Origin: Candidatus Aenigmatarchaeota archaeon
GTDB lineage: Archaea; Aenigmatarchaeota; Aenigmatarchaeia; Aenigmatarchaeales; JACQIB01
Length of the DNA: 18,793 nt
Direction: 5' to 3'
NCBI GenBank assembly: GCA_046760225.1
Contig: JBHIDR010000016.1
Coordinates: forward strand, 1 to 18,793
In this document: positions 1 to 18,793 of the stretch, in pieces
Position numbering within the stretch: the first letter of the stretch is position 1
Layout: each line of letters starts with the position of its first letter
Program-made: the position numbers and the translations under genes
The notes under the pieces: model-generated
The model's database searches: none
What the model was told of the DNA's origin: nothing
What the model saw: only the letters and a program-made list of their open reading frames with translations

Positions 1-77
1 CATTTCTTTATCGGCAATGCCGGAAAATTCATACAGTTCCGTAATCCTTGATTGGTCTCCTTACTGTCTTGCTCACC

Positions 78-1454
78 TTATTCACCTCCTTCCATAATTT
101 CACCATAAACCTTAGAGAGGAATTTCATATAGCCTTCGAGATTTACTGATATCTTTACCTTGTATTTCTCCCTTGCGTCAATTTTCCTCAATGAAAGAGG
201 AAGTTTGGAAAGATTTTTTGCAGCATAATCCCTGGTCTTGTGAATGTCTGGAAGCTCCTTTACAAGCCTTCCGCTGCTCACATACTTCTGAAGAAGTTGT
301 CTCCCTCTCATTACATCATTATCCAAAGCAATTACATCATGATTGATGAAGCCCCCCTCTTCAATCCTGTACACCTGTTTTGTTCCAGGTAGGGTTGCCT
401 TTTCCCTGTCCTCACTCAGCTTTAGCTTGAGTTTGTCATCCAGCTGGGCAAGCTTGTAAACTCCACCAAGGGCAGGCGCGTCCTTTGACAGTATGAGTTC
501 TGTACCTACACCAAATGCATCGATCTTTGCGCCCTTTCTGATAAGGTCGTTTATCTTATACTCGTTCAGATCAGAACTTGCAAATATTATACCGCTTTCC
601 TTCCCAGCAGCATTGAGAATTTCCCTTACCTCCTTGCTGAGCTCTCCCATATCTCCTGAGTCAAGCCTAACTCCCTTTATTTCTCTAGGTAGCCTTGCAG
701 CCTTCTTTGCACCCTCAATAGTATTGTATGTATCAATGAGCGCAACTGTCTCGTTCCCATAAACCTTGAAGTATGCCTCAAATGCCTCCTCTTCATTTGG
801 AAATGACATGACCCAAGAATGCGCATGTGTTCCAAATGACGGTACATCAAACATATAATCTGCAAGAACATTGGAGCTTCCTATTGCGCCTCCGATATAA
901 GCTGCCCTTGCAGCCCTTATAGCAGCTCCAGGATCTGTTCTTCTTGTACCGAATTCCACTACTGCCCTCCCCTGTGCAGCCTCAACACAGCGTGCTGCCT
1001 TGGACGCAATTTTTGTCTGGTGATTGTATGTGCTCAGCAAGTATGTTTCAGCAACCTGAGCCTCTATTATAGGTGCAGTAAGCCTTAACATTGGCTCGTT
1101 TGGGAAGGCTAACTCCCCCTCTGGCATTGCCCAGACATCTCCTGTGAACTTCAAATCCTTCAGATAGCTCCAGAACTCAGGCTTTGCGTTGCGGAACTGC
1201 TTCTTCTTTTTTAGAAAATCTATTGATTCATCATCAAAATTGAATCCTTCAGTCAAGTACCATAATGCCTGCTCAAGACCTGCGACAACAAGGTATGACC
1301 TGTTCTTGGGAAGCTTCCTTACAAAGAGGTCAAATGTAGCAATCTCGTCCTGCTTCTCAAGCTCCCTGTATCCGCGGCTCATAGTGAGCTGGTACATGTC
1401 AGTTGCCAGCATCACCTTGCTTTCAGGTATCAGTCCTGATTTGGGTTTTGTCAT
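78..1454 (-). CDS. pncB: Nicotinate phosphoribosyltransferase
   Basis: 458 aa with NAPRTase motifs: LATDMYQLTM, EFGTRR, GTHAHSW, LIDTYN, GVRLDSGD, FGVGT, ALGGVYKL. Confidence 0.95.
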   Translation of the reverse strand: MTKPKSGLIPESKVMLATDMYQLTMSRGYRELEKQDEIATFDLFVRKLPKNRSYLVVAGLEQALWYLTEGFNFDDESIDFLKKKKQFRNAKPEFWSYLKDLKFTGDVWAMPEGELAFPNEPMLRLTAPIIEAQVAETYLLSTYNHQTKIASKAARCVEAAQGRAVVEFGTRRTDPGAAIRAARAAYIGGAIGSSNVLADYMFDVPSFGTHAHSWVMSFPNEEEAFEAYFKVYGNETVALIDTYNTIEGAKKAARLPREIKGVRLDSGDMGELSKEVREILNAAGKESGIIFASSDLNEYKINDLIRKGAKIDAFGVGTELILSKDAPALGGVYKLAQLDDKLKLKLSEDREKATLPGTKQVYRIEEGGFINHDVIALDNDVMRGRQLLQKYVSSGRLVKELPDIHKTRDYAAKNLSKLPLSLRKIDAREKYKVKISVNLEGYMKFLSKVYGEIMEGGE

Positions 1455-1472
1455 AACATGTCGCCTTTTTTG

Positions 1473-1569
1473 TTAGTGTTTTTGTCACACTTATTTAGTG
1501 TGTTTCTTACACTAAGTAATACGTCCTAATGATATTTAAAGCTATCGATTAGTGTATTTTCTACACTAA
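1473..1569. promoter_or_regulatory. Three palindromic NrtR-type operators (TTAGTGT-N7-ACACTAA) around the pncB promoter
   Basis: TTAGTGT-ttttgtc-ACACTTA 1473-1493; TTAGTGT-gtttctt-ACACTAA 1495-1515; TTAGTGT-attttct-ACACTAA 1549-1569. A minus-strand TATA-like TTTAAATA (1533-1540) lies between sites 2 and 3. The GT-N7-AC core is the known NrtR box geometry. Confidence 0.8.
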
Positions 1570-1647
1570 GTTCCAGTGAATATAGTTAATTGTCGAATTT
1601 TTAGAGAAATCGTAAGAAATATATGACTGTAATATGCATTATTACCT

Positions 1648-1950
1648 ATGAGCGATGACAGCGACCCTGTTTCAAAGATACAGGCTCTTGAAGGTGAAAT
1701 AAAGGAAAAAACAAGGGACTACCCAGCGAAAGAAAAGAACACGTACGCTGGGGTCTGCAACGCGCTGTTTATGGCAAGAAACTCCTATGTAACCGAACAC
1801 TTCAACAAGAACGTCATGCTTGGCTGCCTTAACATTGCCAAGAAGACAGTAAAGAAAATGTCAAATGGTTATTTTGAATACCAGAAGTTTCACAATTATG
1901 TTCTTGAGGAAATCGAAGGAATAGAAAAGACTGTTGCAGCTTCTTCATGA
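1648..1950 (+). CDS. Hypothetical protein (100 aa, probably helical)
   Basis: ATG-started ORF filling the gap between the pncB promoter and the tRNA-Gly 3' end. No motif recognised. Confidence 0.6.
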   Translation: MSDDSDPVSKIQALEGEIKEKTRDYPAKEKNTYAGVCNALFMARNSYVTEHFNKNVMLGCLNIAKKTVKKMSNGYFEYQKFHNYVLEEIEGIEKTVAASS

Positions 1951-1953
1951 AAC

Positions 1954-2071
1954 TGGTGCGCCGACTGGGATTCGAACCCAGGTTATCAGCTTGCTTCAGC
2001 AAGCTTGGAAGGCATCCCCATGGCTTCTGTTCTGGAAGTCATTTGAGGTCCTACCACTAGACTATCGGCGC
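1954..2071 (-). tRNA. tRNA-Gly(TCC) with two introns (29/30 and 37/38)
   Basis: Mature: GCGCCGA TA GTCT AGTGGTA GGAC C TCAGC CTTCCAA GCTGA TAAC CTGGG TTCGAAT CCCAG TCGGCGC A CCA (74 nt). Introns: 2014-2043 (30 nt, 29/30) and a 14-nt 37/38 intron AGCTTGCTGAAGCA (1992-2005; central helix CTTC/GAAG). Confidence 0.9.
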
Positions 2072-2924
2072 AAATGTCGAACAACATTATTAATTTGCTT
2101 ATTTCTTCCTTTCTAAATATATTTATACTCCATGAATTCATTGTTCTATCTTTATAGATTTTAGCTTTAATATTTATGGAATTTAACATCAGTAAAATAT
2201 CTTCGAGAATCTCTTTTGTACTTTGTTTAATTGCAAATGTCATCCTTCCATCTTTTCTTATGCTTAAAGATCCATCACTGTTAAAAAATCCAAAAATAAA
2301 CGCAACTTTATTTTCTTTTCCAGATTCTAATACAAATTTTGGTACTCTTATTTTATCCTTTTTTTTACCTAAAGGAATATCAAAGATGTTATGAAGAAAT
2401 TCCTTTAACGGCGCAGAGGTGGTTCTAAGTAAGTAATAATTATCGGTCTGTTTAATGCTGCAATTAATACCGAAGATATTCTTTAGTATAAGCTCGGCTT
2501 TCTTTACTTCTAAATGGGATGAAGAGATAAGCAAGCTACCTTTCCTAGAAGTTATACAGCCATCTCCTAAGATTAAGCCCAATAAATAACTCAAAGATGG
2601 GGTTAATTTTTTGGGCAAAATGATAGGCTTACTACTCCTTGAAGAAAACATTATGTTTTTTTCGCATATCTTATCTAAAAAAGAAAGGTCATTAACTTGA
2701 TTACAAATGTAACAAAACCTTTTTATAGAAATTGGTGTATCTTCCCTCCACTTGTATATTAATGATTCATGAATATTCAGCTCTTTGGCTAAATTATTAA
2801 AAGTCTTTTTTGTCTTTATTTTTAAAAGTATATCGCTTACTATTTTATTAATGCCATGAACGTATATTTCTGAGTCAGAGTTTCTTATTTGTATTAAATA
2901 ATTTTTTAACATGTTATCAGCCAA
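1986..2924 (-). CDS. HTH plus double-motif LAGLIDADG endonuclease-like protein overlapping tRNA-Gly
   Basis: Motifs LSYLLGLILGDGCI and AFIFGFFNSDGSL, N-terminal HTH-like LAKELNIHESLIYKW, visibly AT-rich relative to flanks. Start may be ATG at 2912. The stop codon lies within the tRNA-Gly anticodon stem. Confidence 0.85.
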   Translation of the reverse strand: MADNMLKNYLIQIRNSDSEIYVHGINKIVSDILLKIKTKKTFNNLAKELNIHESLIYKWREDTPISIKRFCYICNQVNDLSFLDKICEKNIMFSSRSSKPIILPKKLTPSLSYLLGLILGDGCITSRKGSLLISSSHLEVKKAELILKNIFGINCSIKQTDNYYLLRTTSAPLKEFLHNIFDIPLGKKKDKIRVPKFVLESGKENKVAFIFGFFNSDGSLSIRKDGRMTFAIKQSTKEILEDILLMLNSINIKAKIYKDRTMNSWSINIFRKEEISKLIMLFDICADSLVVGPQMTSRTEAMGMPSKLAEAS

Positions 2925-2934
2925 CTACACCCGC

Positions 2935-3342
2935 TCAAATGAGAAGGGCGTTCTTTATCCTGTCCTTGATGCTGTCCATCTGCTCCTTGGGTATTTCCTT
3001 CATAGCACCAAAGTTTATTGCATTGCCGTGCCCATCATCAGGGAACCTTGGAAGCAGGTGTATATGGGCATGCGGCATTGCCTCCCCTATTATGTAGGAG
3101 ACAATCCATTCTGTGTCCATTGCCTTTTTCAATGCATTTGCAATCCTGTCTACGACCTTAAAGTACTCCCCTGGTTTCGGTACATCCCATACCCATCTGT
3201 AGTGCTTCTTTGGAATCACAACTACATGTCCGCCGTTCAATGGCCTTATGTCTAGGAATGCCAGGAACTCTGCATCATCGTATACCCTGTAAGCTGGCAT
3301 TTCCTTTTTCACTATCTTGCAAAACACACATTCTCCGTCCAT
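2935..3342 (-). CDS. HIT family hydrolase
   Basis: CVFCKI N-terminus, FLDIRP, GHVVVIPK and HAHIHLLPR histidine triad. Start reassigned to ATG 3342 (GGTGA SD at 3347-3351); the longer ORF runs into tRNA-Trp. Confidence 0.92.
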   Translation of the reverse strand: MDGECVFCKIVKKEMPAYRVYDDAEFLAFLDIRPLNGGHVVVIPKKHYRWVWDVPKPGEYFKVVDRIANALKKAMDTEWIVSYIIGEAMPHAHIHLLPRFPDDGHGNAINFGAMKEIPKEQMDSIKDRIKNALLI

Positions 3343-3356
3343 TTTATCACCATGAA

Positions 3357-3584
3357 TGGTGGGGCCAGAGAGATTCGAACTCCCCTCTGCGGGTATCACC
3401 CTGCGAAAACGCAAATACCCGCGTTTTCTTTCACAGCAGACAAAACGAAGTTGCTTTGCAACTTCAATTCGTCGCTCAACGCTCCACCATAAGTCTGGAG
3501 CCCGCCTTCAGGAAATACAAGAGAGCTTGTATTTTTATCCTACCTGGCTAGACTATGGTTCTGGCCTGAACAAATCAGGTCCCC
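3357..3584 (-). tRNA. tRNA-Trp(CCA) with three introns (4/5, 25/26, 37/38)
   Basis: Mature: GGGGCCA TA GTCT AGCCAGGTA GGAT G GCGGG CTCCAGA CCCGC AGAG GGGAG TTCGAAT CTCTC TGGCCCC A CCA (76 nt). Introns: 3559-3580 (22 nt), 3507-3536 (30 nt), 3395-3494 (100 nt). Anticodon at 3496-3498. Confidence 0.88.
3395..3494 (-). ncRNA. tRNA-Trp 37/38 intron, putative box C/D-type guide for Cm34
   Basis: Guide TGGAGC (3481-3486) is antisense to G31-A36. D'-like TTGA (3476-3479) places C34 at the N-5 position, followed by a hairpin and C'-like GTGAAAG (3428-3434) forming a K-turn. Euryarchaeal tRNA-Trp introns are known C/D guides. Confidence 0.6.
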
Positions 3585-3635
3585 ATCATTGCTGACCCCA
3601 CATGTTCTTATGATAAGAAGTGTGGACAATTGTTT

Positions 3636-4244
3636 TTAAGCCTTTGCCAATGCAAAGGAAAACTTGAATTTCTTGGCTGTTCCTATGACATCAAGGCCAC
3701 AGGCCTTCATCAGCCTTCTAAGCTCGTCTGGTGTCATTGGCTTCTCATAGCCGAAATTCCATTTCCCTCTTTTTTCCTGGAACCTTCTCCACAGCCTGTA
3801 GTACCATGTTGTGCAGGGAACAGAAATAAGAACATAGCCTCCTTGCCTTACAAACCTCTTGTGGATGTTGACCAGCTCCTTCTGCCTCTTTCCCTTGAAA
3901 TGCTCTATCAGGCCTTCGCTGTGCACAAGGTCGTACTTTTCCTTTGACCTGTACTTGAATACATCTGATATGACTGCCTTCACAGGAAGGCCGTGCATCC
4001 TGAAGCTTTGTTTTGCGATTTCCAGGGCATTTCTGCTGTAATCTATCAGGGTTGCCTTTCCTCCATACCTCTTTATCATCCTAGCGCTTATCTGGCCTGT
4101 TCCACAGCCCAATTCAAGTATTATCGGCTTCTTTATCCTGTTATCAAGGAGGTTCTTGTATGCATCAAATGTGACCTTGTTATACAGCCTTGTTGGTAAA
4201 GAACCAAGACTGATGCCTGACCAGTATTCATCCCATTCTGCCAC
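3636..4244 (-). CDS. Class I SAM-dependent methyltransferase
   Basis: ILELGCGTG motif I, LIDYS, YDLVHSEGLIEHF, GGYVLI. GTG start with a GGTGA SD. Confidence 0.88.
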   Translation of the reverse strand: MAEWDEYWSGISLGSLPTRLYNKVTFDAYKNLLDNRIKKPIILELGCGTGQISARMIKRYGGKATLIDYSRNALEIAKQSFRMHGLPVKAVISDVFKYRSKEKYDLVHSEGLIEHFKGKRQKELVNIHKRFVRQGGYVLISVPCTTWYYRLWRRFQEKRGKWNFGYEKPMTPDELRRLMKACGLDVIGTAKKFKFSFALAKA

Positions 4245-4259
4245 TATATCACCATTAAA

Positions 4260-4357
4260 TGGAGCCCCGGGAGGGATTCGAACCCCCGACTTGCCGCTAA
4301 CCCCCGCCCTAACGGGCGCTACAAGGCGGCCGCTCTACCGGGCTGAGCCACCGAGGC
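4260..4357 (-). tRNA. tRNA-Thr(TGT) with a canonical 37/38 intron
   Basis: GCCTCGG/CCGGGGC acceptor, T discriminator, encoded CCA, GCCGC/GCGGC anticodon stem. 21-nt intron at 4299-4319 with a CGCCC/GGGCG hairpin; mature length 77 nt. Confidence 0.93.
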
Positions 4358-4396
4358 ATGAAAATTATTAATAGTTGCATACTTTAAATATCTGAC

Positions 4397-4735
4397 ATGC
4401 TGGGGGTAATACTCGCCATAATATCCGGGATAATGGCAGGCATGGCATACTTCATACAGAAGCAGGGAGTTGACTCCATAGACAGCTGGAAAAGGCTGGT
4501 GAAATCCAAGGTATGGCTGTTAGGGGCAATTATTCTTCCAATAGCGTTCCTCATACACATGGCTGCGCTGAGGTTCGAGAGGCTTGTCATAGTTGAACCG
4601 CTCATAAACACAGCAATAATAACCATAGTCATCCTTGAGTTCCTTGTCCTGAAGGAAAGACCTTCCAGAACAGAGATATTTGCAATAATCGTGTTTTTCA
4701 TGGGAATAGCATTGCTGCAGGTGGGTAGCTTATGA
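4397..4735 (+). CDS. Small 4-TM DMT/EamA-like membrane protein
   Basis: 112 aa hydrophobic, with VEPLINT and FLVLKER EamA-like motifs. Confidence 0.75.
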   Translation: MLGVILAIISGIMAGMAYFIQKQGVDSIDSWKRLVKSKVWLLGAIILPIAFLIHMAALRFERLVIVEPLINTAIITIVILEFLVLKERPSRTEIFAIIVFFMGIALLQVGSL

Positions 4736-5067
4736 AGCATATCCTGATTGCACTAATATCGGGCTGCATGTTCGGGGCAGCCATGGTGCTGACAAAGCTC
4801 TGGCTGTCACCACTGCCAGTAGAGAGCATACTGCTTGCACCTGAGCTGTATTTGATATTTGCCATAGGCATTGCAGGGTTCTTTCTGATGCAAGTGGCAT
4901 TCAAGGGAAGGAAGGCCAGCCAAATCACGCTTGTGATGACAGCTGCTGCAACAAGCCTGCCCATTGTATCAGGGCTGCTGATAGGAGAAATACTGACAAT
5001 GTACGAGACAATAGGTATAATGCTTCTCCTTACAGGAGCATTCACATTACTCTATAAAGGCATTTAA
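4732..5067 (+). CDS. Small 4-TM DMT/EamA-like membrane protein (paired subunit)
   Basis: 111 aa hydrophobic, GLLIGE motif; ATGA overlap with the previous gene. Confidence 0.75.
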   Translation: MKHILIALISGCMFGAAMVLTKLWLSPLPVESILLAPELYLIFAIGIAGFFLMQVAFKGRKASQITLVMTAAATSLPIVSGLLIGEILTMYETIGIMLLLTGAFTLLYKGI

Positions 5068-5089
5068 ATTGAGTGCCTGAATAATAATT

Positions 5090-6193
5090 ATGCGAGTTGC
5101 AATATTTAGCGACACATACAAACCGCAGGTAAATGGTGTGGTGAACTGCATTGACACACTGGACAAGCATTACAGGAAAATGGGAATCAAGACAATGATA
5201 ATAGCGCCAACAGGCACAAAATACAAATTCACTTCATTGACTGTGCCCTTTTACAAGGAGTTCGAGTCAGCAATATTCCCTTATCCGAAGGCTGTAAAGA
5301 TCATCAAGAAGTTCAAGCCAGACATAATACATTCCCACACCCAGTTCAACATGGGGATAGCTGCACTTGCAGCCAGGAAAATTCTGAAGGTCCCAATGGT
5401 GACCACCTTCCACACCCTCATACCTGACTACTTCGGTCACTATTTCTTTGACAGCAAGACAGCAAAGAGGATACTTTGGAAGTACTTTACAAAATACTTC
5501 AAGCGCTGCGATGCTGTCACAACACCGAGCGACCTGATAAAGAAGGAGATAGAGAAGAGGTTCAACAGGAAGGTGCTTGTGATAAGGAACGGCGTGGACA
5601 CAAAGAGGTTCAATCCGAGGAAGAAGTCGAACATCTACAGGAAATACGGGATAAAGAAGAACTATAAGGTCGTGCTGCATGTTGGCAGGCTGAGCAAGGA
5701 AAGGAATATTGCTGACATGATAAGGGCATTCGATAATATCTCAAAGAAAAGGAATGATGCAAAATTCGTGATTGTGGGCCGCGGACCAAAGGAAGAAAAG
5801 TTCAGGGCAATGGCAAAGTACAACAAAAACATAATCTTTACAGGGTTTGTGCCGGACAGGTTATTGCCTGAGTTCTTTGCAAGCGCCTATGTGTTTGTGT
5901 CCCCTTCAAAGACAGATGTGTATCCGCTCATAATTCTTGAGGCATGCGCATCTGGCCTTCCCATGATAGGCACAAAAGTCGGGGGTGTGGGCCGCATCAT
6001 AAACAGCAGAATAGGGTTCAGGTACAGCAACCTCAAGGAAATGGAGAAGCAGTTAAACCATGTGCTTGACAACAAAAAGGCAAGGGACAGGCTTGCTACA
6101 AATGCCAGGAAGTTTGCTGAAGCAGAGTCATGGGATTCCAAGGCAAAGGAGTTCATTGGCCTGTACAAGAAGCTGATAAGGGATTCCAAATGA
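5090..6193 (+). CDS. GT4 glycosyltransferase (monoglucosyl-lipid synthase-like)
   Basis: MRVAIFSDTYKPQVNGV, PDIIHSHT, TFHT, NGVD, VGRLSKE, ILEACASGLP. Confidence 0.9.
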   Translation: MRVAIFSDTYKPQVNGVVNCIDTLDKHYRKMGIKTMIIAPTGTKYKFTSLTVPFYKEFESAIFPYPKAVKIIKKFKPDIIHSHTQFNMGIAALAARKILKVPMVTTFHTLIPDYFGHYFFDSKTAKRILWKYFTKYFKRCDAVTTPSDLIKKEIEKRFNRKVLVIRNGVDTKRFNPRKKSNIYRKYGIKKNYKVVLHVGRLSKERNIADMIRAFDNISKKRNDAKFVIVGRGPKEEKFRAMAKYNKNIIFTGFVPDRLLPEFFASAYVFVSPSKTDVYPLIILEACASGLPMIGTKVGGVGRIINSRIGFRYSNLKEMEKQLNHVLDNKKARDRLATNARKFAEAESWDSKAKEFIGLYKKLIRDSK

Positions 6194-7218
6194 TGGTAAA
6201 CATATTCAATGAGATGATCAGCAAGAGAACAGGAGGGCCCAGGACCTATTCCAAGACAATAATAAGGGAGCTCAAAAAGAAGAAGGCCAGGGTTGTCATA
6301 AACCAGATGTCAGACAGGGCAGACATAACCCATTTCAACTTCTACGGTCCAAAGGCGCTCCTGAAGATAAAGGCAACCTCAAAGCCAACAATAGGGAGCA
6401 CGCATTATACCAAGGAGGAGTTCTTTGAGACATTCAGGGGCGGAAAAATAACAAGCATGGCCATGTGGAGAATTGTTGAGCACATGTACAGGAGGATGGA
6501 TGCGCTGATATCGCCTTCCCATTACACTAAGTCATTGGTCAGGAAATACGGAATCAAGAAGCCAACAGCAGTCATAACAAACGGTATTGAGCCTGCAAAA
6601 TTCAGGTTTGACAAAAAAGGAAGGGAAAGGTTCAGAAAAGAGTTTGGCATAGGAGATGATGACAGGGTTGTTTATTCTGTTGGCTATTGCATACCAAGGA
6701 AAGGCATCCTGGCTATGCTACAGCTTGCAAGGAAGATGAAGGATTACAAGTTTGTCTGGGTCGGGGGTTTCTTCAAGGGCAGCAAGGACAAAGCAAAAAT
6801 CCAGAGACTGATAAGGAATGCGCCTCCGAACTTCATTCATACAGGCTTTGTGAAAAGAATAAGAGATGCTCATTCAGCCGGGGACATCTTCCTGTTTCCC
6901 AGTTATGAGGAAAACCAGGGGATTGTGATCCTGGAGGCTGCTGCAACAGGCAACCCTGTAATACTAAGGGACATCCCTGTGTATGATGGCTGGTTGAAGA
7001 CAAATTATAATTGCATCAAGTGCAGCAACATGAAGCAGTTCATGGGAGCAATAGAAAGAATATCGAACAAGGGTACGAGAAGAAAGCTTGTTTCCAATGG
7101 AAAGAGGCTTGCAAAGGAGCATGACATAAGCAAGAACATAAAATACCTCAAAAAGGCGTATATGCTCACAGTCAACAGGGAGTTTGATGAGCTAGAGGAC
7201 CTGTCCAGCTACAGCTAG
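6190..7218 (+). CDS. GT4 glycosyltransferase (diglucosyl-lipid synthase-like)
   Basis: PRKG and FLFPSYEENQGIVILEAAA..PVILRDIPVY. Start reassigned to ATG 6190, which gives an ATGA overlap with the previous gene. Confidence 0.88.
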   Translation: MMVNIFNEMISKRTGGPRTYSKTIIRELKKKKARVVINQMSDRADITHFNFYGPKALLKIKATSKPTIGSTHYTKEEFFETFRGGKITSMAMWRIVEHMYRRMDALISPSHYTKSLVRKYGIKKPTAVITNGIEPAKFRFDKKGRERFRKEFGIGDDDRVVYSVGYCIPRKGILAMLQLARKMKDYKFVWVGGFFKGSKDKAKIQRLIRNAPPNFIHTGFVKRIRDAHSAGDIFLFPSYEENQGIVILEAAATGNPVILRDIPVYDGWLKTNYNCIKCSNMKQFMGAIERISNKGTRRKLVSNGKRLAKEHDISKNIKYLKKAYMLTVNREFDELEDLSSYS

Positions 7219-7970
7219 AGATTTATTTCTATACCAATAGGGCAATGGTCAGAGCCAAGAACATCAGAAAGTATGAAGGCCTTTTTCACTCTCTTGATGA
7301 TGTTTTTTGGTACGAAAATATAATCGATTCGCCATCCAAGGTTCCGCTTGCGGGCATCCCTGTAATAAGGCCACCATGTGTAGTTTCCTGGCTCCTTGTT
7401 AAAGTGCCTGAAGGTGTCAATGAATTTCTTGGACAATATCTTGTCAATCTGCTTCCTCTCTTCAGGCAGGAACATTATGTTATTTTTATTCTCTTTGGGC
7501 CTTGCCAGGTCTATTTCCTTGTGCGCGATATTGAAGTCACCACACAGAACGACATTTTTCTTGAGCTTGTTAAGGTAACTGAAAAAAGCCGTGTACATGT
7601 CCAGTTTATATGGGAGCTTTGCCTTGTCCCTTCTTCCATGAGGGAAGTATAGGTTGAGCAAAGTAAACTTAGGGTATTTCACAACCAAAACACGGCCCTC
7701 TTTGTCAAACCTCTTTATTCCAAGACCATGCTTCACCTCAAGGGGCTTTTCTTTAGAAAGAAGAGCCACGCCACTGTATCCTTTTCTTTCAGCAGGATTC
7801 CAAAAAGAGAAGTAGCCTTTCATATTCTTTAGTTCATCAGACACCTTGTCTGTCTGAGCCTTTGTCTCTTGTATACACAGGATGTCTGGCTTGTCCTTCT
7901 TCAGCCAGTTCAAGAACCCCTTTCTATGAACCGAACGTATTCCATTGACATTCCAAGATAGTATGCGCAT
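7215..7970 (-). CDS. xth: Exodeoxyribonuclease III / AP endonuclease
   Basis: SWNVNG, IQETK, GYSGV, GDFNIAH, WRIDY, GSDHCP. Confidence 0.96.
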   Translation of the reverse strand: MRILSWNVNGIRSVHRKGFLNWLKKDKPDILCIQETKAQTDKVSDELKNMKGYFSFWNPAERKGYSGVALLSKEKPLEVKHGLGIKRFDKEGRVLVVKYPKFTLLNLYFPHGRRDKAKLPYKLDMYTAFFSYLNKLKKNVVLCGDFNIAHKEIDLARPKENKNNIMFLPEERKQIDKILSKKFIDTFRHFNKEPGNYTWWPYYRDARKRNLGWRIDYIFVPKNIIKRVKKAFILSDVLGSDHCPIGIEINL

Positions 7971-7981
7971 AGTATAACCTA

Positions 7982-8173
7982 TGGTGTCAGGGGCGGGCTT
8001 CGAACCCGCGACTTCTGGCCCTCGTTTTAGAGAGTCTCCAGATCTCTCAGCCTTAAGTCATACCAGCTTAGCTGGTCATAACTCATACGCATATGAGTTT
8101 CGCCGGAGGCTCTGGCGCTCTACCAGGTTTCCCGCCATCAGGCCTCAGCCTAAAGGCTCTGAGCCACCCTGAC
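7982..8173 (-). tRNA. Elongator tRNA-Met(CAT) with four introns (15/16, 30/31, 37/38, 45/46)
   Basis: Mature: GTCAGGG TG GCTC AGCCTGGTA GAGC G CCAGA CTCATAA TCTGG AGGTC GCGGG TTCGAAG CCCGC CCCTGAC A CCA (77 nt). Introns: 8128-8158 (31 nt), 8099-8111 (13 nt; CGCC/GGCG), 8044-8091 (48 nt; CTCA/TGAG), 8013-8035 (23 nt; CTGG/CCAG). G1-C72 argues against initiator; Ile2 is not fully excluded. Confidence 0.88.
8044..8091 (-). ncRNA. tRNA-Met 37/38 intron, putative K-turn/box C'D' guide for Cm34
   Basis: Guide TATGAGT (8081-8087), D'-like ATGA (8076-8079), stem CCAGC/GCTGG, 3-nt bulge, C'-like ATGACTT (8055-8061), CTGA at 8047-8050. The N-5 base pairs with C34. Confidence 0.6.
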
Positions 8174-8237
8174 GTTGTTAATAATACGGAAAAAGAACTT
8201 ATAAAAATCATACCTTCTGCCCAGAACTCAAAACTCC

Positions 8238-9077
8238 TTATAAACCCTTATCTAATATGGCCATGTCTTCCTGTTCCAATCTCCAACCCAGTACCCCCAA
8301 GTTTTCTTTAATATGTTCAACATTTGCTGCCTTTACTATGGTAACCACATTCTTTTTAGAAATCAGCCAGTTCAAAGCGATTTGGGCCCGTGTTTTATTG
8401 TATTTTTTCGCCATCCTATCAAGAGTATCAAATCCTGGCTTTGCAAGCAGGCCCAGTGCCAGAGGTCTCCATGCAACAATAAAAATATCATTTTCTTGAC
8501 AATAAGGAATTATCTCAGATTCCATGTTCCTGGTAAATCTTCCCCTATTCCTGACTGATAAATTGTATTCTATCTGGTTAGCAACAATCTTATTTTTGGT
8601 GCACTTTTGTGCCTCTTTTAATTCCTCAACAGAGAAATTGCTTACACCAATATTCTTAACTAATTTTTTATGCATCAAGAAGTCCATTGCTTTCATGGTC
8701 TCTTCAATCGGGATATCTGGATTTGGTCCGTGTATAAGATAAAGATCCATATAATTGGTATTCAGTCTTTTCAAACTCCTTTTTGCCGCGGCAATAACGT
8801 CATCGTACTTTAGATTGATACTTGAAACTTTTGATGTGATGAAGATTTTGCTTCTATCAAACCCCTTTATCGCTTCTCTGACCAATTCTTCAGTGTGCCC
8901 AGCACCATAAATCTCAGCGGTGTCTATGTGAATCATGCCAAGCTCAATAGCTGTTTTTATTGCTGTAATATCTTCTTTGTCATGGGTGGTATCCTTTTCT
9001 CTATTTCCACCCATGCCCCAGGTACCAATGCCAAGCACAGGTAATTTAAAACCGCCTGTGAGTGTTTTGAATTCCAT
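8238..9077 (-). CDS. Aldo/keto reductase
   Basis: LGIGTWGMGG, HIDTAEIYG, DLYLIHGP, IGVSNFS, NQIEY. Start reassigned to ATG 9077; the longer ORF overlaps tRNA-Lys. Confidence 0.93.
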   Translation of the reverse strand: MEFKTLTGGFKLPVLGIGTWGMGGNREKDTTHDKEDITAIKTAIELGMIHIDTAEIYGAGHTEELVREAIKGFDRSKIFITSKVSSINLKYDDVIAAAKRSLKRLNTNYMDLYLIHGPNPDIPIEETMKAMDFLMHKKLVKNIGVSNFSVEELKEAQKCTKNKIVANQIEYNLSVRNRGRFTRNMESEIIPYCQENDIFIVAWRPLALGLLAKPGFDTLDRMAKKYNKTRAQIALNWLISKKNVVTIVKAANVEHIKENLGVLGWRLEQEDMAILDKGL

Positions 9078-9085
9078 AATAATAA

Positions 9086-9281
9086 TGGTGGGCCCAATGG
9101 GATTCGAACCCACGACCCTTCCCGGACAGCTTTGCTGTCTCTCGGTGTCTCCACTCACAGAACCTTACGGTTCTCGTAAAGCTCCTAGAGGTTAAGAGCT
9201 TCACCACCACTTCTGGTTCGAGTGCTCTACCAGATTGCCCGAACCTTTGAATTTTCCAAGGGCTCTCTGAGCTATGGGCCC
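9086..9281 (-). tRNA. tRNA-Lys(CTT) with four introns (15/16, 30/31, 37/38, 43/44)
   Basis: Mature: GGGCCCA TA GCTC AGTCTGGTA GAGC A CTCGG CTCTTAA CCGAG GGGTC GTGGG TTCGAAT CCCAT TGGGCCC A CCA (77 nt). Introns: 9235-9266 (32 nt; GCTC/GGGC), 9200-9218 (19 nt; CACT/GGTG), 9147-9192 (46 nt; CTCT/GGAG), 9119-9140 (22 nt). Confidence 0.88.
9147..9192 (-). ncRNA. tRNA-Lys 37/38 intron, putative K-turn/box C'D' guide for Cm32
   Basis: Guide TAGGAGC (9181-9187) is antisense to G31-A37, then TTT, D'-like ACGA (9174-9177), stem GAACC-GTAA-GGTTC, bulge TGT and GAGT. The N-5 base pairs with C32. Confidence 0.5.
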
Positions 9282-9340
9282 ATAGAATAACATAATACGG
9301 TATAGTTATTAAAATTTATCTCTTTGGGTTTGAGAAGAAG

Positions 9341-9529
9341 TTACCTCTTCCTGCTGTGCTTGCCCAGGGTCTGCTTCCACTGCCAGTTGAACTTCCTTAT
9401 CCTTGAGTCAGGATAGCCGCACTTTGCGCAGCGCTTCTTCCTTATATGAAAACTATGGTTACCGCAGCGCCTGCATCTTATGTGCGAGACTTTATTGCGC
9501 TTACCAAAAGACGGTGTTCCTTTTGACAT
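9341..9529 (-). CDS. rpl37e: 50S ribosomal protein L37e
   Basis: [23 protein letters not shown]....CAKCGYP zinc ribbon. Confidence 0.97.
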
Positions 9530-9537
9530 TTAACCAC

Positions 9538-9762
9538 CTATTCGCTCGATGGTGATGCGAATATTATTGTGTCTCCCCTGACTAAAAGGGAGCCAAGCTT
9601 GACTGTCCTGTCGTCCTTTGACTCTTCAGCCTCCTCCAGCCAGACATTGAGGTGCAAATCAAATGCCTGCAGCACCCCCATTATCTCAGTACCATTCTTC
9701 AGCCTGACGAGTATTCTTTTTCCTCTCCCTCTTTCCAGCACATCTAAGGGTCTTGAACTCAT
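9538..9762 (-). CDS. Sm-like archaeal protein (Lsm/SmAP1)
   Basis: RPLDVL, GVLQAFDLHLN, VRGD; the known archaeal Lsm-rpl37e gene pair. Confidence 0.95.
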   Translation of the reverse strand: MSSRPLDVLERGRGKRILVRLKNGTEIMGVLQAFDLHLNVWLEEAEESKDDRTVKLGSLLVRGDTIIFASPSSE

Positions 9763-9860
9763 AAAACCACTCTTTTTAATTGACTTTCATGTATATAAAT
9801 TTATATCTTATCCATGCGAAAGGCTTATATACTTATAAGCCAAAGAAAAGTGTGATTTGT

Positions 9861-10241
9861 ATGCTGATACAAGGAAGGAGCAAATGCAAACCGAGCGGCG
9901 GAAAAGTCCAGAAAAACAGGAAAAAGAAGAAAAGGGACTTCGGCAGGGACTTCATTCCCATGAAAATCGGGGATACAAAAAAGAAAATTCTGAAGAAGAA
10001 GGGAGGCAAGAGGAAGGTAATGCTGGCGCAGGAAAGGATAGTAAACGTGACAGACCCTGAAAGCGGCAAGACAGTAAGGAGCAAGATAATCACAGTGAAG
10101 GAAAATCCTGCAAACCCCCACTTCGTGAGAATGAACATAATAACCAAGGGCGCGATAGTTGAGACAGATGCGGGGTTTGCAAGAATTACCAGCAGGCCCT
10201 GCCAGGACGGAATACTCAATGCAATTCTCATAAAGAAGTAA
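9861..10241 (+). CDS. rps8e: 30S ribosomal protein S8e
   Basis: QGRSK..PSGG, ENPANPHFVRMNIITKGAIV, ARITSRPCQDGILNA. Start reassigned to ATG 9861. Confidence 0.96.
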   Translation: MLIQGRSKCKPSGGKVQKNRKKKKRDFGRDFIPMKIGDTKKKILKKKGGKRKVMLAQERIVNVTDPESGKTVRSKIITVKENPANPHFVRMNIITKGAIVETDAGFARITSRPCQDGILNAILIKK

Positions 10242-10342
10242 TTCTTATGAACGTGAAAGCGCTTAACAGGAAAATTTTTCAAAATAATCTTGCTAAAGCA
10301 TGGGGTAATATCGAGAGAAAATTGGTTATTATAAAATATACT

Positions 10343-10393
10343 TTGTGGTGACCATATATTTAAAATGTAATAAATGTATATTGTGGTGACCAT
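10343..10393. promoter_or_regulatory. Two 13-bp direct repeats with a palindromic core flanking a TATA-like box
   Basis: TTGTGGTGACCAT at 10343-10355 and 10381-10393 (core TGGT-G-ACCA), with TTTAAAA at 10359-10365 between them. The second copy covers the SD and start of the next ORF. Confidence 0.55.
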
Positions 10394-10622
10394 GAAACGA
10401 AATACAAAGGGTTTTATTAAAGTAAGAAAATGCGTTAATAAAGAAGGTAAAGAATATTTTCTTTTCTATTATTGTCTGAACAGAAGAAACAAAAAGACAG
10501 GCATGGTTGAAAGAGTATTTGAGCATTTCTTAGGTAAAGAGATACCTTCAAAATTTATGCCTTTATTTGGGAGGTATAGAGGCAAATATAAAAATAGAGT
10601 AAAGGTGAGATTGAATGAGTAA
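10392..10622 (+). CDS. Small basic hypothetical protein, possibly DNA-binding
   Basis: Lys/Arg/aromatic-rich (GKEYFLFYY...HFLGK). GGTGA precedes ATG 10392; overlaps the next gene by 8 nt. Confidence 0.6.
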   Translation: MKRNTKGFIKVRKCVNKEGKEYFLFYYCLNRRNKKTGMVERVFEHFLGKEIPSKFMPLFGRYRGKYKNRVKVRLNE

Positions 10623-11784
10623 AGTAAGCATTCCCCAAAGTATCACAAATTTAAGTAGGTCTCGGTACTCTGTAAATGTAGATTTCTTTAAAAAATGGAG
10701 TTCAAAGATGGCATATATTTTAGGCTTTACTTGTGCTGATGGAACTATTTGGAAATATATATTGAGCTGGGATCTTAAGAGCGATAAAGAATTACTTATA
10801 AAAATTAAAGAAGCCATGGGATCAACTCACCCAATCAAAAGGGGAAAGGCTTCATTCAGGTTAAGAATTTACAATAAAAATATAATCAGTGATTTAAGGC
10901 AGTTGGGGATTACTCCTAATAAAAGTAAAACTACTAAATTTCCTAAAGTTCCAGATAAATTCTTAAAACACTTTATTAGGGGCGTTTTAGATGGTGATGG
11001 TTGGATTTCTATCCACCATAAAAAGAAGGGTTCAAAAGAAATTTCAGTAGGGTTCTCAAGCGGTAGTTATGACTTTTTAGAAACATTAATAAAAATGCTG
11101 AATAAGCAAATTTTACTAACATCCAACAATCTTAGAAAGAAAACTAAAAAAACTAAAAATGGTCTTTCTACATATTATAATCTAGAGTGGTATTCGAAAA
11201 ACGCGTTTAACATTATTTCATACCTATTTAATAATTTGAAAAAAGATGATTTGTCTCTTAAAAGAAAATATAACAAACAACTAAAAGCGAAAGCAATTTA
11301 CAAAGAATATAGTTGTAAAACAAAGCTTTGGAGGAAAATAGAGAAAAGGCATAATACTAGTATCAAAATAATTTTCAATAATTTACTTATTAAAAATAAG
11401 TTATCATGTATCCAAATTGGTGAAAAGTTAGATGTGCATCCATCTACTATATACAGATGGCTAGAAAAAACAGGAGTAAGAGCATCAACCAAAAGGGTAC
11501 CTAAAAAGACTATATTTATAAAATGTCCTGTATGTGGCGAACAGTTTAGAAAATACACTGCTTCTACGAAATCAAAGGCAAAGCGAACTGGAAAATTTAT
11601 AAGATGTACTATTTGTAGAAAGGATATCTATAGGCCACGATGGTGGTTTAAGGTAAATATCCGTCCACTTTACTCTCGGAAATGTCAAGGAAAGTGGCAG
11701 AAAACACGTCTAGAAGCAAACTTACTGCAGCGCTGTCAGACAAGCGGTCGTTTTTTACATTCCATTCAAGGTAATGAAAAATGA
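10615..11784 (+). CDS. Double-motif LAGLIDADG endonuclease-like protein with C-terminal HTH and Cys pairs
   Basis: MAYILGFTCADGTI and HFIRGVLDGDGWI; HTH-like IGEKLDVHPSTIYRWL; CPVC and CTIC; AT-rich. Confidence 0.88.
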   Translation: MSKVSIPQSITNLSRSRYSVNVDFFKKWSSKMAYILGFTCADGTIWKYILSWDLKSDKELLIKIKEAMGSTHPIKRGKASFRLRIYNKNIISDLRQLGITPNKSKTTKFPKVPDKFLKHFIRGVLDGDGWISIHHKKKGSKEISVGFSSGSYDFLETLIKMLNKQILLTSNNLRKKTKKTKNGLSTYYNLEWYSKNAFNIISYLFNNLKKDDLSLKRKYNKQLKAKAIYKEYSCKTKLWRKIEKRHNTSIKIIFNNLLIKNKLSCIQIGEKLDVHPSTIYRWLEKTGVRASTKRVPKKTIFIKCPVCGEQFRKYTASTKSKAKRTGKFIRCTICRKDIYRPRWWFKVNIRPLYSRKCQGKWQKTRLEANLLQRCQTSGRFLHSIQGNEK

Positions 11785-12329
11785 AAAAAGATATTTTATT
11801 AGCAAAACTTGCTAAAAATATTAAAAGGTGTCGCAAATGCTACCTATATAAAGGTAGAAAGCATGCTATACCAGGTGAGGGACCTTCAGATAGCAGGGTA
11901 ATGATTGTGGGTGAGGCTGGAGGTGAGCAAGAGGATAAAGTAGGCAGGCCATTCGTTGGAAAATCAGGACAATTTCTGACGCAACAGCTAACAGCTTTTG
12001 GAATTAATAGAAAGAAAATTTTCATTACAAGTGTTGTAAAGTGTAGAGCTATTGGACGACCAAAAACAGTATCAATTGCAGCTTGTTTGCCTTATCTACA
12101 CCACCAGATTGCTATAATTAAGCCAAAAATTATCTGCCTTCTCGGTAATGTTGCAATAAAGGCGCTCCTTGGAAAGGGGTACTCTGTTGCAAAACATCAT
12201 GGAAAGCTAATAAGAAGGAAAGGTATCACATACATACCAATGCCACATCCTGCAGCTGCAATGAGGTTTCCGAAGTACAAGAAAAGGATAAAGGAAGATT
12301 TTGTCGTTCTAAAGAACGTGATTGGTTGA
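11781..12329 (+). CDS. udg: Uracil-DNA glycosylase, family 4
   Basis: CRKC, PGEG, VGEAGG..ED..GRPFVGKSG, VVKCR, LLGN, HPAA; ATGA overlap with the upstream LAGLIDADG gene. Confidence 0.92.
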   Translation: MKKDILLAKLAKNIKRCRKCYLYKGRKHAIPGEGPSDSRVMIVGEAGGEQEDKVGRPFVGKSGQFLTQQLTAFGINRKKIFITSVVKCRAIGRPKTVSIAACLPYLHHQIAIIKPKIICLLGNVAIKALLGKGYSVAKHHGKLIRRKGITYIPMPHPAAAMRFPKYKKRIKEDFVVLKNVIG

Positions 12330-12379
12330 ACATAATTATTTTTATAAACCGGCAATTCGAAATATATTAAGGTGAAATC

Positions 12380-12967
12380 ATGAAAAAGGTCTTTGACATG
12401 GCATTGAACAGGATGTTTGATGTTGAGAAATACCTAGGTAAGAAAACAGAGAAATTCATGGAGACAACCAAGTTCATAGCACTGGTCTCAGTTATACCGG
12501 CAGTCATACTGGCTATTGCAACCTATGTAGGCTACGGAACTATACTTGGAACAATTGCACTACCAGAATTAGCACTGGCAGGCTACATTGAAATGGCAGC
12601 AGCAACCGTGCTCATAGGAACAATAATAAGTGCGATACTGTTCCTGGTAATCGGAGCAATAGTGATATACATATTTGCAATGCTCCTTGGAGGAAAAGGA
12701 AAATACGATGATTCTGTGGCAGCACTGGCAGCAGCATTGAACCCAGTGCTCTTGTTGGGATGGATACCATTCATCAACATAATAGCTATCGTATTTTCAC
12801 CAGCAGTGTTGGTCTATGGAGTTGCAAAGAAGCACAGGCTGTCAATGTTCAAAGCAGCAATTGCAATTGCAATACCATCAATAATCATAGCCTTGATCGG
12901 TGCATATGTGGCTACAGTGACAATACCAGCAATGGTTCAGTCATTCATTCCTGGTTTTGTTGGCTAG
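12380..12967 (+). CDS. Yip1-like multi-pass membrane protein
   Basis: About 5 TM segments; LLGGKGKY, LLGWIP, HRLSMFKA patterns. Confidence 0.8.
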   Translation: MKKVFDMALNRMFDVEKYLGKKTEKFMETTKFIALVSVIPAVILAIATYVGYGTILGTIALPELALAGYIEMAAATVLIGTIISAILFLVIGAIVIYIFAMLLGGKGKYDDSVAALAAALNPVLLLGWIPFINIIAIVFSPAVLVYGVAKKHRLSMFKAAIAIAIPSIIIALIGAYVATVTIPAMVQSFIPGFVG

Positions 12968-12997
12968 GGAGAGCTTTCTCCCTTTTTCTATTTTTTT
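12966..12997 (+). terminator. Hairpin plus T-rich terminator
   Basis: AGGGAGA-GCTT-TCTCCCT (12966-12983) followed by TTTTCTATTTTTTT directly after the stop codon. Confidence 0.65.
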
Positions 12998-13029
12998 AAC
13001 TTTTTATACTAGTTCAGACTATTAAAACT

Positions 13030-14751
13030 ATGAAAAAGCTTGCAATTCTGACTGTAATTACAGTATTCCTTTTTGTGTATGCAAGTATCGGCATTGCGCA
13101 GTTTATGTTCTCTGTGGATCTCTCTGCCAATGCAACCGGCCTGTATACAGATATATTTAATATTACAGACGATGTTTATGTAAAGTTCTTGTTGACAATA
13201 GAATGTGATGAGATATATCCTGCGCCCTTTACTGTTGATGTTTATGTGATGAAGGATGCTAATAACTGGCAACATGGAACGCAGTTGAGCGGCAGTGCAA
13301 ACATGATACTGATGAAGAGCATACAGAGCGATGCCAATGGCAAGATACAACTTACAAAGTTATGGGAACACAAGCTCACTCCTGGCGATTATGATATAAT
13401 AGTCGATGCCAACAGGAACGGGGTGTACGACCAATTTTTAACAGAAGAACACTTCTGCTATGAACCTGTAGATAATGACACGGGTGTTGGCTTTACTGTG
13501 ATAAAGCCGCCTACAGGAAGCGGTAGTGCAGAAGGGGGAGGAGGTTCACTGGGCGGCACAGGAATAGGTGATCATGACTGGTATTATGATCCGGATGCAG
13601 ACCCCTATAATGAGATGCTGCAAGTGGCTGTGGAATCTGAAGGAGAGCCCTTGGTTGGAATGAACATAACACTCAATGCAAGCGGCACAGGAAATGACAA
13701 GGACGACATTGTAAAAGTTGATATAATATGGGACAAGGACGGGGATGGCTTTTATGACACTGGCTCGGACAAGATAGTCGGAACAGGAGATTATGCTTCT
13801 GATGACGGCACGCTGACAATAGACATGAGCTCTGGCGAGCAGTTCTATGTTGAAAAGGACGAGATAGAATACCTGCTCATTGCGTATGAATTATCTTCAG
13901 CTACTGATGTTGGGTCAACATTCTCATTCAGTGTGACATCGATATGGATGCAGGGTGATGATTCTAAGGATGATATAGAAGTCAGTGGCCTGCCGATAGA
14001 TGGCCCTGTAAAGACAACCATAGAGGCACCCGCAGCATTATGTACAGTTGAGGACTGTTCTGCATGCACGAACGCAACAGAGTGTGTGGATGTTGGATGT
14101 GGGTGGTGCGGCGGAACCCTGGAGTGTAAGGACGTAATTCTTGTTAAGTGCCAGCCAGGTGAAAGCGAGGGAAAGGACAAATACTGCAAGAACAACTGTA
14201 CATGGGGAACATGCGCAGGAACTGATGATGAATGCTACAGCGAGGCAGGGGAATGCAAGGCATGCGGAGCAAATGAGGAGTGCGAAGATTTTGAATGTGT
14301 TGCTGTCGAGCTATGTACAGGGGCTATCAGTTTGGGCCTTGAGCTCAAGGATATGGCAGCAGGAGAAGTAACCAGACAGCTCCTTGTAGCGACAACAGGG
14401 GGGCTGTCCAACTGCGATGGCAAGAGTGTTGAAGTAAGGAAAGATAGCTGCGCAGGAACTGTTGCCCGTACCTGCACTGTCAGCGGAGCAGGTTGTGAGG
14501 CCTGGGCTGATAGACCAGAACCTGGCACGCATACCTATGCTGCCTGCATTGATATGAACGGGGATGGTGATTTTCTGGATGTTGGTGAAAGCGCAACAGC
14601 CGACATTGAGGTGCCAGCCTTTGATATTCTTATGATAATCATCATTGTTGTCATAGTGGCAGCAATAGCTGGTATAGCGCTATGGTACTTCAAGATGAGG
14701 AAGCCGAAGATAAAGGCCCCTACAGCACCACTTGAATATCCTACAGCCTGA
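13030..14751 (+). CDS. Secreted, C-terminally membrane-anchored acidic Cys-rich surface protein
   Basis: Signal peptide MKKLAIL..., DxNxNG/DxDGDG loops, Gly-rich linker, Cys-dense block, C-terminal TM followed by a basic tail. Confidence 0.8.
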   Translation: MKKLAILTVITVFLFVYASIGIAQFMFSVDLSANATGLYTDIFNITDDVYVKFLLTIECDEIYPAPFTVDVYVMKDANNWQHGTQLSGSANMILMKSIQSDANGKIQLTKLWEHKLTPGDYDIIVDANRNGVYDQFLTEEHFCYEPVDNDTGVGFTVIKPPTGSGSAEGGGGSLGGTGIGDHDWYYDPDADPYNEMLQVAVESEGEPLVGMNITLNASGTGNDKDDIVKVDIIWDKDGDGFYDTGSDKIVGTGDYASDDGTLTIDMSSGEQFYVEKDEIEYLLIAYELSSATDVGSTFSFSVTSIWMQGDDSKDDIEVSGLPIDGPVKTTIEAPAALCTVEDCSACTNATECVDVGCGWCGGTLECKDVILVKCQPGESEGKDKYCKNNCTWGTCAGTDDECYSEAGECKACGANEECEDFECVAVELCTGAISLGLELKDMAAGEVTRQLLVATTGGLSNCDGKSVEVRKDSCAGTVARTCTVSGAGCEAWADRPEPGTHTYAACIDMNGDGDFLDVGESATADIEVPAFDILMIIIIVVIVAAIAGIALWYFKMRKPKIKAPTAPLEYPTA

Positions 14752-15637
14752 TCCTCATTCCGTCTTCTGCAATTACAGCATTCTTGAACATGCTTCTGGC
14801 TGTTGTTCTGAGCTCTGAGCTGCTCCTGTAGCGACGGCTGAAGTGCGTGAAGACCAGCTTCTTTATCTCGTATTTCTTTGCCATTCTCGCAGCATCCTTT
14901 ATTGAGGCATGGGCCCTTTTCGGGAAAGGCTCGATAAAGGTGCCATCATGTATCAGTATGTCTGCTCCTGCAACTGCCTTGAAGAAAGGCTCATGCACAA
15001 GCGTGTCGCCTGAGTATGCTATCTTCCTTCCTGGTCTCTCCTCTGCTACATCAGAAAAAAGCACATTCTTCCCCCCTACTGCTACTTTTCCCTTCTCCCT
15101 GAGCTTTTTCATTATAGGTCCGGATTCCAGCCCAAGTTTCCTTGCCTTGTTCATGTTCATCTTCATATGAGGCTTCTCCTGGAACAAATAGCCAACAGAA
15201 GGAACACTGTGCTTAGTTGGGACAGAATATATCCCATAATCAGCTGCATCAACTATTTTCTGCATTTTTTTGAAATCAACATCAACTGCCTTTACCTCAA
15301 AGCCAAAACCATAATAGCTTAGTTCTGACATTGCATCAATAAACCTTGAGGCCTCTGGACCATATATCTCAAGAGGCCTTCCCCTGCCTTCCAGGTCAAG
15401 GGTCTCCAACAAAGGTATTATTCCTGCAAAATGGTCAGCATGCCAGTGGCTAATGAAGATCTTGCCTATCTTCATCGGGCTTACCTTTGCCTTCTGAAGA
15501 CCGAGCTGGGCATTCTCCCCGCAGTCAAAAAGAAAGTAATCTGCACCTCTATGGAAGAGAACAGCTGGATGACCCCGCCTGAGAGTGGGCACGCCACTTC
15601 CTGTGCCCATGATGACTATCTCTATTGGCTCTGGCAT
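14741..15637 (-). CDS. rnz: Ribonuclease Z
   Basis: GTGSGVP, FDCGE, SHWHADH, exosite with GP, YSGDT, HDGTF, THFSRRY. Confidence 0.95.
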   Translation of the reverse strand: MPEPIEIVIMGTGSGVPTLRRGHPAVLFHRGADYFLFDCGENAQLGLQKAKVSPMKIGKIFISHWHADHFAGIIPLLETLDLEGRGRPLEIYGPEASRFIDAMSELSYYGFGFEVKAVDVDFKKMQKIVDAADYGIYSVPTKHSVPSVGYLFQEKPHMKMNMNKARKLGLESGPIMKKLREKGKVAVGGKNVLFSDVAEERPGRKIAYSGDTLVHEPFFKAVAGADILIHDGTFIEPFPKRAHASIKDAARMAKKYEIKKLVFTHFSRRYRSSSELRTTARSMFKNAVIAEDGMRIRL

Positions 15638-15671
15638 AAATAGAATAATTCAAGGTCAAATAAAAATGTTC

Positions 15672-15986
15672 TCACTCTTGGAAAATTTCTAATTTCTTTA
15701 TTATTAAAACTGAAAACAATAACAAAAGCGCCAATATTGACATGCTCAAGGGAATATGGGTGAGCTCATCTTCTGCATTTGAAGTATTGTTTATTGGGAC
15801 TTCCTCCGATGCTCCAGTGAACATAGAAGTAATCGAACTGGTCTCTGAAGCAGGATTTGATATTCCAAAAACCATGAAAAGGGACATTAGAGCACCGCCT
15901 AAGAGGGCAATGCCCAGTATTGTGAACAGTCTGCATATATTGTGCAACATAATGAAATTTAGGTGAAATTTAGGTAAAAGTTGCAA
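15672..15986 (-). CDS. Hypothetical 2-TM membrane protein
   Basis: Two hydrophobic segments with a Ser/Glu-rich loop; start uncertain (ATG at 15950 is plausible). Confidence 0.5.
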   Translation of the reverse strand: MQLLPKFHLNFIMLHNICRLFTILGIALLGGALMSLFMVFGISNPASETSSITSMFTGASEEVPINNTSNAEDELTHIPLSMSILALLLLFSVLIIKKLEIFQE

Positions 15987-16021
15987 AGGACAAAATTTAG
16001 AAATTTATTTCCGACCTTGTG

Positions 16022-16720
16022 TTAAATTATACTTCCATTTTGTAATTTCAGTTCCTTCCATTCAGAGAAGGATTTTGACCCTGACATCCTGGGCACCCTT
16101 AACATGATTTTATCGCCATCCTTTTGTAATTCAATTGTACCGTCTGTGAGATGCTTTATTGTGCTAATTATTTTCTCATCATGCATGCCTGAGTCCATAA
16201 GGAAGAGGGTCAAAGCATTCAAAGCCTTTAGTCTTGATCCCATTATTTGCAGGAACCTGTAGATTATTTCGGGATTATTGTAAAGTAGCAGCGATGAAAG
16301 GGAGAAAAATATTATCCTTAATTTCGAACCAGGATTGGAAATCTCTGCCAGGGCCTGTGAAATAGCAAGAGAAAGCTCATTCAGGGCTGAAGGACCAGGG
16401 ACAGCTATGTCATTGTGCCTTGAACCTGCCTTCTTTGCCGGAAGCGTCCAAGAATAAACATCAATGAATTTCAGTTTGTTATTCTGGCTCAGGGGGAAGA
16501 TATCCATACCAAATTCCATGCCCTTTTTTTCTATCTCGTCGGGCGCAAGATCTGTGGTTATGAGCAGGGCCCTTTGATTTTCTTTTACCCCGTTCAAGAG
16601 CATTTTGATACAAAACCAGAGTTTTTCCATGCCTGGCGGTCCAACTATTAGGATGTTCGAGCTTTCTGGAAGTCCTCCACCTAACATTTTGTCCAGTTTG
16701 GTTATTCCTGTCTTGATCAT
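16022..16720 (-). CDS. KaiC/RAD55-like RecA-superfamily ATPase with degenerate Walker motifs
   Basis: TGITKLDKMLGGGLP, GPPGMEK (GKT degenerate), FIDVYS, FFSLSSL (Walker B acidic residue lost), LTDGTIEL. Confidence 0.85.
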   Translation of the reverse strand: MIKTGITKLDKMLGGGLPESSNILIVGPPGMEKLWFCIKMLLNGVKENQRALLITTDLAPDEIEKKGMEFGMDIFPLSQNNKLKFIDVYSWTLPAKKAGSRHNDIAVPGPSALNELSLAISQALAEISNPGSKLRIIFFSLSSLLLYNNPEIIYRFLQIMGSRLKALNALTLFLMDSGMHDEKIISTIKHLTDGTIELQKDGDKIMLRVPRMSGSKSFSEWKELKLQNGSII

Positions 16721-16724
16721 GATT

Positions 16725-17006
16725 TCACCTTGTTTCTTTTAATATTTTGGGCAACCTCAACCTCTTGTTCTTTTTAAGTATCGGCTCTGCCCCATGTTTT
16801 GCTAAAGTTACGGCAGAAGGGCCGATTACTTTTACGTATTTCTCTATCAGCATGTTTATTGCCTTAACAGGGTCCCCTTCTATTGTAACTTTATAAGGGC
16901 TTGCAGTGAGCCCGGGAACCTCATTTGCAATCATCAGCGCCACCGGACCAACAGTGTCAGTAACTGATTTTATAATGGCATTGGCAAGTTCCTCGTATTC
17001 TTTCAC
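16725..17006 (-). CDS. Small helical hypothetical protein
   Basis: 93 aa with an internal repeat (VGPVALMIA / IGPSAVTLA); overlaps the upstream gene. Confidence 0.7.
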   Translation of the reverse strand: MKEYEELANAIIKSVTDTVGPVALMIANEVPGLTASPYKVTIEGDPVKAINMLIEKYVKVIGPSAVTLAKHGAEPILKKNKRLRLPKILKETR

Positions 17007-17746
17007 TTGCCCCTCCTCCTTTGACTCCTCATCAAAATCTCTATGCTCTTGGTCAGCCTCTTAAACGATTTTGCGAGTTCCTCGAGCTCGTCACCAGTCT
17101 TGACATTAATCTTAACCTTGAAATCTCCCATGCTGATTTTATTGCAGGCCTGTGTCAGTTTTTTAATTGGGTTTGTAATGTACCGGGCGAAATAAAGGGA
17201 CATTAAAATGGCGAGGACGGATATCAGAGCGAAGCATACAAGGCCATCAACAATCATTTTGTTCCTAGTGGCAGCAATCGACTTCAAAGAGATGCCCATG
17301 TAAAGTGTCCATGGCACCCCATTTTCTTTTATTCCAAGCGGATAAATGACAAGTTTTGATTTCTCGTTCGTTTCATAAAAGATGTTGTCCTTGATAACTA
17401 TATTGTCTGTACCAAGGGAGCCGTTGTCAATCTTCTTCCCCCATATCTCAGGGTTATCGGCAAAATGAATTTCTCCACTTGGTTTGACAACCCATAAGAA
17501 GAGCACATTCTCATCTTCGCTGATTTGCTTGATTGTCTCAAAAGGCCACTGCTTGGTCAAATAGCCGGCCTCAATGCTTCGAGCGGTTATTCCGGCAAGC
17601 ACTTTATGTTGTTCAATAAGCGAATCCTCTATGAAACGAGCCTGACCCTCTATAGCTATAACCAGAACAAAGGCCCCGGATATCAAGGACAGCGATACCA
17701 TTAGCAGAAGTACTTTGCTGAAGATGGTCTTTTTCAGTACATGCAT
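17003..17746 (-). CDS. Membrane sensor: TM, extracytoplasmic domain, TM, HAMP, no output domain
   Basis: ITNPIKKLT..ISMGDF...TGDELEELAKSF HAMP motif at the C-terminus. Start likely ATG 17746 (GGGTGAG SD). Confidence 0.85.
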   Translation of the reverse strand: MHVLKKTIFSKVLLLMVSLSLISGAFVLVIAIEGQARFIEDSLIEQHKVLAGITARSIEAGYLTKQWPFETIKQISEDENVLFLWVVKPSGEIHFADNPEIWGKKIDNGSLGTDNIVIKDNIFYETNEKSKLVIYPLGIKENGVPWTLYMGISLKSIAATRNKMIVDGLVCFALISVLAILMSLYFARYITNPIKKLTQACNKISMGDFKVKINVKTGDELEELAKSFKRLTKSIEILMRSQRRRGK

Positions 17747-17759
17747 GTACTTCTCACCC

Positions 17760-18793
17760 TCATTCAGCAAATACTATCATGGAGTTTATCAAGTTTCCAT
17801 GATGGTTTCCCTCTCCCAGCGGTCCCTGTTCGCCGAAAGTAAAGGTCCCGATAAAGGGAGCGCCCCCCAGTTCGTTCTTAACGAGCAAAGGCATTTTAGG
17901 CCTCTCGTCTTCTGGGATAGCAAGCATTGTTCCAGCACAAAACGTGTATATTCCAAACACTGCTTCTCCTTTTTCGATACCTCCGCTTATCATGGCCTTA
18001 TGGGAAGTGGTCTGGGCTCTGTTCAGGAGCAACTCCCAGGTACCATGCATGAGCAAAATTCTATCCCCCTCTTCCACATTTGTAAAGACAGTGAGAGATT
18101 TTTCCGGTAAATTTATTGAAAGGGGGTGGATAGAGAGGTAGTAAACGTCTTCACCCTTGTGTATAACCTTTGCCAGGGGATAAAAACTGGTCTTAGAGAG
18201 AACCGTGCCCCCTGTTTTTAGCTCTTCACTTACTACCCCGCCTGTCCATTCGTTGTAAACCTCAGCTGCTGGCCGGTTATTGATTTCATAGATAACCCTT
18301 CCTTCAGCTCGGGTGATAGTCCCTTCTTTTTCGCTTCTGAGGTACCCTGCCTCATATGCCCAACCAACCCTTAAATCTGTATATACAGCTGTCAGGGCAA
18401 TGCCATTGCTATAGGTCTTGTCATTGGCAAACTGTCTCCATGCTCCGCTCAGGTCATTATCACCAGCACTGCCCCCGATTATTGGAACCTCCTTTCCTAC
18501 CACGTCCTCGATGCCCAGCAGCAACTCCTCTTCATTTCCCACGCTTCCTGTCATCAGGACGAGCTTTGGTATTTCTCCTTCTTTTCCAGCGTTTTTAATA
18601 GCTGTCCGGATGGCAGCCCTTCCAGCCTCTCTGGCCGAAGGTATCTCATCTACATCAGCTCCACCCACCCCAAAAACTATTTTAGGAGAAGATACAGCCA
18701 ACATGGAAAGGGAACCGGTTTCGCCAACATGAATGCCATCTTTGGTCATCACGCTCAACATAGATGTGCCGCCATATACCTGCACACCAGGCA
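17760..18793 (-). CDS. FIST signal-transduction domain protein (5' end outside the window)
   Basis: YGGTS, PIIGGSAGD, YEINNRPA, FCAG, GTFTFGEQ, HGNL. Confidence 0.9.
   Translation of the reverse strand, partial: PGVQVYGGTSMLSVMTKDGIHVGETGSLSMLAVSSPKIVFGVGGADVDEIPSAREAGRAAIRTAIKNAGKEGEIPKLVLMTGSVGNEEELLLGIEDVVGKEVPIIGGSAGDNDLSGAWRQFANDKTYSNGIALTAVYTDLRVGWAYEAGYLRSEKEGTITRAEGRVIYEINNRPAAEVYNEWTGGVVSEELKTGGTVLSKTSFYPLAKVIHKGEDVYYLSIHPLSINLPEKSLTVFTNVEEGDRILLMHGTWELLLNRAQTTSHKAMISGGIEKGEAVFGIYTFCAGTMLAIPEDERPKMPLLVKNELGGAPFIGTFTFGEQGPLGEGNHHGNLINSMIVFAE

Follow-up and report, generated by a model that had tools for sequence, protein, structure and literature searches.

An 18,793-nucleotide stretch of DNA (hereafter the window) from a tiny, uncultured, small-genome and DPANN-like vent archaeon raises the question of whether tRNA genes that are interrupted as many as four times can be genuine genes, and how their transcripts might be matured. 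The initial annotation had described five interrupted tRNA genes with 2, 3, 1, 4 and 4 introns (Gly, Trp, Thr, Met and Lys, respectively). Each of the five, which lie on the minus strand and correspond to Gly-UCC, Trp-CCA, Thr-UGU, an elongator-like Met-CAU and Lys-CUU, was recovered with the same number of introns, and all 14 sites are identical: 4/5, 15/16 (twice), 25/26, 29/30, 30/31 (twice), 37/38 (five times), 43/44 and 45/46. A whole-genome scan for a T-arm, acceptor strand and CCA finds exactly five 3' ends on this contig, those of the tRNA genes listed here. Pairs in the BHB motif of each intron are given for the central helix (H, out of four) and for the outer and inner flanking helices.

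1954..2071, minus: tRNA-Gly(UCC) gene, 118 nt, two introns, CCA encoded
2014..2043, minus (read 2043..2014): Gly intron 1, 30 nt, 29/30; H 3/4, outer 3, inner 3
1992..2005, minus (read 2005..1992): Gly intron 2, 14 nt, canonical 37/38; H 4/4, inner 1, outer 5 after intron 1 removal, 2 before
3357..3584, minus: tRNA-Trp(CCA) gene, 228 nt, three introns
3559..3580, minus (read 3580..3559): Trp intron 1, 22 nt, acceptor stem 4/5; H 3/4, outer 3 (involving the 5' leader), inner 5
3507..3536, minus (read 3536..3507): Trp intron 2, 30 nt, 25/26; H 4/4, outer 0, inner 3 (HBh' type)
3395..3494, minus (read 3494..3395): Trp intron 3, 100 nt, canonical 37/38; H 3/4, outer 5, inner 2
4260..4357, minus: tRNA-Thr(UGU) gene, 98 nt, one intron
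4299..4319, minus (read 4319..4299): Thr intron, 21 nt, canonical 37/38; H 3/4, outer 5, inner 5
7982..8173, minus: tRNA-Met(CAU) gene, 192 nt, four introns, elongator-like (G1-C72)
8128..8158, minus (read 8158..8128): Met intron 1, 31 nt, D-loop 15/16; H 3/4, outer 1, inner 3
8099..8111, minus (read 8111..8099): Met intron 2, 13 nt, 30/31; H 4/4, outer 3, inner 1
8044..8091, minus (read 8091..8044): Met intron 3, 48 nt, canonical 37/38; H 4/4, inner 2, outer 5 after intron 2 removal, 1 before
8013..8035, minus (read 8035..8013): Met intron 4, 23 nt, variable region 45/46; H 4/4, outer 0, inner 5
9086..9281, minus: tRNA-Lys(CUU) gene, 196 nt, four introns
9235..9266, minus (read 9266..9235): Lys intron 1, 32 nt, D-loop 15/16; H 4/4, outer 0, inner 5
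9200..9218, minus (read 9218..9200): Lys intron 2, 19 nt, 30/31; strict hBHBh', H 4/4, outer 4, inner 4
9147..9192, minus (read 9192..9147): Lys intron 3, 46 nt, canonical 37/38; H 4/4, inner 0 (hBH type), outer 5 after intron 2 removal, 1 before
9119..9140, minus (read 9140..9119): Lys intron 4, 22 nt, 43/44; H 3/4, inner 6

It is highly probable that these five loci are functional archaeal tRNA genes, the transcripts of which are predicted to carry 14 BHB introns spliced by protein enzymes. The gene structure, the boundaries, the motif geometry, the enzyme genes and the conservation of exons against fast-changing introns are all direct observations. A search for RNA runs containing this DNA found none. 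In silico removal of the introns at the BHB-predicted cuts leaves cloverleaves of 74, 76, 77, 77 and 77 nt for Gly, Trp, Thr, Met and Lys, within the range first proposed, and ARAGORN names all five with the expected anticodons, as Gly(tcc), Trp(cca), Thr(tgt), Met(cat) and Lys(ctt). The unspliced genes fare differently. At the Rfam gathering score only two of the five are detected, Gly (47.2 bits with the tRNA model, a 55-nt insert in the alignment) and Thr (53 bits); Trp and Met are undetected by Rfam, as is Lys save for an 18-nt T-arm match. ARAGORN in default mode detects Thr alone and calls it Tyr, and with introns allowed it detects four of the five genes, taking Met for Leu and Lys for Ser and again missing Trp. 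The expectation that standard annotation would miss or miscall most of these genes is thus borne out for general tools.

The same genome also contains at least eight compact tRNA genes among about 26 detectable tRNA loci. These include a second Trp-CCA (C2:28102-28175, Rfam 66.4 bits) and a second Thr-UGU (C6:28345-28419, 72.4 bits), so the interrupted Trp and Thr genes need not be the sole source of these tRNAs. Some of the interrupted loci, above all these two, could on this basis be redundant or decaying, with working tRNAs supplied by compact genes of the same anticodon elsewhere. We consider this very unlikely. Of the two Trp genes it is the interrupted one that is conserved, with orthologs in G001, G030, G020, G016, G021 and G011, whereas the compact one has no full-length match among the 40 relatives searched. 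Moreover, the exons fold perfectly and every BHB motif is intact, and no compact Gly-UCC, Met or Lys-CUU copy was seen in the draft genome. Compact and interrupted genes also share contigs (e.g., C2, C6 and C47) and hence belong to one organism.

If the genes are real, it is important to know whether the introns have been delimited correctly. Most of the boundaries can be recovered without any use of the BHB motif, by gap-tolerant alignment to orthologs, compact or with fewer introns, from related small genomes. Both Gly introns are window-only stretches against four of four compact orthologs, the second with a 2-nt shift inside a 5-nt repeat, and Trp introns 1 and 2 are exact window-only stretches against both G030 and G011. 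Met intron 1 is window-only against all three orthologs; intron 2 is so against G025, exactly once a 1-nt repeat is allowed for, and against G001 with an offset of 2-3 nt; and intron 4 is so exactly against G001. For Lys, introns 1 and 2 are window-only against five of five orthologs (exactly for intron 2, and 1 nt off in one case for intron 1), and intron 4 is exact against G006. The exons that remain are closely similar to compact genes, with identities from 66/74 to 72/77 for Lys (the latter to the intron-less G030 gene) and from 67/72 to 72/74 for Gly, where the G001 and G017 orthologs, both without introns, match at 71/74 and 72/74.

The motif gives the same picture. BHB geometry is found at all 14 introns, each with at least three of the four central pairs, and 13 true placements, the Gly 29/30 and Thr ones among them, outscore every other placement of the same length in their gene. 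The remaining intron, Met 15/16, has the weakest motif of the 14 and ties with one other placement. When an intron is shuffled 2000 times, 0 to 9% of the trials reach the observed BHB score. As 13 of the 14 placements alone reach their BHB score, the intron pattern is not a product of chance. In five introns one of the two flanking helices, outer or inner, is missing, which gives hBH or HBh' forms. Further evidence comes from a strain contig for which the differences listed at or within the Met gene are at 8020, 8022, 8031, 8032, 8065, 8070, 8073 and 8074, plus a 2-nt insertion at 8054; all of these listed differences fall within introns 3 and 4, and the changes at 8031 and 8022 are compensatory, altering both partners of a single base pair in the inner helix of intron 4. 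Motif geometry and ortholog alignment together support the original assignment of BHB-type introns to genuine tRNA genes.

It is very unlikely that the genes are real but that some introns have been miscounted or their cuts misplaced, for instance because Met 30/31 or 15/16 is processed otherwise, Lys 37/38 and 43/44 form one unit, or a cut lies 1-2 nt away. Short repeats do make the boundaries ambiguous at the sequence level for Gly 37/38, Met 30/31, Trp 37/38 and Lys 37/38, so that these cuts are fixed by BHB geometry only, and the Met 15/16 tie points the same way. Similarly, Lys introns 3 and 4 come out of the alignment to intron-less orthologs as one gap, because the 6-nt exon between them is too short for the aligner. 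However, when each cut is shifted from -2 to +2, only the chosen one of the five positions gives a good BHB, and this holds for every intron. The doubtful introns also occur as individual introns in orthologs: Lys 37/38 stands alone in G006 and is accompanied by 43/44 (with a different hairpin sequence) in G003, and G037 has a 13-nt intron at Met 30/31. In addition, the resulting variable regions match those of relatives: Met has AGGTC, like G001, and Lys has GGGTC, like G006. That the layout is an artefact of assembly or binning can be practically dismissed: although the metagenome-assembled genome is still in draft form (83 contigs, 83% completeness) and has two Trp-CCA and two Thr-UGU genes, contigs from four runs (of one study, of which X1 may be the assembly's source) cover the interrupted genes, several with no differences (e.g., 8109-9400 in X2; 8342-9285 and 7870-8340 in X4), relatives from other assemblies have introns at the same sites, and G+C is even across contigs (0.41-0.45).

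The genome encodes plausible machinery for splicing such interrupted genes. Two EndA paralogs, each with N and C domains, are found on contig C2. The first (176-202 aa) matches the catalytic subunit of Nanoarchaeum equitans (3IEY_A, 6.4e-35), keeps the Tyr and His and has, relative to Methanopyrus kandleri EndA, an insertion between them in common with N. equitans alpha. In this catalytic-like subunit, however, the position that we take to be the third catalytic residue in solved EndAs (the Lys of the RKK motif) is Ala or Ser, in all 30 sequences of this order. The second paralog (163 aa) is without the catalytic His. Judged by sequence, the pair resembles the (alpha-beta)2 type of Nanoarchaeum, with one catalytic-like and one structural-like subunit, and among the EndA classes that the initial annotation had considered this places it with a two-subunit kind linked to relaxed specificity. 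RtcB is also encoded, and its gene contains BHB inserts of its own (30 and 32 nt), removal of which restores the conserved RtcB motifs.

From the gene structure, motifs and enzyme genes we infer the following pathway. Each tRNA gene would be transcribed as one collinear precursor, in which the exon-intron junctions of each intron would form a 4-bp helix with a 3-nt bulge on either side. The paired EndA paralogs would cut once per bulge and RtcB would join the exons. In Gly, Met and Lys, the stem intron at 29/30 or 30/31 probably leaves before that at 37/38, because it interrupts the anticodon stem, which is the outer helix of the 37/38 motif. The introns without one flanking helix fit an enzyme of broad specificity.

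How such a gene set arose is less clear-cut than the initial proposal of massive intron gain. The same-genus genome G001 has far fewer introns (0, 1 and 1 in Gly, Lys and Met, as against 2, 4 and 4). At least seven of the 14 intron positions recur in other families, and compact genes coexist with the interrupted ones. In more distant genomes, introns recur at Gly 29/30 (homologous in G016), at Trp 4/5 and 25/26 (both in G020, homologous at 25/26), at two Met positions (30/31 and 45/46), and at Lys 43/44 as well as the 37/38 sites. The Lys 37/38 site is occupied in G001, G006, G002 and G003. Met orthologs carry one intron in G001 and G025 and three in G037. The only sites with no counterpart in the orthologs examined are Met 15/16, Lys 15/16 and Lys 30/31. 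The direction of change between G001 and this genome could be gain or loss.

Two of the canonical introns carry a further element. In Trp intron 3 a complement of the anticodon loop is followed by 2 nt and a TTGA box, with C34 fifth upstream of the box, and in Met intron 3 a complement of nt 32-37 is followed by 2 nt and an ATGA box. Across this genome and its relatives, this arrangement, with an NTGA box, occurs in the 37/38 introns of six of seven Trp genes by exact search and of all seven Met genes; in the seventh Trp gene, that of G001, it was found by eye and includes a G-U pair. The pre-tRNA-Trp intron of Haloferax volcanii contains a box C/D guide, and the candidate guide here is similar in its 37/38 location and in the position of C34. 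Compared with H. volcanii, its boxes are degenerate (TTGA, ATGA or TCGA in place of CTGA); a clear UGAUGA box is absent from the window's Trp intron, and Rfam C/D families give no match. The genome encodes fibrillarin. The Trp and Met introns may be described as carrying a C/D-guide-like element, a putative guide.

Relaxed EndA enzymes and disrupted tRNA genes are familiar from DPANN archaea, ARMAN-2 reportedly having a relaxed epsilon2 EndA. The present system shares with these the DPANN-type host and the multiple, non-canonical introns, but has two separate EndA subunit genes where the ARMAN epsilon2 enzyme is a three-unit protein, and collinear tRNA genes where N. equitans has split ones. 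A literature search found no description of four-intron tRNA genes in DPANN. Thermoproteales such as Pyrobaculum calidifontis likewise have BHB introns, at the canonical position and also at many non-canonical ones, and a heteromeric EndA, theirs of broad specificity. However, they are crenarchaea with at most three introns per gene (71 introns in 46 genes; Sugahara et al., 2008, via PMC4033280 and PMC8450103), as against four in two genes of this small-genome, DPANN-like host, and crenarchaeal EndA has a CSL loop whereas the enzyme here is closest to that of Nanoarchaeum. A loop like the insertion between Tyr and His in the catalytic subunit has been linked in DPANN, by Kaneta et al. (2018; PMC5829648), to more tRNA gene disruption, and these authors take incomplete tRNA sets to point to hidden disrupted genes. 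In Asgard archaea, a different superphylum, a preprint describes most tRNA genes as interrupted at BHB sites and more than half as multi-intron, with up to five introns in one gene, averages of 2.0-2.4 per gene in the focal families and many D-arm introns that escape annotators. The four introns per gene seen here therefore exceed the peer-reviewed maximum of three but not the five of the Asgard preprint. The label of a hyper-fragmented tRNA set holds locally, at 2.8 introns per gene (14 in five), but not for a genome that is mixed. The interrupted, multi-intron layout has precedents among the Thermoproteales, in ARMAN and further DPANN lineages and in Asgard archaea, and what is observed in this organism is a real and extreme case of it.

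Strong DNA-level evidence indicates that the five interrupted tRNA genes are real and that they are locally extreme, at 2.8 introns per gene; the mechanism involved is not new. They lie on C16, one of 83 contigs in an 851-kb draft genome that is 83% complete (the genomes of relatives range from 0.3 to 2 Mb, with most below 1 Mb), and a whole-genome scan combining T-arm, acceptor stem and CCA placed exactly these five 3' ends on this contig.

Interrupted tRNA genes of the window. Each intron is listed in gene order with its position in the tRNA, its length and its bulge-helix-bulge (BHB) score: pairs in the 4-bp central helix, outer helix length and inner helix length, with the other introns of the gene removed.
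1954-2071, minus strand: tRNA-Gly-UCC, CCA encoded; introns 29/30 (30 nt; 3,3,3) and 37/38 (14 nt; 4,5,1)
3357-3584, minus strand: tRNA-Trp-CCA, CCA encoded; introns 4/5 (22 nt; 3,3,5), 25/26 (30 nt; 4,0,3) and 37/38 (100 nt; 3,5,2)
4260-4357, minus strand: tRNA-Thr-UGU, CCA encoded; intron 37/38 (21 nt; 3,5,5)
7982-8173, minus strand: tRNA-Met-CAU, CCA encoded; introns 15/16 (31 nt; 3,1,3), 30/31 (13 nt; 4,3,1), 37/38 (48 nt; 4,5,2) and 45/46 (23 nt; 4,0,5)
9086-9281, minus strand: tRNA-Lys-CUU, CCA encoded; introns 15/16 (32 nt; 4,0,5), 30/31 (19 nt; 4,4,4), 37/38 (46 nt; 4,5,0) and 43/44 (22 nt; 3,0,6)

Exon boundaries were set by the cloverleaf and by orthologs, and equivalent cuts were then refined by BHB geometry, with cuts placed between the second and third bulge nucleotides. 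The 14 introns obtained in this way agree, position by position, with those listed in the initial annotation, and their removal leaves, as it had also stated, cloverleaves of 74-77 nt (74, 76, 77, 77 and 77 nt), all five of which ARAGORN without intron search identifies correctly, with the right anticodon (Gly(tcc), Trp(cca), Thr(tgt), Met(cat) and Lys(ctt)). General RNA finders perform poorly on the unspliced genes. At the gathering score Rfam reports only Gly and Thr, and relaxing the threshold to E = 10 brings in an 18-nt piece of the Lys T-arm but no other tRNA and no C/D family in the window. ARAGORN at default finds Thr alone, miscalled as Tyr; with introns allowed it finds four loci, calling Met as Leu and Lys as Ser and missing Trp. 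The expectation that standard annotation would overlook or miscall most of these genes is thus borne out for such finders (Rfam, ARAGORN), which detect one or two of the five and misname others, and reports on archaea of this kind will therefore list as "missing" tRNAs that are actually present. Split or permuted tRNA genes can be rejected, since each of the five genes has its exons in collinear order within a span of 98-228 nt.

A BHB match is by itself no evidence, because a loose listing of BHB-like pairs gives 25 to 188 candidates per locus at the loci counted; the motif counts here because the boundaries were set independently, by homology. BLAST searches of the five genes against 40 related genomes returned orthologs with fewer or no introns. 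These comprise Gly-UCC genes that lack introns in G001 (a relative of the same genus), G017, G010 and G035; Lys-CUU genes without introns in G030, G040 and G029 and with a single one in G001 and G006; single-intron Met genes in G001 and G025; and single-intron Trp genes in G030 and G001, the latter truncated at a contig end. Stretches found only in the window were marked by gap-tolerant global alignment with no BHB term (local gene numbering throughout). For Gly they are 29-58 and 65-78 against all four orthologs, 65-78 being equivalent to 67-80 within a 5-nt repeat, and for Trp 5-26 and 49-78, exact against both orthologs. The Met stretch 16-46 was recovered against three of three orthologs (1 nt off in one), 63-75 exactly against G025 and 139-161 exactly against G001. 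For Lys, 16-47 and 64-82 were recovered against five of five orthologs (1 nt off in one), and 142-163 exactly against G006. In comparisons with Lys genes that lack introns altogether, the aligner merged the third and fourth Lys introns, because an exon of just 6 nt separates them, and the merge was resolved by relatives, the Lys gene of G006 having the 37/38 intron only and that of G003 having 37/38 and 43/44, with a different hairpin.

With boundaries fixed in this manner, every one of the 14 introns shows at least three of the four central pairs, together with a flanking helix of 3 bp or longer on at least one side; five of them lack one flanking helix (length 0) and are relaxed forms. For 13 of the 14, the true placement alone reaches its score among about 110 placements of the same length in the gene, and Met 15/16 ties with one other. 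Shuffling the intron letters (2000 trials per intron) reached the observed score in 0 to 9.2% of trials, the maximum being that of Lys 37/38, and for every intron a good motif arises at just one of the shifts between -2 and +2. The helix counts also bear on the order of events. The outer helix of the 37/38 motif has two pairs in the primary transcript of Gly and one each in those of Met and Lys, and reaches five pairs in all three once the 29/30 or 30/31 intron has been removed. This suggests that intron removal in these genes is ordered, the predicted sequence being that the 29/30 or 30/31 intron leaves first and the 37/38 intron after it.

No RNA run matched positions 1900-9400 of the window. 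The interrupted genes are also present on contigs of four DNA runs from hydrothermal-vent metagenomes, all from one study and one of them possibly the source. On a strain contig from run X3 the listed differences that touch the Met gene are confined to introns 3 and 4, and positions 8031 and 8022, the two sides of one inner-helix pair, change together, on the RNA strand, from T-A to C-G. In run X2, a contig of low depth has 53 nt inside the Trp 37/38 intron swapped for 20 other letters. As judged from these strain contigs, the exons are fixed and the introns are drifting under structural constraint.

Two open reading frames (ORFs), one of LAGLIDADG homing-endonuclease type and one LAGLIDADG-like, accompany the tRNA genes.
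2090-2924, minus strand: LAGLIDADG homing-endonuclease ORF (G+C 0.31) between tRNA-Gly and the HIT gene
10615-11784: second LAGLIDADG-like ORF
The first is absent at this spot in G001, where HIT adjoins tRNA-Gly, and on one X2 contig position 2072 is followed by 12 other letters and then by position 2945, an allele that lacks the ORF. The NAPRTase gene of the window gave distant matches only, the best archaeal ones being from two Woesearchaeota MAGs at 44-49% identity.

The 37/38 introns of Trp (3395-3494) and Met (8044-8091) each contain a complement of anticodon-loop nucleotides 32-37, followed after exactly 2 nt by an NTGA box, so that C34 is the fifth nucleotide upstream of the box, the arrangement seen in box C/D guides. 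An exact search finds the element in six of seven Trp genes, the seventh being recognised by eye, and it is present in seven of seven Met genes (loci L003, L004, L005, L009, L013, L019-L023, L025 and L026 of relatives, together with the window introns), and many relatives have a GATGATA box slightly further along. Guide and box spacing are conserved, but the boxes are degenerate and no Rfam family matches in the window; the element is a putative C/D methylation guide of the pre-tRNA-Trp type. Fibrillarin is encoded in the genome.

The genome also encodes a splicing machinery. Profile searches with PF01974 and PF02778 each find two genes on contig C2, with an N-terminal and a catalytic domain in each gene for the splicing endonuclease EndA; an unrelated ORF lies between the two genes, and their products measure about 163 and 176 aa. 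The two are candidate subunits of an (alpha-beta)2 heterotetrameric EndA. In the shorter protein (C2:22790-23281) the catalytic His is missing, as it is in all 18 sequences of this type in the order, and the pair is conserved, with 30 alpha-like and 18 beta-like sequences classed from 30 loci; many genomes of one family of relatives (f3) have a single EndA match only. The longer protein (C2:23825-24352) has the catalytic subunit of N. equitans (3IEY_A) as its best match, at 6.4e-35, and retains the Tyr and the His. In all 30 catalytic-like sequences, this protein and its 29 orthologs (L094-L122), R-A/S-N/S/Q/H stands where solved EndAs have the RKK motif. The Ala/Ser position is what we take to be the site of the third catalytic residue, the Lys of the RKK motif, so that this Lys is missing from its usual position. 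Compared with the M. kandleri enzyme, the longer protein has a nine-residue insertion between the Tyr and the His, in common with the N. equitans catalytic subunit. It would correspond to the "L3" loop of Kaneta et al. (PMC5829648), who, in the part of their study drawn on here, tie a loop of such kind in DPANN EndAs to more tRNA gene disruption.

The ligase RtcB is encoded on contig C35 (PF01139, 496.8 bits), and its gene has two BHB-shaped inserts, at 1544-1573 (30 nt; central helix 4/4, outer 2, inner 9) and 1646-1677 (32 nt; central helix 4/4, outer 1, inner 7). The second contains stop codons and shifts the frame, and removal of both restores the conserved HEGYGFPIGG and GGIGYDINCG stretches. 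Thus rtcB, whose product is the ligase needed in BHB splicing, seems itself to depend on BHB splicing of two mini-introns.

The initial annotation had named intron-less copies of the same tRNAs elsewhere, in combination with a lack of spliced junction reads, as one finding that would refute its reading. Same-anticodon compact genes were indeed found for Trp (a second Trp-CCA at C2:28102-28175) and Thr (a second Thr-UGU at C6:28345-28419), but they are separate genes, not alleles of the interrupted ones. It is the interrupted Trp, not the compact one, that has orthologs across families, the compact Trp having no full-length match in 40 relatives; the compact Thr has matches in relatives. Of about 26 tRNA loci detectable in the genome, at least eight are compact. 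Binning mixture as the source of the duplicate Trp and Thr genes is not supported, since compact genes occur on the same contigs as heavily interrupted ones (C2 also has an interrupted tRNA gene of about 196 nt, ending at 34289) and G+C is even. The acceptor stem and the first intron (about 22 nt, just after position 9) are the same in two different tRNA genes, at C4:24635-24830 and C12:3908-4020, which points either to duplication of a tRNA gene complete with its intron or to copying of the intron; the C4 gene (about 196 nt) probably has several introns.

How such a set arose was described in the initial annotation as massive tRNA intron gain. In its favour, G001 has eight fewer introns in three genes (window against G001: Gly two against none, Lys four against one, Met four against one) and lacks the Trp 25/26 intron, giving the window Trp at least that one extra (the G001 gene is cut by a contig end), and three introns, Met 15/16, Lys 15/16 and Lys 30/31, and only these, were seen in no ortholog examined. 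Against it, several others are found at identical sites in other families, with BHB ends conserved and hairpins diverged and compensated: Gly 29/30 in G016, Trp 4/5 and 25/26 in G020, Met 30/31, 37/38 and 45/46 in G037, and Lys 43/44 in G003. Massive gain across the lineage is therefore possible rather than demonstrated, and, judged from the same comparisons, ancient introns with repeated loss would fit equally. A bolder reading, which we regard as doubtful, is that the genus is midway in a recent burst of BHB-intron gain and that its splicing system has turned self-referential and ordered. The burst would follow from the three introns without ortholog and the lower counts of G001, the order from the three 37/38 motifs that are fully formed only after a second intron leaves the anticodon stem, and the self-reference from an rtcB reading that requires splicing of two BHB mini-introns. 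If this were true, the comparison of this genome with G001 would offer a dated, within-genus view of the arrival of archaeal tRNA introns, a process that the consulted part of a preprint on Asgard archaea treats as an open question (10.64898/2026.10.13.758758).

Relatives also have long T-loop introns around A/T-rich palindromes, at L016 (Gly of G016), L021 and L022 (Trp of G016 and G021), L023 (G011), and L004 and L005 (Met of G006 and G002). In G016 a near-identical hairpin of the AAAGGTTTTCTTTC...GAAAACCTTTAGCAAAAGAAA type is part of the tRNA-Gly T-loop intron and also lies within the tRNA-Trp 37/38 intron, and its presence in two tRNA introns hints at a mobile insert.

The maximum for an archaeal tRNA gene, as far as it is stated in the portions consulted of two peer-reviewed sources, is three introns (PMC4033280, PMC8450103), a number that two genes here exceed with four. 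In Asgard genomes 92-95% of tRNA genes are given as having introns (PMC11291895), and the same Asgard preprint, in the part consulted, describes genes with up to five introns and, for two families, an average of 2.0-2.4 per gene (10.64898/2026.10.13.758758), a maximum that the four found here do not exceed. For DPANN our literature search turned up only Kaneta et al. 2018 (PMC5829648), who, in the part consulted, predicted hidden disrupted tRNA genes, and it found no description of four-intron tRNA genes in that group. With a same-genus genome that has far fewer introns and distant genomes that have the same ones, the set could be used to weigh gain against loss and exchange. Four introns per gene also occur beyond Thermoproteales and Asgard, in a lineage of DPANN whose endonuclease is putatively two-subunit and Nanoarchaeum-like, and this organism would appear to rely heavily on BHB splicing, its RNA ligase gene itself being apparently interrupted.

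Follow-up and report, generated by a model that had tools for sequence, protein, structure and literature searches.

Three tRNA genes in an 18,793-nucleotide stretch from a Candidatus Aenigmatarchaeota archaeon (the window) raise the question of whether their introns guide 2′-O-methylation of the anticodon loops that they interrupt. The genes, for Trp, Met and Lys, are all encoded on the minus strand, with three or four introns apiece. In silico splicing yielded full cloverleafs, which ARAGORN called as Trp(CCA), Met(CAT) and Lys(CTT), whereas the unspliced genes are overlooked or mislabelled by ARAGORN and Rfam because of their multiple introns. An Rfam search of the introns gave no match. 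The span 3395 to 9192 given in an earlier note is exact: on this strand, the Trp 37/38 intron ends at 3395 and the Lys 37/38 intron begins at 9192. A second tRNA-Trp(CCA) gene, this one without introns, is found on contig C2 of the same genome.

3357..3584, minus strand: tRNA-Trp(CCA) gene, interrupted by three introns (at acceptor stem 4/5, at 26/27 and at 37/38), from sequence reading; the spliced product is tRNA-Trp(cca) by ARAGORN
3395..3494, minus strand: Trp 37/38 intron, 100 nt; central helix of the bulge-helix-bulge (BHB) splice motif with 3 of 4 pairs
7982..8173, minus strand: tRNA-Met(CAT) gene, elongator-type, interrupted by four introns (in the D-loop, at 31/32, at 37/38 and in the variable region)
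8044..8091, minus strand: Met 37/38 intron, 48 nt, from in silico splicing
9086..9281, minus strand: tRNA-Lys(CTT) gene, interrupted by four introns (in the D-loop, at 30/31, at 37/38 and in the variable region)
9147..9192, minus strand: Lys 37/38 intron, 46 nt, from in silico splicing

The three 37/38 introns share one layout. A stretch antisense to nt 32–37 of the anticodon loop comes first, then a short spacer and NNGA; a hairpin and a 3-nt NRU bulge separate NNGA from GANN.

3495..3500, minus strand: Trp anticodon-loop nt 32–37, proposed target strand (C34)
3481..3486, minus strand: Trp guide, 6 nt antisense to G31–A36; hairpin present in the minimum-free-energy fold
3476..3479, minus strand: Trp box D′-like UUGA; GA at offset 5 places N+5 at C34
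3436..3475, minus strand: Trp C-stem carrying a long inserted hairpin
3429..3435, minus strand: Trp bulge UGU (3 nt) and box C′-like GAAA
8092..8097, minus strand: Met anticodon-loop nt 32–37, proposed target strand (C34); pattern match 8082–8097
8082..8087, minus strand: Met guide, 6 nt, antisense to nt 32–37 without mismatch
8076..8079, minus strand: Met box D′-like AUGA; GA at offset 5 places N+5 at C34
8063..8075, minus strand: Met C-stem hairpin, 5 bp, 3-nt loop
8056..8062, minus strand: Met bulge UAU and box C′-like GACU
8046..8049, minus strand: Met BHB central-helix strand, UGAG pairing with nt 32–35, from reading, by a BHB rule that had been checked against the Lys 30/31 intron
9193..9198, minus strand: Lys anticodon-loop nt 32–37, proposed target strand (C32)
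9181..9187, minus strand: Lys guide, 7 nt antisense to G31–A37, one G.U
9174..9177, minus strand: Lys box D′-like ACGA; GA at offset 7 places N+5 at C32
9160..9173, minus strand: Lys C-stem hairpin, 5 bp, 4-nt loop
9153..9159, minus strand: Lys bulge UGU (9159..9157) and box C′-like GAGU (9156..9153)
9149..9152, minus strand: Lys BHB central-helix strand, GGAG pairing with nt 32–35, from reading

Counting five bases upstream of NNGA reproduced the targets named in the earlier note, C34 for Trp and Met and C32 for Lys CUU, and these are kept in orthologues. The window guides are short (6–7 bp only), and the guide hairpin is contained in the minimum-free-energy fold of 5 of 8 introns of this genome, being absent for Met, Lys CUU and Arg. 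In Met, the inner pair flanking the tandem G.A is U.C, so that only the outer pair covaries among the three window examples. Two further details were noted: the Trp stem beside the bulge has just 3 bp and then a 1-nt bulge, and in Met the guide has a competitor in the BHB strand, a second antisense stretch.

We asked how often such a pattern is expected anyway. With a 4-bp stem, K-turn-like patterns turn up 2.9 times per kb per strand, and with a 5-bp stem the figure is 0.82; a loose genome search for the whole module showed no enrichment (190 matches vs 156–180 in five shuffles). On reading, the Lys 30/31 intron also fits the K-turn pattern, yet it is simply a BHB motif. The pattern in any one intron could be chance. 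As far as sequences can tell, it is tRNA context and conservation that lift the pattern above chance, and the comparison across tRNAs and relatives removes the doubt.

The same design is present in at least five further tRNAs of this genome (Lys UUU, Arg UCU, Gln UUG, Glu UUC and Leu UAA). We pooled 58 tRNA anticodon arms of eight tRNA species from this genome and its relatives and scored where GA falls after the antisense hexamer. Of the 58, 42 had GA at offset 5, 7 had it at offset 7 and the remaining 9 had UA at the expected offset, while the other offsets from 1 to 12 scored only 0–8; because the arms were chosen for the hexamer and are related by descent, these counts overstate independence. 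With GA at offset 5 or 7, the box D N+5 target falls on nt 34 or 32. Among tRNA-Met genes of the same order, GA was at offset 5 in 19 of 20 arms, with UA in the 20th, while the four bases preceding it varied (the arms were drawn from 30 loci, of which 10 were left unscored by an anticodon-stem/T-arm filter; 3 reverse-strand artefact rows were dropped). The 38 regions from other families of the class contained 14 true tRNA-Met genes, all 14 with GA at offset 5, and nine non-tRNA rows, none of which had it. The spacer left unpaired between guide helix and D′ ranged from 0 to 3 nt without changing the register, and the guide:target helix was 7–11 bp long in 50 arms. In Lys UUU, the target position varies by lineage between 34 and 32. 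GA at offset 5 or 7 persists while its neighbours change, over at least eight families and eight tRNA species. The shared pattern noted in the Trp, Met and Lys introns is real, and comparison supports its reading as a guide and K-turn design, which is kept with its register in orthologous introns that have otherwise turned over.

The K-turn signature is conserved as well. The pooled arms carry GA on the D′ side in 49/58 and RUGA on the C′ side in 57/58. D′ position 1 and C′ position 6 are paired in 50 of 54 arms (U:A 35, A:U 9, C:G 5, U:G 1), which bears out the covariation beyond the tandem G.A first seen in the window. D′ position 2 and C′ position 5 form U.U in 15 arms, matching canonical C/D boxes. 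In certain relatives the boxes read CUGA and AUGAUGA, or UUGA and UGAUGA, with K-loops of 2–6 nt between them; what had been described as non-consensus boxes are diverged versions of the canonical CUGA/AUGAUGA found there. In a 16-sequence alignment of the C and NC stems, 91.8% of cells paired compared with 65.5% after shuffling (reached in 0/500 shuffles), the covariation score was 0.633 vs 0.192, compensatory changes occurred at 5/5 pairs, and slid-alignment controls paired at ≤ 57%. The complete module was found in 41/58 tails (200 shuffles: mean 0.7, maximum 3). The C-stem has only 0–1 bp in 14/57 arms, which would require K-loops there. Where the G on the D′ side is replaced, by U in the nine arms above or by A in one more relative read by eye (L026), the second sheared pair is non-standard. 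Box C′ overlaps the BHB strand in 27/57 arms, so that BHB pairing partly explains the 3′ GA.

The earlier note had made its proposal depend on fibrillarin and Nop5; both are encoded in the genome, as is L7Ae, and the closest fibrillarins carry the label Candidatus Aenigmatarchaeota. The TrmJ, TrmL and Trm7 families are protein-only tRNA methyltransferases that make the same anticodon-loop products, Nm32 and Nm34, without an RNA guide. We found no SpoU-family methylase (TrmJ/TrmL type) in this genome, which is 83% complete, and a search for the FtsJ domain gave only partial matches (profile positions 9–65). Across the class, 17 of 101 sampled genomes had a SpoU match above the cut-off, and among the matches listed none from the same order reached it.

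The introns are probably natural single-K-turn ("half-mer") guides of the box C′/D′ type for Nm34 or Cm32 methylation. Within the precursor, the intron's 5′ portion would pair with the tRNA's own anticodon loop and the final 0–2 bp of the anticodon stem (7–11 bp), and the NNGA (box D′) and NRU-GANN (start of box C′) immediately downstream would form a K-turn or K-loop around the hairpin or short loop. We infer that L7Ae binds this element and brings in Nop5–fibrillarin to assemble an RNP, in which fibrillarin would methylate the nucleotide opposite the fifth guide base upstream of D′. C34 is the predicted target in Trp and Met, and C32 in Lys CUU and one Lys UUU lineage; for Lys UUU, Arg UCU, Gln UUG, Glu UUC and Leu UAA, it is U34. 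For BHB splicing, the 3′ end of the intron must supply another antisense stretch, which pairs with nt 32–35 and often overlaps box C′. As guide fold and splice fold are mutually exclusive, methylation would precede splicing; alternatively, the excised intron may work in trans on other copies.

Several predicted sites coincide with archaeal modifications on record: one paper reports Cm34 for Met and Trp and Um34 for Gln and Leu, gives Trp C32/C34 as predicted C/D targets, and mentions protein-only methylases (PMC7668247). Pyrococcus has sRNAs directed at N34 of Leu (CAA and UAA), Met and Trp, which share the enzyme, the target position and some of the tRNAs but are free-standing bipartite genes outside the tRNA gene (PMC7994747). 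By sequence, the introns described here are best read as a variant of the euryarchaeal pre-tRNA-Trp intron guide (Haloferax volcanii; Pyrococcus sR50), which, as reported, likewise sits in the 37/38 intron of the tRNA that is modified, addresses C34 by the N+5 rule, depends on L7Ae, Nop5 and fibrillarin, and has a guide fold competing with the BHB fold (PMC4090602, PMC7994747, PMC11408192). That intron is described as a full C/D RNA, having two sets of boxes and a guide for each of C34 and U39, whereas a single K-turn and a single guide are present here; reading the 100-nt Trp intron, we found no U39 guide. The present design also differs in spanning at least eight tRNA species and in escaping Rfam. 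The proposal of an intron guide in tRNA-Met is not new: the 66-nt tRNA-Met intron of Nanoarchaeum equitans is in print as a candidate C/D box sRNA (Randau 2012, PMC3491384). That case, likened here by description, also concerns an elongator tRNA-Met of a DPANN archaeon and was found as a stable RNA, but it is a single one from another lineage (PMC3491384). For the architecture, the nearest likeness is to engineered monopartite ("halfmer") C/D RNAs, in which a single guide precedes a single C/D-type K-turn or K-loop and the target lies at position 5; together with L7Ae, Nop5 and fibrillarin, they are described as active and specific in vitro (Wang, Yang and Ye 2022, PMC9670817). Halfmers are laboratory constructs acting in trans on 8–11-nt substrates (PMC9670817), whereas here the guides occur naturally in introns, with a 3–10-nt loop tethering them to their target.

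Natural C/D RNAs possess two K-turns, and against the guide reading we found one per intron. L7Ae binds K-turns in several RNPs, and the element could be a real L7Ae-binding K-turn with a role other than methylation, in pre-tRNA chaperoning, anticodon-loop masking, the timing or licensing of splicing, or stabilisation of the excised intron. The single K-turn and the competition of the guide and K-turn folds with the BHB fold fit such a role, as does the overlap or abutment of box C′ and the BHB strand in 39/57 arms. We nevertheless consider it unlikely, as it leaves unexplained why the distance between NNGA and nt 34 or 32 stays constant while the unpaired spacer varies, and predicts neither the C/D-identical, box C-like RUGA with its U.U and Watson–Crick pattern nor the coincidence of targets with known Nm sites.

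Might there be no K-turn at all, antisense and GA being by-products of the BHB and of intron origin from inverted exon copies, kept by descent? BHB demands a complement to nt 32–35 in every intron, loops that begin with CUC or CUU force GAG or AAG there, and by reading, exon-strand copies are frequent in this genome's introns; the Lys 30/31 intron, fitting the pattern through BHB alone, and the unenriched loose search point the same way. This is very improbable, however, since BHB needs neither the 5′ antisense copy nor the D′ GA, the offset is retained as described above, both stems show compensatory changes, and short anticodon-loop introns of the same genome are spliced without the design (Gly 14 nt, Thr 21, Val 13, Ala 28). 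The introns could also act solely in trans, an excised and possibly circular intron methylating mature tRNAs or other precursor copies, including intron-less ones, with pairing in the precursor incidental. The Haloferax Trp intron RNP is reported to be trans-acting (PMC4090602, PMC7994747, PMC11408192), and by reading, the loop of the second tRNA-Trp matches 5/6 guide bases. With only a 3–10-nt hairpin loop between target and guide, the cis duplex would be kinetically favoured, and we hold exclusive action in trans to be extremely unlikely; it is in any case a variant of the guide explanation and no true alternative to it.

The claim that the guides make the introns functionally required is not supported. 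Five relatives have an intron-less tRNA-Lys(CUU) (L007, L010, L017, L019 and L029), this genome itself has the intron-less tRNA-Trp(CCA), and deletion of the Haloferax Trp intron is reported to be tolerated (PMC4090602). If the guide reading is true, the introns of at least eight tRNA species would gain a job, marking position 34 or 32 of their own tRNA, by a design that recurs in many relatives of this small archaeon.

The genome that holds the window, as contig C16, is archaeal, 851 kb in 83 contigs and 83% complete; the fibrillarin genes closest to its own, at 75% and 56% identity, are found in MAGs labelled Candidatus Aenigmatarchaeota. We read five tRNA genes on the minus strand of the window, excised their introns in silico and submitted the spliced products to ARAGORN, which returned complete cloverleafs. 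The coordinates of the elements were counted by hand from the sequence.

Anticodon-loop introns and further introns of the window tRNA genes (minus strand)
Gly(TCC): anticodon-loop introns 29/30 and 37/38 (14 nt); in-silico splicing and ARAGORN
3494..3395, minus: Trp(CCA), 37/38 intron of 100 nt; in-silico splicing and ARAGORN
Thr(TGT): 37/38 intron of 21 nt; in-silico splicing and ARAGORN
8091..8044, minus: Met(CAT), 37/38 intron of 48 nt; in-silico splicing and ARAGORN
9192..9147, minus: Lys(CTT), 37/38 intron of 46 nt; in-silico splicing and ARAGORN
3559-3580, 3506-3535, 8128-8158, 8098-8110, 8014-8035, 9234-9266 and 9118-9138, minus: further non-canonical introns; side observation

With default settings ARAGORN detected one of the five genes, misnamed, and Rfam at the gathering score two; the others were missed because most of these genes have several introns. 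ARAGORN with introns allowed detected four and misnamed three, and the introns themselves matched no family in a permissive Rfam scan. The further introns lie in the acceptor stem (4/5), at 26/27, in the D-loop, at 31/32 and in the variable region, and T-loop introns are present in other tRNAs of the genome. Several non-canonical introns contain copies of an exon strand that could pair with the opposite exon strand. Two tRNA genes elsewhere in the genome, on contigs C4 (~14061, minus-strand index) and C12 (~17104), have an acceptor stem in common, and each carries the same ~23-nt intron behind position 9. One of them is Ile(GAT); the other, left unparsed, has a loop with the anticodon TAT and may be tRNA-Ile(UAU).

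An earlier note had described a shared guide-plus-K-turn pattern in the Trp, Met and Lys 37/38 introns, and reading all three introns confirmed it; its end points fall exactly at the outer limits of the Trp and Lys introns. From its 5' end each intron has a loop of 4-8 nt, 6-7 bp antisense to nucleotides 32-37, 1-3 spacer bases and NNGA, which we take as box D', followed by a hairpin, a 3-nt bulge (UGU in Trp, UAU in Met, UGU in Lys) and GANN, the start of box C'. Five bases upstream of NNGA lies the partner of C34 in Trp and Met and of C32 in Lys, in agreement with the predicted targets. The boxes are relaxed in form (UUGA/UGU-GAAA, AUGA/UAU-GACU and ACGA/UGU-GAGU) and make up a box C/box D pair that could form a K-turn or K-loop. 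The shortness of the guides (6-7 bp) and the single K-turn count against a guide reading. Each of the three introns showed a single GA/GA motif on reading, with no second box set for a bipartite guide, and we therefore class them as a half-mer variant, that is, a monopartite C'/D'-type guide with one K-turn, and not as standard C/D guides. The euryarchaeal tRNA-Trp intron C/D RNA has two guides, to C34 and U39. The Trp intron here does contain a stretch complementary to nucleotides 38-43, but by reading no GA box follows it at five bases; a suitably spaced box accompanies the C34 guide alone, and a second guide, to U39, was not found.

Such patterns are common by chance. The K-turn-like sequence NNGA-stem-loop-stem-NNN-GANN with a 4-bp stem has a frequency of 2.9 per kb and strand, and a loose pattern for the whole module gave 190 matches genome-wide against 156-180 in five shuffles. 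Neither pattern being enriched, we rejected their counts as evidence and used tRNA context instead. The 30/31 intron of tRNA-Lys(CTT) (9200-9218, minus) itself fits the K-turn pattern merely because of its bulge-helix-bulge (BHB) splice motif. It resembles the 30/31 intron of tRNA-Arg(TCT) (C2 ~34380, minus): each is 18-19 nt long, contains a 4-bp hairpin and ends in the same six bases at the 3' side. With the D-stem/position-26 region each makes a textbook BHB, so that the two mimic the K-turn pattern without being K-turns. As judged from sequence comparison, the case against chance is one of tRNA context and conservation.

With anticodon-stem context as a filter, the module was found in Lys(TTT) on contig C3, Gln(TTG) on C6, Leu(TAA) on C20 and Glu(TTC) on C30, and by reading in Arg(TCT) on C2. 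The flanks of all five loci confirm tRNA genes, and in all five the N+5 position is U34. The module is absent from the short anticodon-loop introns of Gly (14 nt), Thr (21 nt), Val(TAC) (13 nt) and Ala (28 nt, 33/34). Since several tRNA genes were not parsed (C3:25708, C4:14061, C6:21570, C18:16882, C44, C47 and C72), the eight tRNAs of this genome with the module are a lower bound, given without the full denominator of anticodon introns.

We then looked for the module in relatives, with a pattern for tRNA-Met in which the loop hexamer is followed by its complement within 3-12 nt. It occurred in 200 of 301 genomes sampled from the phylum, which all belong to one class, and within the same order in 30 of 33; many genomes were matched by the reversed control pattern as well, so that tRNA context was again needed. 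Of the 30 same-order loci, 20 passed a filter on anticodon stem and T-arm and ten, with a stem interrupted or carrying a U.U pair, were left unscored; three further rows were reverse-strand artefacts. GA followed the hexamer at an offset of 5-6 nt in 19 of the 20 and UA in the twentieth, while the four bases ahead of GA varied, and three genes of the U.U stem type, read by eye, also had GA at offset 5. Among other families of the class, 14 of 38 regions were true tRNA-Met genes, and GA stood at offset 5 in 14/14 of these versus 0/9 of the non-tRNA rows. Several of these genes carry canonical CUGA and AUGAUGA, or UUGA and UGAUGA, 2-6 nt apart, an arrangement that we read as a classical C'/D' K-loop. 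Two tRNA-Met introns of family f2 (L105 and L106) have UGAUGA directly after the guide, which places GA at offsets 2 and 5. At ~70 nt, these introns include additional hairpins, and their box assignment is ambiguous.

A generic scan of all fetched loci, pooled with the eight modules of the own genome, gave 58 arms from eight tRNA species (Met 22, Lys UUU 17, Lys CUU 7, Trp 5, Arg 3, Gln 2, Leu 1, Glu 1). Spliced alignment of in-silico mature tRNAs to relatives' loci worked for genes with one or two introns and otherwise wandered over kilobases, and only rows with compact spans were used. Alignments of tRNA-Lys at L012 (G037), L015 (G033) and L016 (G012) span inserts of ~0.5-1.4 kb, which may be large ORF-carrying introns or alignment artefacts. 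For Lys UUU we discarded the pattern count, an AT-rich control pattern being equally frequent, and used only loci with tRNA context.

NNGA or NNUA was at the expected place in 58/58 arms: GA at offset 5 in 42, GA at offset 7 in seven and UA at the expected offset in nine, counts that overstate independence because the arms are related and were chosen for an antisense hexamer. Four more Met arms, excluded by a G+C filter, all had GA at offset 5 (4/4). N+5 falls on nucleotide 34 in 42 arms and on nucleotide 32 in seven, and no tRNA arm uses 33, 35 or 36. In 50 arms the unpaired spacer between guide helix and D' measured 0-3 nt and the helix 7-11 bp; since both vary while the register holds, what is conserved is the count to the target and not a fixed linker. 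The guide lies directly upstream of D', with the predicted target paired to the fifth base. That the predicted Lys UUU target differs between lineages, 34 or 32, counts against a guide reading. In one such lineage (L013, L020, L023, L028, L079, L081 and L087) D' is two bases further from the guide, so that the predicted target is C32 and not U34; U often replaces the D' G, alongside a perfect UGAUGA box C', and the sequence flanking this box on its 3' side forms the outer BHB helix.

RUGA follows D' in 57 of 58 arms, the lone exception being a mis-closed arm with RUGA in another reading, and the bulge is NRU in 57/58. The D'1:C'6 positions pair in 50 of 54 arms (U:A 35, A:U 9, C:G 5, U:G 1), and D'2:C'5 is U.U in 15 arms and paired in 27, the canonical C/D pattern. 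We aligned 16 sequences from eight tRNA species and counted pairs for a structure that we had named ourselves, RNAalifold having predicted only two pairs on this alignment. The two non-canonical-stem (NC) pairs and three C-stem pairs were 91.8% paired (C-stem 95.2%, NC pairs 87.1%) compared with 65.5% in shuffles, none of 500 reaching the observed value, and slid controls stayed at or below 57%. The covariation score was 0.633 versus 0.192 in shuffles, and all five pairs showed compensatory changes. The proposed covariation beyond the tandem G.A pairs is thus borne out (0/500 shuffles reached the alignment values), and the sequences have the C stem, 3-nt bulge, tandem G.A/A.G and covarying NC stem of a K-turn. 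The full module, which requires GA at offset 5 or 7, RUGA further downstream and pairing of D'1 with C'6, was present in 41/58 tails, whereas 200 shuffles averaged 0.7 and never exceeded 3. Here too the relatedness of the sequences and their selection for the hexamer inflate the apparent independence, though the changes recur across different tRNA species. Two features count against a guide: U replaces the D' G in 9/58 arms, giving a non-standard second pair, and the C-stem has only 0-1 bp in 14/57. A covariance model of the module was abandoned, as MAFFT could not set the ragged target/guide helix in common columns.

The same introns must also be spliced. A second antisense stretch at the 3' end of each window intron pairs with nucleotides 32-35 and corresponds to the 4-bp central helix that a BHB has between its two 3-nt splice-site bulges, with 4/4 pairs in Met and Lys by reading and 3/4 in Trp; the Met and Lys outer helices are weak. 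Assuming the 37/38 position, at least three of the four central pairs form in 38/57 arms, as in BHB introns. Guide and BHB strand both being antisense to the anticodon loop, the loop has two competing partners. Of 57 arms, 27 have a box C' that overlaps the BHB strand and 12 one that adjoins it, while in 18 the two are separate. They are separate in all three window introns. Minimum-free-energy folds from ViennaRNA contained the guide hairpin in five of the eight own-genome introns, Met, Lys CUU and Arg being the exceptions.

The proteins that a guide would need are encoded: fibrillarin (C30:6728-7366), Nop5 (C30:5544-6170) and L7Ae (C3:6719-6997) were found at 242, 171 and 100 bits, all above the Pfam cut-offs. 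A SpoU-family methylase was not found in this 83% complete genome, and FtsJ matches were partial only. In a sample of the class, 17/101 genomes had a SpoU match above the cut-off, and those listed for the same order all fell below it; by inspection, SpoU presence and the Met pattern showed no clear inverse relation across families.

Taken together, comparison with relatives largely supports the earlier interpretation, and we consider it probable that these anticodon introns are methylation guides. The pre-tRNA anticodon loop would fold onto the intron guide, L7Ae would bind the adjacent K-turn or K-loop, Nop5-fibrillarin would methylate N+5, and the RNA would afterwards refold into the BHB for splicing; the guide may act in cis or, as an excised RNA, in trans. 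The claim that the introns are functionally required does not stand: five relatives have intron-less Lys(CUU) genes and the genome itself has an intron-less second Trp gene, and the introns are therefore not strictly required. This second tRNA-Trp(CCA) lies on contig C2 of the own genome (G000), 28102-28172 (plus), and has no intron at all, unlike the three-intron Trp gene of the window; its loop matches 5/6 guide bases, which makes it a possible target, in trans, for the Trp intron.

As far as the accessible parts of the cited papers go, Nm34 and C/D-guided methylation of the anticodon loop are known in archaea (PMC7668247, PMC7994747), C/D RNAs of monopartite design, with a single K-turn or K-loop and assembled with L7Ae, are reported to guide methylation specifically and efficiently (PMC9670817), and the tRNA-Trp box C/D intron is the only accepted answer to the function of archaeal tRNA introns (PMC4090602, 2014; PMC11408192, 2024). 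The introns described here resemble the C/D RNA of the euryarchaeal tRNA-Trp intron and the sRNA proposed for the tRNA-Met intron of N. equitans, as partially available sources describe them, in that the guide is borne by the intron. In contrast, the known intron guides are bipartite with two box sets and serve Trp and possibly Met, whereas we see one K-turn and at least eight tRNA species. A literature search on tRNA intron guides (DPANN, Aenigmatarchaeota, Woesearchaeota, Nanoarchaeota), Um34 and tRNA-intron K-turns, conducted outside subscription journals, returned only Trp and N. equitans.

A broader reading, to which we would give an even chance, is that an entire lineage of small DPANN archaea, with Candidatus Aenigmatarchaeota as nearest labelled relatives, moved anticodon-loop ribose methylation into its tRNA genes. 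Cis-acting half-mer guides, each with a single K-turn, would reside in the anticodon introns of no fewer than eight tRNA species (Met, Trp, both Lys, Arg UCU, Gln UUG, Glu UUC and Leu UAA), namely the C34 tRNAs, which have to avoid reading A, and the U34 tRNAs that serve split codon boxes; they would replace TrmJ/TrmL/Trm7-type enzymes, and the guide and splice folds, each excluding the other, would force methylation to precede splicing. The reading is directly testable with recombinant proteins and in vitro transcripts. The purpose of archaeal tRNA introns is a long-standing question, and a guide function, if true, would make the tRNA-Trp answer hold for many tRNAs and for a minimal architecture with one K-turn, hitherto seen, in the accessible part of PMC9670817, only in engineered RNAs. 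It would predict Cm34, Um34 and Cm32 in uncultured organisms, provide a mechanism that puts modification before splicing, and offer a sequence signature for finding badly interrupted DPANN tRNA genes that standard tools overlook. The broader reading, if true, would supply a natural counterpart of the engineered monopartite guides and a selective reason for intron persistence in shrinking genomes.

Follow-up and report, generated by a model that had tools for sequence, protein, structure and literature searches.

The window, i.e. the whole stretch of 18,793 nt of DNA that was analysed, likely carries a functional tRNA-Trp(CCA) gene with three protein-spliced introns of the BHB type, the first of which interrupts the acceptor stem at position 4/5. 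The splice motif of this intron appears to be built in part from the 5' leader, and judged from the sequence the precursor would be spliced before its 5' end is matured. The gene occupies positions 3584-3357 of the minus strand. It was reported neither by ARAGORN, with or without the intron option, nor by Rfam at gathering or E-value thresholds. Since the first BHB scan alone was too permissive, the exon map was obtained from orthologs in related genomes; 41 relatives with genomes of 0.3-2 Mb were searched. The gene is composed as follows:

3584-3581, minus strand: exon 1, nt 1-4 (GGGG), belonging to a strand of 7 nt that is contiguous in orthologs without intron 1
3580-3559, minus strand: intron 1, 22 nt, position 4/5, comprising the inner hairpin CCTGA-TTTGT-TCAGG, the sequence CCAG (3564-3561) and the first two bases of the second bulge
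3558-3537, minus strand: exon 2, nt 5-25, with C6, A7 and U8 at 3557-3555
3536-3507, minus strand: intron 2, 30 nt, position 25/26, common to ortholog G020
3506-3495, minus strand: exon 3, nt 26-37, containing the anticodon CCA
3494-3395, minus strand: intron 3, 100 nt, canonical position 37/38
3394-3357, minus strand: exon 4, nt 38-73 plus the encoded CCA, with the 3' acceptor strand at 3367-3361 and A73 at 3360

All exons follow one another in order on the same strand, over a total of 228 nt. Joined in a script, they yield a 74-nt product that ARAGORN recognises as tRNA-Trp(CCA); it forms a regular cloverleaf with an acceptor stem of 7 bp, and none of its four stems is disrupted. The preliminary description of this DNA had placed the first intron at position 4/5, and this assignment is borne out: excision of 3580-3559 restores the 7-bp acceptor stem with TGGCCCC (3367-3361), and two orthologs carry the same intron.

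The window corresponds to contig C16 of a genome bin of 851 kb (83 contigs, 44% GC), and the sequencing runs containing its DNA are labelled hydrothermal vent metagenome; none of the runs found to contain the locus is an RNA run. The intron-bearing stretch is covered by contigs of four runs, all from one study and all of them DNA contigs. In three of the four the stretch is complete, with 0-3 differences; the window DNA may come from one of these three. The stretch is genuine DNA and no assembly slip. A co-occurring strain is represented in run X2 by a contig of low depth, which has 20 other letters in place of 53 nt of the 37/38 intron (3434-3486, an internal hairpin), while keeping the region of the 4/5 intron up to 3587.

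Upstream of the tRNA gene, an ORF with a Pfam methyltransferase match stops 51 nt before G1 (TAA at 3638-3636). Downstream, a HIT-family gene starts 14 nt past the tRNA CCA and is preceded by GGTGA (window 3357-3340). The tRNA-HIT gene order is conserved in three relatives (G001, G020 and G037), which suggests co-transcription.

The splice motif and the 5' leader

Only four exon bases precede the first cut, so that the splice motif must borrow bases of the 5' leader. The resulting BHB has the following elements, the slash in the bulges marking the border between exon and intron:

3589-3587 with 3557-3555, minus strand: outer helix, ATG (leader -5 to -3) with CAT (nt 6-8), 3 bp
3586-3583 with 3564-3561, minus strand: central helix, ATGG (leader -2 and -1 plus G1 and G2) with CCAG, 3 of 4 pairs
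3582-3580 and 3560-3558, minus strand: two 3-nt bulges on opposite strands, GG/A and AA/C
3579-3575 with 3569-3565, minus strand: inner helix, CCTGA with TCAGG, loop TTTGT, 5 bp

This site is listed by the BHB scan with helix values of h1=3, h2=3 and h3=5. The preliminary description had given ATGG and CCAG as the strands of the central helix. Its bases, bulges and helices stand as drawn, but the central helix has only three of the four pairs, A(-2) being placed opposite G in an A.G mismatch. As in archaeal motifs of the hBHBh' type, there are two 3-nt bulges with flanking helices on both sides, and excision leaves a canonical tRNA. Of 3000 shuffles of the 50-nt stretch that preserved its dinucleotides, 35 contained an equally good BHB at any place and none contained one in register. 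Pair probabilities calculated for the full precursor of the window genome assign about 0.02 to the central and outer BHB helices.

The 5' end is visible in 23 tRNA-Trp genes among the fetched loci, 14 from the order and nine from the rest of the class. The 5' acceptor strand is contiguous in 20 of these genes, while three carry the 4/5 intron, namely the window genome, G020 and G037. The latter two belong to another family of the same order; the intron is absent from G005, a member of the same family as the window genome. G001, which is of the same genus, was left out of this scoring because its contig begins at about nt 6 of the gene. In G020 the BHB consists of an outer helix of 6 bp, a central helix with 4/4 pairs and an inner helix of 10 bp; the corresponding figures for G037 are 7 bp, 4/4 pairs and 4 bp. 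None of 3000 shuffles gave an equally good motif in register for either of them. In both orthologs the outer helix pairs leader bases as far upstream as -8 or -9 with exon nt 6-11 or 6-12. The participation of leader bases in the central and outer helices, which had been claimed from the window sequence alone, thus holds for this gene and extends to orthologs with leader-to-exon outer helices of 6 and 7 bp.

Conservation of the leader in relatives had also been named as a check in the preliminary description. Indeed, G020 and G037 share the intron and the leader-built helices, and the helices show compensatory changes. In the three-way alignment 34 of 38 BHB cells are paired, as opposed to 13-40% when the partner strand is slid by 1-3 columns. 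Both sides have changed in four of 13 BHB pairs; two of these are leader-exon pairs of the outer helix (-4/7 and -6/9) and one is the pair of leader position -2 in the central helix. In a column-shuffle control, which is weak because it comprises only three related sequences, the observed covariation was reached in 58 of 500 shuffles. Pair probabilities predict the BHB helices of G020 and G037 only when the leader is present. The predicted dependence of the BHB on the leader is well supported by these comparisons. As the motif forms only with the leader, it is a sound inference that this tRNA is probably spliced before 5' trimming.

A strict pattern was used to look for more holders of the same architecture in one genome per species and in JGI metagenomes. 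These scans returned six stretches from the species genomes and three from the metagenomes, among which only the G020-type sequence, found once per scan, was relevant. The remaining matches were an unrelated Bathyarchaeia arrangement, again once per scan, and five irrelevant stretches (four bacterial records and one metagenome contig). Because the three known cases had served to define the pattern, the scans show only that this exact form is rare. A search with a D-arm pattern in 42 and then 371 genomes was unspecific. In a Bathyarchaeia-labelled record (L054) and a metagenome contig (L060), a tRNA 3' end with CGGGTCC-G-CCA precedes, by 34 nt, a 5' half that carries the matching strand GGACCCG, an arrangement that may represent either tandem copies or a permuted or split tRNA.

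A spare acceptor strand and the proposed order of processing

Further upstream, the leader contains a second element, and two TATA-like boxes precede it:

3640-3633, minus strand: distal TATA-like box CTTAAAAA, overlapping the methyltransferase TAA stop; a good box, of putative use
3616-3609, minus strand: proximal, weak TATA-like box TTATCATA, 24-25 nt before G1; likewise of putative use
3600-3592, minus strand: spare ("decoy") copy of the 5' acceptor strand, TGGGGTCAG, located in the leader and complementary to nt 65-73

The element TGGGGTCAG comprises a copy of the 5' acceptor strand and a preceding T that is able to pair with A73. The leaders of all three intron holders contain TGGGGT plus two bases at 10-20 nt upstream of G1, the individual spacers measuring 10, 14 and 20 nt. 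In minimum-energy folds of the full precursors, the spare strand pairs with the 3' acceptor strand over 9 bp in the window gene, 6 bp in G020 and 8 bp in G037. A leader run of at least six bases complementary to nt 66-73, located within -45 to -6, is present in 3/3 intron holders and in none of the 17 intronless Trp genes scored, in which the longest such run is five bases; three loci were dropped from this scoring because their T loop was not recognised by the script. Due to their shared descent, the three holders do not count as three independent events. Scrambling of the spare strand changed the predicted BHB helices little. In G042 (locus L042), the 7 nt of the tRNA-Trp 5' strand occur a second time, without any mismatch, 52 nt upstream of the gene and beyond the scored range; the acceptor strand of this gene is contiguous and lacks the 4/5 intron.

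Whether these leader elements could act in RNA is tied to the position of the promoter. The box CTTAAAAA, if used, gives a leader of roughly 24 nt, and TTATCATA, if used, almost none. The main rival reading accordingly has transcription begin some 0-3 nt upstream of G1, in keeping with the start that the spacing implies at the other tRNA genes. The BHB would then be reduced to its central and inner helices, as a relaxed motif, and the outer-helix and spare-strand complementarities would be untranscribed relics of the intron's origin. Most tRNA genes of this genome have, by eye, a TATA-like 8-mer whose end lies about 25 nt ahead of +1, which is the spacing of TTATCATA from G1 (24-25 nt), and TATA-like 8-mers are also seen by eye at -33 to -26 in G020 and G037, where the sequence is AT-rich. 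However, the proximal box differs from those of the other tRNA genes in that its core contains a C and its upstream side is rich in pyrimidines. Moreover, the compensatory leader-exon changes at -4/7 and -6/9 and the 6-7 bp outer helices of the orthologs would be hard to explain for untranscribed DNA, and the TGGGGT block has been kept although its distance from G1 differs among the holders. The compensatory changes argue that the leader is RNA, and we consider a short leader unlikely.

For the longer leader, which we prefer, the following course of events is proposed. Transcription would start upstream of the spare strand, either from the distal TATA box or by read-through from the methyltransferase gene. 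The spare strand TGGGGTCAG would pair with the 3' acceptor strand and A73, so that G1-G4 are left free. The BHB could then form, and the splicing endonuclease would cut after G4 and before C5, whereupon RtcB would join the exons. The 5' strand, now contiguous and offering seven Watson-Crick pairs, would displace the spare strand with its six Watson-Crick pairs and one G.U, and introns 2 and 3 would be removed via their own BHBs. Removal of the leader by RNase P would come last. The genome encodes the enzymes named: it has two EndA paralogs, one of 163 aa and one of about 177 aa, both comprising the N- and the C-terminal domain, as well as RtcB (497 bits) and an archaeal RNase P RNA (113 bits). 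As RNase P RNA is encoded, a leader has to be removed by RNase P.

In this model the spare strand probably serves to free G1-G4 for the splice motif. More tentatively, and with slightly more doubt than confidence, we propose that the pre-tRNA leader is a programmed folding device. The conserved spare strand would hold the 3' strand and A73 while the real first four bases enter the motif, and after ligation the real strand would take over and RNase P would act, the splice-first order thus being written into the leader itself. The proposal includes recurrence of the device at a tRNA-Ile and a tRNA-Phe gene with an 8/9 intron in the same genome. These are tRNA-Ile(GAU) on contig C12 (3908-4025, minus strand) and tRNA-Phe on contig C4 (minus strand; ARAGORN 24635-24830), which have an identical leader, 5' strand and 23-nt intron at position 8/9. 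Their leader carries GGGCGAG five bases ahead of GGGCGGG, and when the C12 precursor is folded, it is the leader copy that pairs with the 3' strand, whereas the real strand is paired with the intron. As modelled by this fold, the tRNA-Ile gene is an independent case of the spare-strand design, unrelated to the Trp gene. The identity of the whole module of leader, spare strand, 5' strand and intron in the Ile and Phe genes suggests copying between tRNA genes. Another multi-intron tRNA gene, on contig C2 (about 34282-34546, minus strand), has two copies of the 5' acceptor strand 7 nt apart, GCCTCGG followed by GCCCCGG, with TATA-like boxes at the usual distance from each copy.

Relation to known tRNA processing

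Non-canonical BHB introns, up to three per archaeal tRNA gene, are well known, as summarized in a review (PMC4090602). The rarity of introns in the acceptor stem, which the preliminary description had asserted, agrees with this review, where the extreme case is an acceptor-stem intron at position 3/4 found in some Thermoproteales (Sugahara et al. 2008, cited therein). As far as this intron is covered there, it resembles intron 1 of the window gene in being a protein-spliced hBHBh' intron in the 5' acceptor strand, in being one of several introns and in having a host with two EndA paralogs. It differs in that the window gene has its intron at position 4/5, is of isotype Trp and resides in a 0.85-Mb DPANN-like vent archaeon rather than a crenarchaeon. 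Leader pairing indicated by covariation and the spare acceptor strand are features of the window gene that we did not find stated for the Thermoproteales 3/4 intron in the review.

Split and permuted tRNA genes, described for Nanoarchaeum equitans, Caldivirga and Cyanidioschyzon, form their BHB from leader and trailer sequences (PMC4090602, PMC4033280). According to these accounts they share with the window gene that sequence outside the mature tRNA forms one side of the motif and that trimming of the ends must follow splicing. Unlike them, the window gene is colinear and in one piece, and its leader pairs in cis with the intron and the downstream exon. tRNAscan-SE 2.0 extends its candidates by 60 nt of flanking sequence to find the BHBs of introns close to the ends (PMC8450103), which implies that end-proximal motifs reach into flanking sequence; we found no discussion there of the order of processing or of a spare strand. 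For Methanopyrus kandleri, trimming of the tRNA ends is reported to precede the removal of introns (Su, Tripp and Randau 2013, PMC3695527). The window genome would employ the enzymes that act there, RNase P and the splicing endonuclease, whereas the motif of the window gene, as predicted, requires the opposite order. In full-text searches of the literature we found no description of an intron in cis with a demonstrated need for the leader in its motif, and none of a spare acceptor strand.

If the proposed reading is true, the substrate would be incomplete without its leader, which is usually seen as disposable, and this would be one of the few genes whose own sequence reveals the order in which the tRNA is processed. 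It would also offer a simple and testable model for how an intron is tolerated in the acceptor stem, an element that RNase P, the CCA-adding enzyme and the synthetases all need intact. Since standard finders miss such genes, as ARAGORN and Rfam did here, the tRNA sets of small archaeal genomes look incomplete when they are complete.

A second tRNA-Trp gene, the upstream copy and the 37/38 intron

A second tRNA-Trp(CCA) gene, intronless and with a normal cloverleaf, is located at 28102-28175 of contig C2 (plus strand), and the GC content of C2 equals that of the genome. The three-intron gene may therefore be neither essential nor the sole source of this tRNA. The C2 gene has no TATA box upstream, and a Shine-Dalgarno-like sequence with an ATG lies directly 3' of it. 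Its presence, along with the matching GC content, could be taken to mean that the C2 gene does the decoding while the three-intron locus is a decaying redundant copy, no longer processed into tRNA and surviving perhaps only as host of the guide-like 37/38 intron. This is highly improbable in our view, as the four stems of the spliced product are intact and the anticodon stem covaries among the orthologs (GCGGG/CCCGC, GATGG/CCATC and GCTGG/CCAGC). The order with the HIT gene has likewise been kept in G001, G020 and G037, and a search for the C2-type gene in five relatives gave partial matches only, at 75-83%.

Hardly credible is the idea that the upstream GGGG(TCA) represents the true exon 1, followed by a 37-nt intron at 4/5 (upstream GGGG) or at 7/8: although GGGGTCA (3599-3593) can pair with TGGCCCC with one G.U, and although the upstream copy of G037 is identical to the real strand, the BHB scan lists no motif that joins 3596 or 3593 to 3559 or 3556, the upstream copy of G020 (GGGGTGA) fails to pair with the 3' strand at positions 6 and 7, and the proximal site has a full BHB in 3/3 genes. 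A mature 5' end reading GGGGUCA had been named beforehand as an outcome that would speak against the leader-dependent motif, and the evidence favours the proximal 5' end instead.

The functional three-intron gene thus remains our preferred reading, and its third intron has features of its own. By eye, parts of the 37/38 intron (3395-3494, minus strand) are complementary to nt 31-37 and 38-43 of the tRNA that harbours it, and complementary stretches are likewise seen in seven relatives (G001, G011, G016, G020, G021, G024 and G030). A CTGA/TTGA-like box comes next to each stretch on its downstream side, and GATGA-like boxes follow, in the window as well as in loci L003, L002, L010 and L031, again by eye. 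The intron of euryarchaeal pre-tRNA-Trp is a box C/D guide for positions 34 and 39, a type in which the guide stretches adjoin D/D' boxes and the C/C' boxes form K-turns. The layout seen here looks like a circularly permuted form of such a guide for the same two positions. Read in this way, it would resemble the euryarchaeal intron in having complementary stretches within a 37/38 intron and differ from it in that, with boxes assigned by eye, the second box pair of the window genome looks degenerate.

Follow-up and report, generated by a model that had tools for sequence, protein, structure and literature searches.

The closest described counterparts of the gene reported here are the tRNA genes of the Thermoproteales (Pyrobaculum, Thermofilum and Caldivirga), which likewise combine canonical and non-canonical bulge-helix-bulge (BHB) introns, relaxed motifs, and neighbouring motifs that are formed only after another intron has left; their heteromeric endonuclease of broad specificity may also have a counterpart here (PMC8450103, PMC4033280). 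These organisms are Crenarchaeota with reported intron transposition and, in the accessible text of the same two papers, a maximum of three introns per gene, whereas the present locus belongs to a DPANN archaeon in which four introns occur in one gene (five in tRNA-Ile(UAU)) and no similar intron copies were found elsewhere in the genome. Disrupted tRNA genes are also described for the same superphylum, in Nanoarchaeum with its alpha-beta endonuclease and in ARMAN-2 with its epsilon endonuclease, and they resemble our case in that non-canonical introns accompany an endonuclease with extra loops; the available parts of these reports mention no gene with more than three introns (PMC5829648, PMC3239211). 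Among eukaryotes, the nuclear tRNA genes of Cyanidioschyzon merolae share with our gene ectopic introns (up to three, which is also the maximum there) and relaxed motifs, and the removal ordered by stability that is predicted for our gene was demonstrated by experiment in that organism (PMC3728597). The tRNA genes of the Asgard Atabeyarchaeia and Freyarchaeia are intron-rich too: more than 90% of them are interrupted, multiple introns occur in over half, and non-canonical sites are frequent. The main text of that study states no maximum per gene, and four or more introns are possible there (PMC11291895).

For a single tRNA gene, the limit stated by Fujishima and Kanai (2014) is 'a maximum of three introns' (PMC4033280). 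A preliminary description of the present locus had named three introns as the usual upper limit and had advised a literature check, and this caution was well placed: the cited papers do give three, and no higher archaeal count came to light. In the openly accessible full texts searched, no tRNA gene of an archaeon was reported to be interrupted by four or five introns. As far as the consulted portions of the reviews and of the paper on the standard tRNA finder go, the four introns described below are one above the published maximum of three. The gene is an extreme case of known BHB splicing, and the mechanism itself is already known.

The window, that is, the whole stretch of 18,793 nucleotides that was analysed, comes from a genome of 0.85 Mb in 83 contigs that is 83% complete. 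The host is probably a small-genome DPANN archaeon of a hydrothermal vent, belonging to the Aenigmatarchaeota, a placement towards which the nearest Atlas cluster of its endonuclease also points. The nicotinate phosphoribosyltransferase encoded in the window was uninformative in this respect, its relatives being mostly bacterial, with two Woesearchaeota records. We conclude, with a rough probability of 0.88, that the locus is a working elongator tRNA-Met(CAU) gene with four introns spliced by enzymes, the five exons being joined by RtcB. The coordinates of its predicted parts are collected in Table 1. The TATA-box-like element upstream, TTTTTATAA, is what we take to be an archaeal TATA box, and hence a putative promoter of the tRNA-Met gene.

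Table 1. Predicted parts of the tRNA-Met(CAU) gene and its upstream element; positions are those of the window.
Feature	Position	Strand	Remarks
Whole tRNA-Met(CAU) gene	7982..8173	-	192 nt; encoded 3' CCA at 7984-7982; sequence read, spliced product folded
Exon 1	8159..8173	-	15 nt; acceptor 5' strand, U8 G9, D-stem 5' strand, A14 G15
Intron 1	8128..8158	-	31 nt; D-loop, tRNA position 15/16
Exon 2	8112..8127	-	16 nt; remaining D-loop, D-stem 3' strand, G26, positions 27-30
Intron 2	8099..8111	-	13 nt; tRNA position 30/31
Exon 3	8092..8098	-	7-nt micro-exon; A31 and anticodon-loop positions 32-37, anticodon CAU included
Intron 3	8044..8091	-	48 nt; canonical position 37/38
Exon 4	8036..8043	-	8-nt micro-exon; A38, anticodon-stem 3' strand, A44 G45
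Intron 4	8013..8035	-	23 nt; variable loop, tRNA position 45/46
Exon 5	7982..8012	-	31 nt; G46 U47 C48, T arm, acceptor 3' strand, A73, CCA
TATA-box-like element TTTTTATAA	8199..8207	-	spans nucleotides -34 to -26 relative to the mature 5' end

The inserts add up to 115 nt (31+13+48+23) and the exons to 77 nt (15+16+7+8+31). Removal of the four inserts restores a canonical cloverleaf, and ARAGORN calls the spliced 77-nt product tRNA-Met(cat). In this product, the acceptor stem (7/7) and the T arm (5/5) are completely paired, as are the D and anticodon stems taken together (9/9), the anticodon loop reads CTCATAA and the variable loop is AGGTC. The preliminary description had arrived at a minus-strand gene with the same coordinates and ends, four introns making up 115 of its 192 nt, a regenerated AGGTC variable loop and a 77-nt product with a CAT anticodon; all of this holds in the present analysis. 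Three matters go beyond that description, namely the sibling genes with multiple introns, the distinction of Met from Ile2, and a proper motif in the weakest intron, that of the D-loop.

According to the rule that Marck and Grosjean are said to have formulated in 2003, an archaeal tRNA intron is recognised by a central helix of 4 bp flanked by opposed 3-nt bulges, with cleavage after the second base of each bulge. All four introns are in this register, with both cuts after the second bulge base; the central helices are fully paired (4/4) in three introns and paired at three of four positions in the other, and a flanking helix of at least 2 bp is present in every case (h'=3 for intron 1, h=3 for intron 2, h'=2 for intron 3 and h'=5 for intron 4). 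The three perfect central helices proposed earlier (CGCC/GGCG, CTCA/TGAG and CTGG/CCAG) were all recovered, and the remaining one is GCTC/GGGA. The latter belongs to intron 1, where GCUC/GGGA has a terminal mismatch and one G-U pair, the bulges are AG|A and AA|C, the inner helix GCC/GGC comprises 3 bp and the outer helix at most 1 bp; the local fold of this intron shows the GCC/GGC helix together with the AGA bulge. Intron 2 combines the central helix CGCC/GGCG with the outer helix GAG/CUC, and its 5' cut lies in a 9-nt loop, which makes it a relaxed motif. In intron 3, the central helix is CUCA/UGAG and the outer helix is the anticodon stem itself. Intron 4 has the central helix CUGG/CCAG and an inner helix of 5 bp (CUCUC/GAGGG), and CCAGA in its 3' part is a copy of the 5' strand of the anticodon stem.

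A C/D guide RNA sits in the euryarchaeal pre-tRNA-Trp intron, with RUGAUGA as the C box, CUGA as the D box and a guide spacing of 12 nt. Intron 3 was considered as a guide of this kind and rejected: inspection by eye found CUGA near the 3' end, but neither RUGAUGA nor a fitting spacing, and no Rfam family was assigned. Rfam small-RNA families were also not found in the f2 orthologue loci.

Standard tools do not recognise the gene in its genomic form. Default ARAGORN calls a single tRNA in the window (4260-4357), and Rfam at the gathering threshold calls two (4263-4357 and 1957-2071), neither program reporting the present locus. The failure of RF00005 on the genomic sequence is expected because of the 115 nt of inserts. 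A permissive Rfam scan (E<=10) of positions 7900-8260 returned only T-arm fragments and no small-RNA family. When introns are allowed, ARAGORN finds the exact ends of the gene, but it forces one intron of 110 nt, and the Leu(gag) identity that it assigns is wrong.

The anatomy was examined with a custom search, in which a cloverleaf is threaded through the sequence and jumps are allowed only at a fitting splice motif. Applied to the gene, it gave zero solutions with fewer than four introns, and the top four-intron solution is the anatomy reported in Table 1. As a control, the acceptor and T arms were kept and the interior was dinucleotide-shuffled (n=150). Any solution with up to four introns and 9/9 stem pairs was obtained for 3 of 150 shuffled sequences, and none of the 150 also attained the mean motif score of the real gene. 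With relaxed anchors, the search yields four- and five-'intron' solutions in non-tRNA DNA as well. It is thus permissive, and the weight of the argument lies with the comparisons of orthologues and strains. A survey of the genome with relaxed anchors gave nine solutions, the majority of which were noise or known genes with a different 5' end, and nine candidates were skipped; its use as a census of tRNA genes was dropped, since the search over-calls without strict anchors.

The borders of intron 1 are where the anatomy could most readily differ, although the chance that a real gene has been given a wrong intron count or wrong borders is small. In such a case, intron 1 would consist of two pieces of 18 and 13 nt removed sequentially, which makes five excisions in total, or would be cut at index 16-45 instead of 15-46. 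The first 18 nt do form a half-motif of their own (CUC/GAG, bulge AG, helix AGCC/GGCU), the last 13 nt are similar in length and in their AA end to the 13-nt mini-introns at position 30/31 in this gene and in the orthologue of genome G037, and the summed motif scores are higher when five introns and a micro-exon of 2 nt are assumed. On the other hand, an exon of 2 nt is implausible, and the whole 31-nt intron forms a single motif with the GCC/GGC inner helix, a design that recurs in the tRNA-Lys gene nearby, where the D-loop intron measures 32 nt. Shifting both borders of intron 1 by a single base (index 16-45) ties with index 15-46 in score and would produce an 11-nt D-loop. In contrast, only the cuts at 15-46 give the 9-nt D-loop AGCCUGGUA common to the products of the G001 and G005 orthologues, and they obey the pattern of starting with A and ending with AA, which is true of 14/14 non-canonical introns examined. 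Splitting intron 1 into two pieces, or assuming mini-introns of 8 nt in the D-loop, was rejected as less parsimonious and in conflict with the orthologous D-loop.

To find orthologues, the hairpin CUCAUA...UAUGAG, to which the anticodon loop and the beginning of the canonical intron both contribute, was used as the search key. Of the 42 genomes available for the order, 28 have this hairpin, and 25 of these 28 loci contain a recognisable orthologue (absent from L060, L062 and L063). One intron is found in 11 of the 25 genes, two in 10, three in two and four in two. Because these orthologues were chosen by the motif of the 37/38 intron, its presence in all of them is circular. For four genomes (G000, which is the host, G037, G022 and G019), the counts were set by eye and motif search; here the aligner had mis-joined introns 3 and 4, as the anticodon stem of the query differed.

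The orthologue of the same genus (G001) contains the 37/38 intron only, and its product is identical at 68 of 77 positions to the one predicted here, neither the D-loop nor the variable loop being different; the D-arm sequence of our exon 1 is also identical in this one-intron gene. G037 has three introns, at 30/31, 37/38 and 45/46, and thus lacks intron 1. Its 30/31 intron is again 13 nt long, with the helix CGCU/GGCG as compared with CGCC/GGCG here, and its counterpart of intron 4 has the helix CUAG/CUAG as compared with CUGG/CCAG, a difference that covaries with the anticodon stem of G037. In G005, a member of the same family, four introns are located at about 14/15, 22/23, 37/38 and 59/60, with three perfect helices. 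With the tRNA model of Rfam, orthologues with one intron reach 55 bits and the one with three introns reaches 50 bits, whereas neither four-intron gene is recognised.

Strain variants provide a second comparison. The locus occurs in four sequencing runs, all of them DNA and from one hydrothermal-vent study, and in zero RNA runs. The gene is identical in two of the matching contigs (X1, possibly the source, and X3), whereas two others (X2, 141 nt, and X4, 1702 nt) are variants. All 15 substituted positions of X2 and X4, together with one 2-nt insertion, lie in introns 2-4 and none in the 77 exon positions, these positions being drawn from two contigs of one study and not constituting independent events. 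In X4, the eight substitutions found across the 801 bases compared are all in introns 3 and 4. Three pairs have changed on both sides with pairing kept (index 142-151, 100-108 and 102-106): a U-A pair of the inner helix of intron 4 has become C-G, and in the internal hairpin of intron 3 an A-U pair has become G-C and a C-G pair U-A. Three further intron changes retain pairing through G-U. This pattern rules out an assembly artefact, and it is as expected if the exons are strongly constrained and the introns are free to change provided that their helices hold.

The same data bear on whether the locus could be a decaying or silent copy of a tRNA gene that merely looks spliceable, for which we see very little probability. 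In favour of such a pseudogene, one may cite the zero RNA runs, the imperfect helix of intron 1 and the chance that an incomplete genome holds another Met gene. However, the D and anticodon stems (9/9) and the acceptor stem (7/7) of the product pair perfectly, the exons show 0 changes against 15 in the introns, some of them compensatory, orthologues are conserved across the order, and the 23 tRNA genes identified with strict anchors in this genome (83% complete) include no second elongator Met gene. A working gene remains our preferred reading. A 128-nt tRNA-like candidate (C6) that contains CTCATGA might be a second elongator Met gene. An initiator-like gene (C18; A1:U72, 170 nt) was set aside, as its CUCAUAA loop could not be rebuilt and the search solutions were poor.

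Initiator tRNAs are marked by A1:U72 and by an anticodon stem whose lower end consists of three G:C pairs, while elongators have G1:C72. In the cloverleaf, our product has G1-C72 and the anticodon stem CCAGA/UCUGG, and it is therefore not an initiator. Archaea usually have three CAU tRNAs, all of which anticodon-based callers name Met, and one of them, tRNA-Ile2(CAU), depends on TiaS, the agmatidine synthetase. This habit of labelling would allow our gene to encode tRNA-Ile2, in which CAU is modified to agmatidine-AU and AUA is decoded instead of AUG, but the probability of this is close to nil: the TiaS_FLD domain (PF08489) was detected in none of the 42 genomes searched for this order, including the host and 15 genomes that are at least 90% complete, with four archaeal controls positive, a tRNA-Ile(UAU) gene for AUA is present in the host and conserved across the order, and the acceptor stem GUCAGGG is unlike the GGGCGGG of both Ile genes. 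An Ile2 identity being unlikely, we assign the gene to elongator Met.

The genome encodes enzymes that could process such a transcript. Two EndA paralogues are located on contig C2 with one gene between them, both containing PF01974 and PF02778, and many genomes of the order have the two genes next to each other; an RtcB gene is present in the host genome as well. Of the catalytic triad known from M. jannaschii, the downstream paralogue retains Tyr and His, with a Lys-rich insert of seven residues between them, while the upstream paralogue lacks the catalytic His. The best match of the downstream (alpha) EndA among solved structures is 3iey_A (E 4e-35), presumably the Nanoarchaeum endonuclease, which has a Lys-rich insert too. 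Judging by these sequences, the pair resembles the catalytic and structural subunits of an enzyme of the alpha-beta heterotetramer type. At the position aligned to the catalytic Lys of M. jannaschii, both paralogues have Ala, suggesting that the chemistry of the enzyme is not fully textbook. The alpha subunits of the order differ in this residue from the DPANN systems described before, Ala or Ser being found in 24/24 alpha orthologues of the order listed. Endonucleases of the alpha-beta type have been linked to relaxed splice motifs in the available text of one study (PMC5829648).

From the anatomy, the motifs, their conservation and the enzyme genes observed here, we infer the following course of transcription, cutting and intron removal. 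The gene would be transcribed as a precursor of ~190 nt, and the tRNA-splicing endonuclease would cut in the two 3-nt bulges of each BHB motif. Since the motifs share bases, the order of removal is partly forced. In the outer helix of intron 2, GAG of the D-stem pairs with C32-C34, the bases needed by the central helix of intron 3; likewise, C40-G43 belong to the outer helix of intron 3 but also take part in the central helix of intron 4. The outer helix of intron 3 grows from 1 bp in the unspliced gene to 5 bp when intron 2 is removed. The full motif of intron 3 would thus form only once introns 2 and 4 are gone, and we infer that these two introns are removed first, with intron 1 leaving independently, and the canonical intron 3 last. 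RtcB ligase would then seal the five exons. Precedents for such an order are available: RT-PCR in Cyanidioschyzon merolae shows that intron removal is ordered and follows motif stability, as far as the accessible account goes (PMC3728597), and the consulted part of a study on the Thermoproteales describes an ordered removal of neighbouring tRNA introns (PMC8450103). In total, a mature tRNA-Met would require eight precise cuts and four ligations.

The tRNA-Met gene is not isolated, as at least three further tRNA genes of this genome contain four or five introns. One of them, tRNA-Lys(CUU), lies 900 bases off within the window (9281..9086 on the minus strand) and has four introns at 15/16, 30/31, 37/38 and 43/44; its 32-nt D-loop intron has the same position and design as intron 1 of tRNA-Met. 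Further cases come from other contigs: four introns interrupt tRNA-Arg(UCU), and five interrupt tRNA-Ile(UAU). One-intron orthologues from nine more genomes of the order closely match the product predicted for this Ile gene, whose orthologue in G020 contains four introns.

Concerning the origin of these introns, a search for copies elsewhere in the genome with blastn-short gave self hits and chance-level matches of 10-13 nt only, and there is consequently no sign of recent intron transposition. It is conceivable, though in our estimate rather unlikely, that a burst of intron gain in this archaeal family is raising the number to four or five per gene, the highest counts encountered, and that the introns are not neutral debris. 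The observations that may be cited for this reading are the A and AA ends, the copies of stem strands that force a fixed splicing order, and the much faster change of introns than of flanking DNA between strains with helices kept. This pattern would fit a dedicated insertion mechanism, for example a reversed endonuclease-ligase reaction at A/AA sites, or alternatively selection on the introns, for instance as shields of tRNA genes against integrating elements or as folding checkpoints.

Whatever their origin, such introns affect how these genomes are read. The tRNA affected here is an essential one, encoded by the sole elongator Met gene identified among the 23 anchored genes. Since default ARAGORN and Rfam fail on the gene, genomes of this kind seem to be without essential tRNAs. 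For new DPANN genomes, the accessible text of an earlier study already notes that the predicted tRNA sets are incomplete and urges manual curation (PMC5829648). The annotation of tRNAs in DPANN archaea needs iterative searching that allows for multiple introns. Within the order, the versions of one gene with one, two, three and four introns form a natural series for studying intron gain and loss, and it could reveal to what extent substrate rules can be relaxed by a two-subunit endonuclease whose active site has an unusual residue.

Besides the elongator tRNA-Met(CAU) gene, the window and the rest of its genome (G000) hold further multi-intron tRNA genes, which were analysed with a search that threads the cloverleaf and jumps only where a bulge-helix-bulge motif fits. 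The tRNA-Lys(CUU) gene of the window is interrupted at 15/16, 30/31, 37/38 and 43/44 by introns of 32, 19, 46 and 22 nt, respectively, three of which have perfect central helices while the remaining one forms 3 of 4 pairs. The tRNA-Ile(UAU) gene carries introns of 23, 19, 14, 32 and 30 nt, with a perfect central helix in four of the five. The tRNA predicted from it is a close match to orthologues with a single intron from nine genomes of the order, and the tRNA-Ile(GAU) gene on contig C12 has an identical first intron. In the tRNA-Arg(UCU) gene, introns of 20, 30, 18 and 35 nt lie at 8/9, in the D-loop, at 30/31 and at 37/38, the canonical one having been overlooked by the automatic motif search because its helix contains an internal mismatch.

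Features in the window and elsewhere in its genome (G000; C, contig; L, locus)
Feature	Location	Strand	Details
tRNA-Lys(CUU) gene	window 9086-9281	minus	four introns; 196 nt including CCA
One-intron tRNA gene	window 4260-4357	minus	21-nt intron at 37/38
LAGLIDADG homing-endonuclease-like ORF	window 1986-2924	minus	
LAGLIDADG homing-endonuclease-like ORF	window 10615-11784	plus	
Nicotinate phosphoribosyltransferase gene	window 78-1454	minus	
tRNA-Ile(UAU) gene	G000 C4:24635-24830 (L122)	minus	five introns
tRNA-Arg(UCU) gene	G000 C2:34289-34469 (L123)	minus	four introns
Initiator-like gene	G000 C18:16738-16907 (L124)		170 nt; A1:U72 pair; about four inserts
tRNA-like gene	G000 C6:21468-21595		128 nt; acceptor stem and T arm perfect; CTCATGA heptamer
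Splicing-endonuclease paralogues	G000 C2, L009:1297-1788 and L009:2332-2862		

Two genes did not yield to this kind of analysis: a CUCAUAA anticodon loop could not be reconstructed from the initiator-like gene, and the combined motif and cloverleaf search returned no solution for the tRNA-like gene on contig C6. ARAGORN with introns allowed wrongly called the tRNA-Lys(CUU) gene Ser(act). The one-intron gene of the window is labelled Tyr(gta) by default ARAGORN; intron-allowed ARAGORN, the Rfam alignment and our own search all give the anticodon UGU (Thr).

The non-canonical introns examined in these G000 genes share a simple end rule: all 14 have A as their first base and AA as their last two, which corresponds to bulges of the form NN|A and AA|N. 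This rule is broken by some of the four canonical 37/38 introns of the same genes. Where the M. jannaschii enzyme has its catalytic Lys, the aligned residue in both splicing-endonuclease paralogues is Ala, and the orthologues of the alpha subunit across the order (L092-L121) read RLAHNIR(A/S). In the alpha subunit, the catalytic Tyr and His are separated by a Lys-rich insert of 7 residues.

Among the remaining genes of the window, the minus-strand LAGLIDADG-like ORF overlaps the 5' part of a two-intron tRNA-Gly(UCC) gene (2071..1957). In the genome collection, the closest relatives of the nicotinate phosphoribosyltransferase are mostly bacterial (37-49% identity), a distribution that may reflect gene transfer.

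Turning to orthologues of the tRNA-Met gene, that of another genus of the family (L082, genome G005, contig C16) also has four introns within a gene of 253 nt, at sites (about 14/15, 22/23, 37/38 and 59/60) that differ from those of the gene in the window. In four other genomes of the order (G022, G007, G019 and G014; loci L084-L087), the canonical intron measures 68-70 nt and, read by eye, contains GUGAUGA and CUGA spaced 12 nt apart, followed by a UAUGAA-like box with a second CUGA 12 nt further on. Such an arrangement is that of a C/D box guide RNA; Rfam gave no matching family.

At the strain level, introns 3 and 4 of the tRNA-Met gene (window 8013-8091) are hot spots of variation in X2 and X4, two DNA runs of one hydrothermal-vent study. 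Within the 801 bases compared for the X4 contig, all eight substitutions lie in intron 3 or intron 4, and the coding sequence on either side is unchanged.

Follow-up and report, generated by a model that had tools for sequence, protein, structure and literature searches.

The window, meaning the whole stretch of 18,793 nt that was analysed, carries a tRNA-Lys(CTT) gene of 196 nt, with the CCA encoded, at 9281-9086 on the minus strand. The genome to which it belongs is an 851-kb bin in 83 contigs, 83% complete, assembled from hydrothermal-vent metagenomes. It is probably that of a DPANN archaeon of Aenigmatarchaeota type, but the assignment is weak: an aldo-keto reductase encoded nearby is 63% identical to that of a Candidatus Aenigmatarchaeota single-cell genome, and the hits that follow are bacterial. 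The gene is composed of five exons of 15, 16, 7, 6 and 33 nt, read by hand and checked by script, and four introns of 32, 19, 46 and 22 nt, found at tRNA positions 15/16, 30/31, 37/38 and 43/44 respectively. Introns 3 and 4 were merged by the automatic alignment, and their boundaries were set by hand from the orthologues. From the 5' end of the gene, its parts are as follows.

9267..9281, minus strand: exon 1, positions 1-15 (5' strand of the acceptor stem, 5' strand of the D-stem, A14 and G15), colinear with the intron-less orthologue in G030
9235..9266, minus strand: intron 1, 32 nt at 15/16; central helix 4/4, inner helix 5 bp, no outer helix; HBh' type
9219..9234, minus strand: exon 2, positions 16-30 (D-loop, 3' strand of the D-stem, position 26, positions 27-30)
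9200..9218, minus strand: intron 2, 19 nt at 30/31; strict hBHBh', with central helix 4/4, outer helix 4 bp and inner helix 4 bp
9193..9199, minus strand: exon 3, 7 nt, positions 31-37, containing the anticodon CTT
9147..9192, minus strand: intron 3, 46 nt at the canonical 37/38 site; central helix 4/4, with a 6-bp GUAA hairpin inside
9141..9146, minus strand: exon 4, 6 nt, positions 38-43
9119..9140, minus strand: intron 4, 22 nt at 43/44; central helix 3/4 (relaxed), inner helix 6 bp
9086..9118, minus strand: exon 5, positions 44-76 (variable loop, T-arm, 3' strand of the acceptor stem, A73, encoded CCA), matched by BLAST in relatives

Removal of the introns leaves 77 nt with the anticodon CTT, which form a cloverleaf incurring no penalties in a check of stems and conserved bases. 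The preliminary description, made from the letters alone, had read here a tRNA-Lys(CTT) interrupted at these four sites, with 119 of its 196 nt intronic; both the penalty-free cloverleaf and the colinearity of the intron-less orthologue confirm that structure. The gene is called neither by ARAGORN in its default mode nor by the Rfam tRNA model, and when introns are allowed ARAGORN wrongly returns a serine tRNA with one 123-nt intron. It is the only gene for the anticodon CTT recovered in a census of this 83%-complete genome.

About 0.9 kb away lies an elongator tRNA-Met(CAT) gene, likewise with four introns, which ARAGORN with introns allowed miscalls as a leucine tRNA. Together with three other tRNA genes, these bring the total for the window to 14 introns in five genes.

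7985..8173, minus strand: tRNA-Met(CAT), elongator
8158-8128, minus strand: Met intron, 31 nt at 15/16
8111-8099, minus strand: Met intron, 13 nt at 30/31
8091-8044, minus strand: Met intron, 48 nt at 37/38
8035-8013, minus strand: Met intron, 23 nt at 45/46
4263-4357, minus strand: tRNA-Thr(TGT), with a 21-nt intron at 37/38; called Tyr by ARAGORN
3360-3584, minus strand: tRNA-Trp(CCA), with introns at 4/5 and 25/26 and a 100-nt intron at 37/38
1957-2071, minus strand: tRNA-Gly(TCC), with introns at 29/30 and 37/38

Junctions and splicing of the tRNA-Lys(CTT) precursor

A BLAST search of the tRNA-Lys(CTT) gene against 60 related genomes produced matches to exon 5 only, sometimes to exon 2; the loci fetched from these relatives sit behind the same small zinc-ribbon gene. 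The orthologue in G030, a member of the same order, lies downstream of this gene too, is without introns and is colinear with all five exons. Orthologues could be resolved in 13 relatives, five of which have no intron and a further five, including G001 of the same genus, only the one in the anticodon loop. The remaining three have introns at 37/38 and 43/44 (G003), at 8/9 and 43/44 (G033) and at 22/23 (G032), and in all 13 the 15/16 and 30/31 sites are uninterrupted. The 43/44 intron of G003, 25 nt long, ends in the same seven bases as Lys intron 4, and its 6-bp hairpin, a compensated helix, differs in sequence, whilst the G033 intron at this site is 15 nt long. Canonical introns related to Lys intron 3 occur in four relatives (G001, G002, G006 and G010), and in these, as in the gene described here, the 37/38 intron has a hairpin set between GAG and GUGAG-like strings in a kink-turn-like arrangement.

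The junctions were accepted because the orthologues are colinear, the splice motif being weak evidence by itself: a motif-light enumeration constrained by the cloverleaf and requiring three of four central pairs allowed at least 2000 splicings of the precursor, amongst them a four-intron alternative with the anticodon GTG, and hence was not decisive alone. BHB motifs were scored as central, outer and inner helix, the cut being placed 3' of the second base in each 3-nt bulge. Introns 1, 2 and 4 score (4,0,5), (4,4,4) and (3,1,6) respectively; intron 2 is a minimal hairpin intron, ending in GGTGAA at its 3' end, that fits a textbook motif into 19 nt. Intron 3 starts from (4,1,0) in the unspliced precursor and reaches (4,5,0) when the other three have left it, its outer helix lengthening from 1 bp to 5 bp with the loss of introns 2 and 4. 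When compared with the arrangement of a BHB intron (two 3-nt bulges around a 4-bp helix, and at least one flanking helix), introns 1-3 have 4/4 central pairs and a flanking helix, and intron 4 is relaxed, with 3/4 central pairs and a 6-bp inner helix; their removal restores the cloverleaf, and both an endonuclease and RtcB are encoded in the genome. The precursor folds with z = -4.6, better than all 200 of 200 shuffles, forming the acceptor stem, the T-arm and three intron hairpins. Self-splicing introns of group I or group II were considered and rejected, as the Lys introns are only 19-46 nt long and have no ribozyme core, and Rfam finds no intron family in the window.

The splicing machinery includes two adjacent PF01974 endonuclease genes on contig C2 (G000:C2:22790-24355; L038 1297-2862). 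The downstream gene has the conserved catalytic His and, just before it, a 7-residue insert shared with the Nanoarchaeum equitans catalytic subunit 3iey_A, its best solved relative (E 4e-35), which the Methanocaldococcus jannaschii enzyme does not have. The upstream gene has no His at the catalytic site, and the two make up a Nanoarchaeum-like pair of catalytic and non-catalytic subunits. In both, R-A-x stands in place of the R-K-K of the M. jannaschii and N. equitans enzymes. This stretch presumably surrounds the catalytic lysine of the M. jannaschii enzyme. The RtcB ligase is encoded on contig C35.

We infer from these sequences that the transcript is spliced at all four junctions. The gene would be transcribed as a precursor of approximately 196 nt, from which the archaeal tRNA-splicing endonuclease would excise the four short introns at their BHB motifs, with RtcB joining the exons. 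Introns 1, 2 and 4 bear their own motif in the primary transcript. The outer helix of the canonical intron 3 is the anticodon stem, which would form only when introns 2 and 4 have been removed. As that helix would form only at this point, splicing is probably ordered.

That the locus is instead a decayed pseudogene, riddled with insertions and never spliced, could be argued from the failure of standard tRNA finders to call it; yet all five exons are intact and match their orthologues, every insertion lies at a BHB motif, the position behind the small zinc-ribbon gene is kept, no other tRNA-Lys(CTT) gene was recovered and around 35 other tRNA genes of the genome are built in the same way, so that we regard decay as very improbable. 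Still harder to credit is an assembly artefact, for which the fragmentation of the bin into 83 contigs might speak: contigs from four metagenome runs, all of one study, cover the locus without any difference, and amongst them are two samples that are not marked as a possible source. One contig of run X1 skips 9127-9266, with 24 letters on the shorter side of the joint; the joint is tentatively taken as belonging to another organism's Lys tRNA gene rather than to a spliced DNA copy. We hold with high confidence that tRNA-Lys(CTT) is a functional gene, its precursor of about 196 nt being cut at four BHB introns by the endonuclease and rejoined by RtcB, that it is one case of a genome-wide intron-rich state, and that the 15/16 and 30/31 introns which it shares in position with tRNA-Met are gains specific to the lineage. 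Against this reading speak the three of four central pairs of intron 4, the missing outer helix of intron 1 and the R-A-x of both endonuclease subunits.

Interrupted tRNA genes across the genome

The genome was surveyed with a set of 80 mature reference tRNAs from G001 and G030, the genes for which are compact or have one intron. A spliced-alignment scan was followed at each locus by an alignment rewarding BHB pairing, and then by the cloverleaf check. The background of the scan was high, with scores of up to about 72, and there were shadow peaks downstream of genes, hence loci were picked by hand from the ranked list. The first BHB-aware alignment gave introns a net positive score and over-split two compact genes, and was re-run with a higher intron cost. 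Two other approaches were discarded: T-arm anchoring as a gene finder, which returned no more than 27 loci and overlooked genes interrupted in the T-loop, and labelling by ARAGORN, which mislabelled many of the one-intron reference genes. Five candidate loci yielded no tRNA on realignment; one (on C3, ending at 26040) was dropped and three were set aside, whilst the fifth (C12 -17129), redone with a tighter window, is tRNA-Ile(GAT) and was counted. Also left out of the count were Leu-GAG, with its intron of about 0.9 kb, a His-like locus without a cloverleaf, and fragments of Leu-TAA and Gly genes at contig ends.

In total, 85 introns were identified in 42 tRNA genes, approximately 2.0 per gene; they amount to 2520 nt, with a median length of 29 nt. 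Seven genes have no intron, ten have one, eleven two, six three and six four, with a single gene having five (Ile-TAT) and another six (Phe-GAA), such that eight of the 42 contain between four and six. Genes for Tyr, Cys, Pro(TGG) and Thr(GGT) were not recovered by this census of the 83%-complete genome. The introns comprise 64 with a canonical BHB motif, 18 with a relaxed one and three with none. A canonical motif is present at 63 of the 84 automatically called junctions, a rate biased upward by the pairing bonus used to place the boundaries, as against 37 of 1344 control junctions, which were shifted by 5-12 nt and scored as the best of three shifts. At 53 of the 84 junctions only a single placement is compatible with the mature sequence.

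The six-intron gene, tRNA-Phe(GAA), lies at G000:C2 ~21139-21355 on the plus strand and has introns at 9/10, 30/31, 37/38, 43/44, 53/54 and 59/60, its shortest exons measuring 6 nt; the compact gene in the same-genus genome G001 is colinear with it. An initiator-like tRNA with A1:U72, three G:C pairs closing the anticodon stem and four introns was found at G000:C18:16738-16907 on the plus strand. As assembled it reads CAG, where its orthologues in G001, G003 and G006 read CAT, which could be a sequencing variant or something stranger. Compact, intron-less second copies exist beside the interrupted genes for Trp(CCA) (C2:28102-28172), Asn(GTT) (C17:6814-6885) and Thr(TGT) (C6:28348-28419).

Infernal detects just 16-18 of these at least 42 tRNA genes. 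Across the 60 relatives (G001-G060) the number detectable by Infernal ranges from 3 to 54; many genomes that are at least 90% complete have fewer than 15, and several that are 95-98% complete only 3-6, compared to 41 in G001, which suggests that the interruption of tRNA genes is very uneven across the class. G001 has about 0.4 introns per gene according to ARAGORN (in 16 of 41 genes), against approximately 2.0 in the present genome. Given the many near-complete relatives with fewer than 15 detectable tRNAs, the interrupted state is widespread in the class. Hence the tRNAs missing from DPANN bins are largely an annotation artefact, since Infernal finds so few of the genes present here and only 3-15 in many near-complete relatives.

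Positions and relatedness of the introns

The preliminary description had proposed that introns gather at position hotspots, or spread site-specifically between tRNA genes sharing an exon context, namely GCTCAG preceding the 15/16 junction. When tabulated across the genome, the introns are not uniformly distributed: they occupy 24 distinct positions, with 20 introns at 37/38, 18 at 59/60 and ten at 30/31, far above the uniform expectation of about 1.1 for each of some 75 junctions (tail probabilities of 2e-19, 9e-17 and 2e-7 respectively). The 29/30 and 8/9 sites each have four introns, the 43/44 and 45/46 sites three each and 15/16 two. Hotspots are thus borne out at 30/31 and 37/38, two of the sites shared by the Lys and Met genes, but not at 15/16, which is used in these two genes only. 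The exon context GCTCAG is present at positions 10-15 in nine of the 42 genes, of which only tRNA-Lys(CTT) and tRNA-Met(CAT) have the intron.

The T-loop site, 59/60, is the geometric twin of 37/38: in both, a 5-bp stem closes a loop of 7 nt that is cut one base short of its end. The ten introns at 30/31 are short, diverse hairpins, the last six bases of which are mostly GGYGAA and pair with exon positions 25-28. In our reading, introns concentrate where conserved exon sequence permits a BHB to form, at 37/38, its T-loop twin and 30/31.

All introns were aligned against one another, and representatives of the resulting families were searched for with blastn-short. A score of z >= 8 was reached by 20 of 250 pairs of introns at the same position, against 5 of 1659 pairs at different positions. 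Three families were found at 59/60, each occurring in three to five different tRNA genes as copies 91-100% identical by blastn.

Family A, 59/60, 42-43 nt: Leu-CAA, Gly-GCC, Glu-TTC, Arg-CCT, Pro-CGG
Second T-loop family, 59/60, 35-37 nt: Leu-CAG, Leu-GAG, Gln-CTG, Ser-TGA; more distantly Glu-CTC, His, Ala-GGC
Third T-loop family, 59/60, 54-56 nt: Leu-TAG, Lys-TTT, Thr-CGT

The representatives of the three families gave 13 blastn hits, every one of them within a tRNA gene and none elsewhere in the genome. The five strong pairs at different positions all involve a copy of family A at 37/38 of Pro-CGG, a gene that also has family A at 59/60. In addition, Ile-GAT and Ile-TAT have an identical 23-nt intron at 8/9. 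Copying of introns between tRNA genes is therefore real in this genome, and is documented for the three 59/60 families. Amongst the 60 relatives, only G011 (75%) and G004 (71%) match family A across the intron, in a Leu gene, on account of which the near-identical T-loop copies look like a recent burst in this lineage. An origin of the introns in duplicated adjacent exon sequence was rejected, the similarity of introns to their own mature tRNA having a mean z of 0.07 and exceeding 3 in one case out of 85.

No match to PF00078, the reverse transcriptase domain that might have marked a helper of reverse splicing, was found in the 83%-complete genome. LAGLIDADG frames adjoin several tRNA genes, one being at 1986-2924 on the minus strand of the window, at tRNA-Gly(TCC), with others on contigs C1, C72, C4 and C3. 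LAGLIDADG frames of up to 500 aa number 19, of which three extend 10-86 nt into a same-strand tRNA gene from its 5' side (Gly-TCC, Leu-TAG and Pro-GGG), one reads through Thr-CGT and one, of 315 aa, fills the 37/38 intron of Leu-GAG.

Set beside one another, the Lys and Met genes agree in three of four intron positions, the fourth being at 43/44 in one and 45/46 in the other, two nucleotides apart, whilst the interiors of the introns differ, both as had been noted from the letters. Global alignment of the four pairs gave z = 2.3, 2.6, 1.5 and 0.3, representing no significant similarity. The four Lys introns show no clear sequence relation to the tRNA-Met introns, as members of a transposed intron family would, and the best other pairing of a Lys intron is a weak one (z 5.8) between 15/16 and the 17/17a intron of Arg(TCT). 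Intron sequence consequently does not demonstrate copying between the two genes, and the proposal of site-specific spread stands for the three T-loop families but not for the pair that gave rise to it. The Met orthologue of G001 has the 37/38 intron only, and those of eight further relatives have 37/38 either alone or accompanied by 59/60 or 3/4; in none of these nine resolvable relatives is there an intron at 15/16, 30/31 or 45/46, the row for G003 not being cleanly resolved. Contigs from other runs, two in all, differ within the Met gene at 15 variant sites and by one 2-nt insertion, every one of which falls in introns 2-4 and none in an exon, a distribution that fits the exon map.

The two genes might nevertheless have a linked intron history, being neighbours that both gained 15/16 and 30/31 introns absent from their relatives' orthologues, with 15/16 used nowhere else. 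One way in which this could have come about is copying of these introns from one gene to the other, by local gene conversion or by site-specific insertion guided by the shared D-arm exon, followed by divergence beyond recognition. The restriction of 15/16 introns to just two of 42 genes, 0.9 kb apart, and the occurrence of inter-gene copying in the genome are both in keeping with this; however, z values of 2.3 and 2.6 are within noise, the intron ends that the genes share are what BHB pairing to a shared exon demands, and in seven further genes GCTCAG at 10-15 is not followed by an intron, leaving the idea a rather doubtful one. Independent origin, with the positions coinciding because few sites in a tRNA permit a spliceable BHB, strikes us as about equally liable to be right or wrong. 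It accords with the use of 30/31 and 37/38 as hotspots in many unrelated genes, with the diversity of the ten 30/31 introns, the last six bases of which complement exon positions 25-28, and with the view reached for Asgard archaea in the accessible part of a 2026 preprint (10.64898/2026.10.13.758758), but it leaves unexplained why the rare 15/16 site is used in just two adjacent genes, and the near-identical 59/60 copies show that copying does happen in this genome. In the reading that we favour for the genome as a whole, introns multiply when copies pass from one tRNA gene to the equivalent site of another, as the three T-loop families show, by a route that we can only infer, and the 15/16 and 30/31 introns of the Lys and Met genes are lineage-specific gains from a donor no longer recognisable by sequence.

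A more speculative proposal, which we put forward tentatively and expect is more probably wrong than right, is that a burst of non-autonomous mobile elements is under way, these elements being the short introns of the T-loop, the anticodon loop and 30/31. They would pass as copies from one tRNA gene to structurally equivalent sites in others, the copying possibly triggered by the LAGLIDADG endonucleases whose genes abut or lie inside tRNA genes. The 15/16 and 30/31 introns of the Lys and Met genes would then be fresh products of this process.

Relation to other interrupted tRNA genes

Multi-intron tRNA genes and intron transposition are known from the Thermoproteales (Sugahara 2008; Fujishima 2010, as summarised in PMC8450103), and the sections available of the tRNAscan-SE 2.0 paper (2021, PMC8450103) give up to three introns for an archaeal tRNA gene, and 71 introns, distributed over 46 genes, as the highest total. 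As far as these summaries describe them, the Thermoproteales resemble the present genome in having several short BHB introns to a gene, in both canonical and non-canonical places, with related introns in different tRNA genes; unlike them, this DPANN genome has 4-6 introns in eight of 42 genes, and an endonuclease of a different lineage. In Asgard archaea, 92-95% of tRNA genes are stated to be interrupted (PMC11291895, in the portion available), and the accessible part of the preprint (10.64898/2026.10.13.758758) gives 2.2 intervening sequences per gene and up to five in one, reporting there neither a general way in which they arrive nor evidence that they are copied from one tRNA gene to another. 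On that account the two cases are alike in that most tRNA genes are interrupted, about twice each, at BHB sites, with many missed by standard annotators; they differ in the near-identical copies found in different genes here, and in the one gene with six introns. The six introns of tRNA-Phe(GAA) exceed the published maximum that was found, which is the five given in the available part of that preprint. A search of the available literature turned up neither a DPANN tRNA gene described as having four or more introns nor an archaeal one with six.

Inserted loops in DPANN endonucleases have been tied to more disrupted tRNA genes, and incomplete tRNA sets noted, in the accessible text of Kaneta et al. 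2018 (PMC5829648). The enzyme pair of this genome is like those DPANN enzymes and the N. equitans heterotetramer (3iey_A) in having the same insert before the His of its catalytic subunit and a partner without the His. That study, as far as it is available, contains no per-gene intron map of an Aenigmatarchaeota-like genome such as the one presented here. In the nuclear genome of the red alga Cyanidioschyzon merolae, non-canonical tRNA introns are removed before that at 37/38, as established by RT-PCR in the part of the report available (PMC3728597). That system likewise has BHB introns in the D-arm, anticodon loop and T-loop, and the order of removal suggested here for tRNA-Lys(CTT) is the same; it differs in being a eukaryote with, on the same partial account, at most three introns per gene.

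The tRNA-Lys(CTT) gene is an ordinary multi-intron archaeal tRNA gene of a known kind, in a host genome that is unusually extreme and little described. The route by which protein-spliced tRNA introns enter genes is unsolved, the Asgard survey (10.64898/2026.10.13.758758) having found none in the portion of it available. The present genome is suited to the study of intron gain, as it combines copies 91-100% identical in different tRNA genes with a jump between the T-loop and anticodon loop of a single gene, and also offers an intron-poor relative of the same genus and homing-endonuclease genes pressed against tRNA genes. Should the tentative reading of these introns as mobile elements in an ongoing burst prove true, the genome would offer a natural setting in which to learn how archaeal tRNA genes acquire introns.
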